Notes: generated from the letters alone by a model not told the origin. Counted from the first letter of the stretch, positions 1 to 64,000 are shown. The stretch is DNA of 64,000 nucleotides from Rhodosorus marinus CCMP1338 (GCA_029953675.1 JAMWBK010000005.1:2790001-2854000); one strand, 5' to 3'. A program made the numbers and translations.

Positions 1-472
1 TCCAAAGCTCAGCCTCGAAACCTGGAACACGTCATAAAAATTCAGATTCTCCCATCATAATACTCCGCAAATTTCCTATTTCAAAAAATCTCCGATGGCC
101 TCACCTTTAGCCCGCTCCGTCCAAGATATCTATACTCCATCTCCGTAAACCAATCCCCAAAAAGCGGCAAAACTCAATTAACTCTCTCTGTCTGACTTTC
201 CTCCTCTAAAACAATCTTAACTTCAAGCAGTACCCAAGATTTCCGTACACGGATCCCAAAGCTCAACCTATATACCCCTCCAATCCCTTCTAACCATCTT
301 TTACCAAAATCGCCAACGACCAAATACCAAAACGATCTCTCCATACCCCCAAAAAACTACAAAAAACAACGAATCTTCCCAAACGGGAAATCAAGTTCAA
401 TCATAATCCTCCCATTATTCAATCAAAATATTGTACTATTTGAAAGAAATTATTATATTGACTGATCTCGAC

Positions 473-805
473 TAGCTCGAACCAATAGGAAGGACTGGCA
501 GCGGAAAAATTCCGCACAGCTGTTTTTTTTGGCAAAGGTTTCCATCTTTGCGATAGTCGCGGGGGGCACGCCCAGAGGCGCTGGATTGACGCGACCGTGT
601 GAGCCTGTAACTAGCGTGGTTCATTGAAGCCGTGGGGTGTTAACCGGGGCTTTCGAACATAGCGAGTAACTCTGGCTTTTGCAGCGTGACTCTGGCAAAA
701 GCGCAAGTGGCTCCGTGCGGGCTTTTTTGTTTCGGATGTAAAACGTTAACAAGAGTGGCTGTGCTGGTTCTGGTCAATGCGTCTCCTTCCTATTGGTTTG
801 AGCTA
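473..805. mobile_element. MITE candidate (Tc1/mariner- or Stowaway-like)
   Basis: 22-bp inverted repeat, TAGCTCGAACCAATAGGAAGGA (473-494) vs TCCTTCCTATTGGTTTGAGCTA (784-805), 21/22 match. The outermost TA could be a TA target-site duplication. No ORF inside. Confidence 0.5.
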
Positions 806-1113
806 AGAAAACCCCTTGCGACTATTAAGCACATACTGTAGGAAGTAGCGCGAATCAGGGCTTCCCTTGTATACGCCTGGTTGCTGTGGTTCTGTCCATG
901 AGCAGACCTTGTTCACGGGAATTACAGGGGATAAATTTTAATCAATCGAATAAAATTATCGAGCGCGATGGAAGAGTGACAAAGAATTGGTCTCTTTCAT
1001 CTAAGGTGAGGAGTAGTGAGAGTTTTTAGGCTGCTTGCAACAGCATTGTTCCATGGTTTCCTCGTCGCATAGTACGCTTCATGAGCGCTCTAGGGCGAGC
1101 GATTTGATGCCAC

Positions 1114-1318
1114 AAATCGTTGTTGTGGACTTGGACCTGAGTTGTTGTTCTGTCCATGAGCGAGATAAGGACCAAAGCCTGAAGAGTTTTAGCTCCATGG
1201 AGTGGGGTGGAACTGCCAACTCTGGCCCTAGAGTATTTATTGGGAGCGATCTATTCCCGTGAATCGCTGTTGGGGACTTGGACCGGAGTTGTTGTCCAGT
1301 CGATGAGTGACATAAGGA
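1114..1318 (+). repeat. Degenerate direct repeat, ~57-bp core with ~148-bp period
   Basis: AATCGTTGTTGTGGACTTGGACCTGAGTTGTTGTTCTGTCCATGAG... (1114-1171) vs AATCGCTGTTGGGGACTTGGACCGGAGTTGTTGTCCAGTCGATGAG... (1262-1318). A partial third copy lies near 879-903. Confidence 0.65.
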
Positions 1319-1879
1319 TACGACAAGTCCTATAGATTATGTGCATAGGAGGTTAAGACGCTACCATTAAACAGACAATTCAAAAGCTTTGCTGGGTAGG
1401 GATTGTGATACATTTATTTTAAATGTTTATTATTCGTTGAATGTGGGCCCCACATCGCGGTGCGTTCATTGAAAACTGAGTAGATTATGAGGTGGTGGTT
1501 TTACTAGTGGATTTTGAGGCGGAACGCAAAATAAAACCCTTTGACCTTTTCTTCTATTCTGCAACCATCCTCGTTTCTTTGAATATGTTCACTGGGCGTG
1601 CGTCGAATGTTCTGGAGGCTGTTCTCTGCCGGACGAACCCGACAATGTGTGGTTCGTTTCTAGGCTCGTGCAAGCGTTTTGACAGCGCTGTCAAGCACAA
1701 ATGCTCTAAATAGCTGCGGTGTTAATATCCCCTAGACATCACTTGGCAAACTCGACTCAAACTTGAGCTGGTAGGATACAACGAAAATTTGCCTTCTTCA
1801 CGTAGTTTCTACGCTGGTTTATCCATTCCGTATCGGAACCGTCAAGCCCACAAAGCATGGAACCTACGCACAAACGTTG

Positions 1880-2090
1880 CTTCGAGATGAAGAAACTTCA
1901 ATAAATAGGTGTAAATGTTTTGCAACTCCATCGCCTGACTTGTAGACGTGGCGTGAAGTGGTGTTCTATTCCGTTTTCTCTCTACATTGTTGTTCAGAAC
2001 AGTTCTTTTAAACTACTCCCATCCATTATTCGTGCAGACCTAATGGAATAATTGCTCACAAGCATTCTATGCACTCGATGATAATTAAAA
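1880..2090 (-). mobile_element. Decayed Copia-like integrase relic
   Basis: Minus-strand pieces across stops and frameshifts: CTNNGWE*F (cf. RSDNGGEY), ENGIEHHFTP (cf. NGI.H..T.P) and SGDGVAKHL (cf. QNGVAER.N). Confidence 0.4.
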
Positions 2091-3937
2091 GTTCCGTCAA
2101 GTTTTAAGACATCGCCCTACTAAGGAAGCAGTTCCCTAATAGGAAGTTGGCTCTTGTCTCGTATTGAGATCCGCCATGAATTGAATTCGTATGTCTTTCC
2201 CATGTCTAGATGCTGGAGTATCATCTATGAGCGGTGTTGCGTTGTATGCAAGACAATAGTGAATTGAAGAGAAAATAGTCACGGATGATTGGAAAAGGCT
2301 GATCTTCCCAAATCCTCCTGAGATAGCGCGAAACAAGCGCTATCCTAGGACGAAACCTCTGTAGACCGTTCACCGTACTATCATACTTTTTCTGCTACTT
2401 GCTGAACCTCACTTGAGGTATACTGGCTTAAGGGACAGGACAACAACTCCGACTCATACAGCGCACGAGCAGTATCAGGACTCTCTCGTACACGTTAACA
2501 GATGCAGCAATCCCTCAAACTGATTTCTCCAAGCATCCTTCAAATAGCTCCAGCACACAACTAGTTTGGTCTGCAACCCCCCAAACCAGTCATCTCAAGC
2601 AAAAAAGAAAAGGCAAACGGACCAAAAACAAACTATGTAAACTTCAGTAGTTTGCTTGTATGTCGGCCCTTATCAGCACCCCTGTTACCCTTTTCATTGT
2701 AGCACGTGTGTTTTCCTTACTGAACTCGAACCGCTTTTAGTACCGCGTTGGTCTTTACCAAGTGTACGTTACGCGGTGGTGGGTATCCGCGCAACGTACT
2801 CTAACAGACTCATCCCGACGCTCATCGCCACCCGGCCCACCAACTTCTAGCTTTCCAAAAAAGGTTTATTGTACGCCAAAATACTGGTTTTAAAATATAA
2901 TTACAACTATCTTCCAGAAAGAAAGCTATTCAATTAATATCTATTATGAATTTGTAAATATTTATGAGTATTCTAAAAATAGACCTATGCAAAAACTCAA
3001 TTTTTTTCAAATTCGGTGATTTCGAGTGAAATTTTCGTCTGGGCTTCACTGTAGCACTTAGGTCGGTTGATGGTTTGATAAGGTGAACATTGTCGTCATG
3101 TTCTTTAATGAAATGAGGAAAGCTGGGAGTGGTGATGTTCTCCCCGAATTTTTTTAGTTCGTACGTATCGAGAAGAATCTAAAGGTACGAGTGGTGATAC
3201 TCTTGAGAACACTATTCTCTTTCACGAGTTGGGTTAATTCTGTCGGCTGAGGTTTTTCGACGTAGACCACCCGACAGGGACGATGTCAGAATGATGAAGG
3301 CGGGGCATTGATGAAAATCACTACGAGTGCCCTTTTTAAAGCGTTGCAGAGTATTCCGAAGGACAAAGTTAGCAATAGCATCACACCGCCTGTTCTCCTC
3401 GCAGCTGTGGGATCAGGTACAGATCCATCCGGGTTCTGAAGCTGACAGTTTTTCCATCAGGATGCCGCTCGAGATACCGTCTTTCTCCTGGTCTAGAGCA
3501 TGGTACGCATATCCTCCGCAATACGTCCGTAACAGGAACACATGTGGGGACGAGGATCGAAGTCTCACAAGCCAAATTTGCCCCATCGATTTCTCCACCT
3601 TGACCTTTCTATTCTGGTCTTTCTATCCTAGCTTCACATCAACCAGCTTTGTTTTTGGTGCCTTGTGCTTGGGATAGCGATAGTGGATGCGGAAGACGGG
3701 TGAAAACAAAATGAGGAGTAGGAGCTCCTCTGCTTCTTTGGATCGCCGGATGTTCACCGACCTCCTCGAATATAAATACCTGCACGTGGACGAACAATCC
3801 TCTCAAGCGTCCACAAAGGAACTCATTAAGAACGGAAACTGATAAACACGATTCAGACAACATTCAACGAGGATAACAGCTGACGAAGAGATTGCAGAGA
3901 TTCGAGTTACGAGAGGTCTAAATCTAATCGAGGAGAT

Positions 3938-4564
3938 ATGGAGAGAAGGGCGACGGTAACCTCAGCATTGTTGCTTGCTTCTGCTACGATTTGCTGTGCA
4001 GCGCCCTTGCGGTCGCGTGAAACCCCTACCTCCACCGTGGAACCGATAGCTCTCATCGAGTCTCCGACCAAGGATGTCAACTCTACTTGTGCAGACGACG
4101 TTACACGATGGAAGACGAACACTCTTGAAAACAGGTTGGAGTGGGATCTGTTCGACCCTTACGGCTCGCGACTCGGTGGGATAGAAGCGGTAGGCGTATC
4201 AAAAGATCCGGCTACTGGAGTACGAGGCATCCAGATATCTCTGCGAGTAAACTGGCCCCTCGCGGTGTACAGAGCAAGAATCTCGGTTGACACTGAGCAG
4301 ACGGAGATCGGGCCCTTTAACACCCAGGTCGACGACTTACCGGGTTCGGCGTTGGCTGAATACTGGGTGTCGCTCTCCAGTATCAATGGCGCCTGCTGCA
4401 ATAACCACGTCTACATTGCGGCCACACTCGTCGTCGAGGATACCATCAGTGGCTTCAAAGAATCAGCTATGACTTCCACTGCCCCCTATCGTACTGAATG
4501 TTCCTTCGGACTCAACTGGAACGCCCCCACCTGCAGCGTGGTCATGCTCTGTTACGATCATTAA
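3938..4564 (+). CDS. Secreted, Cys-containing protein of unknown function (208 aa, single exon)
   Basis: Uninterrupted ATG-to-stop ORF with a signal-peptide-like N-terminus (RRATVTSALLLASATICCA). Globular-looking C-terminal domain with CCNNHVYIAATLVV and paired Cys. Confidence 0.7.
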   Translation: MERRATVTSALLLASATICCAAPLRSRETPTSTVEPIALIESPTKDVNSTCADDVTRWKTNTLENRLEWDLFDPYGSRLGGIEAVGVSKDPATGVRGIQISLRVNWPLAVYRARISVDTEQTEIGPFNTQVDDLPGSALAEYWVSLSSINGACCNNHVYIAATLVVEDTISGFKESAMTSTAPYRTECSFGLNWNAPTCSVVMLCYDH

Positions 4565-5508
4565 GACCCTATAAATCTTCCAGGTTTCGTGCTCGTTGCG
4601 CACCTCACGACTTTTCCAGAGCTAATCCAGCACTTAGCGAGCTAGGACTCTGAATAAACCCAACAACCCATTCCGCTGCACTCTTCTGGACCGTGAGAGG
4701 GTCTCGAGAAGCCACACATCGGAAGCCATCGGATAACTTTCCTCTGTGACTTTGCTTCCTACACCCCCATGATGAGACGACGACTATTCCGATGGTTAGC
4801 GAACCCAGACCTCCACTGGAAAGAAGGCCCACGTGACGGTTGTGAGCTTCTGCTTGGTTTTTCAAGTTAACACGTGACTTGAGACCTTCCGAAGAGTAGT
4901 TTTTCCAGGCACCGTAGAGCATTGACGAATTCTTCCGTCGCCGCATCTTTTGAAGATGAGAAGCTGGTCGACTGATAAGCAAAACACAGTAGCATTTCAT
5001 GCGAATTGAGTCTCGCAGAGCAGGAGTGTTCGCCTTTCCAAAAAACTTCCACGAACGAGCCGGAGACCACCTGGGTCAGCAGGTGAAAAAGTGCATCCAG
5101 AGGACGACAATGCCAGGCACAGAGTTCGAAGATCAGAAATCATCTTCCCAAGAATCACACCGGGTCTAGCAGAGGTTGCAACGTACTACTCAACCGAGAT
5201 TTTGTACAAGGCGCTCAGACGTTTGGTTCTCTTCTGCTCGCGCTGCGGAGCGCGTGCTTCACACCGAAGATAATACCAAGCACACACTCTAGTACGAAAC
5301 CTTACAAGGAACTACGCCCAGGCCCCAGGTCTAGCAAACTTTGACTTGCCTGCTCTGATGTGACTCGTCAAAGCCTTTGGGTCTGTTCATCGATTTTCGG
5401 GGCTGTCGATGAAATGCTGGGGATGGAAGTGCCTCAGTATCCAAGGATTGAGGGAGCGGTGGTGAACCGGTCTGACGGATCAGATTAAGAGAAACTTGAT
5501 CCATAATA

Positions 5509-6853
5509 ATGGGGCCTTCATTGGTTCCCCGAGCGCAAATACCTCCGCCAATATGCTCTGATGTTCCTGGCACGTGGGCCTATGACACAATGTCTGGGAG
5601 GATTCGGACGACGATCTTGGCAAAGATTCCTCGCGAGAACGATCTTACAGAAGAAGCTCTGGCAAGGCTGGAAGATCTGGATGAAGAGCTTAAGAACGCT
5701 GGCGATTGCAAGCTGCGATTAATTCTCGACGATGGAGGTCCCGAGGTGCAAGATTGGAACGAGAGGATCTTGACGCCGTTCCTGGATCGCACCTGGCTCT
5801 CGGCTCCCTGGGCTGTCGCTGAATTCTACTTCTACCGTAGAGTTATTGAGGCCGTTGACTACTTCAAAACTCGAGAGGATCCGTTCCATCTCCAGAAGGA
5901 GCTAGGACTGAGCTCGGCCATCGAACCCATTGAGCAAGTTGTAGATAGGGTTAACGCAATATGCGGAAAACAGAGCTTCTCGGAGTTGGATTTTGCCGCG
6001 GTTGTGAAGAATGCTCTTTGGGGTAACAGGATGGATCTGAGCATCTGGCCCATCGGGGAAGCCTGCGCCGCTGGAGACTCAAACGCGCAACGTGCTGGAG
6101 ATTCGGCCAGAGGCCAGGCTGAGAAGATGATTTTATCAAACGACGTAGACCAACTGTGCACGTATGTGGCGGAAAAGTTCCCCATGGAGAGAATAGACAT
6201 CGTTGTCGATAATGCAGGATTCGAGCTGTTCTGCGACCTGTGCTTGGCAGACTATATGATTAGCTCAGGGATGGCCAAGTGCGTCACTCTTCAGCTAAAA
6301 GCTCATCCTACCTTCGTCTCGGACGCTATGGCAAAGGATGTGGAAAGAACGATTGACTTTCTTGAAAAGGTGAGCGAAATGATACGTGGCTGAACGCACT
6401 TGGCAGCTCCATTACAGAGTTTCTTATTGCGTCCGCCTTTTGGAATAACAGTTTGCCGATTCAAAGCCAAATGTGGCCAAAATTGGTCGTCGCATGAGAT
6501 CACACGTTGAAAATGGATCTTGGAAGCTTGTCGAGAACTTCTTCTGGGTACAACCCAACGCCTTCTGGGAAATGCCGGCCGATCTCAGGTCCGACCTGCA
6601 GCAGCAGAGCTCTCTCACCTTCCTCAAAGGTGACGCAAACTACAGACGGCTTCTCGGTGATTGTCAGTGGATATTTACGACGCCATTTTCCGACATCGCA
6701 AACTACTTCCCGTCCCCGATCTGCGCCCTGCGAACCTTCAAAGCGGAGATCGGTTGCGGCTTAACTAGATCATCAATCCAGGAAGCGAGTAATGAAGACC
6801 CAAACTGGCTAGTCTCTGGACGCTATGGAGTCATACAGTTCCTAATCACCTGA
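5509..6853 (+). CDS. DUF89 / ARMT1-like damage-control phosphatase (2 exons; intron ~6370-6466)
   Basis: Family motifs W..APW..AEFYFYRR, DPF..QK, LWGNRMDLS, VDNAGFELFCD, KAHPTFVSD, KGDANYRRLLGD, RTFKAE and GRYGVIQF. GT-AG intron joins the two ORFs. Confidence 0.9.
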
Positions 6854-7643
6854 TCCAATTAAAGAAACACCCAAGGACAATCATCCAATCCCTCTGCAAC
6901 CGGCCTTAAACCCATTGCCCGAATCCATGCCAAACCGAATCGCACCGACAAGAAAAATAAAAATATTTAATCATAATTCTTGTAACTCCACCAATAAATC
7001 ATTCCCAAAGAACCGATATTTCCAATAAAAACCAAAAAACAAATATACAACAATCAGTTTTATACCTTATCAAGCCAATTAATCCCTCTAACAATCAATA
7101 AAATCGAAAGATAATTATATATATTTAAATACAAATGTAAACTACCAATAATTTGTCATTAAACGGAATAAAGATTGATAGGTATTGTATTAAATTATAT
7201 TCTATTTATTTCTAGACAGGCTGTCCTGAGAGGAAGGAGGGAGTTGGAGTCTTTCGGGTTTGTCTTTTTGGGGAAGAAGACGAGTCGATGTTGGGGAAGG
7301 TGAAGGGAAGGGGATGCTTACCAAGATCTTATTGACTGAAGTCGTTCTTTCTTCGGCAGAGCCTTTTTTTTTTTTTTTGGATTCTCCTCTTTCGCTGGTT
7401 GGATCGGTAAGCTGAGTTTTTGGTATTTTTTTTTGGTTTGTCGAATATCGTTCGGGAAGGGGAACAAAGGTTTAGGGGAGGTGGCAGGCGGAGAGGAAAG
7501 GGGGAAGGGGGGCGGAGGGCCGTGGCCTGTGCATGGCTGTGGAGCGGGAAACGGGACTGGGTTGGGGGCTTTGAGGGGAAGCATATCTCGATTTTTTCTT
7601 GGAAAGTTTTTGCAGGTGGTAAGGACAAGGACGGCCCGCGACG

Positions 7644-8785
7644 ATGTTGGGTGTGTGTAGAAATGTTTTTTGGTTGTGGATCGTGGCCTTAGGGATGTCG
7701 GCGTCTGTTTCCGGGCTTAACTTTAGGCTGGGGAAAGGTGAAAAGCTTTGCTTTCATGAAATGACACATCATGGTAGGGTTTGATCCGGAGCGCTCGCTC
7801 GGTTTTTGTCTTGTTAGTCGTCACAGAAGGATGCTTTTCGGATCAGATGTCGCTTGTTTGGTTTCCGAAGAAAAACGCTTTATGGGACTACTAATACAGT
7901 TGCTGAGACTCACTTCTGCGTGCGTGCTCTTTCCAATCCCTTAGGCAACAGGGTTTTGGCTTTCTTTGAAGTTCTGTCCTGGGGGTATGGCTCGTTTGTG
8001 TATCTCCAGGTAAGGATTAACAATGAATTTTGTTGAACCGGTTCTATTTCCTTTCGCTGCTTTTGTCTTTATCATTGTTCGATCATTCCTTAGAGGATTT
8101 GACGTGCGCGGTACTGCTGAGACTGATCAAATGAGCCGTTGTCCTTTTCCTTTTTCTAGGTGGACTCACCTTCGGGGAAGGTCATGTACAAACAAAAGGC
8201 GCGATCAGAGGGTCGAGTTGACTTCAGTGCACCAGAAGACGGGGAATATTCCTTCTGCTTTTCCGGAGCGGAGAATTCCAAAACAGACGTCAAGTTTGGG
8301 GTGAACACGGAAACTGACATTGGCCTCCACGACGTTGTAAGATCAGGTACAGCACTATTGAGCAACATTGGAGAACCGCTCGTTTTCCTCGTTTGGTTTT
8401 AAGCTATGTCCACCGTTGACGCTTCCAATCTCTTATGATATTCGTCGTTGTAGAACATGTATCGGACATGACCTATTCAGTTGATCGTTTAAGCTCGATG
8501 ATTGAAGCCGCCAGGACGGAGTTGGATTCTTTCAGATCGCGGGAGGCGAGGCACAGAAAAAGTAGGTTTCCGCTACCGTCTCCAAAGAAAACACAAGAAC
8601 ATGTTCGTTATACCTGCTCCCCTAACTTCTCCCCCCGCATCGCGTTTGCTTTATCTCCAGTGGCCATAAAGAACGGCAGGCGCGTTGCCTTCTGGGCGGT
8701 GGTGGAAGTCATCCTGATCGTCGGCATCGCCGCAGCTCAGATCTTCAGGGTACAGCGATTCCTAGAAAACAAGAGAAGCGCTTAA
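7644..8785 (+). CDS. p24/emp24/gp25L (TMED) GOLD-domain cargo receptor, multi-exon
   Basis: Signal peptide MLGVCRNVFWLWIVALG, then F.LGKGEKLCFHE, SPSGKVMY, DGEYSFCFS, a coiled coil, and C-terminal TM VAFWAVVEVILIVGIAAAQIFRVQRFLENKRSA. Confidence 0.9.
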
Positions 8786-9391
8786 AAAAAGGGTTCAATC
8801 GGTAGACACTTAACGACTTCGATTACAATAGCGAACTGTGTCAAGAGAACCAGGGACCTGTACCTGCTCTACTCCCAACCCCCGCCCCACAAAAAAGCCA
8901 GACAGCTCTCAAAAGGAATGACTTGGAATAAAAATAGAACTATCCAAGTATCTAGCTCCCTCAATTATTTTTCAAAAACATGCCCTTGTTCCTTCGGTAC
9001 ATAAATTATGACCTATATATCCTAAATTTAGGTATTGCCCCCCGACCGTATTCATTGGACCAAAAAAAGCATTTACGGAACAAAATTGAGCTGATTCGAT
9101 ATATATTTGTTTAAATTAAAAAATTAGAACCTCGAGATATTGATTAGTCGTATAAGTCTATATTATGTTGAACTTATCCTAAGTTTAGGCATTGGTCCGG
9201 GGTGTTGTCCAACTGACAGTGCAAGGATGGAGGAGGGTTAGCAATGGCTTATGGGTTCCGTTGGGCGGGTGAGAGATGTGCGAATTAGTTTGAGGCTGGT
9301 CTTGGGTATAGTCTGGAGACGATTATCGAGTGTATTTTGTTTGATTTGAGAGATTACTTGGTAATTTTCTTGGAAAGTTTTGTGCAAAGTC

Positions 9392-10259
9392 ATGGCGTCA
9401 CCGTTGTGGTTGGGCGTTTATGGGGTGTTGTGCCTTGAGCTGATTTTGACTCTGATTCTGTTGGTTCCGCTGCCTGAGCGGGTGGAGAAGGGCATGGTGA
9501 AGATCCTACAATTGCCCAATTTCATATCTGGGTGGACGTTTTTCGTGAGATTCCTAGCGATCGCGCTGGTGCTGGCGGTGTACGACAGTATTCGGGTATT
9601 GTCCGCATTTCAACCCCTTTTTTTAGCCTCTATCCCTGTGTTCAATGGGCGAGACAAGTTGTCCTTTACTATCAACCACCTATTACAGCACAAACAGGAA
9701 TTGCGGCGCAGTGCTAGAGGCTCCAAAGGTACCTCTCCGAGTCAAAGCCAAAGGCTCACGCATGATCCGTATCGTTTCTCTCTCGTGTTTGAAAACTAGA
9801 CTATTAAGTACATGGAATCAAAGATCCTAGACGACCCGGAAACGTTGACCGGTGTGATGGCGAATAGCCTCGATCGTGAGAGGAGATTTCGTGCTCAAAG
9901 GGTACGTGTACAAGGTCATCGTGTTCCGCCCGATCACGCGGTTGTCGATGCCAACTGTTCATGGGTGGTGCTCCTTGTTTTTGTTGTTCTTCTTTAGAAT
10001 CTGTACCTCGCTGGATTTGCTTTAACCCTTCTATTCGTCATCATTCGGTTGGTCCAAATGATTCGCTCTAATATCAACCTGAGGGAAGAGGTACGGTTAT
10101 CGAATGAAACTTCCCAAAACAGCTCCTACGGGACTAACGGCGCCTGTATCTCTTGTCAAAAATGAAACAAAGCTCAAGGCCATAAGCTCACAGCAAAGCT
10201 CAACTGCCCCTAGTGCTGCGAATCAAACGACAGCGGGAACCGCGCGGAGGAGAAACTAA
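9392..10259 (+). CDS. BCAP31: BAP29/BAP31-like ER membrane protein (about 4 exons)
   Basis: N-terminal TMs (LELILTLILLVPLP), spliced YDSIR|TIKY and FRAQR|NLYLAGFALTLLFVIIRL, the BAP31 hallmark. Confidence 0.88.
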
Positions 10260-10437
10260 GCATGAAGCAAACGTCAGCCTAGTTGCGATATTCATCGAGC
10301 TGAAACCTTCCAGCAGCTGGACCCTGCTGTCAATTCTACAAAGAAGTAGAAAAGGGTGCCTAATATCGTCCGATAAGTAGCTGAGAAGGACGCTGAAAAC
10401 CTCTTCGAACGGCCAAAACGTCAGTATTATGAGAGAG

Positions 10438-11992
10438 CTAGTCCCTCTTCTTCTTCTTCTTAACGTCCTCCACCGCTGCCTGGGCCTTTCTTATCAAGAA
10501 ATCTTCGTGCTCTTTGAACCACTGGAGCGTCTCTGGCCAAGCTGTGTGCAGAATGCATAGCACTTAGTAAGCAGGAGAGAGAGATGTGCATGCCGGTTCC
10601 CCAACTCCTAAGACATGATGAAACTGCAATGCGGTTGTTTTTTTCTTTTTACCTTCCGTTGTGGGCTTTATGGGTTTATACCCTAGATCACGCTCTGCAG
10701 CAGAGATATCGAACCAGCGATCGATCATCAGCATCAGCACCGTGAACCGCTGTATCCTAGAGACCTTCCCAAGAAGCTTTGAAACGAACTCCGATATCGT
10801 TGCAATCATCATCATCACAAAATATGGAATCCTCTGCTTCTCTTTTATAGATCCATATCTATACAGTTGAAAACCAGTCACCACACGTACGAACAACTTC
10901 AGCATCGCTCTCTCGGAGTGAGCACGGTCCCTCAAGGAAAGCTATCATCCTTACCCCATGTACAAGGAAGCTTCATCGAGTAGATCCCAGATCTTATACT
11001 TGCCGCCATCAGTAACAATGTAAGAACTTCCAACGACAGGGGACCCAGCGTAAAGCTTCTCCGCAGCGAGCATCAGGGCATGGCAGTAGTTGTCATTGTA
11101 GCATATCGATATTTCGTTCTGGCCGTCCCCATATACACGCAGAATTCCTTTCTTCGATACGTACATGAGTTGGGGCATGAAGAGCGTATCGTACGGACCA
11201 TAAACCTGTGCAAAAAGGGATTCCGAACTTCATCAGATCAAAGCCCGCTACTGTTTCGTTCGCGCGCCTCTTGTGTGTGTGAACTTGACAAACAGACCTG
11301 GTGGGGCATAACACAAGTAGCGAGGAAATCATCGGTAATCGCATTCATGACTGCTATCTCTGCTTTGGCCTTGGTCCGTGCGTATTCTGCTACAAACTTT
11401 TTGGGCATCTCCATTTCCTCGATGCCCTTTCCACTGATCCCGACGCCGTGGTGGAACCTCGTTGACGGTGTCCCGGAAAGGACCATCCTCTTCACCTTGA
11501 ACTTTTTGCATGCTTCCAAGATGTTCATGGTTCCTGAAATAATAGACACCTCGTGGTTAGTGCCGTCGTGAAGATTCGCGTACGGCGCCCTTCAACACTT
11601 GAGCTGTTTGTTGATGAAACTCACCATCATAGTTGACCTCCTCGTACAGTTTCTTTGGATGAAAGGTTCCAACAACAGCGGCAATATGGAAAACAACATC
11701 AGCGCCTTGAATCACAGAATCAACGACGTCCTTCTTCCTGATATCCCCCTGGACGAACTTAACCTGCCCAGCACGAAAAAAGCGATTCCTTAGTTCCCGA
11801 GCTCTTCCCTATCGGGCCCCTCTAAAACCCTCGAATCCCATTGCTCACCTTCGGGTTCGGAACTGCTTGTTCAGGTTGAGGAGAAATATCGAAAGATATA
11901 ACTTCTCGAGCTCCACGCTCAACCAACATCTCTACTAATCTCCATCCAACGAACCCGGACCCACCGGTAACCACGCACTTCAGTCCGTCCAT
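10438..11992 (-). CDS. 3-beta-hydroxysteroid dehydrogenase / sterol-4-alpha-carboxylate 3-dehydrogenase (NSDHL-like), multi-exon
   Basis: Rossmann motif VVTGGSGFVG, NILEACK, catalytic YARTKAKAE, YGDGQN, ICYNDN, FDISAAERDLGYKP. C-terminus KKKKKRD resembles a KKXX ER-retrieval signal. Confidence 0.9.
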
Positions 11993-12256
11993 GATCAAGT
12001 CAACCAAGCTCCAGGCGACTGATCTTCTTCGTCTTACTCGTTCTCTCCAGAAACAGGCTCGAAAAAGAACAAAAGCAAAACCAGATCTTCAATATGTAGA
12101 GTATCTCTACGTCGGATCCACCATCCTCATCCACAGGATCGCCTGCTTTGTACGTACCTTGACCAGCTGGGCGTCATCAATGGATGGATTGATAGATTGC
12201 TTGGGGATGAATTCACATCAAAGGAGAACCGACGCATTTGTTGAAGAGACCAAGGC

Positions 12257-12331
12257 TAGCTCTCAGAAGAGTATTGGAGGCTTTAGTAGCTCCCAGAAGA
12301 GTATTGGGGGCTATAGTAGTTCTCAGAAGAA
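12257..12331 (+). repeat. 30-bp tandem repeat, 2.5 copies
   Basis: TAGCTCTCAGAAGAGTATTGGAGGCTTTAG / TAGCTCCCAGAAGAGTATTGGGGGCTATAG / TAGTTCTCAGAAGAAG. Confidence 0.85.
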
Positions 12332-13599
12332 GTCTGAGGGGAAGACTCCTATGTTGATGATCTGTTCTGAGTTACGCGCCCACAGCAAGATCGATCGTGG
12401 CATCGGGTGGGGTCAACGTTAGGTCTGGAGAGGCGATCGGCAAACTGTCCTTCTTCGGAACAGAATTTTTCCCCAATCGGAGACTTTATGGTGAGAGTAC
12501 GCAGCCTTGGGGTCACAATCATCTCCTCACAAACCGGCGAGGGCCCAAAGTCTGTGGAAATTCTGGCTACATTTCTAATAAGTCTAGACCAAACCACGAG
12601 CGGTAAGGCGTGGAAAGCGTCGATGGTACATGATTGGGACATGAAGGGCTGTCAATTTGCATGGATTTCTTCTGAACAGGATCCGGCTCTCTCGAGCTCT
12701 CCATTGATCAGCTTGATACTCGGTCCATCCTCCAGCTTAGTCGATTGGGCAATACTACGTTTCTGAGTGCTTCCAACTCTTAGGTATGCGGTCGGAGGGG
12801 GGAGGGGGGGAGTAGTTTCCTAGAAACCATCTGCAACGTGGTATCCTTTGAGCACTCCGATGTACAAGGCAGATGTCAGCCTCTAACACTTTTAGACTCT
12901 GTGCTACGTCCTGGTTGAACACTTCAAATTCTTCTCAGACTGCAAGAGGAGAAGGATACTGCGGACAGCCTGACAACGCTGCTCGGGGCGGAGCGCTCCC
13001 TCGCCAAAGACAGTTCAACCCGTTGCCAGACCGCTCAAGGGTCAGTATCAATCAATAAAAAGAATACTGACTAGATTTTCAGTCCAAACCCTTCTCATTG
13101 ACTTCATTCAGTCATTTTTTTCGAGACCTTACAAAATTAAATTACAATTCTATGTCTGGTCCCTATTTTTGGGAACAACACTAGTATGGAAATTATAGAA
13201 TTGTCAACACTCTAAATAATGAATTTATGAAAGAAAAAGGGGTAGTATGATAATTAGTTCTTTCAATTGATAAACAGATTAATGTATTTAGGATATAATT
13301 AGAAGGTTTCGGTTTGCAGCAGGGGAAAGGGGGGTAGGACAATTACTGTCATTGGAAGTCTTTCAGAGGGGGGTAAGAGTTGGCGGGGGACAACGTTTCT
13401 ACAAGTGGCAACTTTGTGTGAAGTGCCTGCAGGGTTATCCTCAGAAGCACCGCCAGATGAACAGTCAGCGAATATGCATACGCCTGCGTACGAGCATAAA
13501 ACCTCAGTCTGTACGAAAATCGGTTAGGTTTCTGGTATCGTAACGCGCCAGATATTCCAATGTGGTCGGGCGAACACTCCGTCCCGTGGTCGTTCACCG

Positions 13600-15460
13600 A
13601 TGCTCTCAGGTTTTTATTTTTTTGGAATTGGTGTACGGTTTGGCTCGGAATTTGGGGATTTCGACAGGCTCCAGCAGGGCTGCATTTCACATAAAAAACC
13701 TTTCGACACTGGGCTCTACATTTTCGGCGATGCACGCAAACATGGCGCAGAAGACCGCTCTCGATCGATTGTGCTAAGTTTACTATTCAGCTCTGTAGGA
13801 GCTTTGAAAACCCGCGTCTTCTCTCCCGCCTTTGTGATCATGACCTGATGCACTTTCTCCTTCCTTCGGGCTTCGCAGGTAGTATTCCCACTATCCAGCC
13901 TTCCCCGTTGATCCTCGACGCTTGCCATGCATACGCTGAACGGGCTCAATTGCCTCATTACCGCATGCTCTAGAATTCTGTTCTTTGTTTTCACTCCTCT
14001 CCAGCTCGTTGGCAAAATCGGCGAGAAGCTTTCCGAGTTTCACGCGACCATCCCTAGACGAACGGATATAGAGGTTCCTCACCGTTTCTGCGGCCTCCAA
14101 CGCCTCCGCTTGAACCAACTCGAGTGGGGGGTTCACAGGCATGTGACCGCGATGTTCCGGGATTGCTTTTGTTACGTACCAGCCGGCCTTCAAACTCTTC
14201 TTTGGGATCTTTCCGAGGACATCTAACAGGAAACTTCGTCTTCTATGGCAGTTCTCCAGCGACTTCCCGTAGTCCGAGGCCAAGTAATGTACCTGCGAAC
14301 ATATCCCCATGATTTAATCTACGACGGTTCAGCGGGAGTCATAGTTGTGCTGTTAAACGTACATTCACGGAGCATTTGCAAATATCAGCAGAACTCCTCC
14401 GCGGGAGCCCGGACGAAGCCGACTTCTTCGACTCATTGGAAAGTGAATATTTACAAACGCATATCAGTCGATCCGCAGTAGTGGACCGGAACCTCAATGA
14501 GTTGAACTCTCGCAGGAGTTCCTTTACCTTGCCCCTGTCCGTACCTAAGTATTGGCCTTTGGAGACCACATGAAGAGGTTATATTAGATCCTAATGTACT
14601 TAAGGCATTAATTATACCGACCAAACAAATATTTCCGCCCTTGTGCATACCTTTGACCAGGAAAGATTCCTCTAGCCACGGAACTCCTATCCTCCGACTG
14701 AAGTCTGTAGTCACTTCCATTCTCAATCATATCGAGTCCAATTCCTCAAAAACTCGCGGATATCCTTGATAAAACCCAAATTCTCATATACGAATTATGT
14801 ATTGAGCTCCTGAAAGCGTCCAGAAGCAATTCCGAACCTATCCCCCTAAACCTCTTCGCTTCGCTTCGCTTCGAGAAGACCTCAAAGTTCTCCTCCAAAC
14901 ATCCGTAGACGTTACGGGTGACACTCACACACAAAAAGCGGAATTTATTCTGGAATTCACATTTTCCAAAGTGATGCTGCTGTGGTTTGCAAGCGAAAAC
15001 AGGCATCCTCTTCAGCTGAGTAGCTACCAACTCAAGCACAGCGGTGGAATTCATGTGGCGTAGTAGCAGAGATGAAGGAGACAGTCTCAGCCTTTTAACA
15101 ACCAAAGCTCCATGTGAATGCTCGTGTGAAAGTTTAGGGTTTCTGCTTGCCAACCAACTGCTAAGAAAATTGGAGCTCCCGTATGCAACATGACTCCATT
15201 GAAAAAAAAAAATAACTTGCAGGAATCTGCCTCATTAGACAGACATCGGAGAGGAAGACATCAGGAGCTATCCGGAGCTTCTCTCCTCTTGGACGTGTGT
15301 CTGTATGCGGCCGATTCCTGCGAGTCCTTTTTCAAGGTAATGATTTTGGATACGCGAGCTCCGGCGTCACAGGTGATAAGCAGTTATTTCTGCTTAAAGA
15401 AACCGTGCCAGGAGATAGAAAGAAGGTTGTCAGCTACAGCTGCGTTTTGAAAACTCTTCA
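13600..15460 (-). mobile_element. Possible decayed Mutator-like (MULE) transposase relic
   Basis: Broken minus-strand ORFs with FAR1-like pieces (ITCDAG...KRR...C) and a MULE-like TADRLICVCKYSLSNESKKS segment. Many stops and frameshifts; no TIRs found. Motif match is weak. Confidence 0.3.
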
Positions 15461-16853
15461 AGTCAACAACCCTGTGAGAGTTCGATGATGAGTATCAGGA
15501 GCCTTCGTAAACCCTCGCTATGCAGTTTAACCCCTTGTAGCCTCAACCGAATCTAGTTCCATAAGACCTTTCATAAAGCATGAGCTAGAAAAGAAATCCG
15601 TTGAGACAAGATTCGGTTGAAGACCACTAGGAGTAAACTGCAGCGACTACTAATAAGCTGATTCCTTGATACTTACAACATAACTCTCGCAAGTCCGGTA
15701 GGAGATTGAGGGTGGGGGAGAGAGATGGGAACAAACGCTGGGCCCGAAAAAGCCACAGCATCTCTTGACACATTCAAAACTTCTCTCACAGCTACAGAAA
15801 ACAAAGCCTTTTCAGAACGCATCCAGCCCTCGTCAGGTTTCTGCTATCCCTTCTGTCCCGCAAACTATTATAAAATGGGACAGCCTGTTACGGTGGTTCC
15901 ATCCCGCGCTTGGTAATTTCCTTGTTCGGGAGAGAGAGCGAAGAGGTGTAGATCTACAGACGCTGGCATTCAAAAGTCATATGCCCTTGCAACTGACAAG
16001 ACGGGAAAGGACTGTCTTTGGTCGCTGCCGAAGAGCTTGAAGCTGTCAACTGAGGTTGAGTGACCTGTATGGTACACCAGCCCGTTTGGCAAATGGTTTT
16101 TCGACGAGGCGGTCAGCGCAAAGATTGGGCTGCTTATACCGTAAAGGTTTCCTGAAAACCCTCAGGATGCTTATACGAAAGCCCTGGACATGTTGATGAA
16201 GTACGGTGACGCCGAAAACCCAGCAAAGCCCGTCGAAAGCAGAAGCTGGAGAAGTTTACATTTCGGTCAGAAGTTCAAAGTAAGCTGAATCCAATAAGCC
16301 GAGAGATGTGTGGCATCAACCCAAACGCCTTGATCCAGCTAGCAGCGATGCCACAGCTAAGCAAGTTCCTCTCCTACTTTGCCTGTTGCCGCCGCTCATC
16401 TACTTGTGAAAACGGTTTCCACTGACTTTCACACATGACTCCTCACAACCCATCCCCCTTTAGATCCCTCACGACACAATCAATTTTTTTATCCACCACC
16501 CCCCGGGCGGGGGGTAGACAATCATCAACTCAAAATCTATTTTCCATAGTTTTATGAATATTAGTGTCGAATTTTGGTTTCATGTACGTCTAGAGGTGTA
16601 TTTTTGGAATTCCTTGGAGGAACCGATGAGGATTGAGAAGTTTTCTTCTGTTGAGGAGGATGGAAGAGGAAGGGGGAAGGAGACAGTCTGGGCAATAGTC
16701 TTCTGAGTTGTATAGGAACTGCATCTTGCCTTTCGTTTGTTTATTGGTGGTAGTAGTTCTAGGGGGAGCGACTTTTTTTTCGGTTGGTTGAAGCGGGGTA
16801 AGCCTTATGCGTAGATTTGGTTGTTTCTCAGGGCTATGAGAAGACTGGAGAGG

Positions 16854-18947
16854 ATGAAAGCCGCCTGTTTGATTTTTTTGATCTCCCTGTTCGGGTATGT
16901 ACTGAGCTATTCCTATACCGAGTACCCTCCGTTTGCTCTTGGGGAAGGCCATCCGGAGTATTCAATGCAATCGCCTTATAAGATGGAAGGGAATGAGGTG
17001 GGTATTTGGGCGCTTCAACGATAGCTTTCGGTGTTTTTTTTCGTGAGTATTTGATGCTAAAGATCAGCTCGTTTTGTGTGTCCTGAACTCTATGCTCCGC
17101 GTGTTTCATGTGAAGATCAAGAATTGGTCAATGACTGGATCCGCCAGAGTCATGCGTGACGTCGAAAGGATGCTAATCCTTTTGAACTATGGGATGCCGT
17201 CTCAAAGTGGAATGGTCTCCTTGGGGATTCCCTTGAACACAGAGGACTTCTACATGTACACGGACGCCGAGATTCGTTTGCGTAAGTCCATCCCAATCGA
17301 TGTTTTCGCGACCTCTTCTATGGTATACATTTGACGGTGTTTCCCTGCTTCCTATAGCTCAAAACATGCCCGCACCTGGACTGGGAATCGCGATCTGGTT
17401 CTCCAACGAGCGTATTGTGAGCTCGGGCCCAGCGTTTGGTGCTCGCGAGGACATAAGGGCGACTGGACTTATCCTTCAACCTGATCCTGTATCCCGAGAA
17501 GCACGTTTGGTACTGGTAGGATAGAACATGAGGGTTTTCCAACATTTTTCCCGTTTGCTGTGGTCAAGGATCATGTTCAGCTCACTGCAGACTACTTTCT
17601 CTGTCCTTCCTCGAGCTCCAGGTTACCGCGAATGGCGCCGACGGTGCCTTGCTGGGGGACATGCAGACCAAGAGCACTGATCAGGTACTTATAACTAGCG
17701 TTTACAAGTCTTTGTTGGGAACCCATCGACTCCGTTTGGAGTCACCAACAGCTTTGCTGAGAAGGGCAAATTTCAATCGTCATATCCCCAACAGCTGGAA
17801 AACGGCACATACTGTACTGCTGGTAGTTTTGCATTGATGAAGAGAATTTTCGTATCCTACGCCAACGGGACCCTGAAGGTAAGAAAGTCGTCTACTCTGA
17901 TGTTATGTTACGTTTGACCTGACAAGCAGGGAACCTTCTTTCTCTCGAGTGCAGGTCTGGATAAAGGATATTCCTGGTGATGGCTTACCAAAACTTTGCA
18001 TCGTGAAATCAATACCATCGGTGGGAAGGTACTTTGCAGTTTCTGCTGCAACTGTGATTACGGCATATTCCGAGCATTACTTGCACACTGTACAGATTCG
18101 ACCAATGGAGAAGAATCAACTCCCACAGAACCCCAGAATGGTTCGAAATGTTGATCCAAGTACGCTGGTTTTGCCAAATCGTCTACCCACTCACCGCTCC
18201 TGCGATAGAACTCTGTTCAAATCATCGTGTGCGGGAACAAGACGCTGACCGCTCGGACTAAGCCTCTGCTACTTCCTGCCCGTTTCTTTGACAGACGACC
18301 ACCATCAAAGAATTGACATGAAGCTATACGATCTCCAAGCAACGCTTGTAACTCAATTGAACCGGCCCAATACCAGTGAGGTAAGACTTTTGCTACCGCC
18401 ATCCATGCCAACGCCAACCTTGCTTCAGAGATCGATATGAACTGCTCAGCTGTGTGGAATTCCATTCACCAGAAATTCCTGAAGGAGACGAGACATGCGA
18501 TGGACGCGATCTTCTCGTTTCTGGGGAGGAAGGAAATGATGATGAACGATATCCTTAGCATGAGATCCTCGAAAGAAGTCATCCAATCGCAGCTGAAAAC
18601 CATTTCTCAGAGCGCAACAACTGTAAGCGGGTCGTGTACCAGTTGCAAGTTTTCACCTTGCAATTTTTGTCCACTAACGTAGCGTTTGTGTACATTCTTT
18701 TGGCATTGTGTTTATGTCGGTATAGTTGCAGGTCGCGGTCGATCAGATCGCCTCGAAGACAAGCTTCTTTAAGTCCAACCACAACGATCTTCAACTGAAA
18801 GTCCGCCAACAAGTGGCGGAGTTAAAGCGACAGAACGAGAAGCAGAACAGCCCCGCTCTGTTTATTATCTTTGTTATCTCGACGCAGATTGCCTTCCTGG
18901 CTCTGTTCTATTACTCGCGGTCGTCGGATCAACCCGCACGGTGGTGA
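16854..18947 (+). CDS. ERGIC-53/VIP36/Emp47-like L-type lectin, type I membrane protein, multi-exon
   Basis: Signal peptide MKAACLIFLISLFG, NWSMTGSA, GIAIWFSNERIVSSGPAFG (cf. GLAIWYT...GPVFG), GRYFAVSAAT (cf. GYYFG.SA.T), a coiled-coil stalk, and a C-terminal TM followed by a short tail. Confidence 0.8.
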
Positions 18948-19883
18948 TGGTGGGTGAACGAACCGCGAAATATAGCGGCCAATTCACGATATGAAAGCAC
19001 AAGGGTAGGAGCCGCGTTGGATTAGCGCTGACGAAAGCCGCATTGCTGCTCATGTGGAGGAGCGGACGCACTTTTAAGTTGGCTATTTGTTCAGATCGAT
19101 GGCCGCACTGGTATCAGATCAGTTGGAAGCGGCGGGAATTTTGTAGCTCGTGATTGTGGCTCCTCGGGTGTAGCTTTGCAACTCCCCGATTCTGAATGTG
19201 TATCCGCCTTCACGTTTGCTAAATAAAACGTTTGCTAAATAAAAGACCCTGTGGGGTGGCCAATGCTGCGGCCAAGGCGACCTCGGCATAGGCAGAAGGT
19301 CACCTGACAACTACTTAGCAATATGGAATCAGGGTTCGCACGATAATTGAGACAAGCACGAAAGACCCCAGGTCGGCATCTTCATCAGTCGAAATGGGGC
19401 TTCTGACCGGTCACCCATCCCTCTTTGTGTACTGAGCGCCTGTGGCTCTGTCGTCGACGTTTCTCAAAGCGTCTCGAAGCAAAGATCAGACGGAAACCAA
19501 TACCTGTCAGTCCGTTCCGGCCGCAGCTGTTCAAAACTCAGATTCTTCAATTTGAAGCATCGGTTTCATTCATCAAACCATCCATAAAGTGTAGCTCTAC
19601 AGTTCCATCGTTGGACGGATATGCCTTTCCATGTAGACAGCTGTTCGGAGCAGTCCTACTGGTAGTACTTGAATCTGCGCTAGATGGTTAAGCTCATGCG
19701 CTTCCACGTCGAAGCTTTGAAGAGAGAAAGATGGCGGATAGATTCGAAGACGAAGGCTAGTGGAACGTTTCTGAAGGTATTGGTTTGGAAAGGGTATAGC
19801 TGATCGTTTGATGTACACGAGTTTGGTCTGAACTGCGTGAGCTTGGAGTAGTCTGAGACGTTCGGAGATTGAACTGAGAGAAA

Positions 19884-20758
19884 ATGGATCCGGAGGGCGT
19901 CGGAACCGTATATCGGATTGATTACTTTGAAGATGAGAGCGCAGTACCTTGCAGATCTGGGAGTATTGAGTTCGCGATAGGTGAAGGGCAAGTGATTCCG
20001 CAGATCGAGGAGGCTGTACGGAATCTCGAAGTGGGAAACGTCGTTGCTGTGGATAATGTTCCGGCAAATTTCAGCAACGGATTGAACGTGAGGCTCGTCT
20101 CGAAAACGCCACCTCCAATACCCTACCTGACCCCCGAGCAGCATCGCCAGAAGGGGAACAACCTGGTGATGCAGAAGGACTACGGCGAGGCGCTACTCGA
20201 GTACAGACGAGGGTTGAAACTGCTTCAGAAAGACCATCAAAAGGACTTGGAGATTAGCTTGAGGTATTTCAGAACATGCAAAGTCCAAAAATAACAGAAC
20301 CCAACCGCATCAGATCACCACAGCACCCTCTGACGCGTCGTGTTCAAAAACCGGCTTTTCTGCAACAAACGAATAGATTGAACGCAGCACTATGCCTTAC
20401 GAAACTGGGAAGGTGGAGAGAAGTAGCATCGCTTTGTGACATCGTCCTGAGCAAGGATGCGAACCGAGCCAAAGCCTTGTTTCGCCGGGGGGTAGCATAC
20501 CAAAATCTAGGTAACATCCTACCTATTATGCATATTTCTAGAACGTATCTTTGTCGTTGTTTTGTTAAGTTTTCTCTGTATTCCTGTGATTTAGGAGAAT
20601 TTGAGCTCGCAATCTATGATTTGTCCAGGGCCTTCGAACTGGAGGACGATCAGGCAATAGCTCGCGCGCTGGAGGAATCCGTCAAGTTCAGGGATGAGAA
20701 GAAGAAGACTAGTCGAGAGGAGTTTAGAAAGACGTATCAGATCGATATCCAGTGGTGA
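19884..20758 (+). CDS. FKBP-type peptidyl-prolyl isomerase-like domain plus TPR repeats (about 3 exons)
   Basis: FAIGEGQVIPQIEEAVRNLEVG (FKBP). QKGNNLVMQKDYGEALLEYRRG, LNAALCLTKLGRW and KALFRRGVAY (TPR). The true start may lie further upstream. Confidence 0.85.
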
Positions 20759-21202
20759 GAATTAGGATATGGTCTTTCGCGAGATATCTGAGGGCACCCT
20801 TAACCCCCCTCGACGGAAAGTTGGTCGTCTCCCGGACGGGGCTGGGGCGGCAGGATGCTCGTCGGGCTGGGATGAACTCTTTTCATGAAAAGGCTTTCAG
20901 AATCTGCGGTTCTTGACCCTTCTCTGTGGACGGTTTGCCTAGAATATTCCCTTCTTGTTTACTCTCACTGGTCAGCCCCAGCAACCCCGCCAGGTGGGAT
21001 GGGGGGCTGGTGTTCAGCGTATATAGTTCGTGAAGACTGATGGTCTCGAGGATTCTGAGTGTCATCCATGTGAGCGAGGCCTTCCCGGAATTGAAGATAG
21101 AGGAATGCCCCAAACGAAGAGGTCAGAGAACATATATATACGACTTTAGTAAAAGTTAATGAAGGGTATAGAGAAGAAACAACGTGTTCCTAGGCTGATC
21201 TG

Positions 21203-22645
21203 TCATGCTTGTATGGCGGCCTCGGCGACGTTTGAGAAGACAAACCCCATTATGACGAGTATGGTTCCCGTGAAATAGAGAACCGTGTAGGTCGAGCCAT
21301 GTATGATTGTGTCCGCGATGAGGGAGAGGGGTATCGACAAGGACGTTGCGATGGTTGCGATCAGTGGAGTCGTAAGCAACACCGACCTGGTGTAAATTTT
21401 GAGATAGAACCTGACGATTAGTAATCTGCGAAAACCGATCCTGGCTACTTGCTTTCAGATTTTCGATCGTACCTTGCCCAAAGATAATCTGAAAGTACCG
21501 TTCCAAGAAGGCCGTTCACGGTGAGGAGTAGAATGAGCCTCCCGCTAGGCATCTCAAACGTCTCGAAGCCAAATTTGTCTAACACTAAGAACAGCGGCCA
21601 GAGGATTAGGAGGTTGAACAGGCCGACGAATCCTGTTACAAAGAACGGTTCCGAGGAGACAAGACAGAAAAACGTATATTCAGACCACGTCCCAGAGCCA
21701 AGCCCGAGGCTTGCGCAGTTTTCAGATGCAAAGAGGCTTTCGCGAGTATAAGATCCCTCACTTACCGAAGAATAGGAGCATATCAATTTTGCGGTCGTCT
21801 TCAAGCTTAACCTTGAGGAACGTCGTATACAATCCATACCCCAGGGCGGCGAGGAGAGAGAACAAATCTCCGACAAAAGAGCTTTTGTGAACGATATCTT
21901 GAATATCGTACAAGCCTATCATGCCAACCCCGAGGATACTGTTCCGGGAGGGCGGGGCGAGACGAAACTGGTCAGCTCTAGTTTGACATGTACTAATTTT
22001 GCAAAGCCCTTTGCACTTTTGCTCTTACTTTAGAATCACCGAGAGGGCTTTCATCGCGCTGTAGCTTTCTGCGCCGATGGACACCCCGATCAAGAACGTG
22101 AACAGGCCCGACGCCGTACTCAGAGTTGAGCTAGAGGACACCGACGTCATGTGAAGCCCCAAATTAAAGGTGTAGTTTGCAATGAACCACAGCGGGGAGA
22201 AGAAAAATGCCCGTTGCATGAGCTCCGGGAGGTTAAACTGGGCATCATCTGCAGATCCTGGAATGTCAATGCTCTTAAAATTCCTCGCTTCCACTAGACT
22301 ATATTTCCCACCATCCAGGAGCTCCCTCGTTTCACCACCTTCTGCCGCATCCACATCACCGCTTCCCCCGCCGTTGAAGCGATTTCCGACCCAGAACCAA
22401 AAGCTCCTCCGGACGAGCAACCGAAGCAGATAGATCGAGAACAATCCAGTATTAAAATACGTTATGAAAAACGGCTTTGAAAACTCCAAGTCACCAAATA
22501 TGTACTGAATCATCTCAGAACTCGACACCCATATCACCGCAACAGACAAAACCATCGCAACCCCCACATAGTGTCGACGATTCTCTCCTCGAGAAAGGTT
22601 GGACCTCATGGAACGATTGCTCAGGAACGAATCACTACGTTCCAT
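21203..22645 (-). CDS. SLC35F5/THI74-like EamA (DMT) transporter, multi-exon
   Basis: IWVSSSEMIQYIF, KPFFITYFNT, PLWFIANYTFN, TSVSSSSTLSTASGLFT, FFGFVGLFN-like segment, NGLLGTVLSDYLWAR, LTTPLIAT..SLSIPLS. Confidence 0.9.
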
Positions 22646-22942
22646 ATCGTGTCCACCTCTGAACAAAAAACCTCCCAACACCTAACCCCCTCCCCCCCAA
22701 CACTCAAACCACTACCAGCTCACACTCAATACTCACTATCATAACCGTCCTAAGACACACACGAAAAAGAAAACTGGTGTCTGAACAGACTCACCAGAAA
22801 GCATACCAAACAGCAGCTTTCGTTCCATATAAGACAGGGTTTCTTTATCGTACTCTTCCACTGAATCCAAACTACCATCTGTCTCCTCCCCTCCTTCCCC
22901 CTGGCGACACGAAAAACGCCAACCCTTTACTTCCGTCGTAGC

Positions 22943-23200
22943 TGGTGATCGATCCTCCGTGCGGTAGGGTGTTCATGACGCCTTTTCCAACGCATCTTCG
23001 TGGCGACTATGGTGTACTAGACGAAGTGGACAAATACCTCTCAGGTCCAGAAGATCTTATCCTACTGACACCTTTTACGGTCATACAAAGAGGAAGAGGA
23101 GTCTTCAGCAAGGTCTGCCGTTGGGAGGACGCCCACGTCGCCATCCATTTTGAAAAGTCGCCTCTTGGACTCTATGCAGCAATGTTGCGGTTCCTGGTAA
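22943..23200 (+). mobile_element. Possible second CRE-like non-LTR retrotransposon RT relic
   Basis: Begins TGGTGATCGAT (LVID), as does the relic at 24735-24745. Followed by VLDEVDKYL and SLQQGLPLG (cf. GVQQGDPLG) across frameshifts. Confidence 0.3.
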
Positions 23201-23525
23201 GATCTAAGACTTTTTAAATACCCTAGGTGGTGGCTCTTTTTCTTCTCCGTCCCCAATAGAAACCCGGCTCTGCATGTTTCGTTTTCCGGTAGCAGGAGGC
23301 GAGCTTGTTCCTCTTCCAAGAGACCATCCCGGTTTGATTACCAACACGCGGCAGTGAGACTAAGTTTCTAGTCCTGCAGATGTGTATACTATCTAATGCT
23401 TTTTCCACCACCACAGAGGGTGGCTTTCCTTTCGATCCCAAAGCAAACCTACTCGGAATGCTTCGTTTTCGAGCAAAACACACACACTCCGGAGACGGTA
23501 TCTTCACTTGCTCTTCAATTGCGAG

Positions 23526-23561
23526 GCTCTTCGGCATCCTGATGATCAGAAACTATCCATC
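23526..23561 (+). repeat. Dispersed repeat, inverted copy at 34865-34900
   Basis: GCTCTTCGGCATCCTGATGATCAGAAACTATCCATC vs the reverse complement of 34865-34900, 34/36 identical. Weaker similarity continues about 40 bp further. Confidence 0.8.
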
Positions 23562-24249
23562 ACAAGAAACCAGATAGGTATGGACGAGTCTTGACCATCA
23601 AGTAGGAACGATATGAAGCTGGAGCACTACGCTCTTGGGCTACGCTGTGAAGACGATGACTGCGAGCACCTCTTCTCGTAATCATCGTCTTCACACATTT
23701 TCTTTCCTCAAAAAACTATCTCGACGGATTCCGTGTTTTCTGTGGATGACAGGAAACCAAAATAACTTCTCAATCTAAAATATACACAATACAATTCTTA
23801 TCCAACCAATACAGATCTTGTAAAACGTTTTCTTCTATTTTTCTGAATGTTTATACCAATGAAGATGAGTAGTTTTATCGGGAACAATCGAAGAAACCTT
23901 TTTTCCTTGCGAGAATGTTTTGTATTATTGACCAGACGAACGCGTGCGGATTTAAAATAAGGAATAAATTTTGAGTATTTTTTATTCTATTTTTTAATTT
24001 ATTGGCCAATGAAAGGGAGTAATTGGCTTTTGTATAGCTATAAAATAATTTTTTTTGGAGTTCGTTTTGTATGTAACATTGTTTATTATAAAATACAATA
24101 AAACTTTCATGTTATTTTTGAATTTTGTAGTATTTATGGTAAATTACACGTATTGGCCAATGGGATCAATATTTTGCGGTAATGAGGTTTGGATTAGAGA
24201 ATGGTGGCTTTTGCCGATGCTTAGAGACTGCGACGGTAGTTTTACCATT

Positions 24250-24935
24250 ATAGATTTAAGCGCTACGCAGGGAGTAGTATAAGCTAGGAACGATGAGCAA
24301 AAGCGTGCACGCCAAGGCTGCGGTAGCGAGCTTCGCCCTTTCCGACGGCATGTTGCAACCGGCGTGACTGTGATTTTGTTGGTTTTTGCCTGATTTCCCC
24401 CAACGACTGGCGGTAGCACGGATTGCTGTAAGCCCGCGATCAAGGTCCTCCGAGGTGCCCAACAACGTGACATCGTCGTGGTAGGTACAGATACGTCGTT
24501 CCTTCTCCTCGGTCGCGAGCCTCATAGCACCACTAGTATGGAGGACATGTCCACAAGAATCGCCTTAGCTGAACCCCCGTGGTCGCCTGAAAAATGTAGC
24601 CCGCCCAAGTTAAGTATGGCAGACCCGTGCCCTCATAGATTCCGGACAGAAACGGCCAAGCTTTCGGGAACACCCTCCTTGCCACCTCCACTGCATGCGT
24701 CCGCGAGACGCCGTGAAAAGGTGTTGCGAAAAATCGATCACCAAGGTTTCCTGGCCGGGCCTGGTCCCTCACTCCAGCTCGATGGCGTGATAGATTCTTT
24801 TGCACCCACCCAAAGTTCCCACCCCGACCTGGTAAGGCGCCATGAAGGCGCTAAAGCGCGGCCGGAACCGTTGGCGAGAGCAAACGCCCTAGCATTCTCA
24901 AACTCTCGATCAGTCCAGTTGGACGCATCCGGCGT
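24250..24935 (-). mobile_element. Decayed CRE-clade-like non-LTR retrotransposon reverse transcriptase
   Basis: RT motifs in the expected order across frameshifts: MRPTGLIESLR, APYQVGVGTLGGC..IYHAI, LVIDF, FHGVSR...RRVFPKAWPFLSGIY, TTGVQ, YHDDVTLLG. Confidence 0.75.
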
Positions 24936-25091
24936 AGTTCAGGTCTGTGATCAGCTTTGGCTAGTAGACAAGCTGTGGACGGCTGAGGTGAACCCACGGT
25001 TCAGTGGCTCTCATTTATCCACTTAGAGACGGGTTTCAGGGTCCTCAGCGACGCCTGTCGACCCCTCTCACTTCGGCGGCGCGGTGCCTCA

Positions 25092-25189
25092 CTAGGTCGG
25101 GGTGGGATGTTCAGTTGGGTGCAAAAAATAATCACTCACGCCATCGAGCTCGAGCGAGCGGCGAGGCCCGACTGGGAAACCTTGGTGAT
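25092..25189 (+). repeat. Inverted, diverged copy of the RT segment at 24737-24832
   Basis: CTAGGTCGGGGTGGGATGTTCAGTTGGGTGCAAAAAATAATCACTCACGCCATCGAGCTCGAG...GGAAACCTTGGTGAT aligns with the reverse complement of 24737-24832. Confidence 0.8.
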
Positions 25190-25641
25190 GCGGCCAATTG
25201 TGTATGGCATTCGGTTCAAGACTGATGTTTAGTCTGTGAGCAGCCCAAGGTTGAGAATCGATAGATTCCCCAAACTGTTTACTTTTCCGTTCCTTTGACA
25301 TTGCTATCTGTGTCCCTACATTCTCCCCGTATGGGTTAGTGCCTGGACAATATCATGCCACATAAACTGCCAGATGACACTTCCCCGGTACAGATGGGAC
25401 TATCTCCACCAGTGGGATTGAGAATGGGGCACAAAGCGCACATGCTTCGAGAAAACCAGGTCGCCTGTATCAGCGAGGAACGAGCGCAGAGGGTCTCACC
25501 AAGACAGGCATGAAGATCCTACCAGCTGCTGGGCAGCTTGGCGCTTTACTCTTTCACATATCATTTTGCCTATCGGTTTTCAGGTGTTTTTGGGTTCTGG
25601 TAAAATACAATTAATTAGCCCTTCGGTAGCGAAGTCAACAG

Positions 25642-27609
25642 TTACAGTGGCCGTCGGGTTGTGGCTACATCTTCACATTGCTGTTCCCACTCGTCCTCAG
25701 AGTTGAATGTGCTCCTAATGAACTCCTCAAACTCATCCATTGTGCAATAGGCCTTGTCTCCGCAGATCGGAACCTTCTCAACGTAACGTTCATTCAACCG
25801 GATTCTCAAGATATATTGAGACATGGCCTCGTTCTGCTGCTCACCGCTGTCTCTTTCTGGTTTGCAGTCGTCATACAATTCGAAGGCAACGTTCGCGGAG
25901 ACTGGAGCTAGTGCGCTGATCGTCCCTAGGCAGTCTTTCCCGGGAAGATCCATCGACAATAGGAAAGGAACCAGAGCACTCTCTGTTCCGAATCGCATAT
26001 CCTGTGTGATTAGGATTGAGTCAGAGAGGTTCAGCCCGCCTTGGTAGGTGGTGATTTTGTATTCCGGTGTCTTACAAGTTTCTGACAGTCTTCCCCGCCA
26101 TTTACACACGACTGCAACGACACTAAAAGATCCTCCCATAACGGCCGGGGCAGGAAGGGGTAGAATTCGTGGGCCCGGGAATATACATTCCCATCCTCCA
26201 TCAACGCCTCCCTGAAGAGCCAGTCCTCTGGCGCAATTAGTGAGCAGAATCGATCACTTCGCCCCAACTCAGCTACCTCAAGTATACAACCATCAATAAC
26301 AGCGTTGATATCTTCCACTTTCATCGTAGAGGCCGCATCCTGTCAGCGAACAACTACATTCAGTGTCTCGGACCGAGCGTTTACAAGATCTGGCAGCCGT
26401 GAACCACATCAGGGTGAACGGGACTGAGCGGTTGAAAGGTTGGGGTGTACCAGATCCTTAGATACTTTCCTCGCAACTTTCTCAAGGTGAAGCTCCTCCT
26501 GATGACTATTTGCCGAACTCACTTCGGAGTTCAACTCCGTGAAGACATGACACCGATCTGTATACTTCAAAACGGAGTCATTTCCTTTCGTAACCGGAAA
26601 AACGTGATGTTTCTTATTCAGGTCCTCTGATTCGGGGCAACCAAGACATGTCTTGCGATGCTGGAGACTATTCGAACCTTTGCTCACGTTGTCTACTGTC
26701 GTAAAATTCTTCCAAGGGATGCCGAAAAATCCAAAGAGGAAAGCCTCAGCAGACGCCGAAGTCCTCTGATCCTGTGTGGATCGAACTAGAATAGGATCTC
26801 CTTGCGTAACTTTCAGATGCCTTGCGTAGATTTCTCTCATCCTATTCGCAGGGGCAATCGAGCTTTCGCATTAAGCCGTCTTGGCCGGATTACTGCATGC
26901 CACCCGTTTTTTGTCAAAAGTGTCACCTACCTCCTCCCGATGTCCCTAAAACTCCGCTCGCCAACAATAGACAACAGTCCAGCGTCACTCTCGTTGTACT
27001 TGTTCTTCCACGTCTTGAGCCACTGGACTTCCTCGGCCTCACTCTCAATGTTGGCGTGAATCCAGTTTTCTAGCTGGTCCAGGTCCTGAATCACCGTCTC
27101 TGTCGGGTTTTTCAGTCCCCCTCTAGCAATCATTGAAACGTGGATGAGTTTGCACTCGTTCCTAATCCACTTGGTCTCCGAAGGCTCCGGATAGGGAGAA
27201 TCAGTCCCTAGATGATCCGCAACCTGTTTCATACGAGTTCAAAAGAGCATACCAGCAAAACCCAGTAAATACCTAGTCTGACCTGCCAATCCATCCCTGT
27301 ACATTGCGCTCTTACGGTGAATCCATCAAGACATGCTCGATCAATCTGGGATGTATCGCTCTCCAGGATATCGGAGAGCACAACCACCGCTCCAAGGACA
27401 ACCACGACTGCCACCATTGAGAACATCACAGGCCAGATCGAGTGCGGGTGGTGCCTGGGAGACTGAACCCGGCCATAACGATGCATCATTTCCGTATCAT
27501 CCTCATCGCTACTGAATCCGTCACCAATGTTCAGATGGAGAGTTTCATCTCCAAATCCCTGGGATGGATCCGAAATCAACCCGTTTCGCGGTGAATCTTC
27601 TCTCCCCAT
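25642..27609 (-). CDS. Clade-2 histidine-phosphatase-fold protein (MINPP1/phytase-like), N-terminal TM anchor, catalytic motifs degenerate, multi-exon
   Basis: TM at SIWPVMFSMVAVVVVLGAVVVL. Then C.LIHVSMIARGGLKNPT (RHGxRxP position), L...GERSFRDIGRR, RSTQDQRTSASAEAFLFG, MRFGTESALVPFL (FGHAE position), RIRLNE and ICG...CTMDEF. Confidence 0.8.
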
Positions 27610-28361
27610 CGCTCCAGAAAAAGTCTCCCACACTCAGAAACCCCACAATCCTTCTCCCCGCAGGCAAAACATAAACAAACAATCCCTCAAGAAGCGGCTA
27701 CCTACCAAACCGAATTGGGAACAACGAAACCCTTCCCATATTGGGACATACTTGCGTGAACTAAAAATCCTCGCTCAGCTCCCTCAACTCAATCAACCCG
27801 TCCCAAGCCGTTCTGTCTGTTCCAAACAACCCCCAAAAAGACGACGCCAGTTCACTCGCTGAACACCAAACAGGTCTACGCTTCTCTCTCTCTCTCTCCC
27901 TCCCTCTGCCCAACTCAAAAACAGACCAGCTCCCTCTCTCTCAACCAAAAAAAAAACAAAAAAAACCAACCCAACCCAAAACACGCTCAAACGCTGTCTT
28001 CCATCAAAAGACAAAAAAAACCCTCGGGTCTACCTACCTTGCACTTCCTCCTTCCAACTCGTCCCCAACAACCCCCCCCCAAAAGAAAATCAACCAAACC
28101 AGCTCTCCGCCTTTATATCTTCCTCACCTAAACAGATCAATTCCCTCTTTGACACAAACAAAACCCCTTAAAACCGGCTTCCTTAGCATTCCATTGTCAA
28201 CCTTCTCTATTCTAGTTAACTCCACCAGCCCCAATTAACAGTCTGCCTTTCTAATGAATGGACACCATCACGTCCACAAAGAAGAAAACAATACAGAAAT
28301 TTAAAAACAAAACATAGAGAATACGCAGACATTCATAGAGAGACAGAATGAGGGTGGGTAC

Positions 28362-28969
28362 GGGGCATGCCCCCCACTGCCCTAATAAAAGAGGGACTAC
28401 CTTAAACCCTCCAGATTTCAGCTCTTTCTATGTCTCCACTGCCCACTGTTAGATGCCCCCATGTTGCACTAGTAAAAGAAAGGCATTGATTTTCAACCTT
28501 TTTATACTTCAGTTGCCCCCTTTGGAGCATGCCCCAATGGTTTAGATTTCGACGGCTTCGAATTTTACGTTGCGATAGGGCTCCAATGCCCCCAAACTTG
28601 TCTCCATAATCCCCATAATGCTAGTGCTGCCTCGCGAATTTCAGCAGAGGTGGAAGGCCTCTAAAAGTGACTGTATGGGGGCTTTTCCAAAGGGGGGGAA
28701 AGGGGGGTGGTTGACAAGACGATGGAATAGGACGGGATGACTTCGTGCACCTGATTTTATGAATTCTAGTTTAATAGTTGATTTCCTTGGCGGATGTTGA
28801 ATTTTGCTCCATGATAGGATGGGGGGATTTTTTCATGAATATACATAATATATTTGGTTATTAGGCATGCCCCAAGACGATACTGCCCCCTCAAAAAAAA
28901 CGGAAACGCTTCATGGTTTTATTTTTATCTTGTGTCGGTATGTCAACCTTCGTGGGGGCATGCCCCCAC
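28362..28969. repeat. Array of TGCCCC / GGGCATGCCC palindromic motifs
   Basis: GGGGCATGCCCC at 28362, GAGCATGCCCC near 28525, AGGCATGCCCC near 28863, perfect 18-bp palindrome GTGGGGGCATGCCCCCAC at 28952-28969, plus several TGCCCCC half-sites. Confidence 0.6.
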
Positions 28970-29880
28970 CGAACTCGTTCCTCCCATAATCTCTATCAGT
29001 AAATCTAAAATAGTCTTTTTTACAAATAGTTCAATATCAAGTTCGCGTAGTCCGTGTGAGAACAAGGTTTCGGCCCCAGTGATTTTACAGTACTCATTGG
29101 ATGAGTGTTAACATACCCACTTCCGTTTTTAGATATTTTATGTTTTTTATGAATTAAATTGCAGGATATGATATGTTGGTGAGTAGTTCTTAGGGGTTGG
29201 TTGGCGGAATGGATTTCACGTATGGTGTATCAATAGGGGTGGGAAAAAGGAATTCCGGTTTTTAGAAATGGCGATGGTGGACTAGGTGGGGGTGTGGTAG
29301 AGGACAGATTTGGATCAGGTGGAGAGAGAGGGATCCTGTGCTGGCGGGTTTGCTGAAAGGAAACTAACATTTAGAATAGGGTACTTGGAGTAGATGCCAC
29401 CCATCAGTGTGGAAATTGATGAATTACTCTAGGCAAAAACAAAAAAAAACCTGTTTACTTGTAGCCAGGTATTGGTGAGATTCGATAGCGAGTACGGAGC
29501 TGGCTAGAGACGCTGCGTGAGTCTGGAGCTGTAGCCGTGAACGGTATGGTAGAGATTCCCCTACTGGATCAGACAAAGAGAAAGTCAGGACTCTATCGAT
29601 GGAGTACGAAACCTCCAGTGGGCTGTTTTCCTACGCCGTGCGAAAAGCATCGCACTTTGTCCCAGATTCTTGCAAATCTCTTCGACGAGCTTGGAGCTAG
29701 AACCGCATCGTCGCTCCAGAGGGCTCGTTCCAGCCCCACTCGTGCGTCTGGACGATCGTTCATACTTTGTGCAATCTGTAGCAACGCTTGCAGCTTTCAA
29801 AAGTCTTCCATCGAACTCTCATTCAACCCACAGTCAAACCCCCCTCTGCACGGCTCCATCCCCAGCTTCGTAAGGATTTC

Positions 29881-30027
29881 GGGACGATTGAGAAGCCAAT
29901 GCAAAAAACCACTGCCGGGTCGCAGATCTTGCATGAAGTCCAGTTCTCTTCCGGGACGCGATTGAGTAGCCAATGCAAAAAAAAAACTGCCGGTTCGCAG
30001 ATCTTGCATGAAGTCCGTTTCTCTTCC
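29881..30027 (+). repeat. Tandem duplication, 2 copies of ~72-75 bp
   Basis: GGGACGATTGAGAAGCCAATGCAAAAAACCACTGCCGGGTCGCAGATCTTGCATGAAGTCC... repeated from 29953. Confidence 0.9.
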
Positions 30028-30197
30028 GACATATGTTAGTTTGTCCGTGTGTAATTAATCAACAGCAGATGAACTAAGTACGCCGTTCCAATCTGATGTA
30101 GCGCCATGGAAATAGACTGGTGACTGGACAGGCCTCTAAACGATTGTAAAGCTCTTTACATACTATTCATTTTGTTTGTAAAGTCGTATCCTTCTGC

Positions 30198-30617
30198 CTA
30201 GCCTGCGAGAAAGGCGGTATGAGCAGTAGCAAGACATGCTCCGATCTTGAGCAATGTAAGTACTCCGAACGCGGAGTGCACTCGTGATTTCGGGAGTTCT
30301 TTTCCAGCCATGACCATTTCAGCTCGTCGATTCAATACGGGGCGCAACCCGAAGTGCAGAATGAGCTGAAGCGCCGTAGCAACCGCAAGAAAGCCCGCTG
30401 GAACTGGCTCGAAATTCAACGCCATTAAGCCGACCGCGACTCCGTTTAGCACCAGCTCAGTCTGTCCTATGGCAGTGAATACTTGCACACCGACATCCAT
30501 TCCAACAGCTTTCGTCATAGTCTTCGCTCTGAACTTGGCCGGTGCCTCAACACAGACCCCGATCGTCACACCAGCCCAAACCAAACATGGCGCAGCAACG
30601 TTGAGCAACGTGATCAT
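30198..30617 (-). CDS. Small multi-TM membrane protein, DUF4149-like (139 aa, intronless)
   Basis: Complete ATG-to-stop ORF with four hydrophobic segments. VWAG..IGV..EAPAKFRA...VGMDVGVQVF..E resembles a microbial EAxxKFRA membrane family. C/A-rich leader upstream on the + strand. Confidence 0.75.
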   Translation of the reverse strand: MITLLNVAAPCLVWAGVTIGVCVEAPAKFRAKTMTKAVGMDVGVQVFTAIGQTELVLNGVAVGLMALNFEPVPAGFLAVATALQLILHFGLRPVLNRRAEMVMAGKELPKSRVHSAFGVLTLLKIGACLATAHTAFLAG

Positions 30618-31149
30618 GATTTCCTAAACACAAAAAGACAAAGAAACAAACAATACTAGAACTTGTACCAAAGAGATGATTTCGCTTAGTTCCAATGGGC
30701 ATCTAACCTCATCGACGCTCTTAAGAGCAGCCTTCCCAGCCCCGTGCCCCATCCCTAATGGAAAACAACGTATCTGAAACGCCTCCGTCATCAGTTTCCG
30801 ACGCCCTCCGAGGTACAACTTGTAAGTACCGTGCACTCAAATCGCATGTTGAGGGATGGGTTCGATTATAGAAAGCAAAGGATGGTCTAGGACGTTGCTA
30901 GCAACATCTGTGCATGTCATCATCTACAATTGTTTCTTGATCGCTCTGGCAACCGTCCCGGGCAACCGGTCCGGATCTTTGATTTTCGTTTCGTGCACGG
31001 TCCGCTCATGTCCATTTCACGGATCAGCAGCGACTTCAGTGGATTCACGCGTTTCATTCTTAGCTGCTAGCCTTCGGGTACGCGCATCATCACATCAATG
31101 GCCACGAGCTGATCTTTCCCGACAATCTCGGATGGTCGAACTTGTCGTG

Positions 31150-31400
31150 AACCGTCGCTGGCGACTCTCGGGGTCACGAAAAACGGGAGCTTGGATGGGT
31201 TCCGTTATGGCGTGAGGATGAGCTAGAAGCGATCATAGCAACGCGAAGCAAGCTAGCTTGTGCTCGGCGTGAAGACCTCACATATACGATTGCCGAAGAG
31301 GCGCATCGAACGCCTTTTGGTTGTCCCCCGGTGCGGTTTTTGAGAACGCCGATCGTTCGCAAAGCTCCGGCTGCCCTGAACCATACGTTGGCGTGCACAT
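31150..31400 (-). mobile_element. Possible Copia RNase H relic
   Basis: Minus-strand SRSFANDRRSQ resembles DASFAN..D.RSQ. The rest is heavily decayed. Confidence 0.25.
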
Positions 31401-32087
31401 TCCGTTGCTGCCCCCTCGAATTATGTGAGCTGCCCGGCAACTAATCTCAGAACCCAGTTACTTCGAGAGCACCTACACTGGGAAACTAGACCCTGTCAAA
31501 GAAGAACCTGCATTAGGTCCAGGACAATCTGCAATGACAAAACAAGTTCTCCGATGAGCAAAAACGCGAGTGCCTTTTCGGACTGTTAAAACCGGGCGTA
31601 TTTCAAACTGGAAACTGACAACTGTTGACAGACAACCGAGCCTTAGAGTCAAGCTTTGCTTGGGCAGAGGACCTCAGCTCTGGAGTAAAGGAAACTCACT
31701 ACTGTGATTCCTTGATCAGCTCTTGCTATTCCAGTTCTGAAGATAAAAGAACAGCTCTTGCTCTGACCCTCTCGTTGTTCCATGATCCGATGAATGGCAA
31801 AAGGCCCTGTAGACCGAAAACACTCTAGAGTCACGATATCAGCATCCGCGCTCGATTCTTTTTGTTCCAATTCTGCTTAGCAGATAAAAAACCAGCACGT
31901 ACGCAGGGATCCGCACTCACGCATCCGAAACAGAAAACATGGAAGTTCTACGCTCGAAGAGTGGTTCCAGGAGCCCAAGAGGATGCAAACGTTCCATGCG
32001 AAGGATCTCCTTTCACATGCTAACCTATTGCAGACGACAGCAACAGGCCGTTGGAGTCATGCCTCGTTGGCGCAGGCGCTGGTACGA

Positions 32088-32156
32088 GTTTTCTCACGCT
32101 TCAGACCTTCTTGACAGCACAAACTATGACCGAACCCGTGTTCTGAGCTTTCCGGT
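32088..32156 (-). pseudogene. Duplicated fragment of the neighbouring clpS gene (exon-2 end plus intron-2 start)
   Basis: Reverse complement is 60/69 identical to 33970-34038 and spans the AAG|GTCAGAAG donor site. Confidence 0.85.
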
Positions 32157-32183
32157 TGATGTAGATTATAAACACCGGGCCCG

Positions 32184-32497
32184 AGGAAGCAGTTCAGTCC
32201 TTAAAAGCCATCAGCTTGCCTCAGGAAGCAGGTCAGTGGTTAACTTTCGACAGAGTAAGGAAGCGGGTCTGTGGATAACTTTTAACGAGTAAGGAAGCAG
32301 GTCAGTGGTTAACTTCCAACTTGAGTACGGAAGCCGGTCAGTGGCTAACTTTCAACTTGCGTAAGGAAGCGGGTCATGCCAATCTCTTCAACTTGAGTGC
32401 GGAAGCCAGGTCAATGCCTATCTTTCATCTTGAGTGTAGGAAGCAGATCAATGCTTAATCATCAAATGCCAAGTGGAGCAGACCGATGCTTAATCAT
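32184..32497 (+). repeat. Minisatellite, ~34-39-bp unit, about 9 copies
   Basis: Units start AGGAAGC/CGGAAGC at 32184, 32223, 32258, 32292, 32328, 32364, 32400, 32438 and about 32475. Consensus is close to AGGAAGCAGGTCAGTGGTTAACTTTCAACTTGAGTA. Confidence 0.9.
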
Positions 32498-33520
32498 AAA
32501 AAAACAACATTAAAGTAAAGTTTTACTTCCGTTGAAAACCGCCTCCACAGCAATTAGCAGAAGAAAAAAATGAAAACAAAATTAATACTTTTCAGCCGTC
32601 GACGGCCATAACTTCTCATACAAAAAATTTACATTAATCACACTAGATCATTTAAATTCCTACCCACCACCGGGAGTTTCAACCCCAACCGAACATTTTC
32701 ACACTCCAGTAACCCTCAGGACCATCCGTTCTAGAGCACTTTTCCAGTTTAATTTTATTTTATTCCGTATAATATATACACCTACAGAATATAAATACCC
32801 CCTAAATACTAGAAAATGGATTCATACGTGCATTCTTTCTAGGGCCCGGAGCCCATCACCTAGAAAAAGGATCGGAACCATATCCATTGGTCAACCGTAA
32901 TAAAATTTTCAGAAACTTTTGCCAATGATGTGATCTTTTCTATGCTTTTCATTGGACAATATTATGGTGTCTACTAAGAAAATAAATAAATACAAATAAA
33001 ATAAACCAATTAAATTATTGAAAATATGTTTTTGATTGATAAATAAGTCAATTTTCTTTTCAGGGATTGGGCGTGGAGCTCTAGTCGAGATTTCAGCGGT
33101 GGCTGGTGAAGACGGTGTGGACTGATCTGCTTTGGATTTGGTTTCTCGATGCGTTTGGGTGGGTGGGCGCTGACAACATTGATTTTGAGGTTAAGAAGGG
33201 GAAGGTTGAATTTGGTATTAGGAACGGGGAAGGTCGGGTTGAAAAGTTGAAACGTTTGAAAGAAAGGAGGGAGGAGGGGGGCCGAGGGTCGGTCTGGATT
33301 GGTTTGGTTGAGGCTTTTTTTTTTCTGGTTTTGTTAGTTTTGAGGGAGGGGGGGGCGCGGTTGGAGGGGGGAATCTTGGAATTCTTGAGAAAAAGCCTCG
33401 TGGCGTCGAGACGGTGTGGTTTTGCCTGAGAAGGAGGAAGAACAAGAGGGGTTTTGGGTTGTGGTTTTTGCTGTTGTTGGAGTGGGAGTCGTCGTAGAGT
33501 GTTTTGACTGTCGGGTGATC

Positions 33521-34189
33521 ATGGCTTTTGTTGGGAGTTCGGTTTTTGGGGGGAAGGATCTAGGAAGGGTGCAGAAGAATGTGAGAATTCAGTCGATGGG
33601 CGCCTACATGGTTTCTCCTGGCATACAAATAGGTAAACCGAAGACTCAGATAGGAAAGCCGAAAACGAACATTGGAGGAGGTTCGACGTCGACCGAAGTC
33701 GAACAGCAAGCCAAGAAGCAGAGACCAAAGCCGAAGTACAAGACTGACGCGGATGAGATCCCGATGTACAAGGTAAGAGCAGATGCATATTAGCAAAGCA
33801 TCTCGAGATCCGTGGACTCCATGAAGACTTGAGCTGATTTGCGGGTCCCGATTGGGACGTACATGGCAGGTCATCCTCCTCGGAGATGAAGGGTATGACG
33901 AAGTGCACGTAACCACACAGTTGATGAAAATCATTCCGAAATTCACCAGTGACGAGGCTTCCCGAGTATACCGGGAAGCTCAGAACACGGGTTCGTCGAT
34001 AGTTTGTGTTGTCAATAAGGTCAGAAGCATCAGAAAACAAAGCGGTTTCTCCCAACCATTTGCGGCGGCTGACCCTGACCCTATACGTCGCCTTTCCTAT
34101 TTTTCTTTTGCTGGCAGGAGCATGCAGAGTTCTACGCACAGCAATTGAGAAGACAGGAGATCTTCGTCGTTGTGGAAGAAGATAAGTAG
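33521..34189 (+). CDS. clpS: Plastid ATP-dependent Clp protease adaptor ClpS (3 exons)
   Basis: MAFVGSS transit-peptide start. Spliced PMYK|VILLGDEGYDEVHV...EAQNTGSSIVCVVNK|EHAEFYAQQL matches cyanobacterial/plastid ClpS. Confidence 0.9.
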
Positions 34190-35008
34190 AACAAGTGATG
34201 CAGACGAACAACTATGAGTGGCTAGGAAGGATTCTTTTAAGGCGATTATAAAACATAAAAGGAAGCAAACACACAGATCATAATAGCAACCATGGAAAAG
34301 TGTACGGAAAGCATATTCTCGCCGCAACGTCTCGAGGACTGTGCGGGAGTGGAGTCTGCTCGCAGTCGAATCTGGTTGTCTGCTGAAAGAAAACGAGAGA
34401 GGCGAAACGATCAAACCAAGGCTCTAGTGGTTGAGAAACGCCCTGTTTTTCGATTGTGGTCGTTTCGCTCTCGATTTACGCTTCCGTGAGCACCCGACCG
34501 AACTTTGTTGGCGTCTGCGAACGAGGATGGGTCATCGTTGTATTAAGCTTTTTTGCCATAGATCAGACTGCTTTTTCCTAACGAGGTGGCCGTATTTGTA
34601 GCAATTTGCTTTCCAGACTGCTAGGAAATCCTGGCTTAATGCGGTTGCTGTCGTAGCACATCTCAAAACGCCCTCGAGTAGAAGGGACCAATTCTCCCGT
34701 GGAATTCACACAGTTTCCAAAGTTTGGAAATAAATATCGCGAGCAAGGCCCACGAAAAGACTATGAGCGGAGATGTGTGAAGCGGGTCCAAGCACAACCC
34801 CCTCAAGCATTACATCGTTCACATCCTGTTGGTCTAGAATCTCCTTGCCTGTCCGGTTGCTTTCGATGGATAGTTTCTGCTCATCAGGTTGCCGAAGAGC
34901 TTCAAAATTTGGCAAGCAGCCGGATTAGACCGGATAGATATGACCTTCTCTTGCTCTGCTATCCTGCTAGGAACATAGTGGTGTACTCAAAACCGATGTC
35001 TGGAATCT

Positions 35009-35968
35009 TCATCGCGGGATCAATAGATCTCCAAAGTCCCCCACTTTCTCGGGTTGAACGTACTCGAGCGCGAACGCTTGGGCAAATGCATCGACGAAGA
35101 CTTGCGCCGCCTTTCGGAGAAGAAGACTGGATATTAGAAAGCGGGCAAACGTGAGGAACTGTTTTGACGGGCGGCTGCTAACGAACCTGCCGGATGTCGA
35201 CATCAGGAAAGTACTCAGCGAGTTCAACGACGCCAAACTCTTCTATTCCGCACGGGGTGATCTTATCAAATCCAGATGCGTGCTCTTGCATCTTGATGTT
35301 CACCGCGATGCCGTGCATCGATACCCATCGGGATACCTTTATTCCCACCGCTGCGATCTTACTGTCGCCTATCCAGACACCCCGAAGGCCTTGTTTGCGC
35401 TCTCCTTGAAGGCCAAAGCCGTCGTTGAGTCCAAGAATCACCGCTTCTTCCAGCTTTGAAATGTACCAGTGCAAATCCTTTCGATAGTTCTTCAGAGAAA
35501 GGATCGGATAGATAACGACCTGGGAAAGGAGATGTGATCGATCCTTTAGCCACAGCGAGCAGAGGAATGCCAAGGACGGCCCGAGAGATCGCTTTTCAGT
35601 TTCCCTACCTGTCCTGGTGCGTGGAAAGTAACTTCACCACCACGCTCGGTACGGTAGAGACTTGATCCTTCTGGAGGTGAGTCCTCATCGAACTTCACGT
35701 GTAATTTTGTGGAACCAGTTCCCAAAGTGTAAGTTGGCGGATGCTGCAAGACGATCAGAGCGTCATTCTCCACATATCCATCGATCTTCTCCCTCTGCAG
35801 TTTCCGCTGCAGCATAAGCGCGTCGTGATAGTCCGTCAAAGACGCTGAGTCCGCCATCAAATCGTAGAGTTCACACTTGTTGCGAGCAACAGCTCCAGAA
35901 GCGCAGGTGCGCGCTTCTGACCGCAGAGATCGCCCCCCCAGCAAAGAAGAACAAACAAAACTCGTCAT
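35009..35968 (-). CDS. lipB: Octanoyltransferase LipB (lipoate biosynthesis), probably plastid (3 exons)
   Basis: LQHPPTYTLG, TERGGEVTFHAPGQ, GVWIGDSKIAAVGIKVSRWVSMHGIAVN, FDKITPCGI. Transit-like MTSFVCSS N-terminus. Confidence 0.93.
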
Positions 35969-36599
35969 CGGTCGGTGCTTGCTTCAACAGCCTTTGGCAA
36001 GACATGCCTCGCCAGCCCTACTTCACCCAAACAGTCATCAAAAATGGCCTGGAATCCTCCCGCAGTCATCCAAGTTCACAGCGAGAAGGCAGAAAGCGAC
36101 CCCCCCCCCTTGGCACGGTTCAGCCTCCTTACGACGCCGGCTAATGCTGCCCGGGCGCTTCGTGCTGATACGGATGTTTTTGTACTCCAACGTGCTATAG
36201 AGAAATGATCCTTGTGCGGGGGAATCTCTTCCCTTGGCTTTCTAGGCCAGGCTCCCCAGGTCCAATTTTGGTATGAATTTCTGCTCAAGGAGATCGCTTG
36301 GCTGTATCGAAGAGTCCCATGCAGTCGCGTGTGTATTCATCTAGATAGTGTGATCTGGACTTGAATAGAATACTAATCTCGACGCTTCAGCATGTGCGTG
36401 AGCGACAATCCACACAAACGACAACCAGCACCAAACCGCGACTGGCGTTTCCGACATAGAGCATGGATTTGGAGACAGAGCATAGCTTGTCCTCGCGATT
36501 GAGGTTAGCTACGGGAGTTAAAACCGACCTACTCTTGGATAGTGACAAGAATCAGTGTTGTGCGCGCGGTAGGCAGCTGCCCAGTGACGGCTACGGTTG

Positions 36600-37320
36600 C
36601 GTTGAGAGCTGAACGTCACACATCGTTGGAAGACTTGCCAAAGATGCAAGCTTTCCTACAGACCTGCAGAGATTGCGCATGATCATCACTCTCGAGTTCA
36701 TGTGTTTATGTGATTAGGTTCGATGCGGCTGGATAGAATACTCTGTGCCTCGAAGACGAAGTTCCTCTACATTAAAAAGAGGTCAGGAGGTGACTTGGGC
36801 AGAAGCTTTACGGGACTCTGTAGCGCATGCACCAAGCACGCTACCCCCTAGCACTTGGTTTACAAGTACCAACTAGTCCTTCATAGTAGCCATGTCCCCT
36901 TGCTCAACTCCCCGCAGGATCAGAGCGGACTATACTCGCGCAGCATTGCACTACGGTACGGCGAGACGGTTAACGAAATGTCTGTCAAGCATGACTTAGC
37001 CCCGCACGCTCTTCACTAGCGCTCCATCATCTGAACATCGACATATGTGAAGCGTTCTCTCGCCCCGCCCACGGACGCGTTCCTGCCCGTGACTTGAGGC
37101 AAAGTATTCGGCAAGGGCGTGACAGGACAGCGGAGATGAGCTTGTCTGTTTGCTTAATTTTTCAGCTAGTAGATGATTCTAGTCCACGAGACTCCAAAGC
37201 CCGCAAGCATGAAAGTTGTGGCAGCACGAAAGTTTTACCGATGACCACGTCAAGGGCTCTCGTCTTTCCGGAAGGACGACGACCACGTTCTGGACGTGAT
37301 TTTCATCCATCATGCTACGT
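36600..37320 (+). mobile_element. Decayed Copia-like integrase region
   Basis: HTSLEDLPKM...TCRDCA (HHCC-like), then DSKARK, KGSRL and DVIF (cf. KLDSKARKC.F.GY...KGYRL...RDVIF) across frameshifts. Confidence 0.5.
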
Positions 37321-38287
37321 CTTTCTTTGGTTGTATCCACTTTTACATATACTTTTCTGATGGATTCAATGCATCAAACTTTGTCCGCTCGACGCGGATG
37401 GTGAGATGCTCCAGACTACATGCACAACACCATGAACTGAACAATGGAGCCCCCGGTTCCAAACCGGTAAAAAAGAACCGGTAAGCGTTCGGGAGCCACG
37501 GTGAGCGAGACCTTTGCTGGTGTGGTCTTGAATCACCGGAGCAGCCACATCGAGGACGGACGGCGTTTGCACTACCGACCTCTACTCTAGACTCTAGCAC
37601 GTGTGCACTTTTCACGTAGACTGCAGTGGGTAACACCAGATCCGAACCACGTATGAAGGTCCTGAACCCGAGTGCTGTCCTGAATACGGAGTGTATCTAT
37701 TTATGGATACACAGCTTTTGGGTGAAAACGATCGGCTGCATGGGCAAACCAAACCACAGTGGAAAGGAAGAATCCTTGAGCAAGATAGGTCCTGCTTTCG
37801 GACTAGGACGGTGAGGGACAATTAATGCAACGAAAATTTTCTCCCTCGTCCTCGCCCTGCAACAGATTCAATTTTTCCAGCCGAATCAAATTAGTCGAAA
37901 AACGTTAGAAATCTTTTTGATTCCTAGTAACCTGCAGATCCTCCCTGACAACGTATATGGTTTAGGAATCCAGCAACTAATAAAACCCCGCTCCCTCAAT
38001 TTTTTGATTTTCTCGCGATTCATTGCGCGTGCTATGCACAAGTAAAACTAAAGCACAGCCATAACTCGGATGATGCTGATCAATAATATGCAGGACAATT
38101 CAGGTTGCATCAGTTTTCATCTCACGTTAATTTGTTTTGAGAACAATATAACCCCTCTCCGGTGCGCCCCAGATAGAAATCGAATAGAGCCCACGAACCG
38201 ACCCCACAAAAAAGCTACTTACTCACTTCTGTCATGTTTTTTTGGAACCCTGCAGTTGCTGGAGAGTGACGAAAACATGCCCGAGGG

Positions 38288-38332
38288 ACACACACACACA
38301 TACACACACATACACACGCACACACACACGCA
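38288..38332. repeat. Interrupted (CA)n microsatellite
   Basis: ACACACACACACATACACACACATACACACGCACACACACACGCA. Confidence 0.95.
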
Positions 38333-41300
38333 AACGCATAATAAGGGGGAGCCGCGCTGATGATTACTGGAGGCTTGGAAGCCAACCCCAGCCATCAAGG
38401 TACACGTTGACGCGATCAGTAAAAAACAGACGATTATCCACCCCACTGCGACGACTGGAGAAAACCCAGCTGGTAGCACCCCCTATCAAAACAGGACAAA
38501 CAAAAAATAGCCGAAAATAAATAAATAAACACTCATCAAAAAAAGCCCAGCGAAAAATCGCCGTCCTAAAAAAAGAGTGATTTTCTCGTTAATTGGCTCT
38601 GGAATAAAAAACCATCTTATTTTTCTTTATTCCAGAAATCCACTTTTTTTTTGGTTGGAGGAACAACAATAAGAGAATTAAACATCGGATGATAACTCGC
38701 ATGCCACGATGAGAGAGTTGCAAACTCCTTTTATTGGTAAAAATATATCTTTCAAGACAACTCTCTTAGAAGCCACCACCAAGCCCCTCCAACCCCCCTC
38801 CCCCCCCTTCTCATTCTCTCTTCTCTTCTCCTTCCAAACTCAAGTCTTTCGCCAGGTTTTTCATCATTGCAGACACAGTTTTCAATTTTTTTGAAGACGA
38901 ATAAATATGCTTGTTCATAGTCGACGACCACGTTCACCAACTCCGATTGGTCAAAACGGAGTTCCAGTTTGACGACGAGCACATAGTTGCGAGATCACAT
39001 GTATTGAAAGAGAGAGAAAAAATTAAGTAAGTATTTCTTTCCGCCTACCAACTCCCTCCCCCCCCCCCTTTCTTTTTCCAGACCCTTTTTTAAACTCACA
39101 GGCTCACACCCCCCTTCCCAACAACTAGTGCTTTCTTTGATTAGGCGCTTTTAAAAACTTTCCATATTTCCATTATTGGTCCACTCCAACCCTCCTGTCT
39201 ATTTCATAGATCAACTATGCAAATATCAATTTTTATACGGTAATATGATATTCACTCCGTCCAGTTGTACAAAGGCAAAGAAATATAGACCCTGGAAAGA
39301 ACGAATCTCCAAACTCAATTGTCAGTCGCATCTGTCCACACACACGCACACCAAATTGAGGTATTGATTTTCCTAAATAAAAAACCATACAACTTCATAT
39401 TCTTCCAACTTTCTAACGTCCTAAAAATTTAAATTGATTGAATCCGCGAAGAAGATTCGATCCCTCGCATGTTTTCGCGAACCCATGATAAGGGGGAAAC
39501 ACGGAGCAGAAATATGATAAAATAGACTGTGTTTTCTGTGGTTGGATTTGCGCATATTCCTCGCAGGGTAGATATTAATCGTATTTTTAAAAAAGGTCTG
39601 TTTCTATTCCGCAGTGCAGTTAATAATTCGAAAAGTGAAACATTGGGACGGGGTTGCACTTCTGTCAATCAAACCGTCCGTCCCTCCCTCCTTCCCAAAA
39701 AGATTGGCTCGGTTTTTTGAAGAATAAATAGCATAATTTCGAAAACGATGGAAATTTCCAGGCACCGCTTTAAAACGTGCGGATGCGAACATCGGATGCG
39801 ATCGTTTGTGTGTGTATGCTCTTCTGATCCCAACGTTTTTTTTTGGAGGGTGGAGGGAGGGGAGAGGAAAAAGTTCTTTTCCTGTCTGCCTTTCCACAAC
39901 ATGAGGGGGAATATCCAGTTCTTTAGTGGTAGTGATGGCGGTTTTGAACCAATGGGGATCGTAGCCGAGTTTGAGAACAGGAAGAAACTATCGAATGCGC
40001 CCACTGGAGTTGTGTATCCACTAGCGTTGTGTATCCACTAGCGGACCTCGACGAGAACTTTCAGGATCAGTAAATAGACTTGAAGAAATACGAAAAAGTT
40101 CTAAACGGAGAGGTTCCAGGGCGCGGGGGAGCGTTTCACAGTGCTTCGTCGCATTACCGTCAAACAATTCACATGAGTACAGTGGGTCCCAGGGCTTCAG
40201 AACATGGTGGGATTGATCGGGTCGGATTGCTGGTTGACCAACTTTCGAAAAGGAAATCAAAAATCGGTGAACCAAGGGGGGCACTGGAGATATGGGCGTC
40301 ACGTTCCGAGCAAGTACAAGTGATGGCGCATGGAAGCAGGGATTTCAGTGAGAGAAACGTCGAGCACCATGCATGAGAGTTTTGATTCAAGTCATGCGTA
40401 GAGAGCCAATACAATCAGATCATTTTCTTCTTGGGTTGACTTCCAACTCGTGGCTGTAAAAAGCTATGCCAAGATTTCTGGAGCATTTGTCCATCGTTCA
40501 AAACGCTTTTTGACGCTGACTACATATGGCAATTATACGTGCACGGATTCCACCTTCATGAGAGGCATTAGACCGCAACCAGTTCAGTCCCCGGTGAAAT
40601 ACTAGTTCGCAAATTTTGATTCAGTCACCATCCCCTTCCTCCCCCAAGGAACACACCGAAAGGAAGAACTGAGCTTCTTCCCCATCTGTACTCGAGGTAC
40701 GTGCAGCTGCGCATCAGCCCAAACTGTTCCAGTGGTGAGCAACAAATACATAGAAACGCAACGTCTAAGGAAATCCTGACTCAGTCGGCGGGGATACACC
40801 TTAAGTGGCCAGAGCTCTTCAATAACCAATATAGGAGGCATGGAGGAGTCCCCTTCCGTCGCGGCATGGGTATGGGGAGGATCGTTCACCGTGATCTTCC
40901 TCCCATTACTGACAACTTCATCTCATCAACCCCCCCCCCCCGCTCTCCTCAGGTTTCACATGTTCACAAATTTACTACCCGTTCGAGGGGAGAGATAGCG
41001 ATTCTAGTGCGGGTCCTTCCCATCAGTTTATTTTTTGTTTTTTTTCTCAGGTTACTAAGCATTAACCAACACATGCTTTTGGATACAAAAACACGATCGG
41101 GGAAGAGCCGGTCTCTTCCGCCCAGGAACGTGGCAGTCGTCATCCGAGAGAGCGGTTTTTATTTTTATTCTTTCAAAGAGACGTCAACCACCTCTCCTCA
41201 AAGTACGAAAGACCTCCTGGATCTCAACATGAAACGCATTACAGGTACATGATACAACGCGCAGTGAGGAGAAAATTCACACAGCTAGAAGAGTGAGTGG

Positions 41301-43868
41301 GAGAAAATAGCTACCGAAGTGTTAGCCATCTTTTCATTTTAGTCTCAAGGTCCGATGGTTGATTTTCCCATAATATTCAATTAAATGATGAATTTTCCAC
41401 CATTTCGGCGCACTACATTCATAAATTCTTCTCGGAAAAGAGGGTTGAACTTTTCAAGACAATGTTCTCCACCCCATCCAAACAATGAAATCCCATCAAC
41501 TTATAAAACGCACAGTCACCCCCCTCCCCGTACCGGGTTCCCCTTCCTTCCACCCCAGCTCTAGAAATTCTTAATCTATTCCTAAATGACTTAAATAAAA
41601 ATACTACGCAAAATAGAACATTTGAGATTTCTTCACGTACTCTACAAGATGTGCTCTTAATTAATCGCGCGCTATTGCCGCAATCCGGTCTTATCCTGAG
41701 TATTATGGCTTGTACACCCCACAAGTTGTCCCGAGGGGGTGGGATCCGTATGTAAGTTCTATTCGGATTGTTCAAAAATAATAGTTTCTTCGATGTTTTA
41801 TGTATGTACTTCCAGAGAGCGCGCCCAATGGCTAAGGAACCTGAGGTGCCTGAAGAGGAAAGGCCTCTAAAGGCGCAGATTGAGAGGTTGATTATCATCC
41901 GAAGGTCATACATCGAAAGGTCAAACGTTTCGAGCATCCAAAACAGCACACGCAGCAGCTGTTTTCTTTGACACTAGGAGCGAAGAGGAAATATGCTCCA
42001 TAAGACTTCTTTTTCCTCCTTTTCTGAATCAATGAGTGTGTGTGTACCCCGCAGTGGGGGGGGTCGATTTCGAATTAGCAATAATCATTTTTTTACAAAA
42101 CAATATGCCTCACCCCTAGGAGGTCTCGAAGAAGAGAATCAAGGCCAGGGGGGGGGGGAGGAGTTATTTTTTTTTGTGAAGACATAACCTGCAACTGCAC
42201 ATCCTCGCGGAAGCTCTATTTAATTTATTTTCGTAATCCACGTTCAACCGCCATGACAGCAGGACGTTGCAAAAACTAACTTTGGAAACGGGGACTACCC
42301 CCGTTCTAGTTCCTCAAAAAAAAAAAAGGTAGCTCGCTTCAAAGTTTTTTCATCAATTTTCAAAGCTGCACGAACCCTTTGAATCTAGCTTAATCCCTCA
42401 TTGTGAATTTTCCTCAAAAATATGTCACTATATTAGAAACCAATATACGTATTTTGATACTTTTAAGGGTCATCGTCGGATTCGGTTCTTTCTTCAGCCA
42501 GAAAACTCATTTTTAGAAGGGCGAGCGAAAGCAGACTGGATTCAGAATAAACATGTCTCTCGATTCCCCCCTGCCCCATTCCCCTTCCTTCCTTTCCAAG
42601 GCGCCCCTTGGTGAGTCATGAAAGGTTTTTGGGGGGGTTTTGGTTCGTTTTTTTTGTGTCCAGCACAACCCCCCGTCGTCCATAACCTGACACATTTTTC
42701 TATATAGGGCACCCTCTTGAACGGTCCAGTTAATTTGTTCAATATTCATGAGTATTCCAACGTGCGGGAAAAAGGGGAAGAGAACGGAAGGAGGAGGAGG
42801 GGGGGGGAAGGAGGGAGCCTGGGGAGGGGGATGATAGAAAATCTGCAACTAACAGCGATTGACGATGGCTGCTCTACTTACACAACAACAGATTTCTTTG
42901 AGTTCTGGACACACCGACAAAACACTGCTCTTTTGCCCACAAAAAAAGAGGGCCAATTGCCTATCAATTTATCCCTCTTCCTATTGCCCCCTGGGGTGCG
43001 AAAACATCAATAGATGTACCGAAAAATTTGATTTTATTGTTATACTCCTCTTCTCACCCCTATGAATTTTCAGGATTACCTGGTTTCTTACCAACCCGCT
43101 TACCCCCCCCTCCTCATGTGACGTATTCCTGACGCGCGTTTTGTAGGTTCAGTCCCATTGAAGCACTAAATAAGCTGTTTTTATCCGGTGTTGTACTAGA
43201 CTATTTTTTTCTTCCATTCAGTGTGAGGAGGAGCATAGCTAGGGAGGAGGGGGGAAGAGGGTTTTTTGCCAATGGAGGTGGCCCAAGGCGAAAGGACTGT
43301 AGAGAGATTCTTCATAGTACATGATTTAGCTACGAGCTGATTGATGGGGTTGTCCATTGACCTATTGTGGAAAGGGGGAATGCTCAACTGTTGATGAAGG
43401 TGGATATACCGCAAGAAGGACGTTGTAACGTGGTGAACATTTTCTCATGAAGAAGGGTTTGTTCGCCATGCCTGCTGGAGTTTGGGGAGAAGGTTTGTTA
43501 TTGAAGGAAAATTCGGTAGATGAAGAGGCCTTCGAATGGATGTCAGTCCGTATTTTGGTGAGGGCAGCTGAGATGCGTTGGATTTGTGGCAGCCGCTCGA
43601 AGTCGCGTGTGGGTGGGGCTTTCGGTTACTGAAAAGGCAATAGCAAACGGGTTTGACGCTGCTGAACGGAACTTAAACTTCCTCTTGCGACTGAGCGGGA
43701 ACGAGCTGGGTCGCGATTTGGAAGTTGTTTGCTTAGCGCTGGCACTGGTCTGAACAATCTATTGCGGTAAAGGCGGCGGGTTTGTGCGGGGTTTATTGAG
43801 AAGAGCGGCAGAAAACTTTTCCAGACATTTGAAGGTTTTTGGGTTTGTCTATGAGCTAGAAGTGGGAG

Positions 43869-44614
43869 ATGTTGAAAGTATTTGTTTCGGGTCGGAATGA
43901 GGTTGAGATGGGCAGGGCGAGAATCGCAGTCTCGGATCTCTTGAACGAGGAGGATGATGATGATGCAGTATTAGAACCCGAATCCAGCTTTGATATAGGG
44001 GTAAGGTCAATGTGAACTACCGAGCTCCTCCTAGCCAAGTTCTGGCTTTTGTTGTTGTTTGATTGAGTTTCTAATCCGCGAATGAACTCACAATTAGGGA
44101 GCGAGGCCTGACTTCCCCGAGCAGCACGAGGTGGCTAGGGGAGATTCTCTAGAGAGAAAGAACCTTGGAGCGCCGACAATTCGAAGAAGAAAGCGCTGGA
44201 CTGCAGAGGAAGATGTGCTTTTGAGGAGTCTGGTGGAAAAGCATGGACCCTTGAGATGGAATGTGATCGCTGAAAATTTTGATGGCAGGGATGGTCAGCA
44301 CCTGAGACTGAGATGGATGAATCACTTAAGACCTTCTCTGGACAAAAAGCCGTGGACACCTAGTGAGGATGAAACAATCCTCAGATTGCAGGTGAGGAAT
44401 CGCGATTGCCTGCGCTTGAGCCACATACCTTCTTTACATCCTAACGGCCCGATCGGTTCTCACGTTTTTCCTGTTCTAGAGACTGTACGGAAACTCGTGG
44501 GTCAGAATCGCGAATTCCCTTCCAGGTAGAAGTGACAACGCCATCAAGAACCGCTTCTACCTCCTGAAGAAGTATCAAGAGCAGGCGTCGTCTTCATCTC
44601 GCAGCAGAGGCTAA
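43869..44614 (+). CDS. Two-repeat (R2R3-type) Myb transcription factor (3 exons)
   Basis: WTAEEDVLL...HG...WNVIA...RLRWMNHLRP...KPWTPSEDETIL and spliced RLYGNSWVRIANSLPGRSDNAIKNRF. An in-frame 5' exon starts at ATG 43869 or 43908. Confidence 0.9.
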
Positions 44615-44898
44615 ATTGAGAATTAATAGTACTAACTAAGATACTAAGAGTGCACAAACCAAGATATGAGAGCGGGACCTTCATGTGCTGAAAATAGATT
44701 AAAGAGCTCTCGTGGAAGAGCATCGAGCTGAAGGGAACGGTTCGTGATTTTCGTAGTGTCAAGCCGTGACTTTGGGAGTCAAGGCAGCGTTGGCGGCAGG
44801 CGCTGATATGAGTTCAGGCCATTTTTCAAGATGCGAACAGTATCTAGTTTTGTTGTCTCAACGAGTTGAACAACACCAAGCCATTTTGCCGCGTTTGC

Positions 44899-45097
44899 TT
44901 GAAACCCCAAGACGTATGTAATAGGCAGCAAGTAAAAGCCAGTGACCGTCTCTGTCGGAACTAGATTTTTGGTTGAAACCGCAGTTGTAAGTCTTGATGA
45001 GGCCCTCGGACCTGGTCTGTGACTCATCCAATAGAATTCGTTATCTTGCCCAGAAGTTTATTGAGAGCTTTGCACGTGTTCGACAGTACGACCGTAC
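44899..45097 (+). repeat. ~200-bp direct repeat, copy A1 (abuts the 5' LTR)
   Basis: Aligns with 47362-47563; about 12 substitutions and one short indel. Confidence 0.95.
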
Positions 45098-45313
45098 TAT
45101 GAGAAATCCCCCTAACGGGTTGTACCCTGTCCATTTTAGTGGCAGTTACTTTCTACCATTAGTGCTAGGGTTCCTAGTTTTAGTCTCTGACAGTTTCTAC
45201 TTTCATGTCAGGTCGGTCGTAGTTTACAGTAACCAAGACTATATAAGAACTAGCTCTGCTAGATCTTGGGACCGAGGTTTGAGAAAGACAAGTTGGTTCG
45301 AAAGTTTCTAACA
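45098..45313 (+). repeat. 5' LTR
   Basis: TATGAGAAATCC...TTTCTAACA (TG start mutated to TA). About 90% identical to the 3' LTR by eye. Confidence 0.9.
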
Positions 45314-47143
45314 AACTGGTCTCATCAACCTTCTTTACGGTACGCAAGTCTGTTCCTGAAGGGCCAGGCCCAGACAGTGTACCAAGGCCTTCCCCGATCG
45401 GCGGATGGAGTAGCGGAGACGATGGACTCGCTCGAGGACCAGGACTTCGAGGGGAGCCTACGAGCACAGTTCCAGCCCCAGAATCATGTAGAGCAAGTCC
45501 GAAGGAAACTCCGTTCCGCACGACAACGCGGCCAGGACGTCAGCCGATTCGTGGACTACCTCGACGAGCTGTTCATTGATGGGCGAAAACATCGCGGATT
45601 CAGAATAATTGGACCGGTTCAAAGCGGGCTTGACCGGACAAGGGATGCCGTCCGTGAGTAAGACAACCAGCATCCAACAGACCGTCGAGTTGCAGAGGCG
45701 GGCCAACACCCTTACAGCGAAGGGTTCGATAGCTGGTAGGCCGGTGGAGTGCCTCATAGACACCGGTGCAGTCACCGCTATTCGAGAAGACTTGGTGGAC
45801 CAGGCCAACCTATAAGGACCCACGCGAATACGGGGTGGCAATGGAGAAAGCGACTGTAACCAGTCCCGGCACAACCACGACGACCATTATGATGCAAGGT
45901 GAACAATTCGCGACTAACATGCGGATGTTCAAAGCCCTAAGCCATGATGTTTATCTTGGCTTGGACTTCCTAAGTCAGCACGGTCTAACGCTGGACTGCG
46001 GGACTGAGACCCCACGGCTAGTGCTGAGAGAAGTCGGCAAAGGAGAGCAACCAAATGACGCGGCAGAATCACTGAAGGAAATAGCGACCGGGCCAGGAGT
46101 GCGAAACATAACAGTAGTGGATGCAGAAGAGGACATCGGGGACGAACACACCGACGAAGGAGAAACGGGGATCGGTAACACCCTCCGCGAAGAAAAGCGG
46201 GGGGAGGGGCATACGGGGTTAACAGTAACAGACACCAAGGAGGACATAGGGGAGGAGTATACGGACGAAGTGAAGACGGGGTTCGGTAATGCCCTGTGAG
46301 AGGAGTTCTCCCAGGTATTCCAAGAGAGTTTGCAAATGCCACCGAAGGAGCGGGAGAAACACGTGCTCCACATCACCTTAGAAGACTGGGCACGAGCTCC
46401 AGCACAAAGACCATACCCGATCTCCTTAGTCAATCGCGAATAGCTGCGGAAGGAGTTAAAGGACCTGGAGCAGCAGGGCTTCGTATCTCGAAGTAGAAGT
46501 CCGTACGCCGCGCCTGTGCTGTACGTCGATAAGAAAGACGGAGGGCTACGCCTGTGCAGCGACTACCGCCGGCTTCACGGCAGAAGACAGCGTTTGTCAC
46601 GTGCTTTGGACAGTACCAGTGGAATGTCATGCCGTTTGGGCGACGATATCCTGATTTACTCGGCGACTCAGGAGGACCACGAAAAAGATGTCCGACGGGT
46701 ATTACGCCGACTAGAGCAGCATTAGTTAGTCGTCAAAGATTCGAAGTGCCAGTTCGGAGTAATTCAAGTTTGCTACCTAGGTCAAATCTTGGTGGGAGGC
46801 ACTCGTCGTCGCGATTCAAAGAAGGTGGAGGCCATTCAGGGTTGGAAGGCCCCAACGACTGTCAAGGAAGTATGGGCATCCAGAGTATACCTCTCCGATC
46901 AAACCTATACCCGACGCAACCCGTTCTATCGGTTTTGACCTTCCGTTGTACCAACGGCATCCGCCAGTTTTTCTGTGCTACCGCGAGAATGAAGCCTGGA
47001 CTGATGCGATTTGCCTATCTGAACCCGACTACCCTACGGATACCTTGTCTCGAAGACGCCTCAAACACTACCTCAACTATTGAAAGGTGCTCGACGCTCT
47101 TCCTCCAACCTCTTGAGTTTGCGCCCAGACTCGGCGGGAGGAA

Positions 47144-47361
47144 TGTGAGAAATCCCTCTAACAGGTTGTACCCTGTCCAGTTTTAGTGTCATGTGCTTCT
47201 TACCTTTAGTGGCAGTGTTCCTATTTTTAGTCTCCGACAGTTTCTACTTTCATGGCAGGTGGGTCCTAGTTTACAGTAACCAAGACTATATAAGACCTAG
47301 CTCTGCTAGATCTTGGGACCGGGGTTTGAGTAAAGACAAGTTGGTTCGAAAGTTTCTAACA
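47144..47361 (+). repeat. 3' LTR
   Basis: TGTGAGAAATCC...TTTCTAACA with canonical TG...CA ends, preceded by the purine tract. Confidence 0.92.
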
Positions 47362-47563
47362 ATGAAATCCCAAGACGGTATATGTAGTAAACAGCAAGCA
47401 AAAGCCAGTGGCCGTCTCTGTCGGAACTAGATTTTTGGTTGAAACCTCAGTTGTAAGTCTTGATGAGGCCCTCGGACCTGGTCTGTGACTCATCCAATAG
47501 AATTCGTTATCCCGCGCAGAAGCCTATTGAGAGCTTTGCACGTGTTCGACAGTACGACCGTAC
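47362..47563 (+). repeat. ~200-bp direct repeat, copy A2 (abuts the 3' LTR)
   Basis: ATGAAATCCCAAGACG...CAGTACGACCGTAC matches 44899-45097. Confidence 0.95.
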
Positions 47564-50067
47564 CTCGCAAGGACCACTTTGTGAGCAAGAATCACACGCA
47601 CGGCCTGTCGATCATCAGGGCCTCAGCTAATCGCCGGCGAACCATAAATTTAAATTGGAGGCCGGGGGAAGTGGTGTGGGAGCACAAGGGATAGGCAGCT
47701 CACAAATCCCACAAGCCGGTGGAAAAAAAGAGGGTGATCGTCAAAACTCGAGGAAGAAATCGTCCCCCTTGGGCACAAACAAGAGAACCGTGAACCCAAC
47801 ACCTTCCCTTCCCCCCCCCCTCCCCCTTTGGGAAGCAAAGAAAAGGGCTCACACCTCTTCCTCCCTCAGAGTATGTATTCCGTGTTCCATCATGCTCTTG
47901 TCGCCAAAGACCTCCATCAAAACCTCATTGAGTGACTTTTTCAAACCCCCTCAAAACGCGCTTCGCAAAAAGCTTTCGGTTCTCCCGTTCGCCCTTGAGA
48001 AAAACCCAACTCACACCTTACCAACCAAAAAACTACTATGCAATGAAAGCGCAAGAGTGTATTTCTTCTTTCATCCAATTTCTCCTCTGCCAGCTGCTCC
48101 TATTGAACAGCGGTTAATTTCCATAATGTCCCAGTGGACGACTGATTTTAGTCTTAAATTTGTGTTGTATGAGGTTAAACGGTCCTCAGTGTTGACCGTT
48201 GGGTTGTTTAGCGGGATCAACCCCCCTCCTTTATATACCGTAATAGGCAGAGTAATTACATTCTGCTTAAGGGATAGGCGATAACAAAATGGAGATACGA
48301 CAACGACGTACGCGGTCGAAGAACGGTATAATTAGGCTTACCAAGGTAGTTGGATAGGGGTAGAGCAAAGAAAGGGGTAACTCGCCTGCACAAGAGATCC
48401 AGTTGTTCACGCTCAGAACCGTTTTTATAGGATTTTGGGAGAGAAAATAGGGCATTTCTTCATGTTTAGCTGGGGAACTGCTCGTTTCTACCGGCTGCTC
48501 GGTTCGATACGTGGTTGTGGGAGGGGTTCCTGAGGCTCGTCCTCAGCGTGACGATGACGAGGGTGACTATTCTGTTCGGTGGATTTCGCTTTGCCTTGTT
48601 TTTTTCCTCGTTTTTTTTTTTACAAGGGAGAATCCCGTTTTGATTGTTTCAGAAGCGCTTTCCTAGCGTACCTTTCACCGGGTGATGTCCTTCTCCATTC
48701 TTTCTGACTCTAGTTTTCCTCGTTTTCGCCGGAGTCTTGGTCTGCATTCACTTTCATTGTGGTTGGAAAACTACTTGGAAGATTCAAAAAAATGTATAAT
48801 ATATATTTGCAAAGTATCGCAACCGCTGGGTAGCGTTGATTGCCGGACATGCACTTTGATGAATCTGATCTCAAGGGGTATTACGGTCTCCACGCTTCCA
48901 ATCTAGTGTCCGTTTGATTGGGAACTCATTCGGAAAGAAGTGGGTTCCGATTCCTGAACAGGGTTAGGAGTACGTGGGTTCCGAGTGGACTATAGTTCTG
49001 ACAACAACTCGGCCAGGGCAGACTTATTCGGAAAACACCTCCATTAGGAAATTGGAGGTGTTTTTAGCACGCAAGCCCTTGCCCCAGGGCTTCTCGCAAA
49101 GGGGCTTCGTAATCAATTTTTACGCCACCAACTCATTGCGTGAAGCGGGAAACAGGCAGAGGAGTTTGGAGAAGAAAACCAGAAATCAGAAAAAGCAAAC
49201 CAGGGCGAGGGAGTGTGCCCTGGGAGACCACGTCACAGAGTGATACGCAAACCAGCTAGACAAAATTCCTTGCGTTCACTCTGCAGTTAAAATATCTACC
49301 CACTGACACCCGAACTGCCCCAAGACCAAACGAACGTTAAAAGTAATTAGCGCACGCAGCTCGCCCTCCGGTTTAACAGACGAGCGAAACGAATGAATTC
49401 CGATAAAAAAATAATATTGGTTATTCTAAGAATACATGCACATGAAACAATATTGTTTAACCAATGAAATCCGAGGAGAAAAACTTCGCCTTTGGAAAAA
49501 CCCACCTGGCGACAGTCTGTCATCCAGAAAACGGGACAGTCTGTCGATTTCATGTATCAATTGACATCGTACACAATGTGACGTTTTTCCAAAAAAAGCT
49601 TTCCAATTTTTTTGGAGTTATCATGAATCCATATACCGGATCATTCGAACGTTTAATTGATATGGGGGACATATATCCGTTCAATTTAGGTGTTTTGGAC
49701 AGATTTGGTGCATAATTGGGAAATAATGAGACGAATTGTACTTAATTTGGAAATATTGGGCAATTTTTGTTTCCGTCCCGGCGGAGTGTTCTACGTCCAA
49801 ACTGGCTGACGGGGACACTCCAAGCTCCGAAATTTGCATTGTTTTGACGGATTCTTTTTGGGTCGCGAAACGAAATTGGTGTGGTTTTTGACACCATTTT
49901 GGGATGTTTTTCTTCTTCGAGAAAGGAAGTAAAGCCTGGGAGGAAGTTGCTTAGTCGGGGGAGGTGGGAGAGAGGGTAGCTCGGTGGAGTGGTTTGGAAC
50001 AGACTCACCGGTTGATTGGCTTGGATTTTTTTCTATCGTTTGTTAATGGTTTGAAGCCTGAGAGAGA

Positions 50068-51142
50068 ATGGCTCAAGGAGATTATATCGAGCTTCACCAG
50101 AAGCGTCATGGAAAGCGTCTGGACCATGAGGAGCGAACGCGGAAGCGTGAAGCGCGCGGTGTCAAGAAGAGGTCGAAGACGGCCAAGCAGTTGCGAGGAC
50201 TGAAGGCTAAGATATTTAACAAGGAAAGGTTCAAGGAGAAGGTCGAGATGAAGAAGACTTTGGCTATGCATTCTGAGAAGAACAGGAAGCACGCTGATGA
50301 AGCAAAGGTGGGTAGAGCTTCCCGTCTTCTGGTTTTAAGCTTCCATAAATGCGCCTGCTTTGAAATGTGATTCTAAGAGCCCGAGTGGTGTCTTCTCCTA
50401 AAAGGTTCCAGAGGGTGCACTACCTGTTTACTTGCTTGACCGTGAAGCTCAGACGAGATCCAAGGTCTTATCGAATACTGTCAAGCAGAAGAGAAAGGAG
50501 AAGGCTGGAAAATGGGATGTTCCCCTTCCAAAAGTCCGTCCAGTTGCTGACGACGAAATCTTCAAAGTCATGAAAACTGGTAAGAGAAAGAAGAAGGAGT
50601 GGAAGAGAATGGTCACCAAGGTTACGTATGTTGGTGAGAACTTCACGCGAAAGCCGCCAAAGTACGAGAGGTTTATCCGGCCCCAGGCGCTGAGGTAAGA
50701 ACGCGAGAACGACAGTTAGTTTGCGGTATGAGGGGCGAATATCTGAAGAACTCGTTTCCACCGTGAACGCGTAGGTTTAAGAAGGCTCACGTAACACATC
50801 CAGAGCTGAAGACGACTTTTTGTCTCGACATCATTGGCGTTAAGAAAAATCCCAGCTCCGGAACCTATACTGCTTTAGGTGTCATCACGAAGGGAACTAT
50901 TGTTGAGGTAAGCGGCAACCGAAGGTTTCTTGGTAGCCCTTTACGCCGTCGAGAGCACCGAAGGTGTGACAGCCTTGACACGAGCTTATTCGGTCGGTAC
51001 TTGTTGGTCATCCCACGTGCAGGTAAACGTTAGTGAGCTCGGACTGGTCACGAACACTGGCAAAGTTGTATGGGGGAAGTATGCTCAAGTAACAAACAAC
51101 CCTGAAAACGACGGCTGCATAAACGCTGTTCTTATCGTATAA
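50068..51142 (+). CDS. NSA2: Ribosome biogenesis protein NSA2 (4 exons)
   Basis: [95 protein letters not shown]. Confidence 0.97.
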
Positions 51143-51446
51143 GCAAACCAGCTCGGAAAACCCCCAACCCCGCGAGACCGATCGACTAGCAGAAGTTGTT
51201 GCTTCTTTTGCAGCCAATCGGTGATAACCTACCTAACTAGAGAGAAGAACCGAAGATCTGTTTCATTCAGAAGGCAATGATCATCAGCTATGACCACAGT
51301 CGTCTCTGATCGTTTTAATATCTATAGTAAATCGAAAATTGTGACCGAATACGATTAGGGTTGTAGGTCTGTCATAGCTTGCACATGAACCACTTTCCAA
51401 TGTAGGCTGACCCGCTACTACGAATGCTATTGCTCACGAGACGCGG

Positions 51447-51766
51447 TTGAGAAGAGCTCAATGGCCCGCACCTGACACGACGCGAGGAGGGTCGATGAGC
51501 CTGAAGAGGGGACGAGATGTATTGTGCGGCCTCCGAGATCCTGCCACAGTACAGAAGGCACTCGAAAGTCCGTACGCTGACGAATGGAGGCGTGAGGAGT
51601 TATGCACGTTGCGCGAAAACAGGGCCTGGGAATTAGTCCGTGAAGCCTCTCGCGACGAGCCTTGTCCTGAGCCATTGGAATGACCCCATCTGTTCCTCAT
51701 ATCCTTCAGGGTGAACTTGGAACTCAAGACCTTCATTGATTTATGAAGCTCCTCCCTTTCGACCAA
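51447..51766. mobile_element. Rearranged Copia RT relic, two pieces in opposite orientation
   Basis: Plus strand DPATVQKALESPYADEWRREEL..LRENRAWELV (cf. EP.T...AL....W..A...E...L..N.TWELV). Minus strand LSSKFTLKDM (cf. L...F.MKDLG). Confidence 0.65.
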
Positions 51767-51928
51767 TTTTAACTTTTTTTGTTATACCCCGCCGGCCTCC
51801 TGCCATCAGCCCAGATCCGGTGCGCTATAAGAGAAGCGTCCACCCACGCTACCCTGTCCCGATCCACGGACGATGATAGGAGTTGAGGTTGATGCCATTG
51901 TGGTATCCGAGCGCTAGTTGGTGGCGCC

Positions 51929-52526
51929 ATGTTGAACAGAGGAACTTTCGCAAAGCTCCGAAACGCTTTGTTCGGATCTCAAGCAAGGTAAAACCCTTTC
52001 TCGTAGCTTGTGGTTGCAGAGATGAAGTGGGCGATCCCGACTTCGATTCCGTCGGATTTGTGTATTGATTTCGTCGGCCTTCTGTCCTTTTAGATGGTTG
52101 AGTGACAGCAATCTCGTGCGAAAGCTGAACGATAGGATCTCGGGACTCCCGAAGCAGCTTGGCGTGAAGATCACTCGAGCCAAACGCGGTGGGGATATTG
52201 TAGCTGAGATGGAGATCAAGCCAATGCACCTCGCCGCGAACGGGTTTTGTCATGCAGGGTCTATCGTTACACTAGCAGACACGTCCTGCGGCCACGGAAC
52301 CTTCGCAAGCCTACCAGAAACAGCTACTGGCTTCACTACCATCGAGCTTAAGTCCAACTTTCTCGGAACGACCTTAAGCGGTGCCGTCGTCTGTGAAGCA
52401 TTCTGCGTTCACTCGGGACGAAGTACCCAGGTTTGGGATGCTACCGTGTTCATTCAGGAGAGTAAGAAAAAGATCGCATTGTTCAGGTGCACGCAGCTCA
52501 TTCTCTACCCCAAGCCGAACCCCTAG
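51929..52526 (+). CDS. PaaI-family hotdog-fold acyl-CoA thioesterase with a putative mitochondrial presequence (exons 51929-51987, 52094-52526)
   Basis: NGFCHAGSIVTLADTSCG, TTIELKSNFLG, GRSTQVWDATV and IALFRCTQ. A phase-2 GT-AG intron joins MLNRGTFAKLRNALFGSQA-R-WLS in frame. Confidence 0.88.
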
Positions 52527-52740
52527 GCATTGTCGGACGGGGTAGTTCAAATAGGCATGATCTTCCTGGCTCTATGACTTAATTATGATCAAGGCGGACG
52601 AAATATAGTTCAGTGTCCCTAATGAATCTCTTTTTTGCCCAATTTATCTTATGGCAAAATTAAAGTATGCATGCTAAATCTGAGAAAATCGGGTCCCACA
52701 TATGATGTCTGTTAGTTGCGAGAGGGACTGACAACAGAGC

Positions 52741-53351
52741 TCAAGGCAGCAGTTCCTTCTCCTTCTTTCTTTCGAAGACAGAATCTGGCCAAGCTTCAGT
52801 ATCATATTTTTCAGATTTCGAGCCGCCAAGGGTGTGCTTTGCCCCTGGGTCTGCGGTGATTCTAGTATCATCGGACTCGAATTCCTCGAAGTCTTGTAAA
52901 GGGGGAAGGCCGCTGCTGTCCATACGGACGGGTGCGGAGGTTCTCCGCCTGGATCTGTCCTTTCTGTACTCGTTCAGATTGTCGAGCTCATTCTTTGCAT
53001 CTTCGAAAGTCCTTGCTATGAGTCCTTTTCTCGTGCCGTCAGTCTCGTTCCAAATAACGTCCTGCTCAATCTCCTGCCGTCTCCTCTCCATGTTTTTCTT
53101 AAGGGCCAAGCTCTTGTTACCACGCAGAAAAGACGCAACAGGCCAAGTAAGTCATGAACCAATTAAACATACAAAGGGACTTCGTGAACAGAAGCACTTA
53201 CAGACTCACTAGCATGCTTCCGCAGAAGCTCCTTATTCCTCTCCGCCGCTATACAGGAAAACGTCCCCAATATAGCGGTAAACCCCACCGCCCTCAAGTA
53301 CTCTCCCAAATTGTGAGCATGAAACATCCACGACATATCAGCTCTCACCAT
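52741..53351 (-). CDS. Hypothetical protein (2 exons; N-terminal hydrophobic segment, charged C-terminus)
   Basis: C/A-rich leader at 53380-53600 on +, ATG at 53351, plausible GT-AG intron ~53110-53210, and an open 122-codon second exon. No family recognised. Confidence 0.5.
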
Positions 53352-53612
53352 GCCCTTCTCGCTCCTCACTCTACAAGCTTTACCTTCCCCAACTCTCACC
53401 CGCGGTCGCACAACCAAACCACTACCAAAACCAAAACTCAAACTACGCTCCATCTTTCCCTCAAAAAAGGGGAAACCAAGCCTCCTCCTCAAGTTCTAAT
53501 TGTTCCAGCTTACAACCTCTTAAGGAAGGGAAATATACAAAGTACGCAGTCAACAACAGTCAATAGCGAGAAACCCTCAAGCAATCCCATTCACCATTCC
53601 CACTCGGCAGAG

Positions 53613-54397
53613 GATGTCATTTCGTCATCTGCTTTCACTCTGCCTCTCCGTTCTCCACGGGCAGTCAGGTAGAGGTAGCCGCATCTGCCGGCTTCACGGT
53701 TTGGGTGTTGCTGCGAATACTATGCGGAAGCATAATGAATCCAAACATACTTCTAGGAAGGCGCTTATCAAAACTGATGCTTTGTGGTCTGCCCTGGCTC
53801 ATCAGTATATGTCCCCTTCGTTGTAGAAGTCACTTTGCCTTTCTGTTCTCCCCTCTACCTAATCCGGCTGCCAGCCGCTTCACGGTTTGGGTGTTGCTGC
53901 GAATAACTATGCGGAGGTTCAAGGAATCCCAGCATACTTCTAGGGAGGCACTTATCAAAGCTGGTGCTTTGTAGTCTGCCCTGGCTCATCAGTTTGTCCC
54001 CTTCGTTGTAGATGTCATTTTGCCATTCTGTTCTCCGCTCTGACAGCAGTCAGCTACTCCATTTGCCGGCTTCACGGTTTGGGTGTTGCTGCGAATACTA
54101 TGCGGAGGTTAGAGGAATCCAAGCATACTTCTAGGGAGGCGCTTATCAAAGCTGAGGCTTTGCAGTCTGCCCTAGCCCATCAGTTTGTCCCCTTAGTTGT
54201 AGATGTCATTTTGTCACCGCTATCATTCTGTTCTCCGTTCTGCTCAGGCAGTCAGATCGCGGCGTAGGGTGTTGCTACGAATACTATGCCGAGGCGTCAG
54301 GAATTGGAGTATGCCTATATGAAGGTGCTTGTCTGAGGCTCATCTGAGGCTTTGCAGTCTGCCCTGGCTCACCAGTTTCCCCTCTTAGCTGTAGAGG
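53613..54397 (+). repeat. Tandem repeat, four units of ~185-213 bp
   Basis: Recurring GGGTGTTGCTGCGAATACTATGCGG...CATACTTCTAGG...GTCTGCCCTGGCTCATCAG...GTTGTAGATGTCATT. Unit starts near 53613, 53826, 54011 and 54202. Confidence 0.92.
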
Positions 54398-55904
54398 TCT
54401 TGGGTTCTTAGGGGTGCTTGGGTGCGCGTGAGTGTTGCCCGTGACGGCCCTCATGCTCTTTCTTGACTGGATACTTCTTTGAGTCTGATTCTCTGGGGCT
54501 GCAACGCTGCCTGAGTTCTGGAGGTGTGCTCTCTGCGCCCTTCCTAGCGTACCTAGTTCGGGGAGCTTCGCTTCGGATTGAGCCGATCGAGTTGTCGGTC
54601 AGTTCAAGAGGAAGTCACCCACTTTGGTTTACACGATTCGGCCTTCGTAGGCGTCCGAATTGGAACGTATGCATAAGTTATAACGTTTACATGTGCGCTT
54701 CAGAGGTTGTGACGATTCTCGGTTTCCGGTTTGACCAACTTCTTGGACGGATCTTAGTTCTCAGCACTTTTCTTAAGACCGCTCTTGCTGGAGAGCAAAA
54801 AGAGATATATGGAAAACAGTCTGGTAGCCTAGGAGACATGGATAAAGCGTTTTTTGTGATTCTCGCGGTCCGGTTTGATCGAAGTTTTCTAACGATCTCC
54901 GTCTCAATTCTTAGCGTCTGCTGTACATTACGTGACTACGGTTTGCTCATCCTAAGCATCCAAGACGGAACGTTAGATAAGTCCAGCGTTTGACCTATGC
55001 TGTGAGGAAACGGTTTGTCCGGCTAGCTGCGTTCAAACATGTGGGTTCTGGCAGTCAATTTTCCTCCAGAAACTTTCGGCAGTGACCCGTGTTATGCGTG
55101 GTTCATCTAACGTAGAACAGAGCTCTACGATAGCCCGTGAACGTGTTCTTCAAGATTTTATCACAATGTGGCTGCGCCTCTCTCGAGGACTACGCAATCA
55201 ACAAGAGGTTCGGGCCTCTCGTACGGAGCGTGAGTTCGGGTGGCGATTAACTTAGCTGTCTGATAGTAATCTACATACACAAGCTAATTCATCTAAACGC
55301 TTTCATCAGCTCCGATCAGAAATCCTTCGGAGCAGAACTGACCGTAAGAAAAAGTCTACGAACACGCTGATAACGCGCGTCCAACAATAAAACCAGCGTT
55401 CCAAGGCCCGAGGACAGCTCCGTGACGAGGATCTAAAGATGAGTTGGGTCGATACGAGAATATTTCATCAAGCAAGCGAGAGTCTACACTATCCAGTAGA
55501 CGAAAGCACTCGATAATGAGCTCTTCCACTCGAACATCCCTTCGAATCCCCGCAAAACGAAAACCAGTGTTTTCGATACGAAAAACAGCGATTGCTGAAA
55601 ATATAATAAAAAAATGGAACGTGACGACGGCCATAATCGATTCGCTCAGCACTGCAAAACAATTACTAAAATTCTATTTCAAATTCCAATACATCGATTT
55701 TGATACTGTTTTGATAGATTTTGGTAGGGGGTTTTCTAGTTTCAGCAGTGCAGGTTGGGAATTGAGGACGAGGGATGAGAGCTGAGACTGTTGAGGCTGT
55801 TAGAGGAGGCTGTGGAAGAAGCTTATTTGACGTACTGTATACTTTGTAATAAAACTTTGAAGTGAATTCTGTGTAACTTGTTGTTGGTTTGGATTTCGGT
55901 GTGA

Positions 55905-57333
<1,429 letters not shown>

Positions 57334-57969
57334 GGTGGCAAACCTTGGTTCCCAGTATTCTTCCTTCCTCCTGGACGAAACCCATCGCTTGAAGATAAAG
57401 TCAAGCGGACAAGGCGATGGAATAGACCTGGTTTCTAAAGCCCCGAACAGCCGCTCACGGGTTTAGCTCGGGTTGAGATGCCAATCTGACGAAATCTAGC
57501 AACTCAGTGCGGACCTTTCCTTGTCCTGTCGTTGAAAGGCACGTAGCCGTTGATTTATGACGGCAATGTACAACCTCCATTGAAAAGGAACATCTGCATA
57601 AACCAGTGACGTCGATTTCCATCGACGGGTCTGTTCTGTTATAACGGGTTAGGCTGGTGCTTTACGGACGACGATTGAACCTGAGCATTACTCTGCCGTC
57701 TACGGGGTCAGCTCAGCCATCTACGAACCTCCCTTCATTCGCCATTGGGATAGTTGTTTCTGTCACATCTCAAAAAGACCTGATCGCGCCATCAGAGCAT
57801 AGATGCGGAGCTATCAGCTAAACAGGATCCTACCTGAAGAGCTCCACCTTTCAGCTAACCAGATCGGCCTCAGTATGAGACAATTGACCAGAAAGCCGCT
57901 GGGAAGGCAAACCTTCAGCGGGTTCTTCAGGATTCTTCACCGAGTGGCAAAGGTCGGGCCCAATGGTCT

Positions 57970-58284
57970 ATCCGCTCAAGCCTCACTGATATCTCTGATC
58001 GGATAAACCACATTGGTGTAAAGAAGACAGAGCACCAGCCTCAGGATGTCGCGGTTCAACAGTGTGTTGCTCAATGGACGGGAGCAATTTCACGAGTAGA
58101 CTCTATCTATCTTCCCACTGCGTCGGTGAGGTGTTGTTTGGGGGCTTTCTATACCATCGCCCAATGTCAAAGGGCAAGCCGACTGGTCTTAAACAATCCG
58201 CTCAACCCTGAGGTCTCGGATCGGATAAGTAGTCTGTACCGCTGTGTAGGAAGATAGGCAACTAGGACGAGGATGTCGCGGTTC
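57970..58284 (+). repeat. Degenerate direct duplication (~88 bp, ~226-bp period)
   Basis: ATCCGCTCAA.CCT...TCTC.GATCGGATAA...AGGATGTCGCGGTTC at 57970-58057 and 58196-58284. AACCACATTGGT also recurs. Confidence 0.6.
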
Positions 58285-58623
58285 TTTTCTTCAGGTAAAC
58301 TCGCACGTTTACTGACAATCCGCTCAACGATGTATGAACCACATTGGTAAAGAGTATGAATCATGAGCATCAGGATGTTTTTCATTCTTTGGATGCTTCC
58401 TCATTGAAAAGAGAAATGGTCAGAGTACATTAAGCTTCTAGACCATTATGCCCAGTTCAGCTCCGAGTTAGGTGTGTAGAGCAGGCTTACAAGCCCTCCC
58501 ATATTGTTAGGGATGGAAAGGATGCATGAATGCCCGGGTGTAGTCATTGAGCTGCGAATCGTTTTCTTGTTGGAAAGCGACTGGATGGCATTTTTTCCTA
58601 CCGAAGACCAAATTTTGTTGTTG

Positions 58624-59017
58624 ATGGCAGATAAAAGATTCGATGAGAAGGAGTTCCTCAGGGATTTAGCGTTGATCGTGGAGAGCGAGACAAAGAAACA
58701 TGCAGTGGAGATGACTCCAAAGGCGATCATGTCACTCGCCGAGGTCGTTGAGGCGATGCTCATTCAGAGGATTGCACCCGATTTGGAAGCCTTCGCGGAG
58801 CACGGGAAGCGTTCAACAGTGACGGTGGATGATGTGCGACTCCTGGCCAGGCGAAGTGAAGATCTGGTTGGCTTTTACGGCAAATTCCAATAAGAGAGAT
58901 AAGTCCGGAATGGTATCTACTAAACTCCATTGAACCCCTTTTGTTCTTGGTTAGGCAAACCACTTGAGTTCGTTCCTGAAGAACAAGGACCAAAAGGGTG
59001 ATCCAGGACCCTCATAA
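58624..59017 (+). CDS. CENPS: Centromere protein S / MHF1 (histone fold), probably 2 exons
   Basis: IAPDLEAFAEHGKRSTVTVDDVRLLARRS matches CENP-S DLE.FA.HAKR.T...DV.LLARR. An unspliced stop at 58893 is the alternative end. Confidence 0.88.
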
Positions 59018-59840
59018 CCCGGAACGACAACCACTTCCATCCAGGTATCCATCTATTCGTCGAGAGTTCAACGAAACGATCCCGAACGCGCTGTGTTCAA
59101 CTCATAAATCGGAAACTAGACCGTTGCAAACATATATACTCGTACACGCAACAGTTCAAGCAATGGACACAGCGTACACCTAGCATGTACTAGCGAACTG
59201 AATCGTGCACCATAAGTGCTTGTCAGACTAGCTGGATGAGCGGCGCTTGGAGTGACTTAACTGACTCCAACTCTAGATGTTTTATCACGAACGACCTTCA
59301 GCAGCGGCCTATTATACTAAATTTACTGTTGTTGCCGGCCTAATATACTAAATTCACTGTTGTTACATCTTCTTGATAACACTTTTAACAGCAAGGCGCT
59401 GTCCGGAAACGCGCAGGTAGACTCTGACCCGACTTCCAGCTCAACAAGAACCACTAATGCGTTTTCATAGGAAGAAAGTGTCCAGTCGACCAGGTCTTCT
59501 CCCCGTTTTTTTGCCTGCCGTGAGAGGGGATTCTCCCAAGCGGCTCAAGTCGGCCGACGGCCCGAACAACCTTTGGCAGTTCAGAACACTCTTCGATTAG
59601 GACCAAGTTTCTACCCCTCAAACGAACTACACAGGGAGTTTCACCGGTAAAAATTGTCTACGACGCTGCTTGTCACTCCCACCTTCTGGAGCTCTCTAGT
59701 CCACATTCTCTCTCCTCAGCCGTGCGGTCCTTTCCAAAAAGTTATCGCACAGGAAGCCAACCTCAGACAAACAGAGGAGAAGTGTGCCTTCAACAGAGCA
59801 CCGTCGCGAGGCACCATATGGAAGCGGTCGTGGTCAGGCC

Positions 59841-62116
59841 CTAGTTGATCCACATGAAGTCCTTATTATCGTTGGTCTGGCTGCTTCTTCTAGGCCCCGT
59901 ATCAACACGAGCAGTTTTGTCGTTTGTCAGGTTCCTCGCATTCTTTATTCGCTCCTGCCTGGCCAGGTCCAAAGCCCGCTCAGCTGTACTGATCTTCTTT
60001 GTCAAGTCATCGATCTGCCCGAGTTGAACGGCAAGCAAACCGGTTTTCAGAAAAAAGCTCAAAACAACAATTGAGTCGTTCGTGGTTTTGCGTTTGCTCA
60101 CTTCCTTCTCAAGCTGTTTCGCGTAATCATCCTTCTCGGATAGGATCTGGCCCAGCTCTTCCACCCTCTTCCTCGGTTCCGACTCTGGGCTTTCCTTATC
60201 GGTTTTCCTCGATTCGTCCTTGGGGTTAGTGAGTGAGAGGAGCAGGTGCCTCATTCGAATAGCTTGGCTCGTTGCTCTTGAGGAGATTCCTCTCAGAATC
60301 TTATTTCCCTGGAAACCCTTGATCTCCTTCAGCACCGAGTCCTGGATCTGCGATATGTTAACATTAGATGGGCGAACCGCGAGAACGCAATAGTCAGTTC
60401 TCAGAAACAAATACCAGGAGAGAATGGGAAACAGAATCAAGACTGTGGTGAGCAGTGAAAACGTACATCGTACAGCTCCTGCATCCTCTTGATGAGCTCT
60501 TCGGTGTTCGTTCGCGCCTCATTTCTACTTCGTTCGTATTCCAATTCAAGAAAATCAAGAGTTTCCTCCGCCTAAAAACACAATCAGAGGGAGAAAACGG
60601 GTCAACGATTGCGCTGTTGGTTCGTATCCTGTGAGCAGTGAAGCACCACCGGCTGAGTTGTCGAAATCGAAGAGAATCAGCTTACCGCACTGGCATCGAC
60701 ATCTGAGGATCTCTCTCTCTCTTTCAGCTTTACAATTTCTTGGCGAAGCCTATCAGACATTAGCTGTGAACGACGCTTCGCGCCTTCTCCTGACTGAATG
60801 TTACGAGTGATTTCCTTCAATTCACACCTGTGAAAAGGAAGCGAAGAAAGGTGCAATAAACTCAAGCCTCAGTTCCAACAACTCGGATTCAAGGGTGCGA
60901 AAAAGAGGCCGGCATCTACGCACTCATCTTTCATCAGATCAAGTTCGGCCTTCCCGAGATCTCTACGCAACTGAGTAAGCTCCCGCGGATAGTTTTCCAG
61001 TTTTCGAACAAACTCGTTCACTTTAGGCGTTGATAGTTCATCCATTCGATTCTCTTTCTCCAGAAGCTCCTTGTGCTTCCGCTGAGTCCTGTATATCGTC
61101 TTTGGTCGAAAAGGCCGAGTTGGTTAGTCAGCGCGATCGGAAGTTTTTTTCGTCCAGTCTGCAAATAAATACTTTACCTCCTTCAACTTCGCTTGAAGCT
61201 CTGCAACTTCCCGGTGAGTCACCACGAGATCAAACCTCAGCTCTTCCAGGCGTTGTTCCATGTGAAGGTACTCTCTATCCTCTTGAGCTTTACCGTTTCG
61301 CACCTTTGACTGCTTTACAACGTGTTTAAGTGATCTAATCTGTTCGCCGTTCTCATCAATCTGGGATCCGTTTGTAGGACAGAGACTGGATTAGGGCCCA
61401 TGGCAGCGCGGCACTTGTTTCCGTCACGTATGGGATTGTCTTACCTTCGTTTCGATCCGAGCTGCTGCCTGGCTCTTTCCCTCATAGGTGCTCATCTCCT
61501 GGAGGATGGGGATAAGCCTATGTAAACCATCGTCAACGCTGAACTCTGTATCGTCGATGGAAAAGACTCTCCTAACCTCCGCTAAAACCCGGTTGAGATC
61601 TTCAAGCAACTCCGCGTCCTGTGTCCAGTCCACGGTATCGGGATCGGCGTCCTCAAATGCACAATTTTCCAGAATAGCCCAGAACTGCCTCCGGCGCTGA
61701 ATCTTCTCGGCAAAGTCCTCACTTACGGGAGACTCCTTGTTTCCCTCGGCGAGTTTTGTGGCTCCACCCATCACCTCTCCTTCGAGTTCGGACTCCTCTC
61801 CCATCTCAGCTCTGGGACTGTCTCCTTCATCGTCATCCGCAAGAACATCTTGGGAAAGCGTGTCTGTACCTACAGAGTCATCCTCTGCCTCCCCCCCACC
61901 TAGCAGAACGGCACTGTCTACTCCTCCAAACGACGCCCCCTCTTGATCCCCATCCTTGAGGACCTCTTCGCCTAGAAGTCCGAAAGGGGAATCTTCACTC
62001 CTCGCGACTGGGGTGTCGACCATGTCGTCGAGTAGCGACAGCGAATCCTCGCTATCCTTCAAGGGCACAGATCGGCTGCCCACACCTTTGTTATCGCTCG
62101 CCCTTTCCTCCTCCAT
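59841..62116 (-). CDS. Large acidic, coiled-coil protein of unknown function, multi-exon
   Basis: A 230-codon acidic first exon, then several E/K/R/L-rich heptad exons separated by GT-AG introns. C/A-rich leader at 62130-62460 on +. Confidence 0.7.
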
Positions 62117-63799
62117 CCGCACCAAAGCTCCCGCCCAACACAGATCGAAACATAAAAACCCAACTCACTAAAGAAAACCACTAAACCATCAAACCACACC
62201 CATCGATTTACGCTTCACACAGGGACTACCACGCTCCTCCCTCCCAGGCACCCACACAACAAATGCTCGCCAGAAAACGTCCCCAATACCCAGACCAGCT
62301 CTTTCGATCCCATGCACAAATACCAGTTCCAACTCAAATCCTCCTCCTTGGCACTGCAACACTCCTCCCCCCCCCCACCTCCCCAACCCCAAAACCACAA
62401 CCAGTACCAAAATCCAAACAAACGACAAAAAAAGGGCCCTTAAGATTTAAAACCAAAATGGATTGAAATATCACAGCAGCTTTTTTGTTGCTAACTGTTT
62501 TGCGGTCATGCACTAAACGTCTTGGTTCCCTATAAGAGTTAAGAGCTCCCTCCGAACCAAACCAGTCTTCACCTTTCTCCTTCCTTTCCCTCCCCCTCTT
62601 CATCCGTGGTCCATCGATAAAAACTCCTAAAAATAAAAATAAAACACAAAACATCATCAACACATAAATCAATATTATCTTGACTACTTTTCAGTCAATA
62701 TCATAGGATCATGTGCCCGATTCGGTGCATCCGTTTTTTCTACGTCAAAACATATTTATTGTTGTATTGACTGAATATAGTCAATATTATGGGTTCTTCT
62801 TTTAGAGTCTGGCTTATACTTGTACATAATTTATTCTGAAATACATTTTAACGTTGGGACGCGGGAACAGTGTGAAATATACATAAAATTTGGGGGTATA
62901 TATTTGAGTTGGGATAAATAGGGGGGTATATTTGGATGACTTTCCGTTCACTATAAGCTCTTCATTATTGAATTATCGATCATTGTCGGGGCTTAGAGAG
63001 AGATATATAAGAGGGGTATATTTCGGCAAAAATAAGTAATGAATTTAGTTTGTTTTTGCGCCGATTTTGATATGGTCTGAAACGGCTGTTTTCTCTTTCT
63101 TGATTTCTGGTTTATTCAGGTGAGGGATGCTGGATATATCTATTTATTCTTAAATTTAAGATGTTTAGGGAAATATGAATTGTTAAATATTTAAAAATAG
63201 AGGCATGTGAGTAAAAATATGTGTAAATTTTACCTCCGCGAGAGTGTAAGTATAATTTATCTTATTTTAATATTCATAAACAGCATCCAGGTTTGGCTTT
63301 TCTTTTGAAATTATGAGGTAGGTTCTGAACGCTGAAAATGCTTTGAAAATGCTTTGAAATGGGAGTTCGAGTAGGCAGCTTGCAGTGAAACGTTTGTATG
63401 GCTTTGGAAAGGGTGATTTGGTAGCGCTGGGTTGGATTGATTCATACTCCGTACTGAGACGTCAGCAGCGTCAGACGAGCTGGTCATTTAGGCTCAACTG
63501 CTCCGATTGTGGTCAACTGCTCCATTCAACGGCTCCGTTGACCACACTCGGAGCACTTCTGCACGTCAGAAAGGAGTGCCGTGAGCCAGAGGAACAAGCT
63601 ACGACGAAGTAGTTCCACGCAGGGGTGGTGACGAACACAAGTCAGACATCCCTTTTCGGCACACACCCAGGTTCGCCCCACGACTATGAGCTGGGGTCTT
63701 TGATCTTTTATCCGTCGAACAAGAAGTTTTCCGGATGTCATCGCGAAGCGATGGACGACTTGACGAGCAGAGAAGTCAAATTCGAGTTACGCTAAAATC

Positions 63800-63990
63800 A
63801 GGGACAAGCACACCAGCCCAATTAATTGTCTTTCCGCATCAAGAGCGGAAAAGACAAGTGGAAGAGTTCTTGCCAAAAGGACTAGTTAGGCCGCATTCAT
63901 CATCTTCCTTATCCTTTGTTCCGAGACAACAACCATGAGAGGACGAAGGCTATTCGAAACCGTGACAGCAGGCCTCTGAAACTCAGGCGG
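63800..63990 (+). mobile_element. Gypsy RT N-terminal relic
   Basis: ERKRQVEEFLPKGLVRPHSSSSLSFVP resembles E...QV.ELL.KG.IRPS.SP.ASP..FV. Confidence 0.5.
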
Positions 63991-64000
63991 CATTAGAACA

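Follow-up and report, generated by a model that had tools for sequence, protein, structure and literature searches.

Retroviral-type integrases normally join the two ends of an element to positions 4-6 bp apart in the target DNA (PMC5041404). When integrase inserts only one end and host enzymes join the other, the adjacent host DNA can be duplicated over hundreds or thousands of base pairs, or deleted (PMC5041404). Such aberrant cases have been described for ASLV vectors with one poor end, and for HIV-1 with a suboptimal strand-transfer inhibitor or a weakened integrase (PMC5041404).

The unusually long target-site duplications (TSDs) of HERV-K HML-2 range from 18 to 450 bp and include lengths of 96, 111, 206 and 250 bp (Mamedov et al. 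2004, cited in Kahyo et al. 2017, PMC5488345). For two of these long TSDs (250 and 111 bp) pre-integration alleles provide confirmation, and at one locus two additional bases separate the duplication from an LTR (PMC5488345). These HERV-K HML-2 elements are primate and betaretrovirus-like, and the insertions are recent (0-3 mismatches) and partly still polymorphic.

We describe here an LTR element in red-algal DNA that resembles these HERV-K HML-2 loci in being directly flanked by duplicated unique host DNA that is single-copy at the pre-integration site. Unlike HERV-K, it is an element of the Ty3/Gypsy type and an old one, with 6% divergence, whose empty site is found only in a related lineage. 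With the aberrant ASLV and HIV integrations it shares a long host duplication made by an LTR element, in this case of 198 bp. Those cases come from cell culture, whereas the red-algal case is a natural one.

Two other kinds of insertion also invite comparison. Devos et al. 2002 and Ma et al. 2004 are said to have described inter-element LTR recombinants in plants that lack matching TSDs. The red-algal element is likewise intact-looking and without a short flanking duplication, and recombination could build the same structure. In such recombinants the flanks are normally unrelated, or the DNA in between is lost. In contrast, the flanks here are two copies of one 198-bp segment, and recombination would need insertions 198 bp apart on different chromatids. 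In LINE-type elements, which insert by target-primed reverse transcription, TSD length is set by the spacing of the two strand cleavages, and the duplications can be long and variable. The long duplication is a likeness to these elements, but the LTRs, the polypurine tract and the Ty3/Gypsy gag-protease-RT, together with the lack of a poly(A) tail and of 5' truncation, point to a different insertion chemistry.

Architecture and identity of the element

The window, by which we mean the whole 64-kb stretch of DNA analysed, contains in order a left flank, a first copy of the host segment A (A1), a 5' LTR, an internal region, a 3' LTR, a single A base, a second copy of the segment (A2) and a right flank (Table 1). 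A repeat finder, blastn within the window and pairwise alignments all agreed on this structure. The A1-LTR-internal-LTR-A2 arrangement put forward in an earlier note on this DNA is thus confirmed as genuine. A1 runs directly into the unique left flank and A2 into the unique right flank. Between the two copies there are 12 substitutions in 198 aligned bases (p = 0.061; 94% identical) and one 3-bp indel, and the within-window blastn search matched them to each other with E = 5e-82. The duplicated unit, which the earlier note had put at about 200 bp, is 198 bp long, or 199 bp if positions 44899 and 47362 are taken as a mismatched first base. Neither blastn with a word size of 7 nor a whole-window repeat scan found further copies of A or of the LTR in the 64-kb window.

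Table 1. Features of the insertion locus and of the neighbouring gene, in window coordinates
Feature	Position	Length	Strand	Basis
R2R3 Myb host gene, three exons	43869-44000, 44098-44391, 44480-44614		+	Pfam, splice model
A1, left copy of duplicated host segment	44900-45097	198 bp	.	repeat finder, blastn, alignment
5' LTR	45098-45313	216 bp	+	alignment to 3' LTR; terminal inverted repeat
Degenerate internal region	45314-47132		+	gag, aspartic protease and reverse transcriptase remnants, in that order
Candidate primer-binding site (TGG...)	45317-45330		+	three bases past 5' LTR; read from sequence
Polypurine tract GGCGGGAGGAA	47133-47143		+	directly before 3' LTR; read from sequence
3' LTR, TG...CA	47144-47361	218 bp	+	alignment; terminal inverted repeat
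Single A between 3' LTR terminal CA and A2	47362		+	read from sequence
A2, right copy of duplicated host segment	47363-47563	201 bp	.	repeat finder, blastn, alignment

The bounds of the LTRs are fixed by three independent features, namely the terminal inverted repeat (TGTGAGAAA...TTTCTAACA, matching in 8/10 bases), the polypurine tract and the TGG stretch. Both LTR ends are complete to their terminal dinucleotides. The 5' LTR ends in CA and starts with TA where the 3' LTR has TG, a difference of one transition. Apart from this TA start, the two direct LTRs have the TG...CA ends and short terminal inverted repeats of Ty3/Gypsy elements. The LTR pair shows 20 substitutions in 217 aligned columns, plus two gap columns (p = 0.092; 91% identical); the divergence of about 10% given earlier was broadly right and is now corrected to 9.2%. 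The 3' LTR also holds a 21-bp tandem repeat of 2.3 copies.

At the left junction no base lies between A1 and the 5' LTR, the last base of A1 directly preceding the LTR. At the right junction there is 0-1 base between the 3' LTR and A2. The earlier description of both junctions as exact therefore holds on the left, where A1 abuts the LTR, and needs amending on the right, where the terminal CA and A2 are separated by one base, an A. An A likewise follows the CA of the 5' LTR, and the one at the right junction is either a cDNA base that was not trimmed off or the first base of the duplication in mutated form. The identity is weak evidence, as a chance match is expected about one time in four. Reading the sequence at the left and right junctions revealed no microhomology at either. 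A short TSD is absent as well, the outer pentamers beside the LTRs being CGTAC and ATGAA as already noted for this DNA, so that segment A abuts both LTR ends without an additional 4-6-bp duplication, as in HERV-K HML-2. A TSD of 4-6 bp would be the norm for this family, known here from one copy, if it follows general Ty3/Gypsy behaviour. Its lack bears on the insertion event and not on the classification of the element.

The coding remnants agree with the LTRs on that classification. Pfam searches of the internal open stretches matched Retrotrans_gag (5e-6), weakly gag-asp_proteas/RVP_2, and RVT_1 in its C-terminal part (5.6e-8). An LTR retrotransposon of the Ty3/Gypsy group (Metaviridae) has gag, protease and an RVT_1-type RT in this order, and its integrase lies downstream of RT-RNase H, an arrangement that distinguishes Gypsy from Copia. 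With 93 residues of the RT as query, an exhaustive HMMER search returned 9846 relatives, the best of them about 50% identical. The long RT relatives that were scanned are Ty3/Gypsy polyproteins, in which Ty3_capsid or Retrotrans_gag is followed by RVP_2 and then RVT_1; one of them (P0044) has the architecture RVT_1-RT_RNaseH-Integrase_H2C2-rve-SH3_Tf2-1-Chromo. With gag-protease-RT remnants closest to Ty3/Gypsy polyproteins, the assignment to Gypsy in the earlier note stands.

The whole element spans 2.26 kb and is degenerate. Compared with its relatives, the internal region is interrupted by four or more frame changes and four or more in-frame stops, has suffered large deletions and retains only about two thirds of the protease-RT span. 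Among the open stretches of the 3' internal part, none matched RNase H or integrase in Pfam, in line with the earlier remark that no integrase is visible; in this relic the region is gone. The last open stretch showed a motif-like, non-significant similarity (E about 1) to the C-terminal tail of pol in two relatives, which was rejected as an integrase remnant. The element is a decayed Ty3/Gypsy-type LTR retrotransposon, now a heavily deleted relic. The RNase H and integrase regions could have been lost later, or integrase could have been supplied by another copy. Since this copy is so heavily deleted, the absent integrase is uninformative on the mode of insertion. Further family copies were not found by word-indexed protein searches with the protease and RT pieces, and two conserved LTR 25-26-mers had 0 matches in metagenome contigs.

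An empty site in a related lineage

An R2R3 Myb gene (Pfam Myb_DNA-binding, E = 2.8e-18) lies about 285 bp upstream of the insertion, which is in unique intergenic DNA. The splice model of this gene yields an open 186-aa product that is 94% identical to the UniRef 'Rhodosorus marinus' protein A0A7S3EFQ1 (P0001), which derives from a transcriptome. The window accordingly belongs to a unicellular red alga that is near this species without being identical to it. The gene served as the anchor for comparison with a relative. Possible targeting landmarks were absent from the 64-kb window, which contains no tRNA gene or other Pol III gene and no Rfam family.

A Myb search match (P0004) led to L001, a 1515-bp Logan contig from run SRR32518360. 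Its Myb is 98-100% identical to the R. marinus protein P0001, against 89-95% for the Myb of the window. By these identities L001 comes from R. marinus or something very near, and its lineage is related to that of the window without being the same species. L001 aligns colinearly and unbroken over window positions 44010-44942 at 80% identity, which covers the 3' end of Myb, the intergenic DNA and the start of A. A single A-like segment follows (z = 21 for local alignment to A1 and to A2, relative to shuffles), and the contig passes unbroken from the end of A into the right flank at 47564-47645 (alignment 47516-47645; z = 15). No similarity to the element was detected in L001 (z about 0). A second, more distant relative (L002) is too diverged downstream of Myb to inform.

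L001 thus presents a pre-integration site, in a related lineage, in which the segment occurs once between the flanks known from the window, without the element. This is the unique A and empty single-A site that the earlier note had suggested looking for elsewhere. Because of it, A must be single-copy host intergenic DNA and not a part of the element: it is ordinary host DNA that was duplicated exactly around the element in the window. Segment A was also considered as a tandem or high-copy repeat, and this was rejected.

The same comparison bears on an architecture of nested terminal repeats (A-B...B-A), offered in the earlier note, in which A would belong to the element. A begins with TGAAA(C/T)CCC, which has a loose likeness to the LTR start TGTGAGAAATCCC. 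However, A ends in GTAC and not in CA, the polypurine tract and the PBS-like site adjoin the inner repeat rather than A, and the relative without the element has a single A continuous with both host flanks. The empty site contradicts nested repeats and rules out A as an element terminus, and we give this architecture almost no credence.

The Kimura two-parameter (K2P) distance is 0.064 between A1 and A2 and 0.098 between the LTRs. In a test of low power, the divergences of the two pairs did not differ significantly (12/198 versus 20/217; Fisher p = 0.27). By this low-power test the duplication is as old as the insertion, as expected of a long TSD. The earlier impression that the divergences are of the same order is borne out, and both would fit one old event. 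Non-coding divergence between the window and L001 at this locus is 20-28%, several times that of either pair. Since the pair divergences lie so far below it, the event postdates the split of the lineages, and L001 therefore represents the true pre-integration state and not a secondary loss by recombination between A1 and A2. That a secondary loss may mimic an empty site is a caveat that has been raised for HERV-K (PMC5488345).

With L001 as the outgroup, four of the changes are derived in A1 and three in A2, and five are ambiguous. Derived changes in both copies would be expected of an old, real duplication and not of one sequence assembled twice. An assembly artefact, by which A was put on both sides through misjoined haplotypes or collapsed repeats, is very improbable in our view: A1 and A2 differ at 12 sites and by a 3-bp indel with derived changes in each, both novel junctions are clean and the entire structure measures only 2.7 kb.

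The substitution types differ between the pairs, with transversions making up 11/20 in the LTR pair and 2/12 in the A pair. The excess in the LTR pair may reflect the variable 21-bp LTR repeat or two different source LTRs.

The duplication might also have come first, either as a pre-existing A-A tandem into whose exact junction the element later inserted or through successive rearrangements. Such a tandem could postdate the split from L001 despite the single A of the relative, and rearrangement models have been raised for HERV-K (PMC5488345). It would, however, require the element to hit the junction to within about 1 bp and leave the missing 4-6-bp TSD unexplained, and the similar ages of the A pair and the LTR pair also speak against it. 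We consider this order of events highly unlikely.

Joining of the element ends

The left end of the element lies at the right edge of the host segment and its right end at the left edge, which is the geometry of a target duplication. The duplication, its exact junctions, the host origin of A and the relative age are shown by the sequences. We find it moderately probable that the locus is a real, old, one-off long TSD, most likely produced by uncoupled or aberrant integration, and infer the way of end joining as follows. A Ty3/Gypsy-type element would have entered the unique intergenic DNA downstream of Myb. Its left end would have been joined at the right edge of the 198-bp segment, and its right end at the left edge on the opposite strand. 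Fill-in of the two long single-stranded gaps would then have copied the segment on either side of the element. The cause would be that the cDNA ends were not placed 4-6 bp apart by one integrase complex. Integrase may have inserted both ends, separately; alternatively, it may have inserted the left end while the right end, perhaps with the unprocessed A at 47362, was joined by host repair. The stops, the frameshifts and the loss of RNase H and integrase would belong to later decay.

In the ASLV and HIV cases the aberrant end is often truncated or joined with short homology, whereas here both ends are complete, microhomology is absent and there is no more than one extra base. The red-algal locus is in this respect cleaner than the published one-ended model predicts (PMC5041404).

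The clean ends also weigh on insertion without integrase, which the earlier note had listed among its explanations. Break repair or homologous recombination could have taken in the cDNA, or a circle carrying the element and a fragment of A, with repair synthesis duplicating A. This would account for the long duplication and for the absence of a short TSD. Yet capture driven by end joining or homology usually trims the ends or leaves marks (PMC5041404), and the LTR termini here are intact, with at most one extra base and neither microhomology nor filler DNA. These complete termini are more like ends made by integrase. Moreover, a circle with both element-A junctions presupposes the very structure to be explained. 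We therefore do not favour integrase-independent capture and regard it as quite unlikely.

One copy of the family was studied, and its structure by itself is indistinguishable from that of a recombinant of two separate insertions. In such a pseudo-TSD, two ordinary, like-oriented insertions of the same family would have lain at opposite edges of A on different homologues or sister chromatids, and a crossover within the element would have combined them. The crossover would yield the exact structure, with two complete canonical LTR ends and no microhomology, and models of this kind have been discussed for HERV-K (PMC5488345). The divergence of the LTRs (9.2%, with 11 transversions) is nominally greater than that of A (6.1%, with 2 transversions), as two source insertions predict, but the difference is non-significant (p = 0.27). 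A crossover would also require two independent insertions in the same orientation within 198 bp, in a family with no other copy in the 64 kb and no close relative in the protein libraries, and at a site where neither a Pol III gene nor any other known targeting landmark is near. A recombinant origin is accordingly unlikely in our estimation.

Returning to uncoupled integration, the 198-bp spacing itself might be non-accidental. It would then reflect two separate, precise integrase strand transfers about one nucleosome repeat apart, or a family that regularly makes long duplications. We hold both readings to be very doubtful. Either, if true, would be a natural record of an uncoupled, integrase-made insertion outside the retroviruses.

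A probable long target-site duplication beyond retroviruses

The pattern had been thought near-unprecedented in the earlier note, a view that the long TSDs published for HERV-K HML-2 (PMC5488345) and for aberrant retroviral integrations (PMC5041404) do not support. The red-algal locus is a natural example of a rare, already documented outcome. As a single decayed copy with an inferred mechanism it is a curiosity more than a discovery; a family-wide habit, if shown, would change that.

The locus has practical consequences for the annotation of such elements. Programs for finding LTR elements that demand a 4-6-bp TSD would misjudge copies of this kind. Long flanking repeats can also recombine later, excising the element and imitating an empty site.

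For the biology of these elements, the locus extends the long-TSD outcome beyond primate endogenous retroviruses and cell-culture retroviral systems to a red-algal element of the Ty3/Gypsy type. It supports uncoupled end joining as a general failure mode of retroviral-type integration.

Repeats inside the element

The 3' LTR of the decayed Ty3/Gypsy-type element carries 2.3 tandem copies of a 21-bp unit, with a corresponding stretch in the 5' LTR. When read off the LTR alignment, many of the differences between the two LTRs appear to be located in this stretch, and these may have raised the LTR divergence figure. The internal region contains an imperfect 76-bp repeat pair (72% identity), which is positioned between the protease and RT remnants and codes for an acidic repeated peptide.

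Surrounding host DNA

The region is normal gene-carrying DNA and no repeat desert. A run rich in C and T, including ten consecutive C, follows A2, the right-hand copy of the flanking host segment, on its right side at a distance of ~230 bp. Elsewhere in the window, an array of about four tandem units of 186-191 bp each was found, with unit-versus-unit identities of 69-88%.

Features in the window and in L001, the empty-site contig of a relative
Feature	Window	L001	Remark
ARMT1-like damage-control phosphatase	5509-6393		Host ORF, clear Pfam domain
R2R3 Myb	43869-44614	88-580	Three exons
76-bp repeat pair	46109-46184, 46220-46295		
21-bp repeat (3' LTR)	47181-47231		
C/T-rich run	47795-47830		
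4HBT thioesterase	52065-52526		Host ORF, clear Pfam domain
Tandem array	53682-54333		
PfkB-family kinase	56148-56939		Host ORF, clear Pfam domain

Myb gene and lineage

The Myb protein is 94% identical to the transcriptome-derived R. marinus protein A0A7S3EFQ1 in the window versus 98-100% in L001. This difference indicates that the window organism represents a Rhodosorus lineage distinct from the transcriptome strain.
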